From Candidatus Heimdallarchaeota archaeon (lineage in GTDB: Archaea; Asgardarchaeota; Heimdallarchaeia; Hodarchaeales; Hodarchaeaceae): a stretch of 64,000 bases of DNA. The stretch covers positions 32,001 through 96,000 of the forward strand of contig RDOB01000002.1 in NCBI GenBank assembly GCA_011364965.1, read 5' to 3'. Both the position numbers and the translations under genes were made by a program. Of this stretch, positions 1 to 64,000 are shown piece by piece. A model generated the notes under the pieces. The model worked only from the letters and a program-made list of their open reading frames with translations, was not told where the DNA came from and searched no databases. Within the stretch, counting starts at the first letter, position 1, and each line of letters begins with the position of its first letter.

Positions 1-558
1 CAAATTGAATTATGGTTTATCCAACTAGCTTTATTTTTAGTTATCTGTATTTGGTTTCTTCCTATGGAATTTTATAGATTAAAGATTAATCCAAATACAT
101 GGGTTAATTATATTACACGAGATACGGAGCATGAAGGTCCTGCAAATTATATTTTAACATCATTCATATGGCTAATGATATTACTAGGTGTAAATTTTTC
201 CTTATATTCAATGGAAATTGCTGAACTAGCGTTGGTAGCTACTGTGATTGGGGATTCATTAGCAGCTTTAATAGGAAAAGGTATGGGTAAAATAAATCTC
301 CCTCTGACTGAGAAAAAAACAATTGAGGGCTTTGTTGCTGGATTAGTTGGCACTTATTTAGTTGGATTGTTTTTTCTTTTCGCTATTAATTATCCTTATC
401 CATCTGAAATCATTTTCCTTCCCATTCTTCCAACAATCGCGTGGGGAATCTTTGATTTTTCTGAAGATCTTCCATGGTATTTTGCTGATAATATATTTCA
501 TCCAACCATAACTTTAATTCTTTCGTTTATCCTTAAAATACTGAATATAATCTCCTAG
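1..558 (+). CDS. Dolichol/phytol kinase-like (CTP-transferase family) membrane protein, 5'-truncated by window edge
   Basis: Frame is open from base 1 through the ATG at 64. It has GDSLAALIGK and KKTIEGFVAG motifs typical of dolichol/phytol kinases, plus several hydrophobic helices. Confidence 0.75.
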   Translation, partial: QIELWFIQLALFLVICIWFLPMEFYRLKINPNTWVNYITRDTEHEGPANYILTSFIWLMILLGVNFSLYSMEIAELALVATVIGDSLAALIGKGMGKINLPLTEKKTIEGFVAGLVGTYLVGLFFLFAINYPYPSEIIFLPILPTIAWGIFDFSEDLPWYFADNIFHPTITLILSFILKILNIIS

Positions 559-561
559 GTT

Positions 562-1266
562 TTATTTTTTTATTGGAACCATTTTATTTGAAGCACAGAC
601 CTCGCAACCTTTAATATTAAAGCAGTCTCGGCAGTAAGGGGTATTACAACCAAGATTCCCACATCTCACTTCCGCTAACTTATCACAAACATAACATTTA
701 GTTTTCAACCCTAATATGTCATAAGTACTGCGAAATCGTTGCACACGAAAGAAAATAATAACTCCAATAATGAATAAAACCAATATTAATAAAGGCATGA
801 AAAAGGGGAGATCAAATATTGTGAACGGTGGATTTGATGCATCTTTTAATATTTCTAATAATCTGATTTGATAAAATAATTCTTCACCATAAAATACATC
901 AGTTGTGTTTGTAAAACCTTTCTCTGGAGGAACTACGACGTTATCCTCATCTTCCGCTTTCATTCCTACCAGAGCTTCCATAAATCCTATGTTTGGAGGA
1001 ACTTTGATATCTGGAAACTCCTCTACTATTTTCCCTGGAACTGGTTCCGATGGGTCATTAACGTACACTGTTCCTTCCTGATCATCCTGTCTTACATTAT
1101 TTACCCATAAAGTATAATTTACAACAACAACATCCTGTAATTCTACAACAGTATTAGGAGTGACTTCGAGAGCATAACTCAGCTGCAAAGGACTGTACAA
1201 AATTACAAATAGAGATAATGACAACATAAACCACAGAAATAAGCCAGAATTAGTCTTTAAAGCCAT
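562..1266 (-). CDS. Membrane-anchored FKBP-type PPIase-like protein with C-terminal Cys-rich Zn finger
   Basis: N-terminal signal/TM segment; FKBP-like DVVVVNYTL...GFMEALVGMK...VVVPPEKGF...LFYQIRLLEI; second TM; CxxC-x7-C-x4-C-x4-CxxC-x5-CxxC tail. Confidence 0.7.
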   Translation of the reverse strand: MALKTNSGLFLWFMLSLSLFVILYSPLQLSYALEVTPNTVVELQDVVVVNYTLWVNNVRQDDQEGTVYVNDPSEPVPGKIVEEFPDIKVPPNIGFMEALVGMKAEDEDNVVVPPEKGFTNTTDVFYGEELFYQIRLLEILKDASNPPFTIFDLPFFMPLLILVLFIIGVIIFFRVQRFRSTYDILGLKTKCYVCDKLAEVRCGNLGCNTPYCRDCFNIKGCEVCASNKMVPIKK

Positions 1267-1389
1267 TTAATATCAACAGTAATGCAACTAGAATATTAAT
1301 TATCTTAAGATTTTCCGTTTACCAAAAGATTATCAAAGATTTCAATAATTTAATGCAATTAGGGATTAAATAAATAGTTTTAAGACTAT

Positions 1390-1773
1390 TTGGAGACAAA
1401 AAGAGTGAATAAAGACGCTAAAGTCAAATTCATATTAAAAGGATGGTCCGCTAACAGTACACTTAGTTCCGAAGGGAATGCTCTTATCGCTGAAACTCCA
1501 AGTGATGCGCGCGAGCAGTTATCCCAAGTTAATGACAAGAAAGATTGGATTTTAGTCTGCCCCAGTATAGATTGGTCTTGGTCAGATATTGTCAATGAAG
1601 TTGCAGGAGCTGTAACTGATCACGGAACAAGGGTGAGTAGGGGGTCAGAAGTTTCAGGAATCGTTCAAGTGGCTGCTGTTCTAGGTACTAAGTATGCTAC
1701 TAGTAAAATTCACCCTGGAGATTATATTAAAATACATTGCAAAGGAAATGAAGCATTTGCTAAAGTTTATTAA
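1390..1773 (+). CDS. Stand-alone PEP-utilizing enzyme mobile (swivel) domain, phospho-His apparently replaced
   Basis: ILVCPSIDWSW...AGAVTDHGTRVSRGSEVSGIVQVAAVLGTKYATSKIHPGDYIKI aligns to the swivel-domain consensus (GivtdeGGrtSHaaivarelgiPavvg..at..i..Gd.i.v), with SH changed to SR. Confidence 0.7.
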   Translation: METKRVNKDAKVKFILKGWSANSTLSSEGNALIAETPSDAREQLSQVNDKKDWILVCPSIDWSWSDIVNEVAGAVTDHGTRVSRGSEVSGIVQVAAVLGTKYATSKIHPGDYIKIHCKGNEAFAKVY

Positions 1774-1807
1774 GGTTTTGAATATATAGTTGCTAAAATC
1801 AGGATAA

Positions 1808-2437
1808 TTATCCAGATTCATCAGCTTCTCTAGTGTTTTCTGAGGTGGATTGAATTTCTTGTTCCGCAATCTTTAATTTAACGTAACTTTCCCATTCATC
1901 TTGGTTTTCCTTAAATTTCTTTTCCCATTCCGTATTAAGAAGATTGATTTGGTTTTGACACTCTTCTTGGACTTTACTGAGTTTAGCTTGTAGATTTTGC
2001 ACCATATTTGTCATTTGAGCATACTGCTCGAGTGTAGTTTCTTTTTCTTTTTCTAATATCTTTGTTCGATTCTCATATGAACGGATCTGAGCTTGATAAC
2101 CATCCAGTTCTCCTTTATGTTTCTCTACCCATTCTTTTAATTGTACGAATTCTGTTTCTAGTGCTTCTATCCGTTTTTTACTTACATTTCTAACTTGCTT
2201 GGCAATAGAGATTGAATATTGATTAATAACGTCTTGATTGATCCGATAAATTTGTTCAAATAGTTCTTTTAATAATCCCTCTGCTGACATAAGAGTAATA
2301 CTATTTCTAGCAGAATATTTCCGACCTAAATCCCTGATAAATTCTTCTTGAGTGTCATTCATTTTTTGTTTAGATTCTGTGATAAGAGAATCGAATAGCT
2401 TCATAATATATTGTCCTAAATCTGAGTACTCAGACAT
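1808..2437 (-). CDS. Coiled-coil protein of unknown function
   Basis: 209-aa ORF rich in E/K/Q with heptad-like pattern over the C-terminal two thirds. Confidence 0.65.
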   Translation of the reverse strand: MSEYSDLGQYIMKLFDSLITESKQKMNDTQEEFIRDLGRKYSARNSITLMSAEGLLKELFEQIYRINQDVINQYSISIAKQVRNVSKKRIEALETEFVQLKEWVEKHKGELDGYQAQIRSYENRTKILEKEKETTLEQYAQMTNMVQNLQAKLSKVQEECQNQINLLNTEWEKKFKENQDEWESYVKLKIAEQEIQSTSENTREADESG

Positions 2438-2779
2438 GGGGAAGTGTCACCTATGCAAAAAGCGTATATCCAACGCAAACTAATAAATAATACTGAAACT
2501 AGAAATAAGATTGTTTCTAGATATAATAAATCCATATCTTTAATCAGAATTATAACTCTGTCTAATCTCAATGTCTATGTGAAGATTGCTGAAGCTTTTA
2601 AGAAGATCATTACCCTTATTGAAATTGTGTTTATTATAGGTGACAAATACTTACAATGATATTATTAAATAATGTATATCAATATGTCAATATAAATATG
2701 AATAAGCAAACATTTAAACATAGCAATTGATTAATCGTGTTAGTCAAATTCTAATTGAGATGATGAAGAGGTAGGAATA

Positions 2780-3148
2780 ATGAGTTATCAAGATACTATG
2801 AATTCCTTAATTCAGAATGGTTACATATCAATCGTGACCATATTGGATCCTAATGGTGGCGTTTACTGGACAAATCAGCCTGAATGGCAATTTGATGGTG
2901 CGTCAGTTCTTCAAGCTTGGCAGAATCGTGAACCCGGAGTTAATATCGCAGGAACCCGTTTTTCAACGATGGTAAATGATTGGGATGGTGGTAACTACGT
3001 TGCGCGCAATGTCGGTGGAGCTGGAATTGTTGTGATTGTACGTGCGCCTAATAATTACTATTTCTTAACGTGGACACCTGGAGATGTACAAATACCATCA
3101 ACTAATATCCATGCTGAAGTAGCCAAAATGGCTTCATTATTCAAATAG
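2780..3148 (+). CDS. Profilin (Asgard eukaryotic signature protein)
   Basis: 122 aa; MSYQ..MNSL N-helix, ILDPNGGVYW, GVNIAGTRFS and C-terminal helix match the profilin fold pattern; GAGGTAGG SD-like sequence upstream. Confidence 0.85.
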   Translation: MSYQDTMNSLIQNGYISIVTILDPNGGVYWTNQPEWQFDGASVLQAWQNREPGVNIAGTRFSTMVNDWDGGNYVARNVGGAGIVVIVRAPNNYYFLTWTPGDVQIPSTNIHAEVAKMASLFK

Positions 3149-3335
3149 AGTAAATCTAAATTTTATGTAGGTTTCTCCCCACATTAATTCATTTTATTTA
3201 AGGGAGTTTTTCTAAATATGATACTAAGGGAGCTCATATTTTCTAGTCTATGATAAACAAGATTTAACCATAAATCACTTGTACGATTAGAATCAGGGAG
3301 AAAATAATACATCCGATCGTTATGAGAAATTATAT

Positions 3336-6197
3336 ATGTCTCGTTTCAACACTAAAACTTTGAGTCAGATTATCAAAACATACAGTAACACTAGAGATTT
3401 CTTAGTAAACAAAGAATCAAATATTTCTGATATAAAGATGAAAGTGCAATGTATTGACTTTTTTATGTCAGTAATTTTTTTGATTTGGAGTATGGAAAAA
3501 AACGGAGTTATAAAGAAATTATTTCTTATGTCACAATTAGAAGAATATGATCCAAATCAAAATTTAATGTCTTTTTCCTGTTTTCTTATAGATTCTATTG
3601 AGAAGCTCTTTTTAATAGCAGATTCATCTAATTATTTTACCAAAGAGGAATTTAATATTCTTAAACAAGCAGATCTTCCATTAAGTTGTTTTTATATATC
3701 CAAATCAAAGAAAACAGATGGGATTTTGTCTCAAAATATAGAAATTAATAATATTGAGGCTCTTCCTTTATTTAACCTTTTGGAGTATTTAGATTCATCA
3801 TTTGGAGCGGTCAATGAATATATTTTGGGAAAAATATTCGAATTCTTGTTATCTAAACAAGATCTGAGGAAAAAATTTGGTATCTACTATACGCCTAAGC
3901 AATTTACGGATTATATGTCAAAATTAACGATTGAAAACTATTTTATAGACCAATTAAATATCAAATTTGATATTAAATTAATAAATTTATCTAATTTCTA
4001 TGAGAAATTAGATCTAGATGTGGCAAATTGGGCAATTCATATATTGAAGACATTAAAAATCTTAGATCTGGCGTTAGGAACTGGTCAGTTCCTCATAAGT
4101 GCTATATACCAGCTTTTAGAGATCCATGAGCACGTCAGGAACTTTTACAGAGACAAAGGCTTAATTGAGGTTTTAATACAAGAACTCGAGCTTCAAAATG
4201 ATACCTTCGTTCTTGAAAATTTCCGAAATATCGAAGATGATAACTTTTTTAAGTGTTTAGTGATTAATAAGCTAATAATCCCTCGCAATTTGTATGGAGT
4301 AGACATTAATTTTATAGCTGTACAAATTGCAAAGATTAGATGCTTAATGATAATGGTAAAATTCTTTTCTTCTTCCAAAATGAGAGTTTCACTACTTGCA
4401 AAGATGAATCACAATTTAAAGCAAGGGAATGCATTATTAGGATATCTAGCTTGTCCCAATGATCGTGAAGTATCATATACTTCCTTAAATCAACTGAATT
4501 TAGATTATATAAGCCAATTTGGTATTGAAAGTATTTCGGAAAATGATTTCCCCTTATTTCACTGGTTTTACGAATTTAAGGATGTATTCATTCAAAATAG
4601 TAAATTTCAAGTGATTCTTACCAATCCTCCTTATATAGGAGAGAGTGGGAATAAAAAATTATTTCGTTTACATGCTAAGGCATTATCTGAATACTATGAA
4701 GGGAAAGCAGATCTTTGGTATTATTTCCTGCATAGAAGTATTAATTTATTGTCAGAAAATGGATATTGCACTTTTATTGCTCCTAATTACTGGATTACAG
4801 CGTCGGGAGCATCGTTATTAAGATCTAGGTTAAGTTCTGAGACAACTTTTGTTCGTTATATTAATTTTAATCAAAATTCTGTCTTTAATTCAGCACAGGG
4901 GGTTCATATTAATATTCTAACCGTTAAGAAAGGCATTAACCCTGAACAAAACTTTGAATGCACGGTTTTTAATGATGTTGTAGAAACTAAGGAATTGATT
5001 AAATCTCTCCCTGATCAACAAACATTCATACTTAAGCAGAATGAGTTACTTTTTAATGGATGGGATCCATATTTTCATTTTATCCCTAGAAAATACAGAA
5101 TTATCCTCGAATTTATTATTTCCAAATCTTATAAATTGAAGAATAAAGGATTCTACGTTAAAGAGGGTATTATTACAGGTATGAATACAATTTCGGGAAG
5201 ACAAATATCCCGCTATAATTTATCCCCCGATAAAAAGGGCATTGGAGTGTTTATATTAGATGTAAATCATCCTGAAGATGAAAAGTATATTCAATCTTTG
5301 TCAGAAATAGAAAAATCGATATTGAAACCATTTTATAAAAATTCGGATATAAAAAGATATTATTCAGCATTCAATACTTCAAGAAAGATTCAGTATCTTA
5401 ACAGAAATACCATAAACATAGTCCATTTACCTAGAGTACGTTATTTTCTTGAACAGTTTAAAGAAATCCTCAATGATTCTCTAGATAATCCCCCCTATTT
5501 AAATCGACCCCGAGATCCATTTATGTTTGTATCTCCCAAGATTATTACTCCCCAAAGAAGTAATCTTAATAGATTTGCTTATAATTCTTTAGATTGGTTT
5601 GCTGGACAGGATGTATATTATATTTTAAATGAAAAAAATGATAAAAATGAACTTAAAACTTTACTACTTATTTTAAATTCCAAACTGGCATATTACTGGT
5701 TTTATTGGATGGGAAAAAGAAAAGGGAAACAACTCGAATTATTCAGTGAACCATTGGGATATTTCCCGATTCCTGATTTGAAAGGTAATGATCTCCATAT
5801 ATTGGCTGATTATCTCTTATTTCTCAATTTACTGCATAATGAATCTGAGTCAGCTCGGATTACTAAATTATTAGCTTTTTTTAACAGGTTAGCGGAGCTG
5901 GCTGTTTTCGAGTTCTATTTTTCAGAATTATGTTATAAAAAGGGATTCAGTGAAACAAAGTATCCATTTTCATTCTATATTCAAGAAAATTTAAAAGAAT
6001 TAAATTTTGATGTTATTCTGGAAAATTTCAAAGAGAACTATGATTCAAATAGGAATTTTATTATTCTCTCAGATCAGATTGAAGTGATAGAAGAAGCTTA
6101 CTATAGTTTAAAGACTAATGAAGATATAAAATCCTCCATAAATAAAATTAATACTTTTCCAATGGTAAAAACAATTGCTAAATTTTCGAGCCTCTAA
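3336..6197 (+). CDS. Eco57I/TaqI-like N6-adenine DNA methyltransferase (gamma class) with C-terminal TRD
   Basis: GIYYTP, ILDLALGTGQFL (motif I), LYGVDIN, FHWFYEF, NPPY (motif IV), ADLWYYF, LILNSKL. Confidence 0.85.
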   Translation: MSRFNTKTLSQIIKTYSNTRDFLVNKESNISDIKMKVQCIDFFMSVIFLIWSMEKNGVIKKLFLMSQLEEYDPNQNLMSFSCFLIDSIEKLFLIADSSNYFTKEEFNILKQADLPLSCFYISKSKKTDGILSQNIEINNIEALPLFNLLEYLDSSFGAVNEYILGKIFEFLLSKQDLRKKFGIYYTPKQFTDYMSKLTIENYFIDQLNIKFDIKLINLSNFYEKLDLDVANWAIHILKTLKILDLALGTGQFLISAIYQLLEIHEHVRNFYRDKGLIEVLIQELELQNDTFVLENFRNIEDDNFFKCLVINKLIIPRNLYGVDINFIAVQIAKIRCLMIMVKFFSSSKMRVSLLAKMNHNLKQGNALLGYLACPNDREVSYTSLNQLNLDYISQFGIESISENDFPLFHWFYEFKDVFIQNSKFQVILTNPPYIGESGNKKLFRLHAKALSEYYEGKADLWYYFLHRSINLLSENGYCTFIAPNYWITASGASLLRSRLSSETTFVRYINFNQNSVFNSAQGVHINILTVKKGINPEQNFECTVFNDVVETKELIKSLPDQQTFILKQNELLFNGWDPYFHFIPRKYRIILEFIISKSYKLKNKGFYVKEGIITGMNTISGRQISRYNLSPDKKGIGVFILDVNHPEDEKYIQSLSEIEKSILKPFYKNSDIKRYYSAFNTSRKIQYLNRNTINIVHLPRVRYFLEQFKEILNDSLDNPPYLNRPRDPFMFVSPKIITPQRSNLNRFAYNSLDWFAGQDVYYILNEKNDKNELKTLLLILNSKLAYYWFYWMGKRKGKQLELFSEPLGYFPIPDLKGNDLHILADYLLFLNLLHNESESARITKLLAFFNRLAELAVFEFYFSELCYKKGFSETKYPFSFYIQENLKELNFDVILENFKENYDSNRNFIILSDQIEVIEEAYYSLKTNEDIKSSINKINTFPMVKTIAKFSSL

Positions 6198-6961
6198 ACA
6201 TCTCTCTTTCCTCCTTTAAGCTGTGAAATATGATCAACTACAGATGTCAAAAATTCTCCAGCTTTCGCTTCTATACGGATATCTGCTAGCATATCTAGAT
6301 CCGTTGGGCCGGAATTAACAATAATAAAAAGTGCACCTGATCTTTGTGCAATAACAGGTATTTCTGCTGCAGGAAAAACACTCAAAGTTGACCCGATTGC
6401 AAGAATAACATCACTTCTAATTGCATGGCTTCTCGCAAGTTCCATTTCTCTTTCAGGCATGGGATCATTGAAGTTGACAACTGAAGAAATTATTCTACCT
6501 GAACAGTACGGACATTTTGGTTGATTCCCCTTTATTTTTTCAGTTCGATACCCTTTCCCATGTTCTTGATCATCCCACCCAATCTCTCCCTTTTGAAGTC
6601 GTTCATCACAATCCATACATTTCATAAGTTCAAAATTACCATGCAATTCAGCTAAAAGTTCTTGCGGGATTCCTGACTTTAAATGGAGATTATCAACATT
6701 TTGGGATATGAGATATTTTAGAATACCCATTTTGTAAAGATCCACGATTGCAAAATGAGCTGTATTTGGTTCGATTAGTTCCATAGGTTGTTTTAGAGGT
6801 TTAGGTTTCAGCCCTTTCTCACGTAATGTCCATACACCTTCTGGTCCTCTATAATCTGGCAATCCTGATTCAGTTGATATGCCAGCTCCCGTAAAGATTA
6901 CAAGATAACTAGAAGAGTTTAAAATTTTAGCAATTTTCTGGATTTCTAAATTCAAATTCAT
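6194..6961 (-). CDS. NAD-dependent protein deacylase, Sir2 family (class IV, SIRT6/7-like)
   Basis: GAGISTESGLPDYRG, SQNVDNLH, ELHGN, CxxC...CxxC Zn site, GSTLSVFPAA, IVN. Confidence 0.92.
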   Translation of the reverse strand: MNLNLEIQKIAKILNSSSYLVIFTGAGISTESGLPDYRGPEGVWTLREKGLKPKPLKQPMELIEPNTAHFAIVDLYKMGILKYLISQNVDNLHLKSGIPQELLAELHGNFELMKCMDCDERLQKGEIGWDDQEHGKGYRTEKIKGNQPKCPYCSGRIISSVVNFNDPMPEREMELARSHAIRSDVILAIGSTLSVFPAAEIPVIAQRSGALFIIVNSGPTDLDMLADIRIEAKAGEFLTSVVDHISQLKGGKRDV

Positions 6962-7076
6962 ATAGGAACCGCCTATAATAAAATAAAAGTTAAATAAGAT
7001 AGGAAATGGGTTATATGAGAGAATTATTTAGGAATTTAAGGATATTCTTAATACCTTTGTTACTTAATAGAATTTT

Positions 7077-7373
7077 TTAACGCGTTATAAAACGATCCTT
7101 TATCATTGGGTTGATTATCCAATAGCACCTCCGAGCATCATATAAATCATGTATTTTTATGACAAGATCCTCAGCTTTTAATTTCTTAAGGGCATATCTT
7201 ACAGTTCGGGGAGAATAATTAGAGATATTGGCGATCTGTTTAGACGAGGAAAAGTTATTTGACTCTAATTCTTTTCTGTGAAGAATAGAGTAGATTTCAA
7301 TTGAAGAAGGAGGTAAGCTCATTAATTTCGGAACTATTGTAAGATCAATGCTTTTCATCCTTGGAATCCTCAT
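7077..7373 (-). CDS. Small winged-helix DNA-binding protein
   Basis: LPPSSIEIYSIL...KQIANISNYSPRTVRYALKKLKAEDLVIK...DARRCYW fits an archaeal wHTH. Confidence 0.75.
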   Translation of the reverse strand: MRIPRMKSIDLTIVPKLMSLPPSSIEIYSILHRKELESNNFSSSKQIANISNYSPRTVRYALKKLKAEDLVIKIHDLYDARRCYWIINPMIKDRFITR

Positions 7374-7393
7374 TTTTCCATTTTTATAAAGTG

Positions 7394-7412
7394 ATTCTCA
7401 TTATGTGAGAAT
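7394..7412. promoter_or_regulatory. Palindromic operator candidate ATTCTCA-N5-TGAGAAT between divergent wHTH genes
   Basis: Perfect 7-bp inverted repeat with 5-bp spacer in the 137-bp divergent intergenic region. Confidence 0.5.
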
Positions 7413-7510
7413 GAATCTTATAATATATAAAAGATTATCCATAGAGACGAAAGGTTCGTTTCAGCCGAAAACGATTTATAAGTCAAGAACGCATCTTAAT
7501 GTGAAGATAC

Positions 7511-8263
7511 ATGAAGTTAAATGATACTGATTCTACCGAACAGGAAGTTCGAGATCTTCTCGATTATGAGCCTATTTTACTAAAAATAATTGAAGATGAA
7601 GCAATTCTAGAGGTTATTGAAGATGCTAACCTTTTTCCTATTGCGACTATTCTTAGGAATGGACCTATGACTGTACAAGAGATTGTTGAGAAATATAATC
7701 AACCAAAAAATGAAGGTGAAGCCAAAAGGAAAGCAGAAAATAAAAAATATATAACTATCTTTGGGGTAACAAATAAATCTGATAAAACAATTTATCGTTA
7801 TTTGAGTACACTCGAAGAGATGGGGATAATTGTACATGGAGGACAGAGAATTTCAGAGAAAAGTGTGAATATTAAAACCTCCTCTGATAAAAAAACACGT
7901 GTAGTTACTGAGAAGCTTTACATGCGTTCTGCCCATATTTTTGAAAGAAAAAACATAGAATGGATGTCTAAAAAAGGAGAAGAATGGGCTAATCAGTTTG
8001 GAATATTTATTAGTCGGATGATTGAGGGAGAAAATACTGTTTCTGTTGACTGTATTAAGAAATTTTTTGATAAATGGGATTCAGCAAAAACAAATTCACT
8101 TAAAAAATTAGCTGTGACTGCTCCTGATAATCTTTTGCCTATATCTATTATAACAAAATGGCAAGATATCGTTGAATTTATGGATCGCGTTTATATATTT
8201 GGTACACTTATGGATCAGCCAGAGCTCTTAGATGAACTCCGAGAATGCTTTCAAAAGAAGTAA
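7511..8263 (+). CDS. ArsR-like winged-helix regulator with helical C-terminal domain
   Basis: ILRNGPMTVQEIVEKYN...SDKTIYRYLSTLEEMGII...TEKLYMRSA. Confidence 0.7.
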   Translation: MKLNDTDSTEQEVRDLLDYEPILLKIIEDEAILEVIEDANLFPIATILRNGPMTVQEIVEKYNQPKNEGEAKRKAENKKYITIFGVTNKSDKTIYRYLSTLEEMGIIVHGGQRISEKSVNIKTSSDKKTRVVTEKLYMRSAHIFERKNIEWMSKKGEEWANQFGIFISRMIEGENTVSVDCIKKFFDKWDSAKTNSLKKLAVTAPDNLLPISIITKWQDIVEFMDRVYIFGTLMDQPELLDELRECFQKK

Positions 8264-8484
8264 AAATATATTTTTACTAGTTCTGGTTAAGTAAATAAAA
8301 ATGCAACTCTCGATGTGAACTATGAAAAAGTACTTGGAAAATTTGGATGGGGATTTAAGCTCCGTCTAAATCTTTATTCCAACAATCTAGTATAAACTAT
8401 TCCCTAGAATGAGAAGTTCTCGTTTAGACAATGAGCTTGAGTTACCAATCTTTGATAGATCCATTAATGTAGCACCAAAGAATA

Positions 8485-9378
8485 TTAAGAATTAATAAGC
8501 TTTTGAAGTCTTTTTACATAAGTCGAATTTTCAACTTTTTCTTTAAATTCCTGAGCATTTAAAAACCACCATACGTTCCACAATGCTCTATTTTTCCATC
8601 CTAAAGTTCCCCTTAATGTCAATTGCTCATAATTCTCAATAAATGGAGGTGAGTAACATTCAAATAATCTCTGATTCAAACCCTTTCCAAATTTCTTTTT
8701 ATAGAGCGCTTCATGAATATAAACAGATCCTTCGGGTGTATAACAGGAACACATAGCTGCATTTCTCCTCCATCCAATCCAGTCAATGGAATAAAGGTGG
8801 TTAAGAAAAGCAATTTGATGATATGGGCTACCTATTCCAAATCCATGGAAAAAGCAGTCTGAGCTGCTTTTTAAGATTCCCAACCACTCTGCAATTTCAT
8901 ATACACTACCTTTCTGGTTGATTTTTAAAGCCGGGACGACTCCTCCAAGCCCAATATATTTTTCGGATTTATAGTAATTCAAATTATCCGGATAATGTAC
9001 TACAGGCAAAATATTCATAGCAAATTTTCGATTTAATAGCTCCCAATTCCTCTTAGATTTCCTCGGATTACCAATTGAATCAAGATTAACTACTATATCT
9101 TCGGAACCTAGATTAATTCTCTTGAGAAATTGAACGTATTTAGAGATAGAAATTTCAACTCCAGAATTGAAAGCCGAATAAGCACCTGAATCAACAATAA
9201 TCGAACCATCCCAAGAAAAAAATTCCTTTAAACCTGACTGGATAATTTCAGATGTCTTTTTTCTGAAATTCCAGAAAGAAAATATAATTCCGACATCCAA
9301 TTTTTTCATTTTTTCCATGATTTTGACTTCTTCTAACCAAGGATACAGTCCTGGAACAATTCCTAAGTACAACTTCAT
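8485..9378 (-). CDS. TGT/DpdA-like guanine transglycosylase-fold protein A
   Basis: IIVDSGAYS, VNLDSIG, LPVVH, IGLGG, HGFG and SIDW appear in the order of the TGT catalytic barrel; no PUA domain. Confidence 0.7.
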   Translation of the reverse strand: MKLYLGIVPGLYPWLEEVKIMEKMKKLDVGIIFSFWNFRKKTSEIIQSGLKEFFSWDGSIIVDSGAYSAFNSGVEISISKYVQFLKRINLGSEDIVVNLDSIGNPRKSKRNWELLNRKFAMNILPVVHYPDNLNYYKSEKYIGLGGVVPALKINQKGSVYEIAEWLGILKSSSDCFFHGFGIGSPYHQIAFLNHLYSIDWIGWRRNAAMCSCYTPEGSVYIHEALYKKKFGKGLNQRLFECYSPPFIENYEQLTLRGTLGWKNRALWNVWWFLNAQEFKEKVENSTYVKRLQKLINS

Positions 9379-9526
9379 TTTTATTCACAATAGTTGGTTA
9401 AAATTAATTCTAACCTAATTTCTTTGATTTGGATTTTTATTTGCAGGAAAATCCTAAGAATTCAAAAATAATTCAATATATGGTTATTTTATTCTTACTA
9501 AAAAGCTTAAAGAGGTATAATTTTCC

Positions 9527-9985
9527 ATGAATTCAAATAAAGTATTGATTATTCTTTCTTGTGGAAAGAAGAAGTCAGAAAAATTATCTCAAGGAAAACT
9601 AAAGGCCTCTCAAGCGTATATTGGGCCAATGTTTCAGGTAATAAACAAAGCGAAGAGAGAAAGCAGATGGTCTGAGGATTTTTTTTTGGGTATTATATCA
9701 GCAAAATATGGATTTCTGAGAGAGAATCAGGAAATCGAATTTTACGACAAAAAAATGTCAAAAAAAAGAGCTTATGAGTTGAGAGATCAAGTGATTAATT
9801 CAATTCAGACTTGGAATTCAGAGGAGCAGTTTTCATTGATATATATTCTCATGGGGAAGATATATTTGTCCAGTGTGGAAAAATTGAAAGATTTTATAGA
9901 TACCAAAGTAATTATAGAGCCAATGGAAGGTTTAGGAATAGCTCAAAGAAAATTGCTCACCTTTTTGAAAAATCAAAACAAATGA
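9527..9985 (+). CDS. DUF6884-like (YaaA-related) protein
   Basis: ILSCGKKK...ASQAYIGPMF...IISAKYGFL...IEFYDKKMS...GKIY...GLG pattern. Confidence 0.7.
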   Translation: MNSNKVLIILSCGKKKSEKLSQGKLKASQAYIGPMFQVINKAKRESRWSEDFFLGIISAKYGFLRENQEIEFYDKKMSKKRAYELRDQVINSIQTWNSEEQFSLIYILMGKIYLSSVEKLKDFIDTKVIIEPMEGLGIAQRKLLTFLKNQNK

Positions 9986-10024
9986 AGCAATTCAGCAAAA
10001 GAAATTACATTAGAGGATTTCTAG

Positions 10025-11041
10025 ATGATCTTTGCAATAGGCACCCCAGTAAATGCACATTTTCGTCCTTGGACATATGATTGGGCGCTAAAACCTGATG
10101 CTTTGATGATTTCAGCCATTGACTTCTTATCCAGCCCAAGGACGTATAAAAAGTTAAAGAGTAAGGGAATACATGATCTTTTGGCATGGGATGGCTCCAT
10201 TATTTGTGATTCAGGTGCATTTTCTGCTTTAAATCGGAAATCTGCTGTTACCATACAGTTAGAGGATTTATATGCATTATATGAGGAAATTAATAAACAA
10301 GATCCAAATATTCTTAAAATTACTTTAGATTTTCCTGACGATAGAATTATTGAAAATTATAAGAAGCTTTATCCTTTAGAAATAGAGCCTGTTGTACCTT
10401 TCAATAAAATTGAATTGATTGATTCGATATCGAGAATAACGGATGATTTAGATTGGTTATTTATTGGACGTCTTGTTCCATTAATGAGACAAGGTGGTGA
10501 TCACATTTCCAGACTCTCTCTGATATTTGATGTTTTTCGTGAGAAACTTAAAGAGAGAGCATTTACTCACAAAGTGAAACTTTGGGCTCTTGGAGTGGGT
10601 GCTCCAAGCATTCTCCCGTTTATTCGGAGTTTAGTTGAGGGATGTGATTCTTCCCGTTGGAGAGTTACGGGATCAAATATGATACTTTTACCAGCAGGTG
10701 GAGAACGAGGTGTTGGAAATCGTACAAAATGGCGGGGTACTCATCATCGAATTGATGATCAGAATGAACGACATCTGGTGATTAAAATTCTGAAAGATCT
10801 TGATACTCTCTCTGGAGGTTTTGAGAATATTGATCATTCTTTAACATATAATCAGCAACCTAAGCTGATAAAGGGAAGTTTTGAGATAAATTTGCCATCT
10901 ATTGGAGAGCTAATTACAAAAATACGCGAACACTCTGATCTTGTGACAGTTTACGAATTAGAACTCCTGTTAAGAACTTCTGGAAATTTAAGACTCATAT
11001 TTAATTATTGGTCAGCTTTAAATTTTAGTTCAACGGATTAG
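10025..11041 (+). CDS. TGT/DpdA-like guanine transglycosylase-fold protein B
   Basis: LMISA, WDGSIICDSGAFS, ITLDFP, EPVVP, FIGRLVP, WALGVG, GCDSSRW; shares WDGSIIxDSGA with protein A. Confidence 0.7.
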   Translation: MIFAIGTPVNAHFRPWTYDWALKPDALMISAIDFLSSPRTYKKLKSKGIHDLLAWDGSIICDSGAFSALNRKSAVTIQLEDLYALYEEINKQDPNILKITLDFPDDRIIENYKKLYPLEIEPVVPFNKIELIDSISRITDDLDWLFIGRLVPLMRQGGDHISRLSLIFDVFREKLKERAFTHKVKLWALGVGAPSILPFIRSLVEGCDSSRWRVTGSNMILLPAGGERGVGNRTKWRGTHHRIDDQNERHLVIKILKDLDTLSGGFENIDHSLTYNQQPKLIKGSFEINLPSIGELITKIREHSDLVTVYELELLLRTSGNLRLIFNYWSALNFSSTD

Positions 11042-11050
11042 TAATGAGTA

Positions 11051-13423
11051 ATGAACAGTCATAATTTATTAATTTGTCAACCATTGAATTCTGCTTTCGC
11101 GTTTCTTACTGAGATGAAAAAATTTAACTTCAAGTTAATACTTTGGGATTATCGATTCATATTTTTTCCAACTCCAAATCTTATCATAGAATCTCGTATT
11201 GAAGCCAATAATCCTCCAAACTTTAGGTTGATGGAAAATATAGATTTATTTTTATTTGATTTTGAAGAAAATCTCTCTTATTTGAAGCAGAACCTTAAAA
11301 ATTTTGGATTTATCGCTATTTTAATCAATGGTACACTTAAATTTAAAATTAAATCGATTTTGGACAAGGTTCTAGGTATTAGCACATTCCTAAATGAAAT
11401 TCTACTCGATTCACCATATCAGTTATCACATGACTCAAATAGACAAATCTTTGAAAGAACAGATTATATATTACTATATGGGAATCCAAGTAATCAAAGA
11501 GTCAATCCTGTATATAATGACAGGTTAAGTGGAGGATATTGGCATTCTTTTGTTTCAAAAGGTCAAGGATCAGCAAAAATATTTGTAAGAGATGGAAAGA
11601 AGATTGAGATTGCACCTCCACCTGGAACACACTGGAAGTTAAAACAGGAGACAATTCTGAAGTTCTGCCAAGAAGGATTAATCCGTTTCAATTCTAGTGG
11701 AAACCCTGAATACTGGGTAAAAGAGAAAAGAGGACAGATCATCGATACTAATTGGTTAGATATTGACTCTTTTGACACCCAAGGAAATATGATATGCAAT
11801 TCGAAATTTCTATATAAAAGACTCTTCAATCTAGTCTTAAAAGAAGGTGATCAATATTTAAATATCTTCTCGTCTGAAAATACATCTATTATATTAGCAA
11901 ATTCAAATAAAAATCCCTGGGTGAAAATTTACTCATCTGAAGTTCATTTGAAACCTGAAATCAATGAATTAAAAGGAAAAGGATTAACTTTTGAAGTATA
12001 TCAAGATAATCCATTCTCTATCCCTTCTTCAAATCACCACCATAAGATTTCTTCCCCTCCCCATGAAATAAACGCGGATGAAAAGGATATAGAAAATCCT
12101 ACTTTGTCAATCCATGAGTTATATAGCTCTCAGGATCCTGAAACTGTTGATTTATCTAAAGGTAAATGGATTAACAGTCTAATATTAGGAGATTGTTTTA
12201 TTGCTTTAACTTTGATTAAGAAACTTTTTAATGATAGAATTAAGTTGATATATATCGATCCTCCATATTTTACTGGGATTAATGAGATTATCACAATTCC
12301 AATTACACCTGAGAGTCATCACTTAATCGAAAAATTTGCATATCAAAATACAATTAACTCTACAGAACCGATTCAATTTTTTAAAAAATGGTTCAAAGTA
12401 AGATTGGATAAAATGAAAGAGCTCTTAGCGAATGATGGGCATATATTTGTTAGATATGACTATCATTTCGGGCATTATGCCAAATTAGTTCTTGATGAGG
12501 TGTTTGGGGTAGAAAATTTTGTCATTGAGTTATTTGTTAGGAGAATGAAGAAAAACCTCTCAAAGAAACAAGAGTACCATCAAAATCATTTAATTGTTCA
12601 TACTGATTCTCTATTTATCTATCGTAAGTCTAAAGATGCAGTATTAGATTTGAGAAAAATTACTAAAAGACATAAAAATGCTCAAGATATCGCTGAAAGA
12701 GAATTACATAATGATAATCTATGGATTGACATTACTGGATATGAAAAAGTGAAAAAAAGTCTCTATCCAACAGAGAATTCAGAAGTACTACTCAAGAGAC
12801 TTATTGAGATATCAACTGATCCTGGAGATATAATAGCTGACTTTTTTAGTGGATCTGGTACTACATTAGCTGTATCAGAAAAGTTAAAACGAAAATGGAT
12901 AGGTATTGACATTGGCTTGATGTCTATCAACGAAACAAAAAGAAGAATATTGAATCTACCGAATTTTCAGCCATTTGAGATATCAAGAGTAGTAGATAAA
13001 AAGAGGAGTTACAATATTGATTCAAGCGTTCCTGAATTTTTTCTTGGGATAGGAGGCAAAAAAAGGTTAGAAATTGATAAAAATGGGTTAGGGGTAACAA
13101 TAGAACTCCAACGGGATTATTCTGGTATTACTTTATATATAGTTCATTTTTCATCCCAGAAGATAGAGAATTTTCAACCTCTTACCACATTTCGATATTA
13201 TATTGACACTTGGGTACTTGATTGGTCTTATAATGGCTTTCAAATTAGGAGCACTTGGTTCTCGACTAGAAAAACAAAGGGGAAAAGGTTAATAAAACCT
13301 GTTGAAACATTTTGCAGATTTGAAGTTTTTAATAGAACTAAAATAGATTTAGCTTTGCTAATAACCGATATTTTTGGATTGGAATTAAATTATAAGTTTA
13401 AAATTATTTTGTTAAAACACTGA
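11051..13423 (+). CDS. Tandem beta-class (Type III Mod-like) DNA methyltransferase: degenerate N-terminal copy plus intact C-terminal copy
   Basis: C-half has IYIDPPY, LDEVFGVENF, YPTENSEVLLKRLI, DFFSGSGTT and WIGID. N-half has collinear degenerate equivalents plus a PPPGTHWK TRD-like segment. Confidence 0.85.
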   Translation: MNSHNLLICQPLNSAFAFLTEMKKFNFKLILWDYRFIFFPTPNLIIESRIEANNPPNFRLMENIDLFLFDFEENLSYLKQNLKNFGFIAILINGTLKFKIKSILDKVLGISTFLNEILLDSPYQLSHDSNRQIFERTDYILLYGNPSNQRVNPVYNDRLSGGYWHSFVSKGQGSAKIFVRDGKKIEIAPPPGTHWKLKQETILKFCQEGLIRFNSSGNPEYWVKEKRGQIIDTNWLDIDSFDTQGNMICNSKFLYKRLFNLVLKEGDQYLNIFSSENTSIILANSNKNPWVKIYSSEVHLKPEINELKGKGLTFEVYQDNPFSIPSSNHHHKISSPPHEINADEKDIENPTLSIHELYSSQDPETVDLSKGKWINSLILGDCFIALTLIKKLFNDRIKLIYIDPPYFTGINEIITIPITPESHHLIEKFAYQNTINSTEPIQFFKKWFKVRLDKMKELLANDGHIFVRYDYHFGHYAKLVLDEVFGVENFVIELFVRRMKKNLSKKQEYHQNHLIVHTDSLFIYRKSKDAVLDLRKITKRHKNAQDIAERELHNDNLWIDITGYEKVKKSLYPTENSEVLLKRLIEISTDPGDIIADFFSGSGTTLAVSEKLKRKWIGIDIGLMSINETKRRILNLPNFQPFEISRVVDKKRSYNIDSSVPEFFLGIGGKKRLEIDKNGLGVTIELQRDYSGITLYIVHFSSQKIENFQPLTTFRYYIDTWVLDWSYNGFQIRSTWFSTRKTKGKRLIKPVETFCRFEVFNRTKIDLALLITDIFGLELNYKFKIILLKH

Positions 13424-13427
13424 TGTA

Positions 13428-13913
13428 ATGATATTTCAGGGAAGTAGAAATAGAAAGTTGTTTAATGGATTTCATACAAAGGTGAGCGATATGACAGTTT
13501 ATCAATCTAAAATTCAATTAAAAGAGACTTTTGAGACAGAAATTGTGAATATTACAACTAACATACAACAAGAAGTTGATAAATCCGGCATCAAGAATGG
13601 CATAGCCACAATTTTTAATGTAGGATCGACTGGAGGTATTTTAACTTTGGAATATGAACCAGGATTGTTAAAAGATATTCCTGCATATTTAGAACGTACG
13701 ATTCCGAAAAGTAGCATAAAATATGAACATGAGAAAACTTGGCATGATGACAATGGTCATTCTCATGTACGAGCATCAATTATCGGTCCCTCTTTAACTG
13801 TACCAATAACACAGGGAAAATTGATTCATGGAACATGGCAACAAGTAGCATTTATGGAATTAGATACCCGTCCTCGTCGAAGAGGGTTACATATTACTAT
13901 TATTGGAGAATGA
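13428..13913 (+). CDS. yjbQ: YjbQ/UPF0047 family protein (true start probably ATG at 13491)
   Basis: GSTGGI...EYEPGL.KD...YEHE...NGHSHVRASIIGPS...GTWQQV.F.ELD.RPR. Confidence 0.9.
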   Translation: MIFQGSRNRKLFNGFHTKVSDMTVYQSKIQLKETFETEIVNITTNIQQEVDKSGIKNGIATIFNVGSTGGILTLEYEPGLLKDIPAYLERTIPKSSIKYEHEKTWHDDNGHSHVRASIIGPSLTVPITQGKLIHGTWQQVAFMELDTRPRRRGLHITIIGE

Positions 13914-14108
13914 TCCCATTATAGAATTTTTTAGATATTGGGGATAATATGATTGCTGATAAATCAGTAGATATTTTTATCTAGTTAGAACAATAAAAAA
14001 TCTCAATTTACTCAAGAATATAAAGAAGAATTTAATGAATTTTACTTTTCATTTAGACAATTTACCAAGCATTAAACGTAAATAAGTACTTGTAATGGAG
14101 TTTAAATC

Positions 14109-14558
14109 TTGACAAGTGCATTCGAGGAAGCATATAGTTATCTAAATAGCTCAATTCGTACCTATGTTAATGCAACCTCTACTATAGATAAATTATTTGC
14201 AATTAAACTTATAGTTCTTTGTATGATAGTTGCAACTGACGCTCTTATGGAAAGCGTCGAAAAAACTACAGACACCCCATTTCATGGACATCTCGAAGAA
14301 TCCAGCTTTTTCCTCCCTATTGCAGCATACGAACAAAGGATGGCTGATCTGAGTCATCTTGAGGATACTGGTATTATTCCTGAGAAATATCAATTTTCAC
14401 GACGCTTGAGAAGAGCTTTAGACTTGTTGAAAGTTGCGTATGGAAATTATGGTCTTCGTTCCTTATTAGCAATAAACATTAAGGAGTTTATTAATGATTC
14501 ACAGTTTTTTGTACTTGATATCGAGATTCTTGTAGAGTCTCTAACTCAGGACAATTAA
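14109..14558 (+). CDS. Helical hypothetical protein, possibly HEPN/PaREP1-like
   Basis: 149-aa all-alpha pattern; GGAG SD-like sequence before TTG; no clear RxxxxH motif. Confidence 0.45.
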   Translation: MTSAFEEAYSYLNSSIRTYVNATSTIDKLFAIKLIVLCMIVATDALMESVEKTTDTPFHGHLEESSFFLPIAAYEQRMADLSHLEDTGIIPEKYQFSRRLRRALDLLKVAYGNYGLRSLLAINIKEFINDSQFFVLDIEILVESLTQDN

Positions 14559-14617
14559 ATGAATATTTATCTTCAATAGAGATAAACCATCCCTCCTCCT
14601 TGGTCTAAATGTTTCGG

Positions 14618-15619
14618 TTAAGACGAACTAGCAGCTTGTCGTTGTTGTCGAACCCAAGATGTAGGGTTTTTAATTACTACTGGTTTAGCAGCTGCTCCCC
14701 GTTTTACCTCAAAATTTTCTAATCCCAGTCCTTTAGCAAGCTCTTTGAATCGGTTTCGTATTGTAACAGGTGTAGTTCGTGCAGGAACAGCGATTTGCTG
14801 TTGCGTTCTCCTTTCTCCTGTTTGTATCGAGGCAATGTAGATTGCAGCAGCTGCAAGAGACATAGGAATCTTCCCAGTGGTAAGGCGTTTTTCTCGCGCT
14901 TCACTTAAGATGTCAATTGCTACCTTTCTAGTATACATAGTAAGTCCTAGATTTTCTCCCAGACGATTAATCAATGTAATAGGGTCTGGGGTATTACTAT
15001 TTACATTAATATGTTTCAAGAAAGTACGAATACATCGTCCGAGCTCTTTTGATGAAATCGTGGCAACTTCTGCCATATCTTTCAGCGTAATTGCTGTTCC
15101 TTTCTTTCGACACGCAAGATAAGTAGCAGCACTCATCATACCTATGACCGAGCGACCTTTAATCAAATCTTCTTTCAGTGCTAATTTATAAAGAAGTACA
15201 GCAGATTCGCTTACATCTTCTGCTAAACCAAGATGAGATCTAATACGTTTTAATTCGATTAGTGCACTCTTGAGATTTCTTGTTGTTTTGTCTTGAACTC
15301 GTTCATCAATTTGTGAAAGACGGGCGTATTTCACCTGTGACGCATTAGAGAGGGTTTTGCCGTAGGAGTCACGATTGCTGCCTCCTATAATCGTTCTCAT
15401 TTCACAATTATTTAGCTGAGAAGTGGGAAGGCCTACACGAACTTTAGATTTTTCTTCTTCCACACTATAAGCACGCCATTCTGGTTCGCGACTAAAAATT
15501 ACACTATTTGCTACTAACCCACAGTTTTCACATATGATTTCCCCACGAGCATCATCGTACAACATAGCTTTACTCCCACACTCACTGCATTTCTCAGTAA
15601 ACATAATGGCTATCTCCAA
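14618..15619 (-). CDS. tfb: Transcription initiation factor IIB (TFB)
   Basis: CSECG...GEIICENCG Zn ribbon, PEWRAY, two cyclin repeats (GRS...AATYLACR; AAAAIYIAS...RTQQQIA...VTIRNRFKEL). Confidence 0.95.
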   Translation of the reverse strand: MEIAIMFTEKCSECGSKAMLYDDARGEIICENCGLVANSVIFSREPEWRAYSVEEEKSKVRVGLPTSQLNNCEMRTIIGGSNRDSYGKTLSNASQVKYARLSQIDERVQDKTTRNLKSALIELKRIRSHLGLAEDVSESAVLLYKLALKEDLIKGRSVIGMMSAATYLACRKKGTAITLKDMAEVATISSKELGRCIRTFLKHINVNSNTPDPITLINRLGENLGLTMYTRKVAIDILSEAREKRLTTGKIPMSLAAAAIYIASIQTGERRTQQQIAVPARTTPVTIRNRFKELAKGLGLENFEVKRGAAAKPVVIKNPTSWVRQQRQAASSS

Positions 15620-15970
15620 AATCAGTTGAAAAACACATTATTTTATACCTTTATAAAATTGACGTAGATAATATATCCGCAATATAATATTGATATATTA
15701 AATCATGTGTATATATATAAAGAATGTTATCTTAGAGTATATCCCGAGCATATCAAGTGAGAAAATATGAGGTCTTCTATCGTTATTCGAGGTTTAAAGA
15801 ACAGCTTTTCCCTCATTTTTTATCCTCCCCAATACTATACTGGCTTTTCCATTTTATTGCATAGATGCAAGATATTGTATCTGAAAAAGAAGAAAAAAAA
15901 GATGAATCGCAGATTTAACTGAATAAATTATGTTTTAATTTTTGATTGCGAAAAGTGTTAAGTATCAATT

Positions 15971-18772
15971 TTAACGCTGGCAACTTATTATCATAATTTC
16001 ATGAGGTTCAAAGGAAAGAATTGCATTTTGGTTATCCACAGGTTGGGATTTCTTTATTCTACCTTCAATCGTAAGAATATTAATGATTTTAAACTCAGAA
16101 TGAATAATCGCTCGAGTAGAAATCCGTTTTGGAGATAAATTGTAGAGAGTAATCAATGGAGTCCCTTTCCTCTGACGAATGGATGAAATTTGAATACTTG
16201 AATCATTAATTTTTATAATAGGTTTAATTTGTTCCTTCTTAGTGGGATCTAGGTATATTTGTTTGGTATATGGTTTAAGAACACAAGCTTCAGCCTGCTT
16301 TGAGCTCCAATTAATAGACTCTTTTGGTGAATGGGGGATTAAACTGTAATGAAATTCGTAACTCTTTAATTCTTGCGCACCTGGAGTTGCCAAGAAAGGA
16401 CCTGCGTGGACTGGCCGTTCCTCATAATCATCTCTCGATAGAAATCCCACTGATCGAAGTAGAGTCAAAGCTACTCTACCCTGATCAACAATTTCAATCT
16501 CTGGCAATCCTTTATTCACAAGAGTAAAAGCAAAAGATTTGTCTTCTCCTTCGATACGAATGAATCTTTTCTGCGGCTGTATTAGTGAAGGTTTTTCCAT
16601 ATAGCCTTCTGGATCTGGTAGGTTTGTTTCTCGTTTTATTACCCCAAAATGCGTACTGGTATGTATTTCCATAGTTTTTTGGGGAAACGGGAAAATTACT
16701 CGTAATCTATGATCTTTAGCTGTATTTTTGAATCTCGTAATAAAGTCTACTTGAGGAAGATCTTTATATATTCGTATTATGGAAATTATCTTAATGATTT
16801 CCTTTCCTACTCGCTTTTTTCGATCACTAGATAGTTCTGCAGGAATCTCCAGTGTCATTTCACGTTTTAGTTCCCCCACAAGTGGACCAGATTGACTAAC
16901 CTCTTGATTTTTAACTTTGGTTTCTGTAATAACTGGTTGAATTCTTCCAAATGTATATTCATCTCCTTTATCTCCCCAGTCTTCGAACTGATGTTGATTG
17001 AAATAACTTATTCCTGTTTCTTTATGGAGTAAATTGAAAGATCCATCTTTATTAAGCGTTATAGAGTAAAATTGATTATCTAGATGGTTCTTAGTAACTA
17101 TTAGAGAATTTTCTTTAATACTCAATGCTGTTTTTTCACTTGTATTAAAAATGGTAATACTCCAAGGTGCTAGTGGGATAACAGATGCAAATCGCTGTTC
17201 TCCTCCTTTTTTTATTAATACGTGGATTTTTTTGATTCCTGCTTCTTCTATGGTTGTAATTAATTCTTGCTTTTCTTTGAGTGATTCCACTTCCTGAGAT
17301 GGTGTTCTACTACATTCTAGGACAAGATCAAGTATTTTATCCTCTGTGACTGCATATGTCATCTTGTTAATATGATAACCTAATCCTAAAATTTCTGTGC
17401 CTTTAACTTGTTTTATTAATGTTTTAAAAACAAAAGGTTTGATATTTGCCTCATAAATAATTTCATCTGATTTAGAAAGGACTTGTAAGGGATATTGATT
17501 TCCTTTTTCATCCTTGATAGATCTTACCAGAAATTCTTCAATAACAGACATCTCAGTATAGATTAAACCCGAGAAGTTCGTAGGATTAAATACTATTATC
17601 GAATTAGGAGCTTGAATGATAGTACTATGGGTTAATGGTCCAAAAGCATCTTCTATCAAACCTTTAGCGATTTGTTTTGCCCAAGTAAATCTCGTCTTCA
17701 TATCATCGTGGGTATCATCAACAGAACAACCACAAATGGAATCGTGAGGAAGATTTCTAAGATACCACTTCCAAGCAGTTTGAAAGACTCCTGTGGGATA
17801 ATTTCTACCAATAATCCCGCTATACGTATTAAGAGGTTCAGCATAATGTATCAGTAGATCATTCACTTCTTGTGCTTCTTGCTTAATCCACATCCTAGCG
17901 CTATAAGTATCTTGTAATAAAGGGGCTCTGTAGGATGATCGAAATTCACCAATAAATTCAGGGATGTTTGTTTTTCGAGTTTCGAGGAGAACTTGAAGTT
18001 CCTTAACATATTCAGTTAATGGTGCGATTTTCAGGTCTCCTCCTATTTCTATTTCAGGGATTAGCTTCTTCACGACTGGTTGTGGGAACGTATGGTCTGT
18101 GCCATTCATTAGTAAAAAGATAGGCACAGGAGAAAATGGTCGTAATGCATTTATTCTATCCTGAATTTCTGTTTGTAATTGCTCCTTCCTTTTAGCTAAG
18201 TTAGCAGCATTACCATAACCAAATGGTAAATAAATTGTAAAAATTGACGTAGAACTCTCTTTATATCCTCTCCAATTAAATGCAACAGTAGAGATTTCAG
18301 GGCCTACCCCTCGCCAAACAACAGCTGTTTTTAAATCTGTTATATCGTGTAAGAGCTGTGGAATAGCACTTGAATGGCCGAACATATCAGGAAGATATGC
18401 AATGGGCATTAAAGGAAGATTATGTTGAGAAGCTAAGTCTATACTATATTCTAGATTTCTAATAAGGCTTTCTCCAGTGACAAGCCATTCGTCAGGTAGT
18501 ATATACCATGGTCCAATATCAATTTTGCCCCTTTGAATCAAATTTAGAAATTCTTCTTTCTTTTCTGGACGAACTTCTAAATAGTCCTCTAGAATAATTG
18601 TTTGACCATCTAACATGAAATAATAATTGGAATCGCGTTTAAAGATCTCTAACAAATAATCAATTAATTTAACTAATTCTCGTCTGAATTCCTGAAAAGG
18701 TTTATACCATTCTCGATCCCAATGCGTTGTGGGAACGAGTATTGCCTTGATATCGTGTTGTTTCTCCGTCAA
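15971..18772 (-). CDS. Glycoside hydrolase family 38 alpha-mannosidase
   Basis: THWDREWY, FMLDGQ, IGPWYILPDE, YLPDMFGH, MNGTDH, PHDSICGCSVD, DHRLRV, LTLLRSVG. Confidence 0.93.
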   Translation of the reverse strand: MTEKQHDIKAILVPTTHWDREWYKPFQEFRRELVKLIDYLLEIFKRDSNYYFMLDGQTIILEDYLEVRPEKKEEFLNLIQRGKIDIGPWYILPDEWLVTGESLIRNLEYSIDLASQHNLPLMPIAYLPDMFGHSSAIPQLLHDITDLKTAVVWRGVGPEISTVAFNWRGYKESSTSIFTIYLPFGYGNAANLAKRKEQLQTEIQDRINALRPFSPVPIFLLMNGTDHTFPQPVVKKLIPEIEIGGDLKIAPLTEYVKELQVLLETRKTNIPEFIGEFRSSYRAPLLQDTYSARMWIKQEAQEVNDLLIHYAEPLNTYSGIIGRNYPTGVFQTAWKWYLRNLPHDSICGCSVDDTHDDMKTRFTWAKQIAKGLIEDAFGPLTHSTIIQAPNSIIVFNPTNFSGLIYTEMSVIEEFLVRSIKDEKGNQYPLQVLSKSDEIIYEANIKPFVFKTLIKQVKGTEILGLGYHINKMTYAVTEDKILDLVLECSRTPSQEVESLKEKQELITTIEEAGIKKIHVLIKKGGEQRFASVIPLAPWSITIFNTSEKTALSIKENSLIVTKNHLDNQFYSITLNKDGSFNLLHKETGISYFNQHQFEDWGDKGDEYTFGRIQPVITETKVKNQEVSQSGPLVGELKREMTLEIPAELSSDRKKRVGKEIIKIISIIRIYKDLPQVDFITRFKNTAKDHRLRVIFPFPQKTMEIHTSTHFGVIKRETNLPDPEGYMEKPSLIQPQKRFIRIEGEDKSFAFTLVNKGLPEIEIVDQGRVALTLLRSVGFLSRDDYEERPVHAGPFLATPGAQELKSYEFHYSLIPHSPKESINWSSKQAEACVLKPYTKQIYLDPTKKEQIKPIIKINDSSIQISSIRQRKGTPLITLYNLSPKRISTRAIIHSEFKIINILTIEGRIKKSQPVDNQNAILSFEPHEIMIISCQR

Positions 18773-18995
18773 TTAATGCACCAGTTGCTTTACTACTCAT
18801 CTTGCTTGTAATTAGAGATTTACTCATTTTTTAAATGAATCTAATATCAATTCGGAATCTAATTTAATTGTTTATCTATCTGATCCGATCTAGATTTAAG
18901 AATAATAAAGATCAGAAAGAGCTTCAACTGAAGTTTTTCTTCTTTTGAATACCTGCCGGAAAAAAGGATCACATGGTGACATTCTCTGAGAAATA

Positions 18996-19403
18996 TTATT
19001 GATCTATACTCACTTTACAAATCTCGCATCCCTCATGAACCAATCCAAATTTTTTATGGAATTTACAAAGATATCCGCCCTGTTGAATGAATTTCAGTAC
19101 CCTTTGGACTTCACTGGGGGCGTATTTATCTTCCTCCGCGATTCTACGAGCTGCTTCTTCAATAAATTTAACAATCTCAGGCTCAAAATCGAGACTTCCT
19201 CTATCTCCCTTCTTATATTGTGAAATTGCTGGTTCAGTTAACCCAAATCTTTGAGCAATATCTTTCTGGGGAAATTTGTATTTATTTATCAAAGTATTGG
19301 TGATTTCTCGTCGAATACCAGGCAGAATATACCATACAATAATTTCCTGAGGTTGTACCAACTTCTTGAAGCGCTTTTTCTTTTGACTTGACATAACCAT
19401 CAA
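18996..19403 (-). CDS. Archaeal XRE-type HTH transcriptional regulator with C-terminal Cys/His motif
   Basis: PQEIIVWYILPGIRREI...QKDIAQRFGLTEPAISQYKKGDRG...LCKFH...CEIC. Confidence 0.85.
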   Translation of the reverse strand: MMVMSSQKKKRFKKLVQPQEIIVWYILPGIRREITNTLINKYKFPQKDIAQRFGLTEPAISQYKKGDRGSLDFEPEIVKFIEEAARRIAEEDKYAPSEVQRVLKFIQQGGYLCKFHKKFGLVHEGCEICKVSIDQ

Positions 19404-19604
19404 TTCAATTATCTAATTTTACAATTGTGAATTAATATATAAATGCAGCGTTGTTCTTTAAAGATTTGGGAATTTAGTAGATAAAACCTCTTTTAGGAAC
19501 TAGGATGTTAAATCCTTGTATTTCGTGACCAGTTTCCAAATTTTTAAAAACTACGACGATTATAGAGTAAAATGTAAAGATAATCCATTATAAAAACCCG
19601 AGGT

Positions 19605-20957
19605 ATGATAGTGACTCGTATACACTCCCAAATTAACCCAAGTTCTTTGAAGGAATGTATATTACTATTACCTCTGCCTACAACGATCAATCAACAATTT
19701 TTAAATTCAGAGATGCGAGCCCTTGTAGACTCAGCTCAATATCAGGTGATTTCTGAATATAGTATTGATACAAATAATTTGAGTTATTTCTTTTCAGTTC
19801 AAAGGTTACAAGAAATCAAAAATCAACTAGAAATAGATTATAATGTGTCCTCATTGAATCTAGTGATTGGGTCTCACATCTCACCAAAACAAGGAGTAAA
19901 TTTAGAAAATCTATTTGAAATAAGGATAATTGATAAATTTGATTTAGTATTAGAGATATTTGCAGATCGTGCAATGACCGAAGAATCCAAATTACAAATT
20001 GAATTAGCTCAATTAAAGTATCAACGATCACGTGACCGCTTAAGACTTATGCATAGATTGGGTCTCGAAGGAGCTTGGCACAGTGAGAGAAGTGGATTTT
20101 GGGGACCTGGTGAAAATCCCTTAAATGTTCTAGATGCCAGTATAACAAAAAAAGAAGCGATTTTACGGAAAAAGTTATTGTTTCTTAAACGACAGCGGGA
20201 AGAGAGGAGAAGAGTACGAAAAAGGATCCATAAAAATAGTCTTTACATCAGTCTAGTGGGATATACTTCTGCAGGAAAATCAACTATTCTAAATACTCTC
20301 ACAGATTCATTTGCTTCAAGTGTCGATCCTCGATTATTTGAGACTTTAGACACAAGAATTCGAAGTATTCAATTAGATGATCTTAAAATATTTATCACTG
20401 ATTCAGTAGGATTCATTGAGGATCTTCCAACATTTTTAATTGACTCTTTTAAGTCAACTCTCGAAGAAGCTCTAGCAGCGGATATAATTTTTATGATAAT
20501 TGATGGAAGTGAACCAGTAGATTATGTTGTAAAGAAATTAAAGGTTACTTGTGATACATTGAGTGAATTAACTCTATCAAATAATCGTGTATTAATTTTG
20601 AATAAGACAGATTTAATCACTCAAAATGAGTTAGAACATCGATTATCAAAGTTAAATGAGTTGTACCCAGAAATGTTGACTATTCCCATTAGTGCAGTCA
20701 ATGATGTTACTCCATTAAAGAATTATATTAATGTAATTCGTCCAGTAAAGACTTATAAGTGCAATTATCCAGCTAATCACAGTTTTCGATCATTCTGCTA
20801 TGAAAATGCGAGAATTGAGTCAGAATCATGTACTCACTCGGATTGGGAAATGATTTTTGGACTACGTAACCCTGAATATAGTATTCCAAATATAAAGCGG
20901 AAAGCCAAGGCTCTTGGAGTTCCTGTTGAATTGGAGGTGGTGAAATCTGTCGACTAG
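19605..20957 (+). CDS. hflX: GTPase HflX
   Basis: LVLEIFADRA..EESKLQIELAQLKY, GPGE, GYTSAGKST, LFETLD, DSVGFI, FKSTLEE, NKTD. Confidence 0.93.
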   Translation: MIVTRIHSQINPSSLKECILLLPLPTTINQQFLNSEMRALVDSAQYQVISEYSIDTNNLSYFFSVQRLQEIKNQLEIDYNVSSLNLVIGSHISPKQGVNLENLFEIRIIDKFDLVLEIFADRAMTEESKLQIELAQLKYQRSRDRLRLMHRLGLEGAWHSERSGFWGPGENPLNVLDASITKKEAILRKKLLFLKRQREERRRVRKRIHKNSLYISLVGYTSAGKSTILNTLTDSFASSVDPRLFETLDTRIRSIQLDDLKIFITDSVGFIEDLPTFLIDSFKSTLEEALAADIIFMIIDGSEPVDYVVKKLKVTCDTLSELTLSNNRVLILNKTDLITQNELEHRLSKLNELYPEMLTIPISAVNDVTPLKNYINVIRPVKTYKCNYPANHSFRSFCYENARIESESCTHSDWEMIFGLRNPEYSIPNIKRKAKALGVPVELEVVKSVD

Positions 20958-20979
20958 ACATATTTGGTTAAGTTCTCGT

Positions 20980-22107
20980 TTGGTTCTATATATGATTATT
21001 ATTCTTATGGTTACTGGAGTTAATAAAGAGATAAAATCATTGGATACTGAATATCATTGGCCTCTCTTTGAAGTTGGAGCTCCCCAAGCATGGAACTATA
21101 CCCAAGGTGACCCAGAAATTGTTCTTGCAGTAATAGATAGTGGAATCGATTTTACCCATCCTGATCTAGAAAACCAGTCATGGGTTAATCTTGATGAAAT
21201 TCCTGAGAATGGTATTGATGACGATAGAAATGGATTCATTGATGATATTATTGGATGGGATTTCCGTGGAAGCGATAATAATCCTAGTCCTGGCCACCCT
21301 CATGGCACATTTATAGCAGGAATCATCTCTGGGGATGATGATAATGATCTTATGGTAGGAATAGCTCCAAATATAAAGTTAATGGCTATAAGATTTTTGG
21401 ATGATAATAATGCATTTAGCGGGGACGATTGGGAGATGTTTGCTAACGCTATAAACTACTCAGTCGAGAATGGGGCCCAAATTATTCAGCTTTCGATTGA
21501 AGCATTTGGTACACCCCCCTCTGAATTCTATAATACAATTAAAAATGCTTATGACAATGGCGTAACTATCGTAGGTGTTACTGGCAATTATGGAGATCAT
21601 GTGACATATCCTGGTAAGTATCCAGAGGTAATAGCGGTTTCTGCAACTACGGAAACAAGAGAAATAGCAGATTTCTCTAATCAAGGGGAAGAGAATGAGA
21701 TTTGCGCCCCTGGAAAAGATATTTATTCTATTATTCCTGGTTCTACGTCTTATGCCACAGGATCTGGGACATCTTTTGCATCTCCACTCGTTTCGGGTAC
21801 TATTGCATTGATGCTCTCTCTAAATCGAACTTTGACACCAGACACAATCCGATTAATATTGCACGAATCTAGTACGGACTTAGGAGAGCTAGGTAAAGAT
21901 GCTACTTTTGGATATGGCCTTCTAAATGCCTCTGCTGCTGTTGAAAAAGTACTATATGAGTGGAATCATGGATTAATCCCCACTACATCCTCAACAACTC
22001 ACTATACCAGTGGATTCTCAAATAAAATCACTCCTCACTCCTCTGTTCTACTATCATCTTCTTGTCTATTTATACTAGCAATAGCAAATAAGAAAAATAA
22101 ACGTTGA
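20980..22107 (+). CDS. Secreted S8 subtilisin-like serine peptidase with C-terminal anchor
   Basis: AVIDSGID, HGTFIAG and GTSFASP catalytic triad; NGIDDDRNGFIDD insert; Thr/Ser linker, SGF, hydrophobic stretch and basic tail. Confidence 0.92.
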   Translation: MVLYMIIILMVTGVNKEIKSLDTEYHWPLFEVGAPQAWNYTQGDPEIVLAVIDSGIDFTHPDLENQSWVNLDEIPENGIDDDRNGFIDDIIGWDFRGSDNNPSPGHPHGTFIAGIISGDDDNDLMVGIAPNIKLMAIRFLDDNNAFSGDDWEMFANAINYSVENGAQIIQLSIEAFGTPPSEFYNTIKNAYDNGVTIVGVTGNYGDHVTYPGKYPEVIAVSATTETREIADFSNQGEENEICAPGKDIYSIIPGSTSYATGSGTSFASPLVSGTIALMLSLNRTLTPDTIRLILHESSTDLGELGKDATFGYGLLNASAAVEKVLYEWNHGLIPTTSSTTHYTSGFSNKITPHSSVLLSSSCLFILAIANKKNKR

Positions 22108-24243
22108 TCATGAGTTATCTCGCTTGATTAGTTCTTCTAAATAGGCATTTAAAGCAGAATAGAGGGAATTCAACATATTTTTAATGTTTGAATCTGAAAT
22201 TCCTAAGAATCTAGCAATAGCAGCATCCAAGTCATATTTGGATTTCTTATTGAGTTCTACTTTGATAGACTCTTGTTTATTTGAGGCAAGCTTATCAAAT
22301 TCAGCAATTATTTGCTTTTTCAATTGTAAATTTCCCTTAAAAGGATCAATGAATAATCTTTCTTTCATATAATCGTTTATTTGTAAACGACCATAAGATC
22401 CTGCTATCTCTCTACGAATGGCAAGATATAACAATAAAAACCAGCTTGAATTTAGCCATGCAACTATAATTTTTGCTTCATTTGAAGTCAAATTCTTAAT
22501 CAAGTAGAAATTTTTCGAACATACTGTTTTAGCTTCCGTAAAATGTCCCAAGACGCCATTAGTGCTAACACTCAGCTTATCAATTAGAAAAACATGACCC
22601 AGAGGTTCCTTCACAAGAATTTGGGAATAAATATGAGATATCCAATTTTCACCAAATTTTTTCTTTGCTATTATACCGAACTCTGCTGTTTCTTGAACAT
22701 ATTGTCTTACCCATGGATCGTTAACATTTTTTGGTGAAAGTGAAATCGCATAATCCTCAATCTTATCCAATGATATTTTATCAATATATTTGCTTGGTTT
22801 TCTTAATGAGGAAACTAGAGATGATTTTGGGACTTCTAATTCAGAAAATTTAGACTGAATGACAACATTGGTTACTAAATCTCTCTTAATACGCCATATT
22901 TTGTTAGGAAGGAAAAAGAAATTCGGGCCGTACATTTCTACTCCCCGTATTATTTTTAATTTCAAGTCCCTTCCAGATTTTATGGTTTCATTACTAAGTA
23001 GCCTTTGGCGAATTTTAAATAATGATGGGTTAGTTAAGTAGACTAACCAGTTCCATTCAGATTTTAAATGCTCATATTCAACCCTGAGGAGGCTAGAAAT
23101 TCCCCAAATAGATGTTGAAGATGAGTCATGAAACTTCAAAAAAGAGATGCAGGATTTGATGTTCGTTTTGGTTCCAAGAAGAAATATTTCTCTGATATTA
23201 CTGCCTTCAGAAAAGGATTTATTATTCTTAGCGACTCCAATGATTTCTAGCGAGTACTTTTTCAGAATTAACCTACGAATATTTTGCGAGTAATCCGAGT
23301 AAATAGTTGAGGCTGGTAAAATAGCAGCTAATGTTCCCATATTAGCTAATAAGCAATCAGCAAGCAAAAAAGAATAGATATGTAAACCCATTTGTCCTTG
23401 TAGATATTTCTTATATCTTGTTTCTATATCAATTAATTTATTCCTTAACTCGTTGTCAATTCTATGAGTCCGTGTGAAGGGGGGATTCATTAAAACTAAA
23501 TCATATGCACCTAGAGAAAACGCATTAGATGGATCAAAAGCATCTCCAATTGTTGCTATTAGGTGTTCAAACCCTACTCCATGGCTAGAAAGTCTGATAA
23601 CTAATCTACATGTCGCAATTAATACGGATATTGGATCTATATCATTAATTGTTATCCTTGGAAAGCATTTAGTTGGAATCAGAATGTCAAGGTACGCAGA
23701 TATTAATCTACCTGTTCCACAAAAAGGATCAATGATTTTCCAATTATCTTTTTGCCTTATTAGGCTTACAAGATAAGTTGACGCGTCAAAGGTGGTATAA
23801 TTGACTGCAAGTCGTTTTCTTTCGTCTAATGGAATAGAATTTTGGAGGATAATACCGAAAAAATCTTGCTCAAGAGCACCTTGTATATTTGGGATTGGTG
23901 TCTCCAAAATTCCACTTAAAGAATCATATTCTTGCAGATGAGTAAAAATCTTGTTGATAAAGGTCCAAAGTGATTCAGATGATGGATACTTTTTGGATAA
24001 TGCTTTTCCTGTTTTCTTTATATTCCCAGGTGACCATTTCTCATATTTCAAAGGATTTAAAAACTTAATTAGCCAGACTGCTAACAGAATTATTATAATA
24101 TAAACATCTTTTTTCCCAAAAGGGATAAGAAAAGACTTTACAGATAGAACATCAGCACACGAATGCATCCAGTCAGAAATAGGCTGGTATTCAGAAATTT
24201 CTATTCTGTTGCTTCCTTCAATAGCTGGAATCGTACACACCAA
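22108..24243 (-). CDS. N6-adenine DNA methyltransferase (gamma class) with TRD
   Basis: NYT, IIDPFCGTGRL, NDID, GDAF, MNPPFTR, AWLNSS. Confidence 0.82.
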   Translation of the reverse strand: MVCTIPAIEGSNRIEISEYQPISDWMHSCADVLSVKSFLIPFGKKDVYIIIILLAVWLIKFLNPLKYEKWSPGNIKKTGKALSKKYPSSESLWTFINKIFTHLQEYDSLSGILETPIPNIQGALEQDFFGIILQNSIPLDERKRLAVNYTTFDASTYLVSLIRQKDNWKIIDPFCGTGRLISAYLDILIPTKCFPRITINDIDPISVLIATCRLVIRLSSHGVGFEHLIATIGDAFDPSNAFSLGAYDLVLMNPPFTRTHRIDNELRNKLIDIETRYKKYLQGQMGLHIYSFLLADCLLANMGTLAAILPASTIYSDYSQNIRRLILKKYSLEIIGVAKNNKSFSEGSNIREIFLLGTKTNIKSCISFLKFHDSSSTSIWGISSLLRVEYEHLKSEWNWLVYLTNPSLFKIRQRLLSNETIKSGRDLKLKIIRGVEMYGPNFFFLPNKIWRIKRDLVTNVVIQSKFSELEVPKSSLVSSLRKPSKYIDKISLDKIEDYAISLSPKNVNDPWVRQYVQETAEFGIIAKKKFGENWISHIYSQILVKEPLGHVFLIDKLSVSTNGVLGHFTEAKTVCSKNFYLIKNLTSNEAKIIVAWLNSSWFLLLYLAIRREIAGSYGRLQINDYMKERLFIDPFKGNLQLKKQIIAEFDKLASNKQESIKVELNKKSKYDLDAAIARFLGISDSNIKNMLNSLYSALNAYLEELIKRDNS

Positions 24244-24267
24244 TTCTATTATCAGAGAACTGAAATT

Positions 24268-25449
24268 TTAATGTTGGTATTTTACTTTAGTAATTAATCT
24301 ACCAAGTTCTATAAAATCTGAATCAAGGGGAATTGTTTTTTTCTTTGCTCCTTCAGAAAGAGAAACTGATTCGATTTTTTCTCCATTCAAACAGACCATT
24401 TTTCCAAATACTCCATCGAGGATTAATTTTGCTGCTTGTACTCCCAATCTAAGACCAAGAATTCTATCAAATGAATTTGGTGTCCCAGCTCTCATAGTAT
24501 GACCAAGTACTACGTCTCGGACCTCAAATTCGGAATCAAACTGTTTCAAATGCTCCGCTAAATCGTTTCGTGCAGAAATTTCTTCCACAATAATATCAGC
24601 CATATTTAACTTTGCCAGTAGTGGATTGCCAAAGTTATCTTTAGGAAGTTGATCCAGAGCTTCTTTTTTTATTGTCTTGAAATCACGTTTTAACGATTCT
24701 TCGGTTGGGATTGCTCCTTCACTACAAGCAATAATATGATATTTTCGACCGACGCGGGCACGATCTTTAATAACCTGAATAACTTCCTTTTCTAGATCAA
24801 ATTTGTGTTCTGGTATTAAAATTATGTCAGCTCCTGCTGAAATGCCGCTAATTAATGTTAACCAGCCAGCATCCCTTCCCATTATTTGAACAACAAAAAT
24901 CCTTTGATGGCTACGGGCTGTAGTGGTGATATTGTCTATAGAATTCGACGCTAATTGGACTGCGGACCAAAATCCGAATGTATAGTCCGTACTTGAAAGA
25001 TCATTGTCAATAGTTTTCGGTACTCCTACAACTTTTGCTCCTGCGTATTCATACATAGCTTCTGCAACTCCCAAGGTATCATCTCCACCGATACAACACA
25101 GAGCGTCTATCCCTAACTCCTCAAATTTTGAAGTCATATATTCAGCAGTTGCTTTTATCTTTTTTTGCCTTTCTGCAGAATCCTTTACTTTTTTGGCTTC
25201 CTTATAAGGATTTGTCCTTGATGTATAGAGAATTGTGCCTCCAATGGTATGAAGGTCATCAAGATCGGTTACTTTAAGTTCTCTTGTTTTATTCTCGAGA
25301 AATCCTTGCCATCCTTTTTCAATTCCAATTACTTTGACTCCTCCCTCGGATAATTTTAATAATAATCCATAAATTACACTATTTAGACCAGGACAGTCTC
25401 CTCCACCTGTTAATACTCCAACAGTTTGCACCATAATTAACACCAGCAA
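24268..25449 (-). CDS. pfkA: PfkA-family 6-phosphofructokinase, PPi-dependent signature (likely start ATG 25434)
   Basis: LTGGGDCPGLN, GGTILYTSR, GGDDT, PKTIDND, MGRDAGW, LGH. Confidence 0.92.
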   Translation of the reverse strand: MLVLIMVQTVGVLTGGGDCPGLNSVIYGLLLKLSEGGVKVIGIEKGWQGFLENKTRELKVTDLDDLHTIGGTILYTSRTNPYKEAKKVKDSAERQKKIKATAEYMTSKFEELGIDALCCIGGDDTLGVAEAMYEYAGAKVVGVPKTIDNDLSSTDYTFGFWSAVQLASNSIDNITTTARSHQRIFVVQIMGRDAGWLTLISGISAGADIILIPEHKFDLEKEVIQVIKDRARVGRKYHIIACSEGAIPTEESLKRDFKTIKKEALDQLPKDNFGNPLLAKLNMADIIVEEISARNDLAEHLKQFDSEFEVRDVVLGHTMRAGTPNSFDRILGLRLGVQAAKLILDGVFGKMVCLNGEKIESVSLSEGAKKKTIPLDSDFIELGRLITKVKYQH

Positions 25450-25550
25450 TGATACCTAAAAGCATTCAAGATTTAAAAGTAGATTGAAATATATGATATA
25501 TTGTCTTCTTTCCATATAATTTGGGTTAGAAAAAAAGCTTCCCAAACTGC

Positions 25551-26354
25551 TTAACGTAATTTTCCGTAACAGTGGGGACAAAAGAACGCATTCGCAGGTA
25601 CTTGTTTTCCACAAAATTTACACGTTGTTTGGGAACCTCCACTAGGAGCTGCTTTTTTAACAACTGTCTTCTGGGGTTCTTTGGCTTTTCCCGTGGATTT
25701 AATCGCCATTTTTGGTCTACGTGAAGAAGTAGATCCTCCTGAAGTACCTCCCCACTGCAAAGTAGGTTCCCAACCAGCTACTGGTTTTGGTTGTTTTATA
25801 GAGGGCGCGCTTTTTCCTTTAACAAAGCCCAGAACTATTAAAACTAACCCAATTACTGCGATAATCCCAGGAATAATAAAAGTAAATAATGAAAAGCTGA
25901 TGGAAGCTTGTGTCCGGAGAACAGTTATATCTGAGTTCAAGTTATTTTCTAATCGAACTAGCAATGAGAATCCCCGGGATGAAGCAGAGTTTCCAATCAT
26001 AGAATTAAAATCATAAGTAATTGATTCAAAATTTCCAGCAATAAATGAAGGTCCTCGAATAACAGCTGAGGTCAATCCATCCACTGATTCATAAACTAAC
26101 GAAATATTGCATTCGAAATACGTGGTTGCTGAGATCTCAATGGAGACTCTTGTTGTTGTGAAGAGAGGATGTGAGACCTGAGTGACAGCTACGACATCGA
26201 GCGTCGAGTATCCACTCACAGTTTGATTTTGTTCGATCCAACCTGTTCCTAGTGTAAATGGAGGAATAGCTAAACCAATGATACCAGTCAATAGAATTAT
26301 TAGAAAACCTACTCCAAATATAGGAGCTCCCGCTTTGGTAAATTTATGAACCAT
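25551..26354 (-). CDS. Two-TM membrane protein with cytoplasmic zinc-ribbon tail
   Basis: N-terminal and central TM helices, beta-rich ectodomain, low-complexity linker, CKFCG...FCPHC. Confidence 0.7.
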   Translation of the reverse strand: MVHKFTKAGAPIFGVGFLIILLTGIIGLAIPPFTLGTGWIEQNQTVSGYSTLDVVAVTQVSHPLFTTTRVSIEISATTYFECNISLVYESVDGLTSAVIRGPSFIAGNFESITYDFNSMIGNSASSRGFSLLVRLENNLNSDITVLRTQASISFSLFTFIIPGIIAVIGLVLIVLGFVKGKSAPSIKQPKPVAGWEPTLQWGGTSGGSTSSRRPKMAIKSTGKAKEPQKTVVKKAAPSGGSQTTCKFCGKQVPANAFFCPHCYGKLR

Positions 26355-26839
26355 TTTTCACACTCACTCACTTTAAACTCATAGAAGCATATCAAGAATA
26401 TCAAGAGCTAAATCTATACCATCTCACCCCCGCGCGGGTTACTTAAATATTTCGAATTACATAATGGAGAGCTAATCTTTTTTTGAAAATCCCAGATTTA
26501 TCCATAATCTGAGAAATCAAGATCGTAGCGATCCTATTAATTAATATTAAGAGGGGATAAAGCAAAAGAAGACGATATTAGACACTTATTTGTCTATTAA
26601 AGATCTTTAACATCGAACTTAATAGAGAAATACTGATTTAAAGTCGATTTTAAAGGAAGCATCCAGAATAAAATGAAATCCCCTGAGTAGATAAACTAAT
26701 AAAGAGCTTTAAATGAAAAATCCCCTCTAAGAAATCATTGGATTCTAATTAGAATTCATAATATCATAATGAAAGAAATTCTTTTTATAAACCAGAAAAA
26801 TGCTTTACCTTACACAACTTTACAAGCTGGGATCGATCT

Positions 26840-28033
26840 ATGCGTAATAATGCTACAAAATATATTATTCTCCTGTCCTTAGTTCTTAGCTATTTCACTT
26901 TTAATCCTACAAGTAGTTCCTCAAGCGCTAATATCCAGAATATTGCTTTGATTGTTGACGCTTCGGAGTTCTACGATGAAGATTTTGTACAAGATATTAT
27001 TAATGGTTTTTCAGTAGTCAATGAAACTTTTAATATTAATTTCTCAATTTTTATATTAGAAGATTACACTTTCTACAATAGATTTCCTTATAAATCCGGG
27101 TATTACTTTCGTAATCTGGTTACAAATCAAACTATATTAGCTATTGATGTCCTTGATACCAATGATTATGATCTAATTGTTTTGATGGGTTATGAGCTTC
27201 GTAGGGGTTTTGGAAGTTTAAGTAGTGGTTCACGAGTATTCTTGCCAAATCTATATCCTGACACAACTTTCTTGTTCTATGATCTAGCTGGAGAGATCCC
27301 CTCCTATTTTGGAGATAGTGCGAAATATGATAACGTTATTCTCGTAAGTTTTAGTGAAAATGAGATAGGTTTTATCGCTGGTACTCTAGCAACCGCATTC
27401 ATATCTCCATTTCCAGAAAAAATTGCTCTTGTGGGCACGTATTTTTCAGATCCTAAATCAACAGCTTTGATCGCTGGATTCCAAGCTGCGATTTTTCGTG
27501 AAATATCCGATATCGAAATTCAGATTTCTTATGTGGATAATGGTAATAATTGGTTTAATTATTCATCTGCAAGATCTCTCAGTGAAGAGCTGGAATCTGC
27601 TGATTATGGCCTGATTTTTAGTGCTGTTCCGAATAACAATACCTTGGGAATAATTGACGGCTGTTCAACAAATATACCAATAATCACAATCGATTCAAAC
27701 AGATCTGGTTTATATAGTAATGTTTATAGTATTGTAAAGAATAATACTCAAACGATTCTTTCATTATTTAATGTTCTTAACGGAACTGAGTTTACTGGTG
27801 CAATTTTCACCTATACTTTCGAAGATAACGTTTTTTATCCAGTGAATTGGGGCAATCCAGATCTACTTAATCAAACAATGACTGATTTATATCAAGATAT
27901 CGTCGTGGATAAAATTGAGATTCCTCGTACCCTGAATTATGCCCAAAACACCTCAGGATTTGAATTTCCATCAATGATAATTTTAACATTAGTATTAATT
28001 CCTTTTATCTCTGCTAAGAAGAGAAAACGATGA
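26840..28033 (+). CDS. BMP/PnrA-like nucleoside-binding substrate-binding protein with GF-CTERM anchor
   Basis: Signal peptide; YDLIVLMG, YPDTTF, FSENEIGFIAGTLA, AGFQAA; ends TSGFEF-TM-KKRKR. Confidence 0.75.
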   Translation: MRNNATKYIILLSLVLSYFTFNPTSSSSSANIQNIALIVDASEFYDEDFVQDIINGFSVVNETFNINFSIFILEDYTFYNRFPYKSGYYFRNLVTNQTILAIDVLDTNDYDLIVLMGYELRRGFGSLSSGSRVFLPNLYPDTTFLFYDLAGEIPSYFGDSAKYDNVILVSFSENEIGFIAGTLATAFISPFPEKIALVGTYFSDPKSTALIAGFQAAIFREISDIEIQISYVDNGNNWFNYSSARSLSEELESADYGLIFSAVPNNNTLGIIDGCSTNIPIITIDSNRSGLYSNVYSIVKNNTQTILSLFNVLNGTEFTGAIFTYTFEDNVFYPVNWGNPDLLNQTMTDLYQDIVVDKIEIPRTLNYAQNTSGFEFPSMIILTLVLIPFISAKKRKR

Positions 28034-28842
28034 AATTTTTGGACTCATCTTCCTCCATTGTATATGCAATAATTGGAGGATCAGGATTTTATGATTTTCT
28101 CTCCTCACCAACAAAGATCCAGGTAGAAACTCCATTTAAAAAGGAGTCAATCACCCTTTATCGCCAAACTCTCAATGAAAATGTCGTTTATTTTCTCCCC
28201 CGTCATGGATTAAACCATTCTATTCCGCCTCATATGATAAATTATAAAGCAAATCTTTTCGCTCTTCATAAATTGAACGTTTCCCGAATTATCGCTACCT
28301 GTGCAGTTGGAAGTCTTAAACATGATCTTTCTCCTGGAAATTTAGTAGTTCTTGATCAGTTTATAGATTTCGTAAGACCCCTTACTTATTTCGATGGGAA
28401 GTTCTCATTGAGATTTCCTTCTGGGTCTACTGTTTCAGGAGTTACACATTTAGATATGACAGAACCTTATTGTCCAGAAATTCGTCAAACCATAATTTCT
28501 GTTCTTGGTGAATCACCAATAGTTACATCAGGAACATATTTTACCTGTAGTGGGCCTCGATTTGAAACTTTAGCAGAAATTAAGGCTTTACAACTCTTAG
28601 GTGCTGATGTTGTTGGAATGACAAATTCATCTGAAGCAATATTAGCTCGGGAACTTGGGATATGTTATGGAGTCATCGCTGTTGTAACAAATTACGCGGC
28701 TGGTTTACAAGAAACTGTAAGCCAAGAAGAAGTGATTGAGATATTTAAACATCATTTAGGTAACTTAAAAGCTAAGATTCCAGAAATATTTACTCATTTG
28801 CCCCATTCAAGGCGCTGTGGTTGTTCTAATCATACAAAATAG
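28030..28842 (+). CDS. mtnP: S-methyl-5'-thioadenosine phosphorylase (MTAP/PNP family)
   Basis: IIGGSG, LPRHG..HSIPPH.INYKAN, AVGSL, DQFID, GPRFET.AE, VGMT, VTNYAAG; ATGA overlap with upstream gene. Confidence 0.9.
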   Translation: MKFLDSSSSIVYAIIGGSGFYDFLSSPTKIQVETPFKKESITLYRQTLNENVVYFLPRHGLNHSIPPHMINYKANLFALHKLNVSRIIATCAVGSLKHDLSPGNLVVLDQFIDFVRPLTYFDGKFSLRFPSGSTVSGVTHLDMTEPYCPEIRQTIISVLGESPIVTSGTYFTCSGPRFETLAEIKALQLLGADVVGMTNSSEAILARELGICYGVIAVVTNYAAGLQETVSQEEVIEIFKHHLGNLKAKIPEIFTHLPHSRRCGCSNHTK

Positions 28843-29032
28843 AAATTAATAATCAGAGCAATCTATTGATCAATAGTATAGTGTAAAAACAGAACTCACT
28901 TAAAATCAAACAGAGAACGTCTTCAAGAAGATAGGAATGTTACATCTCTTATTCAATTATTTTGCATCTATGAAAGTAACATTCTACTGGCTATTAACTG
29001 TTATTAATTGAAACTGAAGAAGGAATGAAAAT

Positions 29033-30187
29033 ATGCGACACATTTTTAGCTCTGAATCAGTAACAGAAGGACATCCAGATAAAATGGCAGATGCGATATC
29101 TGATGCAATTCTTGATGCTATAATAGCTAAAGATCCAGACGCTCATGTAGCCTGTGAGACATATTTAACGACAGGCATGGCTTTAGTTGGTGGAGAAATT
29201 ACTACCGAGACATATGTAGATATTCAAAAAGTTGTCAGAGATAAGATTAAAGAAATTGGGTATACAGATTCAGATATGGGATTTGATTATAAATCTGTAG
29301 CTGTACTAAATGCTATTCATGAACAGAGCCCTGATATTGCACAGGGGGTTGAAAGACAGAGTATAGAAGAACAAGGGGCTGGAGATCAAGGTTTAATGTT
29401 TGGGTATGCGTGTCGGGAAACAAAAACCTTAATGCCTCTCCCGATTTCATTAGCTCATGGATTAACAATGAGACTTGCTGAAGCGAGGAAGAAAAGAGAA
29501 ATTTCATGGTTGCGACCTGATGGTAAATCACAAGTTACAGTTGAGTATTCTAATGGTACTCCTGCTCGGGTTCCAGTTATAGTAATTGCTGCTCAGCATA
29601 CCGATGAGGTAAATCATTCAGAGATTAAGGAAGAAATAATTGAGGAAGTAATCAAAAAAGTAATCCCAGAGAGATATTTGGATCATAAAACTGAATATTT
29701 TGTAAATGAAACCGGAAGGTTCGTAATTGGAGGCCCTCATGGAGATACCGGTTTAACAGGCCGAAAAATTATTGTTGACACATATGGAGGAGTTGGATCA
29801 CATGGTGGGGGATGCTTTTCAGGAAAAGATCCTTCAAAAGTAGATAGGTCTGGTTCATACGCAGCTAGATGGGCTGCCAAGAATGTGGTCGCTGCAGGTC
29901 TTGCAGATGAATGTGAATTACAAATTGCATATGCAATAGGGGTATCTAAGCCACTTAACATTAATGTGGATACAAAAAGGACAAATAAAATTCCTGAAAA
30001 GAAAATAGTGAAAATAATAAAGCAGAATTTTGATTTTAGACCTGGATTAATCATTAAGAATTTAAATTTAAAAAGACCAATCTACTCAAAAACTGCAGCT
30101 TATGGCCATTTTGGTCGAGAGGATCCAGACTTTACATGGGAAGACATTAAACCAGCCCAAAATCTAAAAGATCAGATAGCGATTTGA
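29033..30187 (+). CDS. metK: S-adenosylmethionine synthetase, bacterial/eukaryotic type
   Basis: [67 protein letters not shown]. Confidence 0.98.
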
Positions 30188-30200
30188 GGATTTTGCAAAA

Positions 30201-30237
30201 GGGGATGATTATCCCCAATCCCTCTCATATTTTTTTT
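30201..30237 (+). terminator. Hairpin plus T-tract downstream of metK
   Basis: GGGGAT-gatt-ATCCCC stem-loop followed by a T8 run. Confidence 0.5.
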
Positions 30238-30370
30238 AATCTTGTCCTGTTTTAGCTCTAAGAGACTTTTTAATATTTACGAATATTTTAACCAAAAACT
30301 GATTTAGGAGAAATTAACAGAGTAACCTGAAGAAATACTTCTAGATTTATAGGAGTAAGAGGCACTAAAA

Positions 30371-33187
30371 ATGACTGAAGTACTGGTATGCCCCATTTGT
30401 AAAAAGGAACAAGAAATACCAACACATTGCAAAAAACCGATGCATATTGAGGAGATAGAGGGAATAAAGACTCTAGTTTGTTGGATGGGGCGTTCATGTG
30501 GAGTTTTAAATCTTCCCACTCATTGTAATAGACCGATGGAGATACATCTACCCAGTCTGAGAGTTGATGATTCAGAGATAGAAGAACACATGGAAAATTC
30601 TGTTATTACCCCGAATCCAGATAATTTAGATGAACTTAAAACTAAAGATCTGCGAATCGGGGGTATGACGTGTGCCAGTTGTGTAGCTACGGTAGAGAAG
30701 GGGTTGAAAGACTTACGGGGAGTTCAAGAAGTATCAGTTAATTTAATGACTGAAACTGCACATATTATCTATGATTCCAAGTTACTTTCAACAAAAAACA
30801 TCATTGAACAAGTCCAAAAAGTTGGATATTCTGCTTTAGACTTATCTGTAGAAGATCAATCTAAGCGTGAAGTAGTTCTACGGATTTCTGGTATGTCGTG
30901 TGCGAGCTGCGTTAACACAGTTGAAAAGGCCCTCAATTCAAAAAAAGGAGTTATGAATGTTACTGTTAACCTAGCAACAGAAAAGGCTCAAATCAACTAT
31001 AATTCTGCTGAAATAAAAGTTGATGAGCTAATTAAGAGTATTAAAGACGTGGGTTACGATGCAAAAGAAATTAGTCGAAGTTATAAAGTTGATGATAGAG
31101 AAAAAGAACAACGAAAGAAAGAATTTCGACTTCAGCGGATTCGATTGATCAGTGCTATTTTATTTAGTATTCCAATCCTTATATATAGTTTAGGCTATAC
31201 AATTGGTTTTAGATTTCCTTTATTGATACCAGTCGACATTCTTCCTGGAATAAATTCACGACAATTACTTGTAATGATCTTTACAATTCCCGTGATGTTT
31301 GGGTCCGGTTGGCAGTTCCATTATGGTGCAGTGAAAGTATTACGCCATAAACAATTCAATATGGATGTTTTGATATTTATAGGGACAAACGCAGCATTTT
31401 GGTATTCAATACTCACCCTCTTCATTTTTCGAGAAGGCGCAGTTTTTTTCGAAACTGCGGCATTATTAATCACATTTTTGCTCATAGGTAAGTTTTTAGA
31501 GGCTAGAGCAAAAGGACAGACCTCTCAAGCGATTAGAAAATTAATTGACTTGCAGGCTAAAGAGGCTTCCATAATTCAAAATGATAGAGAAATTAAAATA
31601 CCAATAGAAGATGTAGAAGTTGGAATGATTTTAATCATACGCCCAGGAGAGAAAATTCCAACAGATGGAATAGTTCTTGAAGGAATTTCTTCCGTTGATG
31701 AATCTATGATAACAGGAGAGTCAATGCCAGTTATGAAAGAGAAGGGTAATTCAGTAGTAGGAGCTACGATTAATAAAAATGGACTTTTGAAAATCAAAGC
31801 TACCAGAGTGGGTTCAGATACAGCATTGGCGCAAATCATTCAACTTGTTGAGAATGCTCAGGCTTCAAAGGCTCCTATACAGCGATTAGCGGATAAAGTA
31901 GCTGGGGTATTCGTTCCCAGCGTTATTATAATCTCAATCTTTACATTTTTCTTCTGGTATGTAGGCTTTACCACTGGTATGCTGCCTATAATTTTGCTAG
32001 AGAATCAAGGTACGGATCCATTTGTTTTTTCTTTTAAATTAATGATTGCTGTGTTGGTGATTGCTTGTCCATGTGCCTTAGGTTTAGCTACTCCAACTGC
32101 TATAATGGTAGGAACTGGAAAAGGAGCTGAAAAGGGTATTTTAATAAAAAGTGCTGAAGCGTTGGAGTCAGCTCATAAATTGGATACCATTGTATTTGAT
32201 AAAACTGGAACAATAACAGAGGGACATCCTCAAGTAACAGATATCCGAATGATCTCATCACAATTATCTGAGGATGAAATTCTGCAATATATTGCCTCTG
32301 CAGAATTAGGTTCTGAACATCCTCTAGCTCAAGCGATTGTAGAAACCGCAAAAGAGAGGAAACTTGATCTTTGGGAACCAAGCGAATTTGAAGCTATTCC
32401 AGGTTATGGGATTCGATCAATAATTGCTGGAAAACAAATCCTTGCAGGAAAATTAAATTTATTTGAAGATCAGAAACTAAAAACTGGTTTCATCAATAGC
32501 CATGTTAACGAACTTGAAAATCAGGCCAAAACAACTGTAATTGTGGGTATTGACTCTGAAATTATTGCTGTTCTTGGAATATCCGATCCAGTGAAGAAAT
32601 ATAGCAAAGAGGCCATGAGAGCATTAGATCTACTTGGAATCAACGTAAATCTTGTTACAGGGGATAATCGACGCACTGCTGAAGTTATTGCTACGAATGT
32701 AGGCATTACGAATGTTATTGCAAATGTTCTACCAAAGAATAAGGCTGATGTGATTAAAAGCATGCAGGAGGAGCATAAATTTGTTGGTATGGTTGGGGAT
32801 GGCATAAATGACGCTCCTGCATTAGCACAGGCTAACATTGGATTTGCTTTGGGAAGTGGAACAGATATTGCTATAGATACAGGAGATATTGTCCTAATAA
32901 AGGAAGATTTGAGAGACGTTGTTGCTTCTATCCAGCTTAGTCGAAAAACATTGAGTAAAATAAAGCAAAACTTATTTTGGGCTTTCATTTATAATATAAT
33001 AGGTATTCCAATAGCAGCAGGAGTCTTATTCCTTCCTTTGGGAATAACTCTTGTACCAGAGATTGCAGCTGCAGCGATGGCATTCAGTTCTGTATCAGTT
33101 ATTAGTAATAGTTTATTATTACGGTTCTATACGCCAGAAATTCATCGAATTGAAGCAAATTCAAGTTATTCAATGAATGAAAATTAA
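30371..33187 (+). CDS. copA: Cu(I)-translocating P1B-type ATPase with two HMA domains and extra N-terminal Cys/His domain
   Basis: [48 protein letters not shown]. Confidence 0.96.
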
Positions 33188-33435
33188 ATAGTAAGAATTT
33201 TGAGATTAATTCATTCAGTTTCCAATCTTTAAGAGAAATCAATGAAATTTGCTCATATTCTAATCCTAATTGCGACAGAAATATAAATTGATATTCTCCT
33301 CATTATAATTGACTAATAGAATATACTATCCCCATTATTGACTCAATATTTGAAATCTCTGACTGAATAGGAATTATTCCTTTCTACGGGGAATAAATTC
33401 TATTTCTTAATCCCAAAGAGGAGAACATTTGAAAT

Positions 33436-34437
33436 ATGTACGAAGCAGATCCCATTCAGCTTTTATCAAAAGTTGATTATTCTCGTGCAGACACCTTTGG
33501 TGATCGCGCTTGTGCCTTATCACGCCTCATTTCTAAAGGATATAAGGTACCCCAAGGAGTTGTTGTATCCACAAAAGTGTTTAAACGTTTCTTAAACATA
33601 ATGCCAGGAGCGAAGAGGATCGATCGACTCATAGACGAAGTTACTCCTCATAATACTGATGAAGTGGCCAAAGAGATCCAAGAAACAATAATTCAATCCC
33701 CTATTCCTATGCCCTTAGCTAACACCATTGCGGAAAAAATTATGATTATGCAAGATGAAATGAAATCTAAGTCAGTCGTCATACGAACCTCAGCTCATGT
33801 GGAAGATTCATCAAGACATTTTTGTTCAGGCCGAGGAGTATATTTCAATTTAACTAACATACGAGAAATGATTTCAGTCATAAAAAACTGCTGGGCTGCA
33901 GCGTACACTGGAGACGTTTTAAGAGATTTAGTTTTGGCAGGATTGCCACCAGATACTGTTAGGATTGCTGTTATAATTGAAGAAATGATGGAAGCGAAAA
34001 CAAGTGGGATTTTGAGTATAAAAAGCGATGATGTAAGTCCTAATGATATCCAAATTCGGTCAAATTGGGGATATCATACAGCATCTGCTAATCTTGGTTC
34101 CTGTTGCGATCAAATAACAATCGATAAAAACGGAATTGGGGAACCTATTACCACTTTTACTTCGTATAAAGACAAAATTACAAAAATTCCCCCCTCATCA
34201 CGTCACCCTGTCGTAGTTGAAAACGATCCAAATCGCAAGAATGAGCTGTCATTGAATACAGAACAAATTGAAACATTAATCCGTTTAGCAAAGAAAGTTA
34301 AACGAGATTTCGAAATTGATTACGATATAGAATTTCTATTTGATGAATCTGATTCTCTGTGGGTTCTGGATGCTATTCCAAAATCTAGAAGTCGTGGAAC
34401 GCAACGGATAGGAAAAAGCGTGAATGCAACCGAATGA
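33436..34437 (+). CDS. Stand-alone PEP synthase/PPDK N-terminal (ATP-grasp) domain, degenerate
   Basis: GDRACAL..L...GYKVPQG, IRTSAHVED, IKNCWA, AVIIEEM, DIEF, WVLDAIP (canonical ilQaRP). Confidence 0.8.
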   Translation: MYEADPIQLLSKVDYSRADTFGDRACALSRLISKGYKVPQGVVVSTKVFKRFLNIMPGAKRIDRLIDEVTPHNTDEVAKEIQETIIQSPIPMPLANTIAEKIMIMQDEMKSKSVVIRTSAHVEDSSRHFCSGRGVYFNLTNIREMISVIKNCWAAAYTGDVLRDLVLAGLPPDTVRIAVIIEEMMEAKTSGILSIKSDDVSPNDIQIRSNWGYHTASANLGSCCDQITIDKNGIGEPITTFTSYKDKITKIPPSSRHPVVVENDPNRKNELSLNTEQIETLIRLAKKVKRDFEIDYDIEFLFDESDSLWVLDAIPKSRSRGTQRIGKSVNATE

Positions 34438-34497
34438 AAAAGCAATAGCTGTATCATCAATCTGCATTCATCAATATAAAGAAAGTTTTGGTTACCA

Positions 34498-35700
34498 TCA
34501 AGAATACCAAAAATCAGCATAAAATGACAGCTCTAGAGCTTCCCTTACTGGAGTTTTTATTTGATAATTAACCTCACGTCCTTCCTTTTCGTACTTCACA
34601 ATTTTCTCCTGAACAAGTCTTTGACATTGATAAGTAAGTGAAGAATCTTTGATACCTGTTCGTTCTTGTAGATCAGATCGTTTAATTATCCCTTCTTGGG
34701 AATTTAATACTAACATCTCTTCTAAAACAGGTTTCCAAGATTTATTGAGTTTATGACGAAAGTTTAAGTTTTCTAGAAGCGAACTAGCATGAGGAGAAGA
34801 AGTTAATTCTTGGATGATCGGACGGAATCTATCAACTTCATTCAAAAGTTTGATTACAGGCCCAAAATCGAAAAATGATGCAATTTTATAGATTTGATAC
34901 GGATCCGTAAAGATTTGAGGCCATATATGCTGATATAATTCAATAACTTCACGGACAAACCACAAAGCTAAACCAGGTAAACCGAAAGATAAAACTCCAA
35001 GAGTTTCAATTACTTCGGTTCTGAAGGGGTGGGGTCTTCCGATGATTTTTAAGCGGGTATTAATAATTTCAGTAATTTCAGATATTGAACAAGGATTAAA
35101 GAAGAAGCTTTCACATGGAATTCGATCCAAAAGAGAATGTTTAGAACGAATTAATTTATAATCTTGAGAATTAACAGCAGAAATAAGGAGGATGCTGTCC
35201 TTATTCGATTCTTTTAGTAAATAATCTTCAATAGATAGGTTCTCTGATAACTTAATTTTAGGAATTGCGCCATCGAAAGCAAATATGCGTGTATCCTCAA
35301 AATTTCGTTTTTCTAGATCATCCCAGAAAGTAGATTCCCCATGAAAGACTTGCATATAGTTGGGGCCTTTTATGTGATTATAACTTTTCGCAATACTGTC
35401 TAGTGCCGTGGATTTTCCCACGCGATCAGGTCCGATGACAATTAGTTGATGAATATTATGTGGATTTATATTAAAACCATACAAAAGATCTCGGATGAGT
35501 TTTGCCAAGTTTTCAATTGTTTTAGTGGATACAACTGCATTAGGATTTTTTTGCGCAAACTGATCTGTAAAGGACTCTAAAAATATTGCATTCTCCAGAC
35601 TAGGAGGGGATACTGAAGGACTTATGAGTATTTGAGTAATTTTACGGTGAGCTGAACCAAGAGTTTCCACATTATCAATTTGTTTATTAGGTGCAGTCAC
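34498..35700 (-). CDS. P-loop (AAA-like) ATPase with C-terminal winged helix
   Basis: GPDRVGKST Walker A, IFAFDG Walker B-like, GLPGLAL, C-terminal RSDLQERTGIKDSSLTYQCQRLVQEKIV...GREVNY. Confidence 0.75.
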   Translation of the reverse strand: MTAPNKQIDNVETLGSAHRKITQILISPSVSPPSLENAIFLESFTDQFAQKNPNAVVSTKTIENLAKLIRDLLYGFNINPHNIHQLIVIGPDRVGKSTALDSIAKSYNHIKGPNYMQVFHGESTFWDDLEKRNFEDTRIFAFDGAIPKIKLSENLSIEDYLLKESNKDSILLISAVNSQDYKLIRSKHSLLDRIPCESFFFNPCSISEITEIINTRLKIIGRPHPFRTEVIETLGVLSFGLPGLALWFVREVIELYQHIWPQIFTDPYQIYKIASFFDFGPVIKLLNEVDRFRPIIQELTSSPHASSLLENLNFRHKLNKSWKPVLEEMLVLNSQEGIIKRSDLQERTGIKDSSLTYQCQRLVQEKIVKYEKEGREVNYQIKTPVREALELSFYADFWYS

Positions 35701-35783
35701 AATCTATCCTCTACAATAAAATGCGAGAAAATATGGGAAGTCTAGAGCTAAATGATTTAAAACAACTGAAGTATATATAATAT

Positions 35784-35819
35784 TCGAAAAAATCGAAATA
35801 TTCGAAATATCCGACTAAA
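35784..35819. repeat. Four 9-bp tandem units (TCGAAAAAA, TCGAAATAT, TCGAAATAT, CCGACTAAA) upstream of ATPase-wHTH gene
   Basis: Units start at 35784, 35793, 35802 and 35811. Confidence 0.55.
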
Positions 35820-36002
35820 ACATATATAGGGATAATATGCTTATTAGAATAATTCTGAAAAAAAATCAAAGTCGTTAGAAAATCGTTACGATGGAAAACC
35901 ATTTCTCAAGAGGATTTGATTGGCAAAAAAGATGAGAAAAATAATCTTTTGCTAATAGTAATTATGTAAACGTACGAATTATGAGACTTTTCTTGAAAAT
36001 TT

Positions 36003-36908
36003 CTACTTCTTAGTCGTTTTCTTATACAATTCTGCTAATTCGTCAATATCGAATTCATCTATGACTTCTTTTTGCTCTTCTTGTTGCGCAGCGCCTTTTT
36101 CATCTAAAATCGCTCGTAATTTTTCATATTTCGTTCCTTTTATCAAGTCAGGATCATCGAGCTTAGCTTTTCCTTGTTCGGTAATGCTCCATAACTGGCT
36201 CTGTTCATCGTACGCCAAATCCCCCTTTACTCGTAATTTTCTTAGCAAACCGAGGATTTTATCTCGATTGTATTCAACTTGGCCTGTTTGTGAAATAATT
36301 TGCATTTGCCCCAATAGTGTTAATAAAGGAAATCCCTGCTTCTTTTCTGCCAGTATATCAAAGATGTATATCGTTAGAAGTCTTGACATCCGATCTTCAA
36401 GTGGATATTTATCTTCTACCTCACATTCGTTAAGCCATCTTAATATTTCCTCAAACGATTTTGGAATTTTACTAGTTGTCGAGAAAACCCGATGTTGCCT
36501 ATCATATCTATTGAGAATGCCCAATTGATCGATTATAATTGAGGGGTGGACTTTCGCAATATCAATCTTGTTGAATGCAATCGCTAAGGGTTTTCCGATT
36601 GTTAGAGGATTATTCAATATGCTAATAAATTCTCTTTTGACTGTGGGAAAACTAGTTTCATCACTCCCATCTATTACAAAGATAATCGCATCAATATGCT
36701 CTAAATATTCTTCCACAAATCTTCGAACTTCTTTCCTTCCCCCTACTTCAATTATAGTATAATTTCTGTTTTCAAATTCAGTATCGTAAGATTTATGAGC
36801 GGTAGAAGTCATTTCGGGCGTGAATTGCCCTTTTTGATATGAATTTACAAGTGTAGATTTTCCACTCCTTTCCATTCCGTATAAGAGTACGCGAGTTGTT
36901 GCTCTCAA
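36003..36908 (-). CDS. Arf-like small GTPase fused to C-terminal winged-helix-like domain
   Basis: GMERSGKST, IIEVGG, IIFVIDGSD, NKID, FSTTSK; C-terminal ILGLLRKLRVKGDLAYD...WSITEQG. Confidence 0.8.
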   Translation of the reverse strand: MRATTRVLLYGMERSGKSTLVNSYQKGQFTPEMTSTAHKSYDTEFENRNYTIIEVGGRKEVRRFVEEYLEHIDAIIFVIDGSDETSFPTVKREFISILNNPLTIGKPLAIAFNKIDIAKVHPSIIIDQLGILNRYDRQHRVFSTTSKIPKSFEEILRWLNECEVEDKYPLEDRMSRLLTIYIFDILAEKKQGFPLLTLLGQMQIISQTGQVEYNRDKILGLLRKLRVKGDLAYDEQSQLWSITEQGKAKLDDPDLIKGTKYEKLRAILDEKGAAQQEEQKEVIDEFDIDELAELYKKTTKK

Positions 36909-37105
36909 GATTATTCTCCTTGCTTCCTTTTCTTTTCAAATATTAATCGCTTTAGAACTTAAATAATATTACATCTTTTAGTAAAAAAATATTCATTTAC
37001 GCCACTTTTTGTTTTGAGATGTCATGTATGAATATCTTTCCTCTTTATTATTTATTGGTGTTTAAGACTAATTGTTAAAACAACCTGATATTTGAGAGGA
37101 TAAAA

Positions 37106-37693
37106 TTGCCTGTATATAAAATAGCGTTAATTGGTGATGGTGGGGTCGGAAAAACGGCCATTCGTGAGCGATTTTTAGGTAAGGAATTTAATGCTGAATA
37201 TTTACTCACCATTGGCGCCGATTTCGCCATGTGTGACGATAATATAAACGGGAATCCCATTCGTTACCAAATTTGGGATTTAGCAGGCCAAAAACGTTTT
37301 GATGGCGTTCGAGAGGCATATTACCGTGGTTGTATTGGTGCGTTACTTGTCTATGATATCACTCGTCCTGAATCTTTTTACAATATGCCAAAATGGATTA
37401 ATGAGCTTTGGACCAAGAATGGAAAGGGGCGTGTTCCGATCATAGTCGTTGCTAATAAAACGGATTTACACGGACTGGTTGATTCTACTATTCCACCTCA
37501 GGAGGGTTGGAATTTTGCAGCTCAACTAAGTCGATTAACTGAGCCTGAAGGTTTTTCATGCCATTTTATACAAACCTCTGCCAAAATAGGTACTAACATT
37601 ACCAATGCTTTTTCCCTTCTTGGGGTCAATATTGCCAAATTTATGATGAATCAGCCTCTCTCCCCAATTCTTCCGTCTTTAGTAAAAATTTGA
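37106..37693 (+). CDS. Rab-like small GTPase
   Basis: GDGGVGKT, YLLTIGADF, IWDLAGQ, YYRG, LVYDIT, NKTD, TSAK; no C-terminal prenylation Cys. Confidence 0.92.
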   Translation: MPVYKIALIGDGGVGKTAIRERFLGKEFNAEYLLTIGADFAMCDDNINGNPIRYQIWDLAGQKRFDGVREAYYRGCIGALLVYDITRPESFYNMPKWINELWTKNGKGRVPIIVVANKTDLHGLVDSTIPPQEGWNFAAQLSRLTEPEGFSCHFIQTSAKIGTNITNAFSLLGVNIAKFMMNQPLSPILPSLVKI

Positions 37694-37728
37694 TCTTGAG
37701 TATATATGAATGTAGTATAGATATAGGA

Positions 37729-39066
37729 TTAAAGATGAATATTGTGATATTTTTTTGGCAATAAGACTGGAATCTCAATAAGATCTTCATAGAGCTCTGG
37801 CTGTTCGCTATGTATTGGAATGACAAGGTCTGGTTCAATTTTATTAACGATTTTTATCAAATCATATTGTGAAGCGTGCCCTGAGGCATGATATTGTTTG
37901 AATTTCAAATTATAATGATTAATCCATTCCATCATTCGATTGAAATCTAATTCTCCCTCTATATCAAAAGGATCTCCATGTGAATATAGATAAGTGGAGT
38001 GTTGTTTTGGTTTAATGTCAATTAAATCAGGTAGATTCCAAAAATCACAATGAAATACGGCTGTACTCTGATCGAAATTATTTTTTTCCACTAGATGAAG
38101 TTCCTCGAACAATTGTTCCTCCCACTTATAAAATTTCGTTTTAGATCTTTTATAAACCTGAATGTGAGGATCAGTTACAGATGGAATATCAAGATTCGGG
38201 TCATCTTGAAGCATTTTCAATAAATAAGCCTGCTTGGTATTGATTAATAGTTTTCTTCCATTTTCCTTGGTAGCAAGATAAAAGGATCTAAATCGATCAA
38301 TGTCTCTTAATGAATAGTTAGCTATAACTAATTCTTTAGTAGAAGCTATTGTTTTACTAATATCTTCACGAACCTGAATTTCATCCATCGTTGATACTTC
38401 ATTGATATTCGTTCCTTCCATCAGTAAGATATCTGGATTAGAATTTTTAGCTTCTTGAATAAAATCTTTTGTTAAATCTTTCCTCCATCCATGTAAACGA
38501 AGGTCTCCTGAATAGACAATAGTTTTATTTCCTTTAATAATATATCCATATGAACCTGGAATGGAGTGATCAACATGAATAGGTATAATTTCCATCGTTC
38601 CGAGTTGAAAAACATCACCAGTTCTAAATGTTCGAACATTCGATGGCACTTCATCTGTTGCATCACGAATGAAAGGTCGTCCAAATGGGACTCTTGATGT
38701 ATCCTGAATTGATTGGATAATCGTTTTTGCTGTCTCTCCCATAAATATGGGAATTTTTTCATTAAGAAGATTTATATTTCCAAAATGGTCTAAATGAGCA
38801 TGAGATAAAAAACATGCGGTAATATTAGTATCTTTTTTGTTTAAACGAAGATCGGAGGAATAAAATCCATCTATTTCTGGAAGAATTCCGAGTTCAAAAA
38901 AATCTTGTAATCCCTTTGAAGTTCGTGCTTTTAAAAATCCAGAGAAAAACCTTCCTTCTTGTTTGAATGACTTCCCAAAATCTAGTAATATATGTGTATC
39001 TGCATTTTTCAGAAGGAATGCGTTCCCTCCGATCTCGTTTACTCCTCCTAGACATTTTAGTTCCAA
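37729..39066 (-). CDS. Beta-CASP metallo-beta-lactamase nuclease (RNase J-like)
   Basis: GGVNEIGGN, LDFG, SHAHLDH, VDHSIPG, YSGDLR, MEGT, HASGHA, PIHSE. Start reassigned to TTG at 39066 behind a GAGGGA SD. Confidence 0.88.
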   Translation of the reverse strand: MELKCLGGVNEIGGNAFLLKNADTHILLDFGKSFKQEGRFFSGFLKARTSKGLQDFFELGILPEIDGFYSSDLRLNKKDTNITACFLSHAHLDHFGNINLLNEKIPIFMGETAKTIIQSIQDTSRVPFGRPFIRDATDEVPSNVRTFRTGDVFQLGTMEIIPIHVDHSIPGSYGYIIKGNKTIVYSGDLRLHGWRKDLTKDFIQEAKNSNPDILLMEGTNINEVSTMDEIQVREDISKTIASTKELVIANYSLRDIDRFRSFYLATKENGRKLLINTKQAYLLKMLQDDPNLDIPSVTDPHIQVYKRSKTKFYKWEEQLFEELHLVEKNNFDQSTAVFHCDFWNLPDLIDIKPKQHSTYLYSHGDPFDIEGELDFNRMMEWINHYNLKFKQYHASGHASQYDLIKIVNKIEPDLVIPIHSEQPELYEDLIEIPVLLPKKYHNIHL

Positions 39067-39086
39067 TTTGATCCCTCTAACTAACT

Positions 39087-39887
39087 TTAAGGCTTTTGAA
39101 ATATTAAGCAGTAATGATGATGTATGTTGGGGACGAATGAATAGGGCATTCCATACGGCCGAAGAACTTTTTGGTTCTGTAACCAAATTTTTTCTCCTAA
39201 AAATTTAAATTCACTCCTGAGACGCAAAGCTAATTCAAAAGCCAGTGGAAATAGTTCTCCTTTCTCCCTGACATTCTGGACAAAGATAATAAGATGGCCT
39301 TTATCAACTAAGAGTTCTTTTATTTGGAAAAAGATCTGAACCAATTCGCAAAGGAAATTCTCTCTCTCTGAGATTAATCCAAGATCTTTTGGATTTTTTC
39401 CATATTGAAGGTCTAAACCTTTCTTTTTTCTTGCTTTTTGATTATAGTCTTTGCGTTTTGTTAGGATTCGCCAATAGGGAGGAGAAGTTATACATAGAGA
39501 GAATTTTTCCCCCTTGTGTATTAATTCATAAATAATCTCCCGAGCATCCCCTTGATATATTTCTGCGGACGTACGAGATTTAGCTGTATCCACATATTTT
39601 TCGTATAATTCTATACCCACTCCTTCTCGCTGACATTGATCACATGCTACCATTGTTGAACCAGTTCCCAAAAAAGGATCAATAACTTTCTCACCGGGTT
39701 TAGTAAAAAACTCAATGAATTCCTGAATCATGGCTGGTGGGAATGAAGCAGGGTGTAGTTCAATTTCATGTGAGATTTCACTGGCTTTTCCATCAGCAAT
39801 GAACCATGATTTTGTAAATCGTATCCATTCTTTCCCAGTTAAAGCATTAAGCTTATTTCTTGGGTCAACTTGTGAATTATTCTCCAT
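39087..39887 (-). CDS. DNA methyltransferase, N4-cytosine/N6-adenine type (alpha order, SPPY)
   Basis: LNALTGKEW, HPASFP, DPFLGTGST, GIEL, GDAR, TSPPYW. Confidence 0.85.
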   Translation of the reverse strand: MENNSQVDPRNKLNALTGKEWIRFTKSWFIADGKASEISHEIELHPASFPPAMIQEFIEFFTKPGEKVIDPFLGTGSTMVACDQCQREGVGIELYEKYVDTAKSRTSAEIYQGDAREIIYELIHKGEKFSLCITSPPYWRILTKRKDYNQKARKKKGLDLQYGKNPKDLGLISERENFLCELVQIFFQIKELLVDKGHLIIFVQNVREKGELFPLAFELALRLRSEFKFLGEKIWLQNQKVLRPYGMPYSFVPNIHHHYCLIFQKP

Positions 39888-39960
39888 ATTAAACCATTAA
39901 ATTGGGATTAGAGACTATTTAAAAATATGTTAACTTACAAGTTCAATCCGTTCATAAATT

Positions 39961-40617
39961 TTGAGTGGAGACTCTAAACTTATGGAGCTTGAAAGTATTA
40001 TTTTTGATGTGGATGGAACGATTGTTAATAATTCCAATATAATAATTCGCTTATTTAAGGTGCTTGTTAAACGTTATACAGGTAAAGATATGTCAACACA
40101 GGATGTTGTCTCATTATGGGGTCCTCCAGGAAATGAAATATTCAAACGAGTGTTCCCATCTGAAGTTCTCGGTCAAGCCTGGCAAGAGTTTCTAGTTGAA
40201 TATAGAAAATCTCATCCTACTGCTGGTTACTTCACAGTAGATGATTTCAATATAATGAAATCTAAAGTAAAGTATTTAGCAATATTCACAGGGAAAAGTA
40301 GAGAGACTCTTAAGATTAGTTTAGAGACTCTTGGTTTTAATGATATTTTCGACTATATTATGACTGGAAATGATGTTGAACGCTCAAAACCTTATCCTGA
40401 TGCTCTTTTTCAGATTATCGGCGTTTTAAACTTAAATAAAACCAATACGATTTTTATTGGGGATAGTCCTCTCGATATCATTGCTGGGAAGAGCGCAGGG
40501 ATTAAAACGGCCGCAGCGACTTGGGGAAGTGTTGAGTTAGACAATCTACTTGCAACAAATCCTGATTTTGTCTTTAAGAGTCCTAATGATTTTAAGGAGT
40601 TTATTCTAAACGAATAA
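39961..40617 (+). CDS. HAD-superfamily hydrolase (phosphoglycolate phosphatase/PPaX-like)
   Basis: FDVDGT, FTGK, KPYPD, IGDSPLDI.AGK.AG. Confidence 0.9.
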   Translation: MSGDSKLMELESIIFDVDGTIVNNSNIIIRLFKVLVKRYTGKDMSTQDVVSLWGPPGNEIFKRVFPSEVLGQAWQEFLVEYRKSHPTAGYFTVDDFNIMKSKVKYLAIFTGKSRETLKISLETLGFNDIFDYIMTGNDVERSKPYPDALFQIIGVLNLNKTNTIFIGDSPLDIIAGKSAGIKTAAATWGSVELDNLLATNPDFVFKSPNDFKEFILNE

Positions 40618-40629
40618 AGGAATGATTCG

Positions 40630-42789
40630 ATGCATCTGAGATTGATTGAGAAAAACATTCCTATTAAAGAAATTAGTGAGATCTCAATACCTGAGAGAAG
40701 TAGTTACAAACCAATATATCAGATTTCTAAATGGTTTGCTCGTCGTTCCTCATCAACTTTTAGGGCTTTACTACTCGCAGCTACTTTAGCTCCAGATCAA
40801 AATTTGATGGAGTATTTCTATAAAGAAAATTACATTCCGGAAAAGGTTGTATTAGATCCATTTATGGGTGGAGGGACAACTATTGTTGAAGGTTTGCGAC
40901 TAGGGATGAAGTGTATTGGAATTGATATTAATCCCGTAGCATGGTTTATTACTAAGACTGAAGTTGAGGCCATTTTAGAAGAAGACCTTCAATCTTTAAT
41001 CGCGCATTGTGAAGCAAATATAAAACCAGACATTCAAAAGTGGTACAAAACTCAATGTCCTATATGTGAAAGAGAAGCAGAAATAATCTATATACATTGG
41101 GTAAAACAACTACCTTGCTATATATGCAGTTCAATGGTTACGCTTTTTCGTACTTATATCCTAAATCAAAAAGGTAAATTTGCAACAGTTTTATGTCCCT
41201 CTTGCCATTCGGTTTTTTCATCTCTCCTCGAGTCGGATAGAGTTAGCTGTTCACGTTGTGAATACAGATTTAATCCCAGAATTGGCAACCGCGTGAGTAG
41301 AAGCTCTTACAAATGTTCCAACTGTGGAACAACAAGTCATATATTAAAATCGATTCGAAAATATAATAAAATTCTACCTTCTCAAATGTACGCTATCGAA
41401 GGATATTGTTCTCACTGTGCGAGAGAAAAGGATGTAAAATCCCCTCTTAAAAAGTCTAATTATAAATTCATTAAGCAGATTGACGCTTCAGATGAAGAAT
41501 TATTTTATTCAGCAGAGAAATACTGGGAAAAAACTAAGTCTACTTTACTCTGGCCCAAAAATACCATTCCTGAGGGAACAATAACAAAAACCTTGAAGAA
41601 TCATCATTATAGATTTTGGTTTGATTTATTTAATTCTCGTCAGTTAATTTGTCTTTCGATAATCTTCAATTATATTAAATCTGTAGAAGATGTTTTGAAA
41701 CAAGAATTGTTGTTAGCTGCGTTCATAAATTTACTTAACCATAATAATGTATTTACACGTTATTCTCCTGGAGGTCATAAAGTAGAAGGAATATTTGCAC
41801 GACATGATTTTCACCCTTTATCGACTTTTGCAGAAAACAATGTGTGGGGGAGTAAGTATGGACGAGGAACTTGGATTAAATGCATGAACCGACTTGTTAC
41901 GGGGAAAAGGTATAATTTCCAACCTTATAGCCATAAACGTTTTAATAAAGATGGTTCATTGAGAGTTGAGAAAGTATTTACCGGTAGTATTGATGGACAT
42001 GTCTCCTTAAATCCTCTCAATAATTTTTCCTCCTCCAAGGATTACAATTCTATTCTAATGTGCAGAGATGCAGAAAAAATTAATGATATCCCCCAATTGG
42101 TTGATTTAATAATTACAGATCCTCCCTATGCAGATAATGTCAACTATTCGGAGCTTTCTGATTTCTTTTATGCTTGGTTACGGTTAATTCTAAAAGATCG
42201 GTATCCTTTTTTTTCTAGTAAAGAAACACCAAAGGAAAGCGAAGCTATTAAAGATAAGAATAGGACAATAGATTACTATAAAAAGCTAGTTGGAATTTTT
42301 AGTGCAGTAAAAACTAAATTAAAGCCAGATGGATTAATCATCTTTACATTTCATCATTCTAATCGGCTAGTTTGGCTTCAATTGATAAAATCTCTTTTTG
42401 AAGCGAAAATTTATATTCTCAAAACTTATCCCATTCCTAGTGAAGCGAGAAATGTCTTAAATATTCAAAATAAGAAAGCAATTGCTTTTGATTTAATAAT
42501 TGTTGCGAAATCAAGAGATAAATTTATATCAAAAAAAATAGATCTCATTGATTTTAAAACAAAGTTTATTTCAGAAGGTAAATTCAGGTTTAAAACTCTT
42601 GAAAAAGCAAATATTACAATCAAAGGGTACGATCATCTCGTGGTCATTTATGGGGTACTAATGGAATTGTTATCGGAATACGTCGTACAAGACGAAGTAT
42701 CAACCCCTCTGACGATAGATGAGGTTTGGACTCATACATCAAATCTAATTTTAACTGATTTAATGCAAGATAAAGCTGAGTCAAAATGA
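40630..42789 (+). CDS. DUF1156-type adenine-specific DNA methyltransferase with multiple Zn ribbons
   Basis: KWFARR, DPFMGGGT, DINPVA, several CxxC pairs, LFNSRQL, TDPPYADNVNYSELSDFFYAWL, FTFHHS. Confidence 0.88.
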   Translation: MHLRLIEKNIPIKEISEISIPERSSYKPIYQISKWFARRSSSTFRALLLAATLAPDQNLMEYFYKENYIPEKVVLDPFMGGGTTIVEGLRLGMKCIGIDINPVAWFITKTEVEAILEEDLQSLIAHCEANIKPDIQKWYKTQCPICEREAEIIYIHWVKQLPCYICSSMVTLFRTYILNQKGKFATVLCPSCHSVFSSLLESDRVSCSRCEYRFNPRIGNRVSRSSYKCSNCGTTSHILKSIRKYNKILPSQMYAIEGYCSHCAREKDVKSPLKKSNYKFIKQIDASDEELFYSAEKYWEKTKSTLLWPKNTIPEGTITKTLKNHHYRFWFDLFNSRQLICLSIIFNYIKSVEDVLKQELLLAAFINLLNHNNVFTRYSPGGHKVEGIFARHDFHPLSTFAENNVWGSKYGRGTWIKCMNRLVTGKRYNFQPYSHKRFNKDGSLRVEKVFTGSIDGHVSLNPLNNFSSSKDYNSILMCRDAEKINDIPQLVDLIITDPPYADNVNYSELSDFFYAWLRLILKDRYPFFSSKETPKESEAIKDKNRTIDYYKKLVGIFSAVKTKLKPDGLIIFTFHHSNRLVWLQLIKSLFEAKIYILKTYPIPSEARNVLNIQNKKAIAFDLIIVAKSRDKFISKKIDLIDFKTKFISEGKFRFKTLEKANITIKGYDHLVVIYGVLMELLSEYVVQDEVSTPLTIDEVWTHTSNLILTDLMQDKAESK

Positions 42790-43550
42790 GTGAAGATTCA
42801 TCATATGAGCTAGTTATTGGGGATGTTATTAAGCAACTTCCATTAAAAGCACAAAAGAGAAAATTTAATTTGTTTATCGCTGATCCGCCCTTTGGTATTT
42901 CTTTTAATAAATCAAGTCACGAATATGGTGCGAAGGAATATAATCTTTATCAGGATGAATTTACACCTGAGGGATATTTTGAGTTCTCTAAGCAATGGAT
43001 TGAGATTTGCTATAATTCATTGGTGAAAAATGGAAGTCTCTATATTATATCAGGATGGACTAATTTACAATATATCCTGAATGCTCTTGCTTTATCAAAA
43101 TTTTACCTGTTAAACCATGCGATATGGTATTTCTCTTGGGGAGTGTACACTAAAAGGAGATTTGCAACAAGTCATTATCATATTTTGTTACTGATAAAAA
43201 ATAAAAAAAATTATCAGTTCTATAAACAGAAGAAATATGATGAAGACGTTTTTTTTTGGCCCGAATATAATCGAGGGAATGACCCACATCGGATTAAGGG
43301 GCATCCATGCCAATTGCCTATCGCGCTATTAGAAAAACTTATCCTTACCTCTAGTTCTCCTGGAGATTTGGTAGGAGACATATTTTCTGGGAGTGGAGGA
43401 ACAATTCTAGCTGCTAGGAAGACAGATAGAGATGTAATTGGATTTGAGATAAGAGAGGATTATAAAGACATAATTTATCAAAAAGCTAAGTTTGGAAAAT
43501 CCCTTTCACAAGAAAACTCCGTTACATTAGAAAGTTATCTCCCTAAATGA
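42786..43550 (+). CDS. Beta-class site-specific DNA methyltransferase
   Basis: IADPPFG, HPCQLP..LLEKLI, GDLVGDIFSGSGGT, GFEI; ATGA overlap with the DUF1156 gene. Confidence 0.88.
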   Translation: MSEDSSYELVIGDVIKQLPLKAQKRKFNLFIADPPFGISFNKSSHEYGAKEYNLYQDEFTPEGYFEFSKQWIEICYNSLVKNGSLYIISGWTNLQYILNALALSKFYLLNHAIWYFSWGVYTKRRFATSHYHILLLIKNKKNYQFYKQKKYDEDVFFWPEYNRGNDPHRIKGHPCQLPIALLEKLILTSSSPGDLVGDIFSGSGGTILAARKTDRDVIGFEIREDYKDIIYQKAKFGKSLSQENSVTLESYLPK

Positions 43551-45290
43551 TATTGTATTCTCGATATAGTTGAGATATTCACTACAATGATATAATTGGA
43601 GAATTAGTTGATCTATCTTTTTTATATCATCCTTCTGAACCTCCTCTGACCCATGCATCAATTTAGTTTGCTTTATGATACTTTCATATATAGGATTTTC
43701 TTTCCTTGGTACCAGTACAGGAATTCGTTTTAGATTAAAAATCGAAATTGCATTAGTAAATCGTGATCCTAGATTGAATTGAGTTTCATAAAACCAGCTA
43801 AACAGAGATGAATTGAGAACCGCAAGAAAAAAATATAATAATTCTGGTCTTTGAGAAAACTGTGGTTTTAATCGAAGATTATACACATTTTGAGTAGTCC
43901 ATCTGCTTCTGAAGTCCAAAGCTATGCACGGAACTCGTTTAATTTTTTGCATTACTAATTTTGGGGAATCATAAATTTTTGTGTTCTTTTTTAATTTGAA
44001 TTTCAAATCGGGGATAATATAATGAGTACCAATTATCCTATATGGTTGAATATCATCTCCAGTAAGAATTTCTTGACTATATTCGTGATCTTTTGTTTTT
44101 CTAATTATATATTTGACCATCAAATCCTCTTTATTTAAATTTTGGCTACATTGAGAGCATTCAACAATTTTTTTGCGACTTGAGAGAGGTACCCAGTTTT
44201 TACAGTTGTAACAATACATCAGTCCTCCCTTTTTCGATAATTCCTCCCCTCTATGGATAATGAAGAAATCATTAATACATTTGGTTTCTTTTGTTATCAT
44301 TTCCAAAATTTTTTGAGCTTTTTTGTTATAATTAAAGTTAAAAACATAATCAATATTATTCAGATAGACACTCTGAGGGATTTCTAATTTATCGTTAACA
44401 TGAATCAAGGTATTAAGACGATTAAAGCTTTTATAGAGTCCAATTAATGATATGAATTCCTGAGTTACTCCTTTAAACAATCCATGAAAATTTATTTCCA
44501 GAATTTGGAAATTTTCTAGAATATATTTTCTAAGGTGGGTGTATTGATTCGATCTTGCGATATTTTTAGGTAGGATAAATGCAAGGATCCCCGAATCTTT
44601 TTGTAGTAATTGTGTTGCTTGATATAAAAATAATGAGAAAGTGTTTAGGTTCCTTTTAGGGCTTTTCAATTCAAATTTAGCGTGGAAATAATCCTTTTGA
44701 TCCTTTGATAGCTTTGCACCCCATGGAGGGTTACCCAAAATAATATCAAAGAATTTACTTCCTTCTAAACCCCAGTTTGATACATCAGCTTTAAGGAAAT
44801 CCCCATTAATAATATTTCTCTCTAAAATTTTAGCATAGCTACTATTTATTTGCATTTTATAATTATTTTGAAGATTTTTTCGGCATTGCAGGAGTGAAGC
44901 TTTATCGATTTCCATTCCGTATATATTTTTTAGAACTATATGGGAATTGTTATCTTTACTCAACATCAAAATCTCATTAATCAAATTTTGCAAGTATTTT
45001 AAGTAATTTAATGAATTCCTTAAGAATTCTCCATCCCCTGTTGCTCCATCAAGGATCTTAATCGATTTTAAGAATTTTTGCAGTTGTCTAATTTCATAGG
45101 GAGATTTGCTTGAAATGATGTTTTCCATTGAAGAATATTCTTTATTGCATTGCAGGTTTATTTTTGTCAATAAATAGTAGTCTATTGCAGCTTTTGTAAG
45201 TGGTAGAGATAATTCAGATGGAGTGTAAAAAGCACCGAGCTCTTTGCGTTTCCTAAATTCCTGATTCTTTTTTATATAACCCACGCTCAT
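43527..45290 (-). CDS. TaqI/Eco57I-like N6-adenine DNA methyltransferase with Zn-ribbon insert in TRD
   Basis: GAFYTP, ILDGATGDGEFL, YGMEID, GDFL, GNPPWG, CYNC...CSQC, LAVLNSSL. Confidence 0.85.
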   Translation of the reverse strand: MSVGYIKKNQEFRKRKELGAFYTPSELSLPLTKAAIDYYLLTKINLQCNKEYSSMENIISSKSPYEIRQLQKFLKSIKILDGATGDGEFLRNSLNYLKYLQNLINEILMLSKDNNSHIVLKNIYGMEIDKASLLQCRKNLQNNYKMQINSSYAKILERNIINGDFLKADVSNWGLEGSKFFDIILGNPPWGAKLSKDQKDYFHAKFELKSPKRNLNTFSLFLYQATQLLQKDSGILAFILPKNIARSNQYTHLRKYILENFQILEINFHGLFKGVTQEFISLIGLYKSFNRLNTLIHVNDKLEIPQSVYLNNIDYVFNFNYNKKAQKILEMITKETKCINDFFIIHRGEELSKKGGLMYCYNCKNWVPLSSRKKIVECSQCSQNLNKEDLMVKYIIRKTKDHEYSQEILTGDDIQPYRIIGTHYIIPDLKFKLKKNTKIYDSPKLVMQKIKRVPCIALDFRSRWTTQNVYNLRLKPQFSQRPELLYFFLAVLNSSLFSWFYETQFNLGSRFTNAISIFNLKRIPVLVPRKENPIYESIIKQTKLMHGSEEVQKDDIKKIDQLILQLYHCSEYLNYIENTISFREITF

Positions 45291-48205
45291 TATTTAATTA
45301 GTTGAATCTTGGATTGACATGTTACACATGTTTCATGCTCAAATAGCCATTCCTCAATGTGTCCAAGATGGTACGCTTGCTCACATACAGGACATTTTAG
45401 TATTGTAACATTATCAACAGGTTTTTGACATAAAACACATAATGTATGACTGATTTTATGTGTATATTTTTCATTGATATCACTGTTCGTCATATCTTGG
45501 TATTGAAAATCCACTTCTAACCGGGGAAAAGCAATCTTCTTACTTTCTTCTATAATTTCTTCGCTTTTAATGGGAGATCCTAAGCTAACTAAAATACAAT
45601 TCTCCTTTAAGAAATAATAAAGTTCTTTTAAGATGGGGATTGAACTTTCACTAGGCCCAGTGCCTACGATTATCATTTTTTTCTTTGCTCGTGTTAAAGC
45701 TACGTTCAATCTTCTCTCATCTTCAAGAATATTAGGTGATTCAAAAGTACATAAGGATAGAATGATAACTTCTTTGTCTGATCCCTGAAATCTATCAATA
45801 GTATCGATAACAACATCATAGTTAGCAGTAACACGCCGAATCTCTGCAACCTGTCCTCTAAAAGGAGCTATTATCCCAATTTGTTCCATTTTTAGACCTA
45901 ATCGTTGGAAATTATAAATAAGTCTCTTAATAATCTTTGCTTCATTTTCATTTACTCGCTTATGTCGATCAAACACCGATTCTTGTTGGAGATATACAAG
46001 AGGATGATCTGGGTCAAGTATAATTTTGAAAAGCTGGTCAATTTTCTCAAATATGCCTTCGTTTTGTGGAAGAATATCCCAAATTACTTGCTTTGCTATC
46101 TCCTGAGTAGCTGCTTGCACTTTATTTTCATAGAATTTCTGATTACTAAACTCCATAAGTTGCTCATTCATTCTATATTGATATTGTAGCATTACACATG
46201 CATTAGGATATAATTTCTTAAGTCTTTCAAACAACGAAGTCCCCAAACCCAACTTTTCTGCTTGTGTACTCTGAATTAAGGGTGGTAATTGTTTTTCGTC
46301 CCCTACTAAGATGAATCTATTACCTTTTGTGATTGCAGCGAGAATAGAGGGTTCTGTCATTTGCGAAGCCTCATCCACTATCACTACATCAAAAAGCAAA
46401 TCATCAAAAACACCTCGTCCAATTGTTGTAGTAGTAGCTGCAACTATAGGCAATTGAGTCAGCTTATGATAATCAATGTTTGTATTTTCTAAAGTAAATT
46501 GCTGAACTTTAGAATCGACTACTTGTTCGATTCCTAATCTAACAAGCTCTTTAGTTGTTATGTCATGATCAGAGACTTGTATATATTGTATTATAATATT
46601 ATCAACAGCTGTATTTGTGTATGCAGTCAATAATATCCTTAAACCCTGATTAACGAACGAATCTACAAGTTTGGCAATTGTGTATGTTTTTCCAGTTCCA
46701 GCAGGACCTTGGATCATACAATAATCTTTAGCTCGAAAAGCTAGATTTATTGCTTCTTGCTGACTTTGATCTAAACCCAAAATTCTATTTGGTTTCAATT
46801 CTTGGAATTCTGGGCTTTCACCTTTCACAATTAAATGATGAGTTTTATGATTTGATTTTGTTCCAAAAGTTATTTGAAATAGATTCTTATTCAATCTTCT
46901 TGACATAAATCCCGGAGAATATGAATCCAAAAATGCATTTTGAGGTAATTTATTGGAGCTTTCCAATAATACCGAATTCCGGTTTATAGAAGCAATTATT
47001 GCATAATAATTTTGATCATTCACTGGATCTCCCCTACTTAGAATAACTGGTTCACCAGATCGCAATTCTGAAATGTTCTGACAACTATATTCATATAGAT
47101 TTTGATTTTGATGAATTAGAGAAAGTCCAGAGATAGCTTTTCCTATTTTTTCTCTACCTTTGGGTAAAAATTTCCACAAATAGGCAAATTCTTGACGATT
47201 TTTTTTCAGTTCTTGTTGAATTAAAGCAGAAAAATGAGTAAGATACTGGAATGGGATGTTTCCTTTTTTGGATTGGTAAACTTCAAAGAGGAATTGACAT
47301 TTTTCTTGAAAAAAACATTTTTCACATTTTGAAGGATTTCTTTCTTTTTCTGAGGGAAAATAACCCTCGAATTGAATTAAATAACTAAAATTGCGCGCCA
47401 TATGGATTTTCTGTAATAAATCATAATTCATCTCTGTTGGTCGAAATGCTGGAACTCCTTCACCTGAATATATTATGTATGTTTGATTTACCGCTTTGGA
47501 TGTGATACTTAGTCCCTGCATATAAATAATTGCCTGAACTAGATCAGTATACCAAGTATTCAGTTCTTTCGGAGGTATTTTTTGTCCAGTTTTTAATTCA
47601 AATAACTTTTTTGGGACTAAAAAATCAATTCTCCCTAATAGTCCATAAAGGGGGGAAATGAATGTTGTTTCCGTTTGGACTTCCCCCTCCATTAAAGTGG
47701 GAGCTGAATGTGCTAATCCGTTGAGAACTGATTTTAATTCAGGTATCAATTCTTCCATATTAGCATTTAAATAAGACAATGGGAGAAAAAACTTATTTAA
47801 TGCAACTTCAAGAGCGTTGGAAACTGATTTATCTTGAGAAACGATCAAAGAGAGTGCTTCATGCAAGATAGATCCTCTTATCATAGGAAGAGTCGGTTTC
47901 TGTTCTCCTATTACATTTTCTGTAAAAGCTCGATAAACACATGAAGCTGCACTTGTAATTGCGTGAGCATTAACCAAAAAATCTGGGTTGAGTATGATTA
48001 GTGTATCAGGGGTGCAATCATACTGATATTCTCCTAAGTAATAAGCTTCCACAATTCTAAGGGGAGTCAGATATGTAACTTTTGAGAATGGAAAGTATTT
48101 CCATGGATTATGGAGTTCAAGTTCAATCGTTTCATTCTTTTGAGGGACACAGAGTGAAATTCTGTTCCCTTTTCGTTCTAGAAATAATCCATCAATACTA
48201 TTCAT
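45290..48205 (-). CDS. Dna2-like nuclease/SF1 helicase with C-terminal RING-like finger
   Basis: LNPDFLV, SC..R, GSILHE, YGLLGRID, ELKTG, CxxC-x5-C Fe-S motif; GPAGTGKT, AYTNTAVDN, DEASQ, GDEKQLPP, QYRM, TIDRFQGSDKE, RRLNVALTRAK; C-terminal CxxC...CxxC...HxxH..W...CxxC. Confidence 0.9.
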   Translation of the reverse strand: MNSIDGLFLERKGNRISLCVPQKNETIELELHNPWKYFPFSKVTYLTPLRIVEAYYLGEYQYDCTPDTLIILNPDFLVNAHAITSAASCVYRAFTENVIGEQKPTLPMIRGSILHEALSLIVSQDKSVSNALEVALNKFFLPLSYLNANMEELIPELKSVLNGLAHSAPTLMEGEVQTETTFISPLYGLLGRIDFLVPKKLFELKTGQKIPPKELNTWYTDLVQAIIYMQGLSITSKAVNQTYIIYSGEGVPAFRPTEMNYDLLQKIHMARNFSYLIQFEGYFPSEKERNPSKCEKCFFQEKCQFLFEVYQSKKGNIPFQYLTHFSALIQQELKKNRQEFAYLWKFLPKGREKIGKAISGLSLIHQNQNLYEYSCQNISELRSGEPVILSRGDPVNDQNYYAIIASINRNSVLLESSNKLPQNAFLDSYSPGFMSRRLNKNLFQITFGTKSNHKTHHLIVKGESPEFQELKPNRILGLDQSQQEAINLAFRAKDYCMIQGPAGTGKTYTIAKLVDSFVNQGLRILLTAYTNTAVDNIIIQYIQVSDHDITTKELVRLGIEQVVDSKVQQFTLENTNIDYHKLTQLPIVAATTTTIGRGVFDDLLFDVVIVDEASQMTEPSILAAITKGNRFILVGDEKQLPPLIQSTQAEKLGLGTSLFERLKKLYPNACVMLQYQYRMNEQLMEFSNQKFYENKVQAATQEIAKQVIWDILPQNEGIFEKIDQLFKIILDPDHPLVYLQQESVFDRHKRVNENEAKIIKRLIYNFQRLGLKMEQIGIIAPFRGQVAEIRRVTANYDVVIDTIDRFQGSDKEVIILSLCTFESPNILEDERRLNVALTRAKKKMIIVGTGPSESSIPILKELYYFLKENCILVSLGSPIKSEEIIEESKKIAFPRLEVDFQYQDMTNSDINEKYTHKISHTLCVLCQKPVDNVTILKCPVCEQAYHLGHIEEWLFEHETCVTCQSKIQLIK

Positions 48206-48311
48206 CGATAAATCCCAAAATTAGGTTGATATATTTGAATTTTTTAGATTGTAGTGGGAGTAAGGATATTTAATAGGTTGATAAATAGAAGAACAAAATA
48301 ATACCGAAAAA

Positions 48312-48791
48312 GTGATTGAGATGAAGGGTCATACTCATTTACTGTTTAACCTTGGATTTGTGTCATTATTATTCATCATTTTTCCTGTGAATTCTATCTT
48401 CTGGATCATAGGCGTGTTAATAGTCTCGCCAATATTTTCAAGAATTCCAGATCGTGATCAGATGATATCAAAGATTACTTTTAATCAAATTATTCCTCAT
48501 AGGGGAAAAGGCACACATAATCTTCTGTATGGACTTCCTTTAATAATTATGCTCTTTGCGAATAATATTCCTTACTATGGAGAAATTATAATATTTTTAA
48601 TTGGATCGATATTTGGTTCATTATTTGCACATAGTTTTGTCGATATGTTCAATTATGGAGGAGTTTGGCTTGGTATATTTAAAATTAAAGGATTTTTAAG
48701 ATGGGATTCAATGCTTGGTAATTTATTTTTTCAAATTACTGGAGTAATGTTCTTCACCATTTCGCTCCTATTCTATATAGATTTTCTCTAA
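48312..48791 (+). CDS. YdjM-like membrane-bound metal-dependent hydrolase
   Basis: GHTH, IPDRD, HRGKGTHNL, AHSFVD..N.GGV. Confidence 0.8.
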   Translation: MIEMKGHTHLLFNLGFVSLLFIIFPVNSIFWIIGVLIVSPIFSRIPDRDQMISKITFNQIIPHRGKGTHNLLYGLPLIIMLFANNIPYYGEIIIFLIGSIFGSLFAHSFVDMFNYGGVWLGIFKIKGFLRWDSMLGNLFFQITGVMFFTISLLFYIDFL

Positions 48792-49202
48792 AAATTCTAT
48801 GAAAAAAGAATAATGCTAATATCCCCTTTTTACCATATTTAATCCAAATAATATTCCTTGGAAACGGCTTATGTGTATCACTTTTATCCTATCCTGTCCA
48901 ATGATCCTCCATTTGCTTAATATTCCCGTATTTTCAACCTCAAAGAGATCAATAAGATTTTTTCCGCTTCTTCTAAGAATTTGGAGTAGTTATAGGATTA
49001 ATTTCAATGTTTATCGCGTCTAATATTCTTATAACTGTAATCCAAGTTAGATTCGGTTTACATTATACTTTGGAATTTTGTATTCAGCGTTTTTTGTCAA
49101 TCCTATGTTTAAAAGGGAAGAATCCTCTATCCTTCTAGTGAAAAAATGTCTAGATATGAACCCATATCAACTAAAAATATAAAGAAATATTTAGAAATCT
49201 AA

Positions 49203-49946
49203 GTGTCATATACAATTACAAATGAAGTGAGATTGAAAATGCCTGAGGAACTCTATTTAAATAATATGAATCTAAAAAAGTTTGAAGCAAAGGTGGTTTC
49301 AGTTACTGATGGAAAATTTATTATTTTGAATCAAACAGTATTTTATCCCAAGTCAGGAGGAGTCGCGAATGATGAAGGAGTGCTTAAGAAGGATTCTGAA
49401 ATATATAATGTCGTCTACGTAGGGAAATTTGGAGGGAAAGTTTCTCATGAAGTGGATAAAACAGGTTTATGCGTTGGAGACAAAGTAATTGGTGAATTAG
49501 ACTGGATTAGAAGATTTAAACTAATGAGATATCACACCGCGGTTCATGTTGTTAGTGGAATTTTCTATAAAAATTTAGGAGTAAAAATTACGGGAGGTGA
49601 TATAAGTATAGACCAAGGTCGTGTTGATTTCAATCTAGAGCACTTTGATCGGAATGAAATTGAAAAACAGATAAAAGAATGCAACGATATTATTCAAAAA
49701 GATTATCCTGTAGAAGTTTATTATATGGATCGAGCAGAGGTAGAGATTGATCCTGATCTTACCAAATTAGCTAAAGGTTTTCCAAAGAATATTAAAACTG
49801 TTCGTATTGTGGATATCAAAGGATTTGATAGGCAGCCTGATGGAGGATGCCATGTTAGCTCACTAAAGGAAATAGGCAAGATTCAAATCTCGAAGCTGAT
49901 AAACAAAGGAAAAAATAATCGTCGACTGTATATCACTTTGGAGTAG
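49203..49946 (+). CDS. alaX: AlaX-M alanyl-tRNA editing protein (likely start ATG 49239)
   Basis: TVFYPKSGG..ND.G, MRYHTAVH, RVDF, DGGCHV, KGKNNRR. Confidence 0.92.
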   Translation: MSYTITNEVRLKMPEELYLNNMNLKKFEAKVVSVTDGKFIILNQTVFYPKSGGVANDEGVLKKDSEIYNVVYVGKFGGKVSHEVDKTGLCVGDKVIGELDWIRRFKLMRYHTAVHVVSGIFYKNLGVKITGGDISIDQGRVDFNLEHFDRNEIEKQIKECNDIIQKDYPVEVYYMDRAEVEIDPDLTKLAKGFPKNIKTVRIVDIKGFDRQPDGGCHVSSLKEIGKIQISKLINKGKNNRRLYITLE

Positions 49947-49973
49947 ATCTAGTTAAGGAATATGTCTTTCAAT

Positions 49974-50708
49974 CTATCGATTTTCCCAATTAATTGTCCG
50001 AGGGTTATATCTAGGTTTGATAATCATCTCTGCGGTATTTACATTCGGAGATTCCGTTACTAGATAATCACATGCATGAGCAATGTCCTCAGGTTCCATA
50101 CTCCATTCTACGTGAGTTGGCTTTTTGCTTCCAAATTCAGTAAGAACACTTCCTGGACAAATTGTTGTTACTTTGATTTTATATTCCTTGAGATCCTCTC
50201 TTAATGACCAAGTGAATCCTTGAACTGCATGTTTTGAAGCTGAATATAGTGTACCTGATTTAAAACCGTTTTTTCCTGCAATGCTGCTAATATTTATGAT
50301 ATGTCCCGAATTTTGTTTTATTAAATGTGGGACAACATATTTTGTGAGTAAAAATAAACCTTTCATATTTACATCAAAGATGAAATTATAATCCTCTATT
50401 GTAAATTCATCTATCCGGGCAAAACGTCCTACTCCCGCATTATTTATTAGTACATCAATACAATTATATTTATTAATAGTTTTTTCTACAAGGTTTTTAA
50501 TTTCATCTTCAATGGTGAGATCTGTAGGGATAATATGGACTTTACAATCGAATTTATTTGTTATATCCTCTTTTATGCTATTTAGCGAACTTATATCCCG
50601 AGCAGCTAAAATTAAATTCATTTTCCTTGCAGCTAACTTATAACTAATGGCTTTTCCTATCCCCTTTGAAGCACCGGTTATTATGACAACTTTTCCTTTC
50701 TTAAACAT
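49974..50708 (-). CDS. Short-chain dehydrogenase/reductase
   Basis: TGASKGIG, NNAG, NISS, YSASK. Confidence 0.93.
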   Translation of the reverse strand: MFKKGKVVIITGASKGIGKAISYKLAARKMNLILAARDISSLNSIKEDITNKFDCKVHIIPTDLTIEDEIKNLVEKTINKYNCIDVLINNAGVGRFARIDEFTIEDYNFIFDVNMKGLFLLTKYVVPHLIKQNSGHIINISSIAGKNGFKSGTLYSASKHAVQGFTWSLREDLKEYKIKVTTICPGSVLTEFGSKKPTHVEWSMEPEDIAHACDYLVTESPNVNTAEMIIKPRYNPRTINWENR

Positions 50709-50890
50709 ATCCTATATCTCCTTAGCTAGTATGAAAACTTTGGAGATAAAAGATAAATTAAACTGCTGATGAGATTTTCGTTCTTTCTTTATCTTAATTC
50801 AATAGAATAGAGGAATAAGCTTATTTAAATCAAAGTTTTTGATTGGAATTAATCATAATATGTGAATCATATTCCTTTGGAGGATCAAGT

Positions 50891-52237
50891 TTGAAAGTTT
50901 TAATAATCGGGGGCAATCCTGCAGGTTTAAGTGCTGCTAGCGCTATTCGTAAAGCTCATCCTGATTGGGAATTAGCTGTTTATGAAAAAGACCGCTATAT
51001 CTCTTATGGTGCTTGTGGAATTCCATATTATGTAGCCAAAGAAGTGGAATCACTTGATAATCTGATAACTTTGACAAAAGAAATTCTCGAAGAGGAACGA
51101 AACATACCTATTTTCTTATATCATGAAGTTACTGCCGTTAACTTTCTAGAAAAAAGAGTTTCAATTAAGAATATAATGGAATCAAAGGATTTAACAAATA
51201 ATTATGATAAATTGATAATCGCAACTGGAGCAAATGCTAAGATAGACCCAAAGTATCCGTTAGCTCATCCTCGTGTATTTAAAGTTCATACATTAAATGA
51301 TGCTGAGATTCTAAGGACATCATTAAGTACTAAATCTATTAGATCTGTTGTAATTATTGGTGGAGGGTATATCGGTTTGGAAATGATTGAATCTTATTTA
51401 ACCTACGGGATTGAGGGAAAAAATATTACCATAATAAGTCCTCGCTTAGTATTTCGATCCTCAAGTCAAGATTATATTAGAAAGGAGCTTGAGAAGCACG
51501 ATATTCGTTACATTGATGATCGGGTAACAGATATTTCCATTCTCTCAACTGAAACTTTGATTGTTAAATTGCAGAACAATCAATCAATTAAAACTGAGTT
51601 GGTACAAATCTCAGTAGGTGTGGAACCCGCAACAAAGATTTTTGGGGACTTGAAAATGCTTTCCAATGGTGCGATTCTAACAGATGAATATATGCGTACT
51701 TCCATACCTGATGTGTATGCAGCTGGTGATTGTATTGCTAGTTACCACCAGATATTGAAGAAAAATGTTTATATTCCTTTGGCTCCTGCAGCGAACAAGC
51801 AAGGTCGAATAGCTGGAAGCCACATTGCTGGTATACCGACTGATGGGTTTCCTGGGGTTTATGGAACAGCTATTTTCAAAGTTTTAGATCTCTATTGTGC
51901 AATGACTGGAATTGATGAGAATTCTGCAAAGGAAAATGGATTTGATGTTCAAAGTATTATTATCGAGAATAATGAGATAGCGCATTATTATCCAAATGCT
52001 AGGAAAATTTCCATTCGAATAATCTTCGATATAAACTCCCATAGACTCTTGGGAGCTGAAATAGTTGCTAGATCGGCTATGGGGGCCAAAAAAATTGATG
52101 TTTTTGCAACAGCCTTAGCAGCTAAGATGAAAATCGAGGATATACAAAATTTAGATTTAGCTTATGCTCCACCATTTGCTACGGTTTGGGATCCGATTTT
52201 AATTGCAGCTAATATAGCTCGAAAGAAATATCAATGA
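50891..52237 (+). CDS. CoA-disulfide reductase / NADH oxidase family flavoprotein
   Basis: IIGGNPAGLSAA, SYGACGIPY (redox Cys), ATGA, GGGYIGLE, YAAGDC, DLAYAPPF. Start set at TTG 50891 after GGAGG. Confidence 0.9.
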   Translation: MKVLIIGGNPAGLSAASAIRKAHPDWELAVYEKDRYISYGACGIPYYVAKEVESLDNLITLTKEILEEERNIPIFLYHEVTAVNFLEKRVSIKNIMESKDLTNNYDKLIIATGANAKIDPKYPLAHPRVFKVHTLNDAEILRTSLSTKSIRSVVIIGGGYIGLEMIESYLTYGIEGKNITIISPRLVFRSSSQDYIRKELEKHDIRYIDDRVTDISILSTETLIVKLQNNQSIKTELVQISVGVEPATKIFGDLKMLSNGAILTDEYMRTSIPDVYAAGDCIASYHQILKKNVYIPLAPAANKQGRIAGSHIAGIPTDGFPGVYGTAIFKVLDLYCAMTGIDENSAKENGFDVQSIIIENNEIAHYYPNARKISIRIIFDINSHRLLGAEIVARSAMGAKKIDVFATALAAKMKIEDIQNLDLAYAPPFATVWDPILIAANIARKKYQ

Positions 52238-53883
52238 TTTTTGTTTACTTCTGGCGATTTGGGGAAAAATAATTCCTCTGTGAAAAAAGATTGAAATTTT
52301 TGTATTTCGTTAAGTTCTTTCCTTATTGCAAGCTTCGAGATTTCTATTGCTATTCGTCTTGATTCTTGCGATAATAATATCGTTCTTCCCCCTTTTTCAG
52401 CTGTATTACCTTGAATTTGATATTTCGAATTCGGTAAATTTGGGAGTAATCCAATTATTTTTGCATTCTGGATGTTTAATTTTGATCCAAACACCCCAGC
52501 TATTATTACCATATCTATTTCTTCAATTTTGATGTTAAGAGAGTATGTTAATGAACGAATAGCTCCCATTGTTGCTGCTTTGGCCTTTTGAATTGCTTCC
52601 ACATCTCTCCGCGTAAGAAATATCTCGTTATTGTTAGCTGTTTGATTATGGGGAACTAGAATCAACTTGTTTGTTAAATTCCCATCTTTTGTAAAAAGTC
52701 GTCCTCGGTAATCCAGCTGCTTATGTTTCCATAATTCAGAAAGAATGTCAATAATTCCACTTCCACATATTCCTTTTGGTAAACCTGCGCTAATTACAAC
52801 ATATTCAATATTATTATTTACTATCCTGAATTCTTCAATAGCTCCTGATATACCTCTCATTCCACACTCAATATGTTGACCCTCAAATGCTCCACCTGCG
52901 GCTACTGAGGCTGCATAAATCTCATTCTCATGAATTAATATAATTTCAGAATTAGTGCCAAAATCTATTAATAAGGATGTTTTAGAACTCTTATTTATTT
53001 CTGTATAAAGTATATCAACAACAGCATCAGACCCAATAAATCCTCCAATTAACGGAGGTATAGTGATGATCGTATCAGTGGGTAATCCCAATATTTTATG
53101 GTTTTTAAACTTCTTCGCAGGAAAGGAACGCAGTTCTGTGAAATCAGGAGTATATGGAGCGCGAGATAATTTCTCTATGGGAGCAAAACAAAAAAGATGA
53201 TGCATAACGGTGTTTCCAATGACAACTATCTCAAGAATCTCTGAAAATGGTCTATTCAGCATGTTGAGAATTTTAATAATTAGTTCTTTAATGCCCTTGA
53301 GGATTTTTATTTGCAATTCCTCTCGGTTTTTTTCTGAGTTCAACGCATAAGTTAGTCGTGTTACAATATCTCTACCTATTGAGATTTGAGGATTAATTGA
53401 GGAATCAGCACCTAGTAAGATACCAGTAGTTAAATCTATCACAGTCACTACAATGGAAGTTGTCCCTATATCAACAACGATGCCTAATGGATTGTGAATA
53501 CCTTTTTTATTCACAACAGAATATGGATATTTTAATACAAAATTAAGATAAGTGTCTCTAATTTTAAAAATATTATCTTGATGGACTGAAAAGTCAATAA
53601 TACTAATTGTAAGATCCGTACTCGGTATAATTTGGCATGCTAGTTTAATATTTGATAAATACGTATTATTTTTCTTCGCTTGATCAATCTCAAGTGAATT
53701 GCAGTCATTAAGAATGGAATATCCAAGAATTCTTATTCTACACTTCCCACATTTCCCCTTACCAGAACATAATGAGTTAATCATATTCTGAGGTGAGTTA
53801 TTATTGACAATACTAAGCAATGATTCCTTGTTTGGCTTGTACTCAATAATTTTATTGAGGTTTACGATTTTTATTCTTTTAAT
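52231..53883 (-). CDS. ASKHA-domain corrinoid reductive activator (RACo/RamA-like) with N-terminal 2Fe-2S domain
   Basis: CSGKGKCGKC...LACQ, DIGTT, NPQ...G.DI.TR, GNTVMHHL, GGFIGSD, DFGTNSE, GAFEG, GICGSG, AGVFG, GNTA. The frame extends upstream of 53820; the ATT start at 53883 is tentative. Confidence 0.85.
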   Translation of the reverse strand: MKRIKIVNLNKIIEYKPNKESLLSIVNNNSPQNMINSLCSGKGKCGKCRIRILGYSILNDCNSLEIDQAKKNNTYLSNIKLACQIIPSTDLTISIIDFSVHQDNIFKIRDTYLNFVLKYPYSVVNKKGIHNPLGIVVDIGTTSIVVTVIDLTTGILLGADSSINPQISIGRDIVTRLTYALNSEKNREELQIKILKGIKELIIKILNMLNRPFSEILEIVVIGNTVMHHLFCFAPIEKLSRAPYTPDFTELRSFPAKKFKNHKILGLPTDTIITIPPLIGGFIGSDAVVDILYTEINKSSKTSLLIDFGTNSEIILIHENEIYAASVAAGGAFEGQHIECGMRGISGAIEEFRIVNNNIEYVVISAGLPKGICGSGIIDILSELWKHKQLDYRGRLFTKDGNLTNKLILVPHNQTANNNEIFLTRRDVEAIQKAKAATMGAIRSLTYSLNIKIEEIDMVIIAGVFGSKLNIQNAKIIGLLPNLPNSKYQIQGNTAEKGGRTILLSQESRRIAIEISKLAIRKELNEIQKFQSFFTEELFFPKSPEVNKNH

Positions 53884-54067
53884 TGTTATTTCCCTTCTTT
53901 TTTGACCTCTACGCTTTTCTATATGATTTTTCCTATATCAATTTTTTGACTTGCCTCTAAATATTTCCTTATTAACCCCAAATGCGCGAACATAGCTTGA
54001 CATTAGTTTGCCCATTTTTATCCCCCCTCATTTTTGAAAATTTGGGTACGTATGTCCTAGTGCTATA

Positions 54068-54102
54068 CGAAGAACGGGGGAGGTTTCCTCTTCCGTTCTT
54101 CG
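54068..54102. other. GC-rich 16-bp stem-loop in intergenic region
   Basis: CGAAGAACGGGGGAGG-TTT-CCTCTTCCGTTCTTCG: 14 Watson-Crick plus 2 G-U pairs on the + strand. Confidence 0.6.
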
Positions 54103-54226
54103 CTTTCTCCATAAATGCTTGCTAAACAATTTTGCTTTTATGCAAGAACAAGATTTCTATTAAATCTACTCAAATAATCTTTCTAGCATCAGAAATTCTG
54201 TATTGGAAGTCCGATTTCTTTTCGTA

Positions 54227-54793
54227 TTATGTTAACAATTCTCGGATTACACGAGTGAGTTTTGGTAATCCATATCCAGTTTTCTGACTAGTGACAATGA
54301 TCTCAAATGGGCTGGTTTTTGGTATATTCAAGGCTTTTTGAATGGTATTTTCCACATCATAGATCAGTTTTGAATAATCTTCCTCCTTGGAATCGGCCTT
54401 AATTAGATCAAATTTATTACAAACAATTAAACACGGTTTAGAGTCAATTAGAGGGATTATTCGTTCCTGAAACTCAATTTTTGATTCGTTAAATCGGGAG
54501 TGGTCATATGCATCGACCACATAAATAATAACATGGCTATTTTCAATATGAGTTTTCCAAAGATCTCTCAAAGCTTTCTGTCCTCCCAAATCTATGATTG
54601 TTGCTTTAACTAGGTCATCCTCATCAAAAGAAATCGAATCCATAGTCGATGCGAGAGTTGGCTTTAGATTAGCCACGAACCTTCCCGTTTTTAATCGAAT
54701 ATACATTGCAGTTTTTCCTGCATAATCCAAACCACAAAAGACCAAGTTGATTGGCTCTCCTATAGCGCGAATTGCTGTTTTCAAATGACTCAT
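54227..54793 (-). CDS. Arf-like small GTPase
   Basis: GLDYAGKT, KPTL, DLGGQ..LR.LW, IYVVDA, NKFD, TSQKTGYGL. Confidence 0.9.
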   Translation of the reverse strand: MSHLKTAIRAIGEPINLVFCGLDYAGKTAMYIRLKTGRFVANLKPTLASTMDSISFDEDDLVKATIIDLGGQKALRDLWKTHIENSHVIIYVVDAYDHSRFNESKIEFQERIIPLIDSKPCLIVCNKFDLIKADSKEEDYSKLIYDVENTIQKALNIPKTSPFEIIVTSQKTGYGLPKLTRVIRELLT

Positions 54794-54796
54794 AAG

Positions 54797-56335
54797 TTAT
54801 GTTCCTCCTGAGTTATACAACGATTTGATAGTAACTGTACTCCCTTCAAATTGTCCTTTTAACTCCTCAAAGTAATTGAATGCTAGTTCAACATCATCAG
54901 AAATCATATTAATCTCTGTGGGATTTCTTTTTGTAATTTCTTCAGGTATAATGATCATAGAGGAACCAACTTTATAGAATAATATTATAGTATTCCCAAT
55001 AAGGATATCCTGGGAAATATAATCAGAAGGAATGAAGGTAATAACATCAGTTGGTAAAATGCCCCTTTTTTCTTGACTTTCATATTTATCTGTTCTTAAT
55101 AACTCGATAAAAAGCTCTTTTTGCTCTTCAGCTACAATTAAATTTAATTTAACGTCGAAATTCTCAGAATAAAATATTTTTAGTAAAATATCCTCTACAA
55201 AATTGGAATGGATAATAACTACACCGATAATTTGAGCATATTTCACATCTGTTTCAAGTCGCTTTCTAGTCGAAGATGTGTCTGCTATTGAAGAAAGGAA
55301 GATATCTTTATCAACTAACCTTACATTTGAATATGCATTTTTTAATATCTGAAGTTCTGGCTCTTTAATGGATTTGAGATCAATAACTGATTGATATTGA
55401 GATTCTGCAAGCTGTGATAGCGTTTTAACAAGTGTTAAATATTTAAATTTCCGTTTTCCTTCTTCGCTTCCCATTGACGTTGATTGGCAGATACCTTCTA
55501 GGCAGTTTAAAGTGATATTGAAATGGTGCTCACTTGAAAACCTAAAATCAAACTTCTTTTGGGAGAAGAATGCAGTGCTCCTCTCAATTAAATTCTGTAA
55601 AACTTCACCTCTATAATCCAAAGATCTAAAATCTGCTTCTAATAATCTTGAATTTTCAATTAAATTTTGTTCAATATTCTTTATCTCTTCAAGATAAAAC
55701 TGTCGTTTTGAAATTTTTCCTCCACATGCTATCAGCTTCGCAAGGATTATTGCTTGATTCTGGTTCATCCAAAGAGATGATAATATGAAAAAGACTAAAG
55801 AAAATAAGGAGGGAATTTTCATTGATAATTTCTGCAATTTTGCAAAATAATGAAGTAAATTTACGAATTCATCAATTTTTTTTCTTTCTGGTTGATCTAT
55901 TATCTCTAAACATAATTGATCAAGTTTAAGCATTAGTTCTTTAGCCTCGTTTGGTTTGATTAAATAATTTGGTTTGAGTGTCCCCAAGGAAACACGGTTA
56001 AGAAGCTCATCAATTCCAATAGCTAATATAACTGTTTTGGGGCGAGTATGTGACATTTCTATTAAATTTAATTCAATGAGGCTAGAAAATCCATCGGGTA
56101 ATTCTAAACGTGTAGGATTGCATCGTATATCCTTTGCAAGAGTAATTGGTTTAATTTGACCACCATGTAAGACCAAAGAAAGCAAGATTTGGGCTTGAAA
56201 ATCTTCAAGACCACTGTATATGAATAACCTTAGGAGTTGGTGGCGAATAAACGAATCTGTGGGAATCAGATTCAGATAATCCACCATACTTCCTTCCTTT
56301 TTTACCTTCTCTCTCGTATCGTCTGATTTGATCAC
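54797..56335 (-). CDS. TrmB-like protein with two wHTH-like repeats
   Basis: SGLEDFQAQILLSLVLHGG...LAKDI...SLIELNLIE...RPK; second unit MNQNQAIILAKLIACGG; alpha/beta C-terminal domain. Confidence 0.55.
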   Translation of the reverse strand: MIKSDDTREKVKKEGSMVDYLNLIPTDSFIRHQLLRLFIYSGLEDFQAQILLSLVLHGGQIKPITLAKDIRCNPTRLELPDGFSSLIELNLIEMSHTRPKTVILAIGIDELLNRVSLGTLKPNYLIKPNEAKELMLKLDQLCLEIIDQPERKKIDEFVNLLHYFAKLQKLSMKIPSLFSLVFFILSSLWMNQNQAIILAKLIACGGKISKRQFYLEEIKNIEQNLIENSRLLEADFRSLDYRGEVLQNLIERSTAFFSQKKFDFRFSSEHHFNITLNCLEGICQSTSMGSEEGKRKFKYLTLVKTLSQLAESQYQSVIDLKSIKEPELQILKNAYSNVRLVDKDIFLSSIADTSSTRKRLETDVKYAQIIGVVIIHSNFVEDILLKIFYSENFDVKLNLIVAEEQKELFIELLRTDKYESQEKRGILPTDVITFIPSDYISQDILIGNTIILFYKVGSSMIIIPEEITKRNPTEINMISDDVELAFNYFEELKGQFEGSTVTIKSLYNSGGT

Positions 56336-56482
56336 AAAAATTCCTCATAGATATAAGAAACATTTACTAATTTTAGCGTATGTAGCTACTTCTGTTTTTC
56401 AACGAAACTTATGAATAATCAAATGTATTATTAATGTTAATATTATAAGATATTGATATTAGCCAAGTGAGCATTTGGATGA

Positions 56483-57460
56483 ATGATTTTGACCTTACAA
56501 GAGTCAGTATTTTCTTCTATAATGTTTTGCTATTTCTTAGACTGTGGACCTAGCTCTATCGACCATTTCTTCCTTAATGAAATCAAAGAAAATCCCGATT
56601 TAACTGCGGTGAGACTGATGACCAAATCAACAGCTTTAGTCAAAGGTGATAGCAACCAAAAAATTGAGCAATCAATTATAAGTCAATTATGTGGACCCGA
56701 TATATACCCTGTGGACACAAGTTATCGAATGGTTTGGTATAATTGGTTAATCGCAAATAGATTTTCTAATGACCCTAGAATCAGAAGAACAGGAGCTGTT
56801 GGTGGGATTTACTGCATTTATATGAAGAAGAATGAAGCGATTATTCGAAATTCTCTCGAGATCATTGAAACTGTTATCAGAGATACTAGTTCAGAACTAA
56901 AAAGCATTGATGACATCATTAAAAGGCAATTCAACCATACTTTATCAACTAATATTGGAGAAAAACAATTTCTAGAATTTATTGGCAAAAAAACCTCTGA
57001 TATTATCACAAAACAACTCAATATGACTTTAAATGAAAAAATTCATGAATTTTCTAGCCAGATTACGAGGGAGCGGATGTCTCAAACAGAAAAGTTCAAA
57101 ATCATTCTCCAGGATATGGTATTTAAAAAAGGAACACCAGATGAAATTATTGAACCAGCTGATAAGAGAATACATTGGAATTCAATTATTAAGAAATTAG
57201 ACAAAATCATATTGAATAGAATACCAGAGTTAGTAAAAAAAAAGGCGGATCCCAAAAAATTAAGGGAATTGTATGAATTATTGTTAGAGGAAAAGATCTG
57301 GATAGCTTTACCACTTAATGAACAGAACTTAATAATTCAAACAAAAGATATTGCAGATTTTTTCTTCTACTATTGGCTAGCACATCATCAATTACTCAAG
57401 AAGAATAAGATAGTCCAATTGTACGTCCAAGTGACAAATTTATCGAAATTGACGTCTTGA
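56483..57460 (+). CDS. Hypothetical protein with possible longin/uDENN-like N-terminal domain
   Basis: FCYF..CGP, LCGP.IYP, VWYNW, DPRI..TG, YCIY pattern, followed by a helical region. Confidence 0.45.
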   Translation: MILTLQESVFSSIMFCYFLDCGPSSIDHFFLNEIKENPDLTAVRLMTKSTALVKGDSNQKIEQSIISQLCGPDIYPVDTSYRMVWYNWLIANRFSNDPRIRRTGAVGGIYCIYMKKNEAIIRNSLEIIETVIRDTSSELKSIDDIIKRQFNHTLSTNIGEKQFLEFIGKKTSDIITKQLNMTLNEKIHEFSSQITRERMSQTEKFKIILQDMVFKKGTPDEIIEPADKRIHWNSIIKKLDKIILNRIPELVKKKADPKKLRELYELLLEEKIWIALPLNEQNLIIQTKDIADFFFYYWLAHHQLLKKNKIVQLYVQVTNLSKLTS

Positions 57461-57536
57461 TCGAAATAATTATGAATTTTAAATGTATTTTAAAAGTTAT
57501 TTGAATAAATCAGAATCATTATTACTTATCATTTAG

Positions 57537-58196
57537 GTGAGAATAATGACTAATCACTCCATAATTCGGGTTTTTTATTTACTATTTCTTCAATGTATTT
57601 TAATTTCTTCCCCAATTCTCCCTTTAATGGTTACTTCAATGTATTTTTGGGGTGATTACCCAGTAAAGCTCAGAAAATCTGTATTTGCGTCTCAACAGAA
57701 CGCAACTCTCGATTTAATTCCTCCAATCATTATCGGCCCTCCTGATATCAGCTACTTAGTGAATACTACAGGTCATAACATTACTTGGGAGATTGCTGAT
57801 AAGAATCCGAGGAATTATTCAATCCAGCATAATTATCTGTATATCGAGACAGAAAAAAATAAGTCTTGGACTCAAAACCAATCTGTGAGTATTTCAATTG
57901 ATCATCTTCCAATTGGAATCCATCTTTATATAATAATAGTTGAGGATTTGTGGAATAATAAAATTGCAGATGATGTTAAAGTAAATGTGAAAGAAACCGC
58001 TTATGTTCCGACTTTCAATTATTCCACAACTTCCTTAATTAATCTGGGCGATTTTTTGAATCCATTTTTCCTCCTTGGAATTGGTTTACTATCTTTATTG
58101 GCTATTGTTGGCCGAATTAAAATCCGAAGAAAGGAAGATTTAGATATTGATCTCCCTCCAGAAGATCCATTGGAGTTAGAATCTTCGGAAAATTAG
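57537..58196 (+). CDS. Membrane protein with single Ig-like ectodomain
   Basis: N-terminal TM; PPIIIGPPDISY...GHNITW...D.NP.NYSI...GIHLY.I.VED...D.V.V; C-terminal TM and acidic tail. Confidence 0.7.
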   Translation: MRIMTNHSIIRVFYLLFLQCILISSPILPLMVTSMYFWGDYPVKLRKSVFASQQNATLDLIPPIIIGPPDISYLVNTTGHNITWEIADKNPRNYSIQHNYLYIETEKNKSWTQNQSVSISIDHLPIGIHLYIIIVEDLWNNKIADDVKVNVKETAYVPTFNYSTTSLINLGDFLNPFFLLGIGLLSLLAIVGRIKIRRKEDLDIDLPPEDPLELESSEN

Positions 58197-58519
58197 AATT
58201 TCAATTGAATCATAAGCATAAAATGTCAATATAATAGAAAAATACATTCAAATGATGAAATGCAACTAAAATTTAACACGATTAAAATTATTTCAGATAT
58301 CTTTGTGAAAAATAATCATTAAAAGACTTAGTAAAGTATCAACGAAAGTTTTAGTCATAACATATAAAACATGAAAAAATTTATAAGTAATGACTTAGAG
58401 AAATATATTGTTTAAACATAAAATAGAGTGAATCTAAAAAGTCATTAAAATAAAAAATAAGAATCATAATTCAATAAATTGGCACGATATGAATAAAATA
58501 CAAAATATGGTGAAATCTT

Positions 58520-61198
58520 ATGGCTAAAAATTTCAAAAAAACATGTTGGACATTTGGGTTGTTGTTGGTCACTTTATTAATAGTATATGGGGAAGTAGCA
58601 CGAATGGGAACCGCTTACGTGGTTCCTCCAATAGTGATAGTTGAAAATCATACGCGAACTCCTAGTGTCCCTGATCAGGGTGAAAATGCAGAAGTATCTT
58701 GTTATGTTTATCATAGTGGTGGGTCCAGTCTAAGTGTCTATCTTTATTACAGAATTAATGGTGGTGAATTCACACAAGTTACAATGACTAGTACGGGTAG
58801 CAGTTATGTCAAATGGGATACTTATAGGTTTTATGAATATGTAAAATTATTACCTGCAGCTAATATTGACGATATTGTTGAATACTATATTCTAGCACGA
58901 GCAATAGCTGGAAGTCCACCAGAGGAATCCACAGATAGATCTCCAAATAGTGGATATTACTCCTATATTGTAAATGAATTATCTGAAATCTCTTGGAGTG
59001 ATCCAAGTGCAGGATCAGAGATCACATTTGGTCCAGATAATGATTATTTTCTATTTATTTTCGATTGGAGCTATGTAAATTTAGATGATGCGAGGTTAGA
59101 GATTGGAGATCAAAGTTTTGATATCCTTAATGGTACAACTCAGAGTTTTGAAGTCAATGTGAATGGTGCGCTTTTAGAGGGCTCAACTATATCAGCCATT
59201 TTGAAAGGTTATAAATCAACAGTTTTAGTTGCTTCTGATAGTCGATTATTCAGTTTCAGAAGATTGGACTATAGTTTAACATGGATTTCTCCTAGCAATG
59301 GGAATATTATTGCTTTTAGCCCCGTTGGATTAGCAAAGTTTAATTTCACCTTCAGTTCTGGATTTGATATTGATCAAGTTTATCTTTTTTTCAACAACAC
59401 AGATATGGGAGAAGTAATCAGTCCTGGAACAGTTGCGTTCACCTTTGAAGACTTTCAGGGAGTTATTTATGCCACCTTAAAAGGTTATGATTCATTGAAT
59501 CAAGAGATTGTTCAAACGTCACGAACTTTTTTATTTAGACGCTTAGTTATAGAAGTAATTTGGGACAATCCAAGTGAAAATAGCACCATTACTTTTGAAC
59601 CAGGAACTGAACCCGAGAGGTTCAACTTTACTTTCTCTAAAGGTACAGATGTTTTTTATGTGAAGTTAGAACTGAATATGCTAGATATGGGAGTAGTGTC
59701 AAATCCTGGGACGATCACATTTCCTTATAATGATAGTTTTCATGGATTGATTAAAGGGGAGCTTATAGGATACAATGCTTTGGATCAAGAGATTTCCAAT
59801 GCAATTCGTTACTTTAAGTTTGATAAGAAGATAGCTGTTCGCTTTGAGGCACTTCAGGAAAATGAAATTGATCTTGGAAGTAAATTGTATTTAATTCTTC
59901 ATGATCCAAATGGCGATGGAAGTGTATCCAGCTACGAAGAGTCTTCCTCCTTCTCTCTAGGAATTGGATGCGAGATCACTTCTAGTATCACTGCGGGATT
60001 AGAAATTGGCATTGAAGGAGAAAGTGATTTTTTTGGTCTCTTCAAGACTGGTGGGTCAGCTTCAACTAAACTTTCGTTATCAACTGAAGCAAGTTTTGGA
60101 TTAGATGCACGATTTCAAATAATTGATAGTACTTTTCTATCTTCTTCCGATTCATCTTCTGCCATTGATTTTATTGGGCCTGGATATGGTGATCGATATT
60201 GGGGTGAACTCTGGAAGTTCAAATATGTTTTTACCATCCATTATATTGAGTACTATAATGGAACTGAGCTTTACTTCGATCCTCACCTCTGGTGGGGCAT
60301 TCTAAGAGATGCAGAAGCATATCTTAGTGATCTTACAGCTCCTGATGAATGGAGAGAATTGAATCCAGTGTACCAAAACTATCCAGAAGAAAAAGTTGAA
60401 TGGTTGGGTGGTATCTTGATAAGTGATGGAGGAGGAACCTATACTAATACCCACGAGGTTACAAGCTCCAGTACTCTGAGCAGTTCGATTACAATTGGCT
60501 TAGAAAGTGAAACAAGAGCTAAACTTATCGCAGGTGGAGCTTTTGTTGAGGGATCGGTGGAATTATCCCTGAATACCAAAATTTACGCAGAAACAAGTGT
60601 GAGTAATACAATTAAAACGAGCTATAGTATCCATGATGACGAAACCACTGATTCAATCGTCCAAAGAGTTGGGATTGATAAAACTTTTGGCACTTACATT
60701 TTCAAAACGGAAAACGAATTCTGTTCTACCTCCAAACCTATAGAATACAATACAATTGATTATATTCCTCCTGAAATAGGATATCCTACCATTATATATG
60801 ATACTGATCAGGATTTCAAAGGACCAACGCCATCAGATAATCCATTGGTTACCGTTAAAATTGAAGAAGAAGGTGGTATACAAGATGCAATACTCTATTA
60901 TTCAATTGATAATGGGACAAGCTGGAGGTCAATAAAATTAGTAGAGTATGTAGGACAACCAGGGATCTGGTACACTAACATTCCCAAACAATCGAATAAT
61001 ACAATAGTTCAATGGTATCTGAAAGCTTGGGATTTAAGAGGTAATAGTGAAGAAAAATATGATTTAACAGGGGTTTATTTCTCTTATAAGGTTGGAGTTA
61101 TCATAAATCCTCTTGTTGGACAAACTCCTGGTTTTACATTTTGGACTGTATTATTTACAATAATAATTGGAATTATTTTTGTAAAAAGAAGACAATGA
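58520..61198 (+). CDS. Large secreted multi-domain surface protein with PGF-CTERM-like anchor
   Basis: Signal peptide, Ig-like domain, three ~90-aa repeats, ILHDPNGDGS core, second Ig-like domain, TPGF-TM-KRRQ. Confidence 0.8.
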   Translation: MAKNFKKTCWTFGLLLVTLLIVYGEVARMGTAYVVPPIVIVENHTRTPSVPDQGENAEVSCYVYHSGGSSLSVYLYYRINGGEFTQVTMTSTGSSYVKWDTYRFYEYVKLLPAANIDDIVEYYILARAIAGSPPEESTDRSPNSGYYSYIVNELSEISWSDPSAGSEITFGPDNDYFLFIFDWSYVNLDDARLEIGDQSFDILNGTTQSFEVNVNGALLEGSTISAILKGYKSTVLVASDSRLFSFRRLDYSLTWISPSNGNIIAFSPVGLAKFNFTFSSGFDIDQVYLFFNNTDMGEVISPGTVAFTFEDFQGVIYATLKGYDSLNQEIVQTSRTFLFRRLVIEVIWDNPSENSTITFEPGTEPERFNFTFSKGTDVFYVKLELNMLDMGVVSNPGTITFPYNDSFHGLIKGELIGYNALDQEISNAIRYFKFDKKIAVRFEALQENEIDLGSKLYLILHDPNGDGSVSSYEESSSFSLGIGCEITSSITAGLEIGIEGESDFFGLFKTGGSASTKLSLSTEASFGLDARFQIIDSTFLSSSDSSSAIDFIGPGYGDRYWGELWKFKYVFTIHYIEYYNGTELYFDPHLWWGILRDAEAYLSDLTAPDEWRELNPVYQNYPEEKVEWLGGILISDGGGTYTNTHEVTSSSTLSSSITIGLESETRAKLIAGGAFVEGSVELSLNTKIYAETSVSNTIKTSYSIHDDETTDSIVQRVGIDKTFGTYIFKTENEFCSTSKPIEYNTIDYIPPEIGYPTIIYDTDQDFKGPTPSDNPLVTVKIEEEGGIQDAILYYSIDNGTSWRSIKLVEYVGQPGIWYTNIPKQSNNTIVQWYLKAWDLRGNSEEKYDLTGVYFSYKVGVIINPLVGQTPGFTFWTVLFTIIIGIIFVKRRQ

Positions 61199-61205
61199 TA
61201 ACCTG

Positions 61206-61228
61206 AGAGGAATTAATATCCTCTTTTT
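61206..61228 (+). terminator. Short hairpin plus T-tract after surface protein gene
   Basis: AGAGGA...TCCTCT followed by TTTT. Confidence 0.35.
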
Positions 61229-61314
61229 CCTCTCTAAATTCTCTCCCTTTAAAATTACTATAAGGATATAGATCTTTAGATCTAAAATCTACAAAAGTTA
61301 GGAGTCCTTGTTCA

Positions 61315-61614
61315 ATGCCTAAAAAAGGTGAGCTTAAAGAATGGTTCTCCAAAATAAAATTTGGCTTAGATAATCCCCAAGAATTTACTATAGTATTTCG
61401 GGATTTTGATTCCTATATAGAGCTATCCTTTAAGGAATTTGAAGAAAGGCGCAAAACAGATAGTATACCCTTACATCGAATTTCTCAGATTCGGAAACTC
61501 GGCGTTCCAGTATTTACTCGTCCCGAGTTTTGTCAAAGATGTGGAAATCCTTTAGTGGAGGGTATTTGCCCAATTCATACGACTACTACTTATGATAACA
61601 AGAAGAATAGTTAA
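61315..61614 (+). CDS. DUF504/MJ1316-like domain protein with Zn-ribbon tail
   Basis: LKEWFSKIKF....EFTIVFRD...IPLHRI.QIRK.G..VF; CQRCG...CPIH. Confidence 0.75.
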   Translation: MPKKGELKEWFSKIKFGLDNPQEFTIVFRDFDSYIELSFKEFEERRKTDSIPLHRISQIRKLGVPVFTRPEFCQRCGNPLVEGICPIHTTTTYDNKKNS

Positions 61615-61641
61615 ACTGATTTTTGTTATTAATAGCAAATT

Positions 61642-62406
61642 TTAAATTTTAATATCTAAAAACGATAGTCCATTTTTCCATAAGCTAATTTCTATATCTT
61701 TAGCAGATTCATTCTTTAGTTCTGCAATTTTCCTTACAACTTCATCCATTAGCCCAGGATGTCCTATTTTTCCCTGATACTTTACATTTCCATCCGATTC
61801 AGTCAGTAAGCGATCTTTGGTTATTATTTTAGGAACTTCTTGATGTTTAGGAGAATAAGCAAGGGCTGGCCCGCATGAAAAATAGAAATCCATCTCTTTT
61901 AGCATTTTTAGATGCGCTAAGTTACCTGAATACCAATGAATGCAAATCTTTTTCCCTGGTACAGAGCTGGAGCTCATTATTTCGATAATTCTCCTTTCAG
62001 CTCCTTTTACATGTAACATTATACTCAAATTTCGTTTTTCTGCTTGTTTCAAAAAAAATTCAAAGACCTCTTGTTGAGGCTGATATCTCTTCTCTTCCTT
62101 AATAAAATGAAAATCCAATCCGATTTCTCCAATATTTTTTATCTCTACATCAGAATTCATTAATTCTTCAAATTTGGATAGTTCATTAATATGTTTATGT
62201 GCTTTCCAAGGGTGAATTCCTATTGCAGGAATTATTTCTGGAAATTTCTTAGCTAAATGTATAGATATTAGCGATTCTTCATAATTTTGACTCATGGATG
62301 CAATATATTTTACATTATTTGCTTTCCAATTCTTTAGGTGAGATTCAATGTCTTTATAAAAGTAATTTTCTGGTAAATGACAATGTACGTCAATAAAAGG
62401 TGACAT
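61642..62406 (-). CDS. tatD: TatD-family DNase
   Basis: IDVHCH, IGIHPW, IGEIGLDF, LHV, IHWYSG, LTESD. Confidence 0.92.
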   Translation of the reverse strand: MSPFIDVHCHLPENYFYKDIESHLKNWKANNVKYIASMSQNYEESLISIHLAKKFPEIIPAIGIHPWKAHKHINELSKFEELMNSDVEIKNIGEIGLDFHFIKEEKRYQPQQEVFEFFLKQAEKRNLSIMLHVKGAERRIIEIMSSSSVPGKKICIHWYSGNLAHLKMLKEMDFYFSCGPALAYSPKHQEVPKIITKDRLLTESDGNVKYQGKIGHPGLMDEVVRKIAELKNESAKDIEISLWKNGLSFLDIKI

Positions 62407-62801
62407 TAATTAGTTTGCCCTTCCTTCTTTTATCTTTAAGCCCTTAAATACCATTTTTTTTATCCTTTAGTTTAATAAAGGTTATTATCTTCCAAACAAG
62501 TTACTATTTTAACGATGTAGAATTCAATTAAATTTTAAATTTTCTTTAAAGATTTATAATTGTTGTAAGATGTATTAAAAATCAAAACAATCATCATAAA
62601 AATCTCACTTTGAATCCCTTTATATGACAACTGTTGCCTTCTCAGTAAATCTTGATAGCAATTTTGAATTTATAGGTGGTAATACACATAGTAATGCTTA
62701 TGGTGTATTTAAGGACGACTAATTTACGTCGAAAATTTACCAGATACATGAATACTTATCCAGACTTATTCGCAGGCAAGCTTGTTGAAGGTGTATACTT
62801 T

Positions 62802-63184
62802 ATGAAGAATTCAGGAAAAAGTATGTTGCTATTACTTGCTGAGATGCAAAATGAGAAAGGTAATATCGAAGTTAATGTTATGGAACCCATACGGGAGAAT
62901 GAATTATTAGATAATCCAGATTTAAGGAGACTAAAACCTTGGTTAAAAGAAAGAAATCAAGTGCACCTACTGTTGGAGAAGGAAACCAAAGAGGAACTCA
63001 ATCAGGAGGAGAAAAGACTTCTGGTAGAACTGAGCAGGAAGCGTTTCTCGGTGCATGTGAAATTGACCTGATCAATTGTCTGAAACAATTAAGTTCCCTT
63101 CCATCCCAAGGACGAAAGGAGGATGATCCATTGACCCCCATATTACTAACATATGCACGCAAATGGAGGGCTGTAGAAAAATGA
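62802..63184 (+). pseudogene. Small gene upstream of SMC-like ATPase, apparently split by a one-base frameshift near 63044-63046
   Basis: ATG at 62802 follows GAAGGTG and its frame stops at 63071. The -1 frame continues FLGACEIDLINCLKQ... to a TGA that overlaps the next ATG (ATGA, 63181-63184). Confidence 0.55.
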
Positions 63185-64000
63185 CTTTACGAATTGAACT
63201 TGAAAATATAGGTGGGATTGATCAAGTCGGATTAGAATTTAAAGAAGGGAAAAATTTAATCAAAGCACCTAATGCAACAGGTAAAAGTTCCTTTGTAAAA
63301 GGAATTGAACTATTGAACATGCCTGCTGACCGAATTGAACGAAAAAGGCATTACTTAAATTTATTTGCTGAAAAAGGACATGTTAAAATTGAAAAAGATA
63401 ACAAAATTCTCTGTGATCGACTATTCAGAGTAGCTTCAGGTAATCGATTAATTGTTAATGGTAGCCCATTTCATGTAGAGAACCAAAAAGCTAATCTTTT
63501 CACATTAGCGACTCCAGATAATGAATTAATCTCTTCTATAACCGCAGGTAGGAATTTAGAGGGATTGATAACTCAATATTCTGATGTTAAGTATTACAGT
63601 CATCTGATTACAAACATTAAAAATCGGATTTCAAATTTGAAAAAAGACCTAAGAATTTATTTGATGTATGAGTCTGATATCGAAAGCATGCGAGCAGAGC
63701 ATAATAAATTAAAGAGGGATTTAGAAAAAGCTAAGATAGAACGTGAAACATTACCAGAGATAAATTTAGAAGAAATTCAATCATATTCAGAGATAGAATC
63801 AAGATATCATAAATTTTCGAAAGATATAGTAGGTCTTAAGAATAAGATTGAGGCTGCAAATGATATTATTAGACTGGATAAAGCTAGAGTTAGGGATATT
63901 AAAAGTCAAGTAAAATCAATGGAAGAAGAAATAAAGAACTTCATGGCAGAACATCCGACCGTTGATCAGGAAATTGCTATTATTACAGAAAAAGTAAAGG
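63181..64000 (+). CDS. Archaea-specific SMC-related ATPase (Sph/ClsN-like), 3'-truncated by window edge; absent from ORF track
   Basis: My translation: MTLRIELENIGGIDQVGLEFKEGKNLIKAPNATGKSSFVKGIELL...; Walker A APNATGKS, then coiled coil; frame open to the window end. Confidence 0.85.
   Translation, partial: MTLRIELENIGGIDQVGLEFKEGKNLIKAPNATGKSSFVKGIELLNMPADRIERKRHYLNLFAEKGHVKIEKDNKILCDRLFRVASGNRLIVNGSPFHVENQKANLFTLATPDNELISSITAGRNLEGLITQYSDVKYYSHLITNIKNRISNLKKDLRIYLMYESDIESMRAEHNKLKRDLEKAKIERETLPEINLEEIQSYSEIESRYHKFSKDIVGLKNKIEAANDIIRLDKARVRDIKSQVKSMEEEIKNFMAEHPTVDQEIAIITEKVK

Follow-up and report, generated by a model that had tools for sequence, protein, structure and literature searches.

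Two DpdA-related transglycosylases, a DUF6884 protein and a DNA methyltransferase in Hodarchaeales: a possible DNA 7-deazaguanine modification module

The closest described systems are those built around DpdA. In the bacterial DpdA/DpdB/DpdC module (Salmonella Montevideo; 7ui4; PMC10164549) a TGT-fold enzyme works with the DpdB-like ATPase, which it needs, and with DpdC, a DUF328/YaaA protein (PMC12839542) acting on the inserted base in DNA. Some phage DpdA proteins, in contrast, work without a partner. Three aspartates are invariant in TGT and DpdA (PMC10164549). The phage and viral enzymes (phrog_887; DpdA1/DpdA2-type; Hutinet 2019, Cui 2023) are short and, in the aligned sequences, have neither a PUA domain nor the CxCxxC motif of arcTGT; a DUF6884 gene accompanies them in some phages, and one phage has tandem DpdA paralogues.

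With the bacterial module the locus shares a TGT-fold enzyme carrying the same three aspartates and a YaaA-superfamily partner. It differs in that there are two paralogous transglycosylases (A and B), that the partner is a DUF6884 and not a DUF328 protein, that no DpdB ATPase was seen in the cluster, that a DNA methyltransferase (MTase) belongs to the operon, and that the genes are inherited vertically in archaea and not carried on a mobile island. The initial annotation had proposed a new system, distinct from the canonical dpd island; the cluster is better seen as a DpdA-type variant than as something wholly new. Unlike the phage and viral systems, the Asgard module is cellular, chromosomal and part of the lineage core, and its phrog_887-type enzyme is paired with the divergent B and the MTase.

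The features found in the window (the whole 64,000-nucleotide stretch that was analysed) are listed in Table 1. The genes of the initial annotation, five in number, were confirmed by ORF coordinates and alignments, as were the gaps between them and their motifs. On the plus strand the gaps are 39 bp (DUF6884-B), 9 bp (B-MTase) and 4 bp (MTase-YjbQ), and the spacer upstream of A and of the DUF6884 operon is presumed to hold the predicted promoters. The locus itself contains no que, transporter or ArcS-core gene, and no DpdD-K restriction genes and no nuclease linked to the module were seen. The earlier statement that the window holds neither que genes nor dpdC is correct for que but, in spirit, not for dpdC, the DUF6884 protein itself being a member of the DpdC superfamily. 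Genes for a type IIG enzyme and for SIR2 are located upstream in the same window; neither is conserved in the relatives.

Table 1. Features of the locus (positions in the window)
Feature	Position	Strand	Basis
TGT-like A, DpdA-type transglycosylase paralogue, 297 aa	8485..9378	-	ORF; phrog_887, model, tree
Divergent spacer, 148 bp, A / DUF6884 operon	9379..9526	.	gene coordinates; promoters presumed
DUF6884 protein (YaaA/DpdC superfamily), 152 aa	9527..9985	+	PF21818
TGT-like B, divergent DpdA-like paralogue, altered base pocket, 338 aa	10025..11041	+	model, hhalign
Pseudo-dimeric beta-class DNA methyltransferase, Mod/CcrM-like, 790 aa	11051..13423	+	PF01555
YjbQ/UPF0047 (module membership uncertain)	13428..13913	+	PF01894, TIGR00149

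Both A and B adopt the TGT barrel in confident models (pLDDT 94 and 90.7, respectively). The best structural match of both was arcTGT (1iq8; Z 24.9 for A, 19.9 for B); DpdA 7ui4, which inserts preQ0 into DNA (21.1 and 18.0), and bacterial TGT were also matched. The catalytic motifs are D63-S-G, L99-D100 and D199 (SIDW) in A and D62-S-G, L101-D102 and D208 (GCDS) in B. The three aspartates are invariant in the alignments of both families, and in A orthologues H128 is invariant as well. What A and B share with arcTGT is the catalytic barrel; they differ from it by lacking the zinc site and, at the C-terminus, the C2/PUA domains. As had been claimed, the PUA domain is missing and the zinc site incomplete in both proteins: all that A has is a CSC at 210-212, and in B a Cys cluster is missing. 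TIGR00432 (arcTGT) matched A and B with 27 and 21 bits (cut-off 350), Pfam TGT stayed below its gathering score, no DpdA match was found in NCBIfam, and PADLOC DpdA gave no match at E <= 0.1. In a tree rooted on arcTGT, which did not include bacterial TGT and bacterial DpdA anchors, arcTGT formed a separate clade (support 100), and A and B grouped with neither tRNA arcTGT nor ArcS. A was placed within the viral DpdA clade (SH-aLRT 98), and B as the sister of this clade, next to short archaeal TGT-likes, among which P0196 is the sister of B.

A matched the viral DpdA family phrog_887 at 5e-26 and arcTGT TIGR00432 at 1.7e-6, tblastn with A matched 128 phage records from DpdA-bearing groups, and all 52 of its distant relatives belong to phrog_887, 22 of them also matching PADLOC DpdA. 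A retains a GGVVP loop like that of arcTGT.

The B family is tiny (a search of 1.84 billion representatives gave 113 matches at E <= 0.001), and the nearest relatives of B are the short archaeal TGT-likes (hhalign 5.8e-46), which have the same barrel and catalytic aspartates. Distant relatives of B score best with TIGR00432. The loci of these relatives carry defence-typical nuclease or ATPase partners (Vut_1 - TGT - ArcS-core with DUF5591 only - NurA - HerA in L019; ATPase - TGT - x - B-like - PLD in L017), whereas B has no nuclease partner. Their consensus keeps CxCPxC and, except for P0196, a normal pocket, both of which B has lost. As read from the sequence alignment, three changes that are invariant in the B family fall at the base-reading positions of TGT/DpdA: Pro in place of His (PVVP), Arg149 in place of Gly (GRLVP) and Trp187 in place of His (WALG). 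P0196 (locus L017), the nearest outgroup, has the same changes, and other relatives just outside B retain the normal pocket. Since the DpdA histidine is missing and Arg and Trp are in the pocket, the base handled by B may differ from preQ0. This could be taken further: B, or both enzymes, might exchange a base outside the set of known 7-deazaguanines, or B might carry out a second exchange at an A-modified site, yielding an undescribed DNA base. The retained Asp triad combined with the substitutions common to B and P0196, the small size of the family, and the fact that the viral homologue nearest to B by sequence is the DpdA of STSV (the DNA of STSV-2 contains the unusual dCDG) speak for such an activity. 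We nevertheless consider it unlikely, because the pocket was read from a sequence alignment and the normal-pocket relatives just outside B sit with YhhQ and the ArcS core, which points to preQ0.

The DUF6884 protein matched PF21818 at 1.5e-13 (51.5 bits, cut-off 30) and the candidate-defence model PDC-M57A at 1e-13, with weak matches to YaaA and PADLOC DpdC. The motifs CxxxK and (I/L)SAxYG are retained, and within the order the gene immediately precedes B in 21 genomes. Nucleotide flipping has been predicted for DUF6884, which is related to YaaA (PMC11701544). In Acinetobacter phage HD01 the gene order is DUF6884 - QueE - QueC - QueD - FolE - DpdA, and in a phage-like contig DnaB - DUF6884 - YhhQ - QueC - two tandem DpdA - PolA. 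In phages and other archaea, relatives of A, B and DUF6884 adjoin QueC, QueE, YhhQ or the ArcS core, which ties the module to 7-deazaguanine.

The MTase contains an N6_N4_Mtase domain (PF01555, 2.5e-41, residues 397-623), and the nearest solved chains are the type III Mod 6k0w and CcrM. The tandem organization noted before proved to be a degenerate N-terminal copy of the C-terminal half (PF01555 E 0.0015; internal BLASTP 7e-6). The C-half has active-type DPPY and FSGSG motifs, and in the N-half IFSSENTS replaces FFSGSGTT; judged by these motifs, the C-half is predicted to be active and the N-half dead. An MTase orthologue is found downstream of B in 19/21 genomes of the family. In some genomes variable genes sit between the two, and the linkage could reflect plain synteny. 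YjbQ (PF01894 (UPF0047), 6e-33; TIGR00149, 1e-30) occupies an identical position in loci L001, L009 and L010; as a conserved neighbour, it may or may not be part of the module.

The gene linkage proved to be conserved across Hodarchaeales. Of the two families of the order, that of the window has B in 20/21 genomes and the other in 2/2. In the window's family the counts are 17/21 genomes for A, 20/21 for DUF6884 and 19/21 for the MTase, and the arrangement DUF6884-B-MTase, preceded by A in divergent orientation, is near-universal and syntenic. A and B are 0.56-1.6 kb apart in 16/18 genomes, and the divergent arrangement is kept in 16/18 relatives. The cluster adjoins TFIIB, and with respect to YjbQ and TFIIB the gene order does not vary. 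Some relatives carry EamA or MFS transporter genes within the cluster or next to it. The module is vertically inherited and chromosomal, and not a mobile defence island.

Near-universal vertical inheritance is equally typical of housekeeping RNA-modification genes. A, B or both could be lineage-specific tRNA/rRNA guanine transglycosylases inserting salvaged preQ0 at an additional site in RNA, with DUF6884 finishing the base on RNA and the MTase a mere neighbour. The single-copy, TFIIB-syntenic genes, the top structural match of A and B, the scores of B's distant relatives with TIGR00432, and the DNA-RNA hybrid on which the Pfam authors modelled one DUF6884 protein (PMC11701544) are all consistent with this. 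However, the genome already has a canonical arcTGT (499 bits) and ArcS, the tRNA-binding PUA/C2 domains and the zinc subdomain are missing from A and B, the tree places both with viral DpdA and not in the arcTGT clade, the MTase of the operon is of the Mod/CcrM-like DNA type, and relatives of DUF6884 and A occur in phage DNA-modification clusters. Action on RNA thus appears improbable, and DNA the likelier substrate.

Neither QueC nor QueE occurs in any of the 21 genomes of the window's family (0/21 each) or in the window's own genome. A YhhQ-type queuosine-precursor transporter is encoded in 19/21 family genomes and in the own genome (91.5 bits, cut-off 50.95), there on the same contig about 320 kb from the locus, and ArcS is present in 24/24 genomes. 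With synthesis genes lost and transporter, arcTGT and ArcS kept, preQ0 is probably salvaged. Unlike the phage clusters, the module has no linked FolE/QueCDE, so that its substrate would have to be salvaged. The sister family, in which B (2/2) and A (1/2) occur, also encodes QueE, and one of its genomes encodes QueC, which indicates that the module is older than the loss of synthesis.

TGT exchange is reversible for preQ0 and preQ1. It is conceivable, if decidedly improbable, that A, B and DUF6884 free 7-deazaguanines from foreign or turned-over nucleic acids against guanine and feed arcTGT and ArcS, which persist where synthesis is gone; the EamA/MFS genes of some relatives would fit. But the module predates the loss of synthesis, the supply of the base is already covered by a dedicated transporter, the characterised relatives insert and do not release bases, and the MTase linkage would be left unexplained. 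A defence role, in which the TGT-likes remove bases from modified viral DNA or conjugate deazaguanine to protein like Cap10 of type IV CBASS, is highly improbable: the structural matches include Cap10 (9ntn_B; Z 17.3 for A, 14.8 for B), DUF6884 matches the PADLOC model PDC-M57A and the type IIG and SIR2 genes lie upstream, but CD-NTase and QueC partners are absent, these two neighbours are not kept in relatives, and near-universal vertical inheritance contrasts with the patchy distribution of defence genes.

The reading that we prefer, at about even confidence, is a DNA 7-deazaguanine modification module without DpdB and nuclease, combined with adenine methylation and fixed in Hodarchaeales. 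In this module A and B would be zinc-site-reduced TGT-barrel transglycosylases that excise guanine from DNA, with one Asp as nucleophile and another as general acid/base, and insert a 7-deazaguanine, likeliest preQ0 imported via the YhhQ-type transporter. DUF6884, with its conserved Cys...Lys, may bind the flipped or modified nucleotide and then finish or process the inserted base on DNA, and the presumably co-transcribed pseudo-dimeric MTase would add N6-methyladenine. Given the lack of a linked nuclease and the near-universal synteny, the mark is probably constitutive, serving genome protection or an epigenetic function, and not one half of a mobile restriction system. With two DpdA-related enzymes, a helper and an MTase but no nuclease, the Hodarchaeales may carry an undescribed mark on their own DNA.

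ORF calling placed the five genes of the cluster where the initial annotation had put them. The plus-strand genes follow each other with gaps of 39, 9 and 4 bp, and a 148-bp spacer separates them from the divergent gene of A, one of the two TGT-like proteins A and B. Searches of Pfam, NCBIfam, PADLOC and PHROGs confirmed the assignments to DUF6884 (51.5 bits against PF21818, cut-off 30), N6_N4_Mtase (142.5 bits) and YjbQ.

Features in and next to the cluster (window positions)
Feature	Length	Position	Strand	Basis
Eco57I/MmeI-type (type IIG, PglX-like) methyltransferase-endonuclease candidate	953 aa	3336-6197	+	
SIR2/CobB-like gene		6194-6961	-	
A, TGT-like	297 aa	8485-9378	-	ORF
DUF6884 protein	152 aa	9527-9985	+	ORF; Pfam DUF6884
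B, TGT-like	338 aa	10025-11041	+	ORF
Methyltransferase	790 aa	11051-13423	+	ORF; N6_N4_Mtase
YjbQ		13428-13913	+	ORF; profile match
ORF without family match	149 aa	14109-14558	+	

A fold search was needed because sequence searches of the PDB with A and B gave only marginal TGT matches. AlphaFold2 models were built from family alignments (44 sequences and pLDDT 94.2 for A, 43 sequences and pLDDT 90.7 for B) and were compared exhaustively with solved structures. As judged from these predicted structures and their comparison with the arcTGT 1iq8, both proteins adopt the TGT-type (beta/alpha)8 barrel that had been proposed for them.

Z scores of the A and B models against solved structures
Structure	A	B
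arcTGT 1iq8	24.9 (rmsd 2.6, 272 aligned)	19.9 (rmsd 3.1, 261 aligned)
DNA preQ0 insertase DpdA 7ui4	21.1	18.0
Bacterial TGT	19.8	17.3
QTRT2	18.2	15.3
Cap10	17.3	14.8
Unrelated TIM barrels	13 or less	13 or less

Three Asp residues are invariant across TGT and DpdA enzymes, in the roles of general acid/base, base binding and nucleophile (Gedara et al., PMC10164549). The catalytic Asp residues are D63, D100 and D199 in A and D62, D102 and D208 in B, and they are invariant in all 44 and 43 sequences of the two families. The DSG and LD motifs and the nucleophile Asp, which the initial annotation had recognized, are kept in both proteins in alignment with arcTGT and DpdA-like proteins. Its observation that a PUA domain and a complete zinc site are missing also held: the Pfam search found neither PUA nor TGT_C2 in A or B, and the CxCxxC...H site is absent from both, A having CSC only, unaligned with the CxCxxC of arcTGT, and B having no Cys cluster. 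Against the TGT model PF01702 (gathering score 26.3 bits) A scored 16.8 bits and B gave no match, and against the arcTGT model TIGR00432 (curated score 350 bits) the scores were 26.8 bits for A and 20.7 bits for B. Judged by BLASTP (2e-8) and by hhalign between the family profiles (2e-13), A and B are paralogues of each other.

In the PHROGs search A matched the viral DpdA family phrog_887 with an E value of 5e-26 over residues 17-283, whereas B reached only 0.006. Neither protein directly matched the DpdA models of PADLOC or NCBIfam at E <= 0.1, nor DpdA4/DUF6610 in Pfam; distant relatives of both do match the PADLOC and NCBIfam DpdA models. At E <= 1e-5 the A family profile found another 787 proteins; the 52 distant relatives of A that were examined all belonged to phrog_887, and 22 of them matched PADLOC DpdA. 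With tblastn, A matched 128 phage records; these come from groups whose DpdA-type genes are labelled queuine tRNA-ribosyltransferase (Mycobacterium, Pseudomonas, Rhizobium, Vibrio, Cellulophaga and Sulfolobus viruses). The B family is very small, with 113 matches at E <= 0.001 in 1.84 billion representatives. Its nearest relatives are short archaeal TGT-like proteins (hhalign 5.8e-46), all of which score far under the arcTGT cut-off and about 60% of which also match DpdA models.

In a maximum-likelihood tree of 59 sequences, rooted on arcTGT and lacking anchors from bacterial TGT and bacterial DpdA, true arcTGT split off from every short form (support 100), A was located inside the viral DpdA clade (SH-aLRT 98), and B together with P0196, its nearest outgroup (98), was the sister of that clade (89). 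Since A and B are outside the arcTGT clade in this tree, the grouping with tRNA-acting arcTGT or ArcS, which would have spoken against a DNA base-exchange system, was not observed. An action of A and B in RNA modification, for which the closest solved structure could be quoted as well, appears improbable.

Other families of the Heimdallarchaeia have no A or B orthologues and carry instead distant TGT-like genes of 375-411 aa, two of them in tandem (G005:C13:41761-43941) and others at G007:C1:2747130-2747885 and G006:C1:2521589-2522419 (genome, contig and position). The archaeal locus of P0196 (L017:883-7640) has the order BrxC/D-like ATPase, 357-aa TGT, 289-aa unknown protein, P0196, PLD-family nuclease and second ATPase, a defence-like context around a protein that has the Arg/Trp pocket of B. 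Another locus with a short archaeal TGT-like gene (L019:6042-11652) has the order YhhQ transporter, short TGT-like, DUF5591-only protein (ArcS core), NurA, HerA and KAP NTPase, and looks like a DNA-archaeosine modification module coupled to a NurA/HerA effector.

The motif alignment showed that A keeps the histidine of PVVH, the GLGGVVP loop and FHGFG, as do viral DpdA-like proteins and arcTGT. This histidine, His128, is invariant and occupies the PxxH position common to viral DpdA-like proteins, and A also has Y67 and F180, candidates for the hydrophobic sandwich of DpdA; by position, in an alignment that held no bacterial DpdA sequence, it would correspond to the base-reading His181 of DpdA. 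B has PVVP (no His), FIGRLVP and WALGVG instead, with Arg149 and Trp187 in the pocket. Because these changes are invariant across the B family and common to P0196, B is probably active but would recognize another base, or its substrate in another state. As a rival explanation, the exchange of a different base by B is unlikely.

The CxxxK (C12...K16) and LSAxxG (ISAKYG) motifs of the DUF6884 protein are conserved in its relatives and in two phage homologues. DUF6884 is a distant relative of YaaA characterized by these motifs, and has been modelled flipping a nucleotide into the active site (PMC11701544), while DpdC, a DUF328/YaaA protein, turns preQ0-DNA into ADG-DNA (PMC12839542). As far as profile scores tell, the kinship between DUF6884 and DpdC is at the superfamily level only (16.9 bits against the DpdC profile PF03883, cut-off 29.6; E 0.0034 over 70 residues against PADLOC DpdC).

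The strongest functional links are two independent phage deazaguanine clusters that contain DUF6884. In a phage-like metagenomic contig (L014:675-4326) the genes are DnaB, DUF6884, a YhhQ-type transporter, QueC, two tandem DpdA paralogues that are 46% identical, and PolA, the last lying with a sliding clamp just downstream; here the arrangement of two transglycosylases with DUF6884 has its viral equivalent. In Acinetobacter phage HD01 (PQ437329.1, L016:6986-11014) the order is DUF6884, QueE, QueC, QueD, FolE and DpdA. The gene heading this cluster, HD01_00030, is labelled 'hypothetical protein' and is a DUF6884 homologue with CxxxK and SAxYG; from its location it follows that DUF6884 may be a so far unrecognized component of phage deazaguanine pathways. 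We infer that DUF6884 would be a DpdC-like finishing or processing enzyme, and an attack of its Cys on the nitrile, in QueF-type chemistry, is plausible.

The C-terminal half of the methyltransferase, to which the 142.5-bit match (PF01555) belongs, contains IDPPYF preceding FFSGSGTT. The closest solved chains are type III Mod 6k0w (2.5e-17) and CcrM (2.2e-11), and this half is predicted to be an active beta-class enzyme of the Mod/CcrM kind. The N-terminal half, which matches PF01555 with an E value of 0.0015, gives an internal BLASTP match of 7e-6 and has IFSSENTS where the SAM motif is expected, is a degenerate copy of the C-terminal half. No Res helicase-nuclease, the partner expected of a type III enzyme, was found beside the methyltransferase in the window or in three loci of relatives (L001, L009 and L010). 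A DpdM-like role for the enzyme, in which it would methylate the inserted base, was considered and discarded because DpdM is DUF3109, which has an unrelated fold.

The locus itself has no link to preQ0 synthesis or salvage, in keeping with the absence of que genes from the window noted in the initial annotation. QueC was found in none of the 21 genomes of the window's own family, nor in the window's own genome, compared to 56 of 59 genomes in other families of the class; QueE occurred only in the sister family (2 genomes, likewise in the order Hodarchaeales) and was also missing from the window's own genome. Apparent QueC matches in the latter come from a ThiI-like PP-loop protein. An arcTGT is retained elsewhere in the same genome (499 bits), ArcS is present in 24 of 24 genomes, and a Vut_1 protein in 19 of the 21 family genomes and in none of the sister family. 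The Vut_1 copy at G000:C9:416806-417594 in the window's own genome (L035:1806-2594, minus strand) passes the queuosine-precursor transporter model TIGR00697 with 91.5 bits (cut-off 50.95). It adjoins a gene resembling DUF1156 anti-phage-associated methyltransferases. With QueC and QueE absent and arcTGT, ArcS and the transporter retained, the lineage can be taken to salvage a 7-deazaguanine precursor, and archaeosine synthesis in a family that lacks QueC and QueE yet has arcTGT and ArcS must therefore depend on it. A and B would have access to the salvaged precursor. Relatives of the module proteins are linked to QueC, QueE, YhhQ and the ArcS core. That the module itself serves precursor salvage is quite doubtful.

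Orthologues were searched across 83 genomes of the class. B was found in 20 of the 21 family genomes and in both of the sister family, the rest of the class having only distant TGT-like proteins, and A in 17 of 21 and one of two. DUF6884 is immediately upstream of B in 21 genomes, and the 790-aa methyltransferase is downstream of B in 19 of the 21 family genomes. A and B are divergent and 0.56-1.6 kb apart in 16 of 18 genomes (12.3 kb in two). As in the window, the cluster runs on into YjbQ, then an unknown small ORF and then TFIIB in three other assemblies, one of them a closed genome of 4.9 Mb. The 149-aa ORF of the window, between YjbQ and TFIIB, has the same position in L001 and L009. Gene order, on whose conservation the proposal had been made to depend, is thus conserved across the family genomes, some of which have variable inserts (DUF362, a 533-aa unknown protein, MFS or EamA transporters). 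In the closed relative (L001:4068-5408 and L001:6568-7470) a second, 446-aa N6_N4 methyltransferase is tail-to-tail with A, and DUF362 lies between A and DUF6884; the A-B spacing (about 1.5-1.6 versus about 0.6 kb) suggests a similar insert in approximately 7 of the 18 genomes with A and B.

The cluster is inherited vertically as part of the chromosome and does not behave as a mobile defence island. A provirus or mobile-element reading was rejected because of the synteny with YjbQ and TFIIB and the near-universal presence. The type IIG candidate and the SIR2 gene, convergent with a 4-bp overlap, are not part of the module; a defence-island reading resting on them was rejected, as these neighbours are not conserved in relatives. 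PADLOC detected no DpdB or DpdD-K among the cluster proteins, and YjbQ, TFIIB and transporter genes lie next to the cluster in three relatives. A role in defence or protein modification is very unlikely.

The explanation that we prefer, with roughly even chances of being right, is that the cluster is a DpdB-less, nuclease-less and chromosomally fixed variant of DpdA-type DNA 7-deazaguanine modification, with DUF6884 as the finishing enzyme and linked adenine methylation. A more specific scheme, which is speculative and has a low probability, is a constitutive marking of the chromosome of Hodarchaeales by base exchange: A would put in preQ0 from salvage, B would introduce another, so far undescribed base, either directly or by a further exchange, and DUF6884 would finish the base on DNA. 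B would do so with its catalytic Asp residues kept and an Arg/Trp-remodelled pocket devoid of the base-reading His, and the whole would be a nuclease-free, epigenetic-type system of non-canonical bases in a cellular archaeon.

In phages and in the mobile Dpd islands of bacteria, DNA 7-deazaguanines have a known role in attack or defence. This kind of enzyme is here fixed in the chromosome of a whole Asgard lineage and passed on vertically; it comes as two diverged paralogues, has DUF6884 as helper and a methyltransferase as partner, lacks a nuclease and depends on salvage for its precursor. A full-text literature search found no published description of the module. If the DNA is really modified, DUF6884 would gain a function, the finishing of the base in the manner of DpdC, and the phage clusters likewise support this role. 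Hodarchaeales count among the archaea most closely related to eukaryotes, and modified DNA would mean that a cellular archaeon near the stem of the eukaryotes has a non-canonical base constitutively.

What the first reader, a model, noticed from the sequence alone, without database searches (positions are those of the whole stretch)
11051..13423. Single-chain pseudo-heterodimeric methyltransferase: dead 'reader' copy fused to active 'writer' copy
Seen: two collinear beta-class MTase copies. Copy 1 (about aa 1-310) has KLILWDYRF in place of KLIYIDPPY and NIFSSENTS in place of DFFSGSGTT, so it lacks the catalytic and SAM motifs. It retains a long Mod-type TRD (GGYWHSFVSKGQG...PPPGTHWK...GLIRF...P). 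Copy 2 (about aa 372-635) has intact DPPY and FxGxG but only about 30 aa where the TRD should be. Known: in the EcoP15I Mod2 dimer one subunit recognises DNA and the other methylates, and eukaryotic METTL3-METTL14 is an active/inactive beta-class pair. Inference: that division of labour is fixed here in one polypeptide, with no Res subunit nearby.
Basis: partly seen in the sequence, partly recalled or inferred. Interest (0 to 1): 0.82.

Follow-up and report, generated by a model that had tools for sequence, protein, structure and literature searches.

The report
Fused dead-plus-live DNA methyltransferase
One Asgard-archaeal gene joins a catalytically dead copy of a restriction-system DNA methylase, which keeps the DNA-reading insert, to a live copy that has lost it; relatives encode the same two copies as separate genes flanking a restriction enzyme, so a job normally shared by two identical subunits has been split by evolution and then joined into one chain.

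Summary
Observation confirmed; interpretation supported in silico. ORF 11051-13423(+) encodes 790 aa with two collinear beta-class (Type III Mod-like) methyltransferase domains (hhalign E 8e-25).

- **N-half (aa 1-320):** no DPPY or FxGxG in any of 46 homologues. It still folds as a Mod (Z 21). Its ~85-aa insert at the TRD position is the best conserved part of the protein (65% pairwise identity).
- **C-half (aa 372-645):** keeps DPPY and FSGSG but has only ~30 aa at that position. A PKD-like tail follows.
- **Packing:** the halves are predicted to pack through equivalent surfaces (ipSAE 0.84, best control 0.14).

New here: relatives carry the two copies as separate genes flanking a Type III Res, in the order dead Mod, Res, live Mod (three loci). 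A canonical single Mod-Res relative also exists. On a tree, N-halves group with dead Mods and C-halves with live Mods (support 100 each).

So the window protein is a Res-less fusion of a heteromeric Mod pair. It is inherited in a conserved gene block across Hodarchaeales-type genomes. Activity, target and specificity are untested.

The scan had already noted orthologues of this architecture in other genomes. I rate it a new variant of a known kind, interest about 0.66.

The parts
11051..13423 (+). Whole gene: 790-aa fused pseudo-heterodimeric Mod-type methyltransferase (P0001)
   Evidence: Continuous ORF. About 55 full-length homologues at 38-57% identity, named Hodarchaeota, Heimdallarchaeota and other Asgard groups.
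11051..12010 (+). N-half, aa 1-320: beta-class MTase fold without catalytic or SAM motifs ('dead' copy)
   Evidence: hhalign against the C-half E 8e-25. Profile against PDB Mods E 9e-13. Model pLDDT 89; VIA Z 21.6, 21.4 and 21.1 to 7dsu, 6k0w and 4zcf.
11132..11158 (+). Degenerate motif IV, KLILWDYRF (aa 28-36), aligned to KLIYIDPPY of the C-half
   Evidence: None of the 46 homologues has (D/N/S)PP(Y/F/W) here; the consensus is LIFLDLS.
11495..11746 (+). Insert of about 85 aa at the TRD position (aa 149-232): SGGYWH..S..G, PP.GxHWK.Q, P.YWV; small beta-rich module
   Evidence: Absent from the C-half in hhalign. About 30 invariant residues. 65.5% mean pairwise identity, the highest of any region. 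The PPxGxxW..Q..I segment aligns to 6k0w Mod residues 317-345. The same insert occurs in separate dead Mods and in active relatives.
11861..11887 (+). Degenerate motif I, NIFSSENTS (aa 271-279), aligned to DFFSGSGTT
12011..12163 (+). Linker, aa 321-371, variable and predicted disordered
   Evidence: pLDDT 31-56. 15.9% mean pairwise identity.
12164..12985 (+). C-half, aa 372-645: intact beta-class amino-MTase ('live' copy). DPPY at aa 403-406 (12257-12268); DFFSGSGTT at aa 597-605 (12839-12865); YPTENSE at aa 572-578
   Evidence: PF01555 E 2.5e-41. VIA Z 24.8 to 6k0w_B and 23.9 to 4zcf_B. 61.7% pairwise identity. 52% identical to the separate live Mod P0332.
12623..12715 (+). Short basic segment of about 30 aa (aa 525-555) where the TRD would be
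   Evidence: hhalign gap against the N-half insert. It is about 30 aa shorter than in ~500-aa single-domain relatives.
12986..13423 (+). C-terminal beta-sandwich, aa 646-790, weakly PKD/Ig-like (stop codon included)
   Evidence: 9 of 28 family tails hit PKD_4 or PKD (best E 2.8e-5). The ColH PKD domain in the PDB scores E 0.003. All-beta in the model. Shared with the separate Mods and with ~500-aa relatives.
9527..11041 (+). Upstream co-directional genes: DUF6884 (9527-9985) and TGT/DpdA-like 'TGTb' (10025-11041). Context only; membership in one system not shown
   Evidence: PF21818 E 1.5e-13. PADLOC PDC-M57A E 1e-13 and DpdC E 0.0034. TGT motif hits at E 1e-4 to 0.06. The nearest protein-atlas clusters are viral, some with DpdA or TGT. 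This gene order is kept in 17 of 17 loci that include upstream sequence.
13428..13913 (+). Downstream YjbQ/UPF0047 gene, 4 bp after the MTase stop. Context only
   Evidence: PF01894 E 6e-33. Conserved downstream in 18 loci.

Best explanation
The gene encodes a single-chain pseudo-heterodimer derived from the two Mod paralogues of a heteromeric Type III-like restriction-modification system.

Domain layout:
- **N-half (aa 1-320):** a Mod-type beta-class fold that has lost motif IV (DPPY) and motif I (FxGxG). It keeps a strictly conserved ~85-aa insert at the TRD position.
- **Linker:** about 50 residues, disordered.
- **C-half (aa 372-645):** an intact amino-methyltransferase whose TRD is cut down to ~30 aa.
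- **Tail:** a PKD-like beta-sandwich.

Proposed mechanism: the two halves pack through the same surfaces that beta-class homodimers use. The dead half positions or reads the DNA through its insert next to the live half's active site. The live half flips and methylates the target base, most likely adenine N6, on one strand.

There is no Res partner, and the segment that Res-linked relatives carry between MTase and tail is missing. The protein is therefore an orphan methylase, inherited vertically in Hodarchaeales-type Asgard archaea, and probably writes one conserved mark.

Shown: homology and fold of both halves, the motif states, the conservation pattern, the split-gene relatives and the phylogeny.

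For: 1. **Two homologous Mod-like domains.** hhalign E 8e-25. Fold Z is 21-22 for the N-half and 23-25 for the C-half against the Type III Mods 7dsu, 6k0w and 4zcf.

2. **Complementary degeneration across 46 homologues.** The N-half never has DPPY or FxGxG. The C-half always has them (D403, P404, P405, G601, S602 and T604 are invariant). The insert is only in the N-half.

3. **Purifying selection on the insert.** Insert 65.5% identity, C-half 61.7%, N-core 37.5%, linker 15.9%.

4. **Predicted packing.**
   - Full-length AF2 model: pTM 0.84, pLDDT 82.
   - ESMFold2 on the two halves: ipSAE 0.84 in all three runs, best of 3 controls 0.14. That mark was reached by 58 of 80 solved complexes and 2 of 110 mismatched pairs. 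The runs agree in at least 85% of contacts, and partner pLDDT is at least 84. My own alignments were used, so these counts hold only roughly, and beta-class dimers are solved, so the pass may come from memory.
   - The interface uses equivalent elements of both halves: N 94-118 with C 471-495, N 132-137 with C 513-518, N 230-236 with C 553-559. It includes reciprocal pairs, for example N98-C478 and N101-C475.

5. **Split relatives.** Three loci carry dead Mod (~590 aa, same insert), then Res (ResIII helicase plus RE_endonuc, ~860 aa), then live Mod (~600-633 aa, DPPF, FxGSGTT, short TRD, PTENSE). These are L011, L012 and L013. The window N-half is 40% identical to dead Mod P0068 (E 3e-49). The C-half is 52% identical to live Mod P0332 (E 1e-96).

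6. **Canonical relative.** P0215 is active, has the insert, and is followed by Res with no second Mod (L014).

7. **Tree.** N-halves plus dead Mods form one clade and C-halves plus live Mods another, each with SH-aLRT 100. Forcing all fused halves into one clade costs 184 lnL, p-AU 5e-6 (the group was named after the tree was seen).

8. **Published mechanism.** In EcoP15I one Mod reads the DNA and the other methylates, and a single Mod cannot do both (PMC4490356). Dimer formation is conserved among beta-class MTases (PMC6787082).

9. **Orphan status and persistence.** Full-length matches occur in 8 of 9 sampled genomes of the genus-level group, with a contig-truncated C-terminal match in the ninth, and in the own genome. 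The gene block is the same in 17-18 species-level loci. There is no Res nearby or in the own genome.
Against: - There are no biochemical or methylome data. Activity, substrate and the monomeric state are all untested.
- The packing evidence comes from structure predictors that have seen beta-class dimers. No coordinates were available, so the model could not be superposed on the EcoP15I Mod2-DNA complex.
- The insert is conserved not only in the fused family but also in dead and active Mods of different systems. Classical Type III TRDs are hypervariable. The insert may therefore be a general DNA clamp or a structural element rather than the sequence reader.
- Small beta-class enzymes with short TRDs, such as CcrM, read DNA with loops of the MTase domain (PMC6787082). 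The C-half might contribute most of the specificity itself.
- The whole neighbourhood, including TFIIB and HflX, is syntenic within one lineage. Persistence shows selection for the gene but not what it acts on.
Confidence: 0.64

Rival explanations
1. The N-half is a structural scaffold or folding partner for the live half, as the N-domain is in RsmC or METTL14 in its complex. It is not the sequence reader. In this view DNA recognition comes from loops of the C-half and the PKD-like tail, and the conserved insert serves stability, unspecific DNA clamping or partner docking.
For: The insert framework is shared by enzymes of different systems, including active ones. That fits a general module better than a specificity domain. 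CcrM reads DNA with MTase-domain loops and a C-terminal domain (PMC6787082). In RsmC one of two tandem homologous domains is needed for folding of the other (PMC1934991). The base of the insert (aa 149-153 and 230-236) lies in the predicted interface.
Against: The insert is more conserved than the N-half core that makes most of the interface (65.5% against 37.5%). It is rich in invariant aromatic and basic residues (W164, H165, K170, H194, W195, K196, W222), as nucleic-acid-binding surfaces are. The live partners have lost exactly this segment, in both the fused and the split forms.
Confidence: 0.18
2. The methylase is one working part of a base-exchange DNA-modification module, together with the neighbouring DUF6884 (YaaA/DpdC-like) protein and the two TGT/DpdA-like proteins. 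For example, it might mark or read DNA that carries a 7-deazaguanine-type base.
For: The genes are tightly packed and co-directional, with gaps of 39, 9 and 4 bp. The order DUF6884, TGTb, MTase, YjbQ is kept in 17 of 17 loci. TGTb orthologues are found in the same 9 of 9 genomes, on the same contigs. The DUF6884 gene hits PADLOC PDC-M57A (E 1e-13) and DpdC (E 0.0034). DpdC is DUF328 (PMC5699537) and DUF6884 is related to it (PMC11701544). The nearest atlas clusters to TGTb include viral DpdA and TGT clusters. A QueT gene sits beside a distant fused homologue (L015).
Against: All linked loci belong to one lineage in which TFIIB and HflX are equally syntenic. In several genomes 1.5-3 kb of other genes separate TGTb from the MTase. 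Distant fused homologues (L004, L009, L010) have no TGT or DUF6884 neighbours. The split relatives are plain Type III operons. The TGT likeness of TGTb rests on a ~30-aa motif match, and its profile hits no solved structure. The known dPreQ1 methylase DpdM belongs to an unrelated family, DUF3109 (PMC10516641).
Confidence: 0.12
3. The enzyme methylates RNA (rRNA or tRNA) rather than DNA.
For: An invariant recognition insert, vertical inheritance and the absence of a restriction partner all fit a fixed cellular target. Some beta-class enzymes (M.EcoGII) act on RNA as well (cited in PMC6787082). RsmC shows the same tandem logic in an rRNA methylase (PMC1934991).
Against: The closest relatives by sequence, fold and phylogeny are Mod subunits in operons with a Type III Res helicase-nuclease. 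The distribution is limited to one archaeal order plus scattered relatives, which is unlike core RNA-modification enzymes.
Confidence: 0.05
4. The gene is a decaying remnant of a restriction-modification system and has no function.
For: Res has been lost and one domain has lost its catalytic motifs.
Against: The frame is intact in all 46 aligned homologues. There are more than 100 invariant positions, many of them in the dead half. The gene is present in every sampled genome of the lineage.
Confidence: 0.01

Closest known systems
EcoP15I Mod2 and other Type III Mod homodimers (PDB 4zcf, 6k0w, 7dsu)
   Same: Both halves have their best sequence and fold matches here. They share the beta-class motif order and an insert at the TRD position. 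The published division of labour, in which one protomer reads and the other methylates (PMC4490356), is what the fused protein appears to fix genetically.
   Different: The known Mods are two identical, fully active subunits that work with Res. Here there is one chain with complementary losses (catalysis in one half, TRD in the other), no Res, no Mod NTD/CTD arrangement, and a PKD-like tail.
METTL3-METTL14 and the ciliate MTA1c/AMT1-AMT7 complexes (MT-A70 family)
   Same: An active subunit is paired with an inactive paralogue to form an obligate asymmetric writer of N6-methyladenine.
   Different: These are separate polypeptides of a different family. Fold Z is only about 12-13, against 21-25 for Mods, and Pfam gives no MT-A70 hit. 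Published trees argue against an Asgard origin of MT-A70 (PMC12695648). The relation is analogy, not membership.
RsmC (16S rRNA m2G1207 methyltransferase)
   Same: Two homologous MTase domains are duplicated in tandem in one polypeptide and subfunctionalised into substrate binding and catalysis (PMC1934991).
   Different: RsmC is an RNA enzyme of another MTase class. It has no separate-gene intermediate and no restriction-system ancestry.
PRMT7
   Same: Two tandem modules fold into a homodimer-like structure and only one is active (PMC8399567).
   Different: PRMT7 is a protein arginine methyltransferase, and its active module is the N-terminal one.
CcrM and small beta-class DNA MTases (M.MboIIA, M.RsrI, M.BceJIV)
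   Same: The C-half resembles them in its short TRD region and motif I. CcrM is an orphan, dimeric enzyme in which the monomers contribute unevenly and a C-terminal domain binds DNA (PMC6787082).
   Different: These are homodimers of active subunits, with no dead paralogue.

Membership tests
Beta-class amino-methyltransferases (Pfam PF01555 N6_N4_Mtase) | Motif order IV-VIII, then the TRD position, then X and I-III, on a Rossmann-like fold | tested here: met
   Both halves are collinear with each other and with the family. Fold Z is 18-25 to solved members.
Beta-class amino-methyltransferases (Pfam PF01555 N6_N4_Mtase) | Catalytic motif IV (D/N/S)PP(Y/F/W) and SAM motif I FxGxG | tested here: met
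   Met for the C-half only: DPPY aa 403-406 and FSGSG aa 599-603, invariant in the family. Not met for the N-half in any of 46 homologues. The protein is a member through its C-half; the N-half is a degenerate member.
Type III R-M Mod subunit | Closest relatives are Mod subunits | tested here: met
   Profiles of both halves hit 6k0w, 4zcf and 7dsu first. The best PADLOC hit is MTase_III, E 5.5e-53. Nearest separate-gene relatives sit beside Res.
Type III R-M Mod subunit | Encoded with, and acting with, a Res helicase-nuclease | tested here: not met
   No ResIII gene within 10 kb. None was found in the own genome (87% complete) with a related Res as query. None lies next to fused homologues in L001, L002, L004, L009, L010 or L015. 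I therefore file it as an orphan Mod derivative, not as a Type III system.
Type III R-M Mod subunit | A TRD inserted between motif VIII and motif X that reads the DNA sequence | tested here: inconclusive
   An insert is present in the N-half and part of it aligns to 6k0w residues 317-345. 295 of 320 residues align to 4zcf_A. The insert is a conserved framework rather than a variable TRD, and DNA reading was not testable.
Type III R-M Mod subunit | Dimer through the MTase domains | tested here: inconclusive
   Models support a pseudo-symmetric intramolecular dimer: pTM 0.84; ipSAE 0.84 against best control 0.14. Predictions can pass from memory of solved dimers, and no superposition on 4zcf was possible.
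MT-A70 (METTL3/METTL14, MTA1/MTA9) | Sequence and fold membership in MT-A70 | tested here: not met
   No MT-A70 Pfam hit at E up to 1. Fold Z is 12-13, well below the Mod matches.
Dpd-type 7-deazaguanine DNA modification system | DpdA transglycosylase with DpdB and DpdC partners and a preQ0 supply | tested here: inconclusive
   The neighbours give only weak hits: TGT motif E 1e-4 to 0.06, DpdC E 0.0034, and atlas neighbours that include DpdA clusters. No PADLOC DpdA hit. No structure match by sequence. DpdB and preQ0 genes were not searched for.

The most novel reading that the evidence does not exclude
Hodarchaeales, the Asgard order that others propose as nearest to eukaryotes (my own knowledge, not tested here), maintain a dedicated single-chain reader-writer adenine methylase as a core chromosomal gene. 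It would write one fixed epigenetic mark, possibly working together with the adjacent DpdA-like and YaaA-like proteins as a new base-exchange-plus-methylation system. The series canonical Mod-Res, then dead Mod-Res-live Mod, then fused orphan would then be a natural record of how a defence enzyme became an asymmetric epigenetic writer, paralleling the rise of METTL3-METTL14-type pairs.
Probability: 0.15. Interest if true: 0.85.

Novelty: new variant of a known kind. Interest (0 to 1): 0.66.

Why it matters
The EcoP15I structure proposed that in beta-class DNA methylases one subunit reads the DNA and the other writes, but identical subunits make this hard to prove. Here the two roles appear separated by evolution, twice: as two different genes around a Res, and as one fused chain without Res. 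Either form allows clean separation-of-function experiments, such as mutating or deleting one role without touching the other.

The series also documents a route from a restriction system to a persistent orphan methylase, in the archaeal lineage most discussed in eukaryote origins. Type III systems with a heteromeric Mod in which one subunit is dead did not turn up in the literature I could search. The general principle of tandem duplication with complementary degeneration is already known from RsmC and PRMT7.

Tried and rejected
- **C-terminal tail.** The protein-atlas feature search gave nothing usable. Only weak PKD hits came from Pfam and the PDB.
- **TGTb.** A family profile against PDB sequences gave no hit, so its TGT/DpdA fold stays unconfirmed.
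- **Partner gene in distant fused homologues.** The genes downstream in L004, L009 and L010 are unrelated to each other (weakly PP2C-like in two, PNP_UDP_1 in the third). I dropped the idea of a conserved partner there.
- **Link to the dPreQ1 methylase DpdM.** DpdM is DUF3109, not PF01555 (PMC10516641), so there is no link.
- **Stand-alone N-half proteins.** Hits of about 270-345 aa with degenerate motifs (P0197, P0201, P0205) lie on contigs of 1.3-2.1 kb and may be truncated. I did not use them.
- **The ~500-aa relatives in another Asgard family (L005-L008).** These are single active MTase plus PKD tail, with no TGT, DUF6884 or dead-copy neighbour.
- **Literature precedent.** Searches for a fused or heteromeric dead/live beta-class DNA MTase found none in the held library. 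That library is incomplete, and REBASE could not be queried.
- **Frequency of the split system.** A search of 201 phylum genomes with dead Mod P0068 found the dead domain only in the fused proteins. The split system is therefore rare in that sample.
Full report
**What is there**

The window has 30-37% G+C, carries archaeal genes such as TFIIB, and holds no RNA genes. ORF 11051-13423(+) encodes a 790-aa protein, P0001.

Pfam finds one strong N6_N4_Mtase domain at aa 397-623 (E 2.5e-41). When the N-terminal 340 residues are scanned alone, it finds only a sub-threshold second hit (E 0.0016).

**Two homologous halves**

- BLASTP of half against half gives E 6e-6 over the motif I region.
- About 55 full-length homologues (38-57% identity) exist, all in Asgard MAGs. 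Record titles name mostly Hodarchaeota, Hodarchaeum or Heimdallarchaeota.
- Profiles of 43 N-halves and 46 C-halves align with probability 99.6%, E 8e-25, over 260 columns. The only large difference is an N-half insertion between motif VIII and motif X.
- The N-half profile hits the solved Type III Mods 6k0w (E 9e-13), 7dsu (E 7e-11) and 4zcf (E 1.3e-7). Its PPxGxHWK.Q..I segment aligns to 6k0w residues 317-345.
- The C-half profile hits the same Mods (E 8e-28 and 1e-23).
- Modelled alone, the N-half (pLDDT 89) matches 7dsu_B at Z 21.6 (rmsd 2.6, 229 aligned), 6k0w_B at Z 21.4 and 4zcf_A at Z 21.1 (295 of 320 aligned).
- In the full model the C-half matches 6k0w_B at Z 24.8 and 4zcf_B at Z 23.9.
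- MT-A70 proteins score only Z 12-13.

**Complementary degeneration under selection**

No homologue has (D/N/S)PP(Y/F/W) or FxGxG in the N-half. The consensus there is LIFLDLS and DLFLDLSxxxGxSL. A distant subgroup (P0055, P0057, P0058) keeps remnants such as DLPVY and FSGLGE. In the C-half the catalytic residues D403, P404, P405, G601, S602 and T604 are invariant.

Mean pairwise identity by region:

| Region | Residues | Identity |
|---|---|---|
| N-core | 1-148 | 37.5% |
| Insert | 149-250 | 65.5% |
| N motif I region | 251-320 | 28.9% |
| Linker | 321-371 | 15.9% |
| C-half MTase | 372-640 | 61.7% |
| Tail | 641-790 | 30.8% |

So the dead domain's core is relaxed, but its insert is as constrained as the catalytic domain. 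The tail is a beta-sandwich with weak PKD likeness.

**Packing of the halves**

The full-length AF2 model is compact (pTM 0.84).

ESMFold2 on the two halves as separate chains gave ipSAE 0.84 in all three runs, with 0.14 for the best of three controls. That mark was reached by 58 of 80 solved complexes and 2 of 110 mismatched pairs. Contact agreement between runs is at least 85%, and partner pLDDT is at least 84. My own alignments were used, so these counts hold only roughly.

Using the hhalign register, the interface residues of the two chains are equivalent positions: N 94-118 with C 471-495, N 132-137 with C 513-518, and N 230-236 with C 553-559. There are reciprocal pairs, so the predicted contact is a pseudo-dyad. 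This is the expected result if the arrangement copies the conserved beta-class dimer (PMC6787082).

Because such dimers are solved, the pass may reflect memory. I could not superpose the model on 4ZCF.

**Relatives that explain the origin**

A search of 1.84 billion representative proteins with the N-half profile, followed by reading the hits, gave three further kinds of relative.

1. *Dead Mods (~590 aa): P0068, P0200/P0330, P0202 and P0203.* They have a degenerate motif IV (DLPF, ELPY, DLPA, NLTH), the same insert, a middle segment and the PKD-like tail. P0068, P0202 and P0330 each lie in an operon of dead Mod, then Res (ResIII helicase plus RE_endonuc, ~860 aa), then a second Mod. This was seen in three loci, L011, L012 and L013. 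The context of P0203 was not examined. The second Mod (P0331, P0332 and the L013 gene) is active, with DPPF and FxGSGTT. It has the same short TRD region and the same PTENSE motif as the window's C-half.
2. *P0215 (646 aa).* It is active, has the insert, and is followed by Res with no second Mod (L014).
3. *Small active MTases (~335 aa) with the insert framework* (P0210, P0212, P0213, P0245).

The window's N-half is 40% identical to P0068 (E 3e-49). Its C-half is 52% identical to P0332 (E 1e-96).

In a 47-row maximum-likelihood tree, N-halves plus dead Mods form one clade and C-halves plus live Mods another, each with SH-aLRT 100. The dead clade sits on a long stem (1.01), and its tips are 2-3 times longer. 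Forcing all fused halves together costs 184 log-likelihood units (p-AU 5e-6; the group was chosen after seeing the tree).

The Res-linked forms, both canonical and split, share a ~115-140-aa middle segment that the fused proteins lack. The most economical order is therefore canonical Mod-Res, then duplication and subfunctionalisation around Res, then fusion with loss of Res and of that segment. The root, and so the direction, is not proven.

**Genomic setting**

- In a sample of 201 genomes of the phylum, full-length copies occur only in the window's genus-level group. Eight of nine sampled genomes have a full-length match. The ninth (G062) matches only aa 377-785, in a 417-aa frame that starts 60 bases from a contig end. 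The own genome has one copy.
- In 17 of 17 species-level loci with upstream sequence, the order is DUF6884, TGT-like 'TGTb', MTase, YjbQ, a 149-aa gene, TFIIB (reverse strand; not found in 2 of the 17), then HflX where the fetched locus reached that far. A second TGT-like gene often lies upstream on the other strand.
- In several loci 1.5-3 kb of other genes lie between TGTb and the MTase.
- Neighbours are better conserved than the MTase: TFIIB 78%, HflX 55% and TGTb 58% identity, against 41% for the MTase.
- The whole block is syntenic within one lineage, so the neighbourhood alone does not show functional coupling.
- Distant fused homologues have other neighbours, one of them QueT.
- No Res was found nearby or in the genome.

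**Reading**

The best explanation is an orphan, single-chain reader-writer methylase that fixes the EcoP15I division of labour (PMC4490356). Confidence is about 0.64.

The main rival, at about 0.18, is that the dead half is mainly a scaffold and that the insert is a general DNA clamp, because its framework is shared by enzymes of different systems. A role within a DpdA-like module (about 0.12) and an RNA target (about 0.05) are not excluded.

**Comparison and novelty**

- It is a member of PF01555 through its C-half.
- It is a Mod derivative by sequence, fold and phylogeny.
- It is not a Type III system, because Res is missing.
- It is not MT-A70.

The principle of tandem duplication with one dead module is known from RsmC (PMC1934991) and PRMT7 (PMC8399567). 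Active/inactive pairs are known from METTL3-METTL14 and MTA1c. I found no description of a dead/live beta-class Mod pair, split or fused, but the library is incomplete and REBASE was not available.

Other readers of this scan noted orthologues of the fused form in other genomes.

Noticed in passing
L011:7001-13276, L012:1892-8036, L013:5382-11136: These are Type III-like operons with two different Mod genes flanking Res. The first Mod has degenerate catalytic motifs but keeps the TRD-position insert. The second is active and lacks the insert. I found no description of such heteromeric-Mod Type III systems.
   Followed up: partly
window 8485-11041: Two divergent TGT/DpdA-like paralogues (8485-9378 on the reverse strand and 10025-11041 on the forward strand) flank a DUF6884 (YaaA/DpdC-like; PADLOC PDC-M57A E 1e-13) gene. 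The TGTb family is lineage-specific and annotated only as hypothetical. Its fold was not confirmed.
   Followed up: partly
window 3336-6961: A Type IIG Eco57I/MmeI-like restriction-methylase (953 aa) overlaps by 4 bp, stop to stop, a convergent SIR2-family gene (255 aa) on the other strand. This is a possible defence pair, 4 kb upstream of the finding.
   Followed up: no
window 39087-43550: A cluster of three PF01555 genes. The 719-aa one (40630-42789) shows the motif I part of the profile about 1.2 kb before the motif IV part, that is, a permuted or two-module order. Two similar ~700-725-aa genes lie elsewhere on the same contig (G000:C9 about 410900-416700).
   Followed up: no
L005-L008 (for example L006:5945-7453): A ~500-aa single active MTase with the same PKD-like tail but no dead copy is found in another Asgard family (f13), in a conserved context of its own. 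Family f13 had MTase matches in 35 of 40 sampled genomes; many of those are ~370-aa stand-alone MTases and only some are this ~500-aa form, which was not counted separately. This form keeps TQKPE where the fused family has TENSE.
   Followed up: partly
L015:1456-8250: The distant fused homologue P0059 sits between a QueT (queuosine-precursor transporter) gene, a 349-aa MTase, a dCTP deaminase/dUTPase gene and a 733-aa two-hit PF01555 protein. This looks like a nucleic-acid modification island.
   Followed up: no
window 13428-14558: YjbQ/UPF0047 (4 bp after the MTase stop) and an unannotated 149-aa gene are kept downstream of the MTase in all 18 Hodarchaeales-type loci. Their relation to the MTase is unknown.
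   Followed up: partly
window 11051; alignment A1: The MTase evolves faster than its neighbours (41% identity against 55-78%), and the window's copy lacks about 25 N-terminal residues present in most homologues.
   Followed up: no
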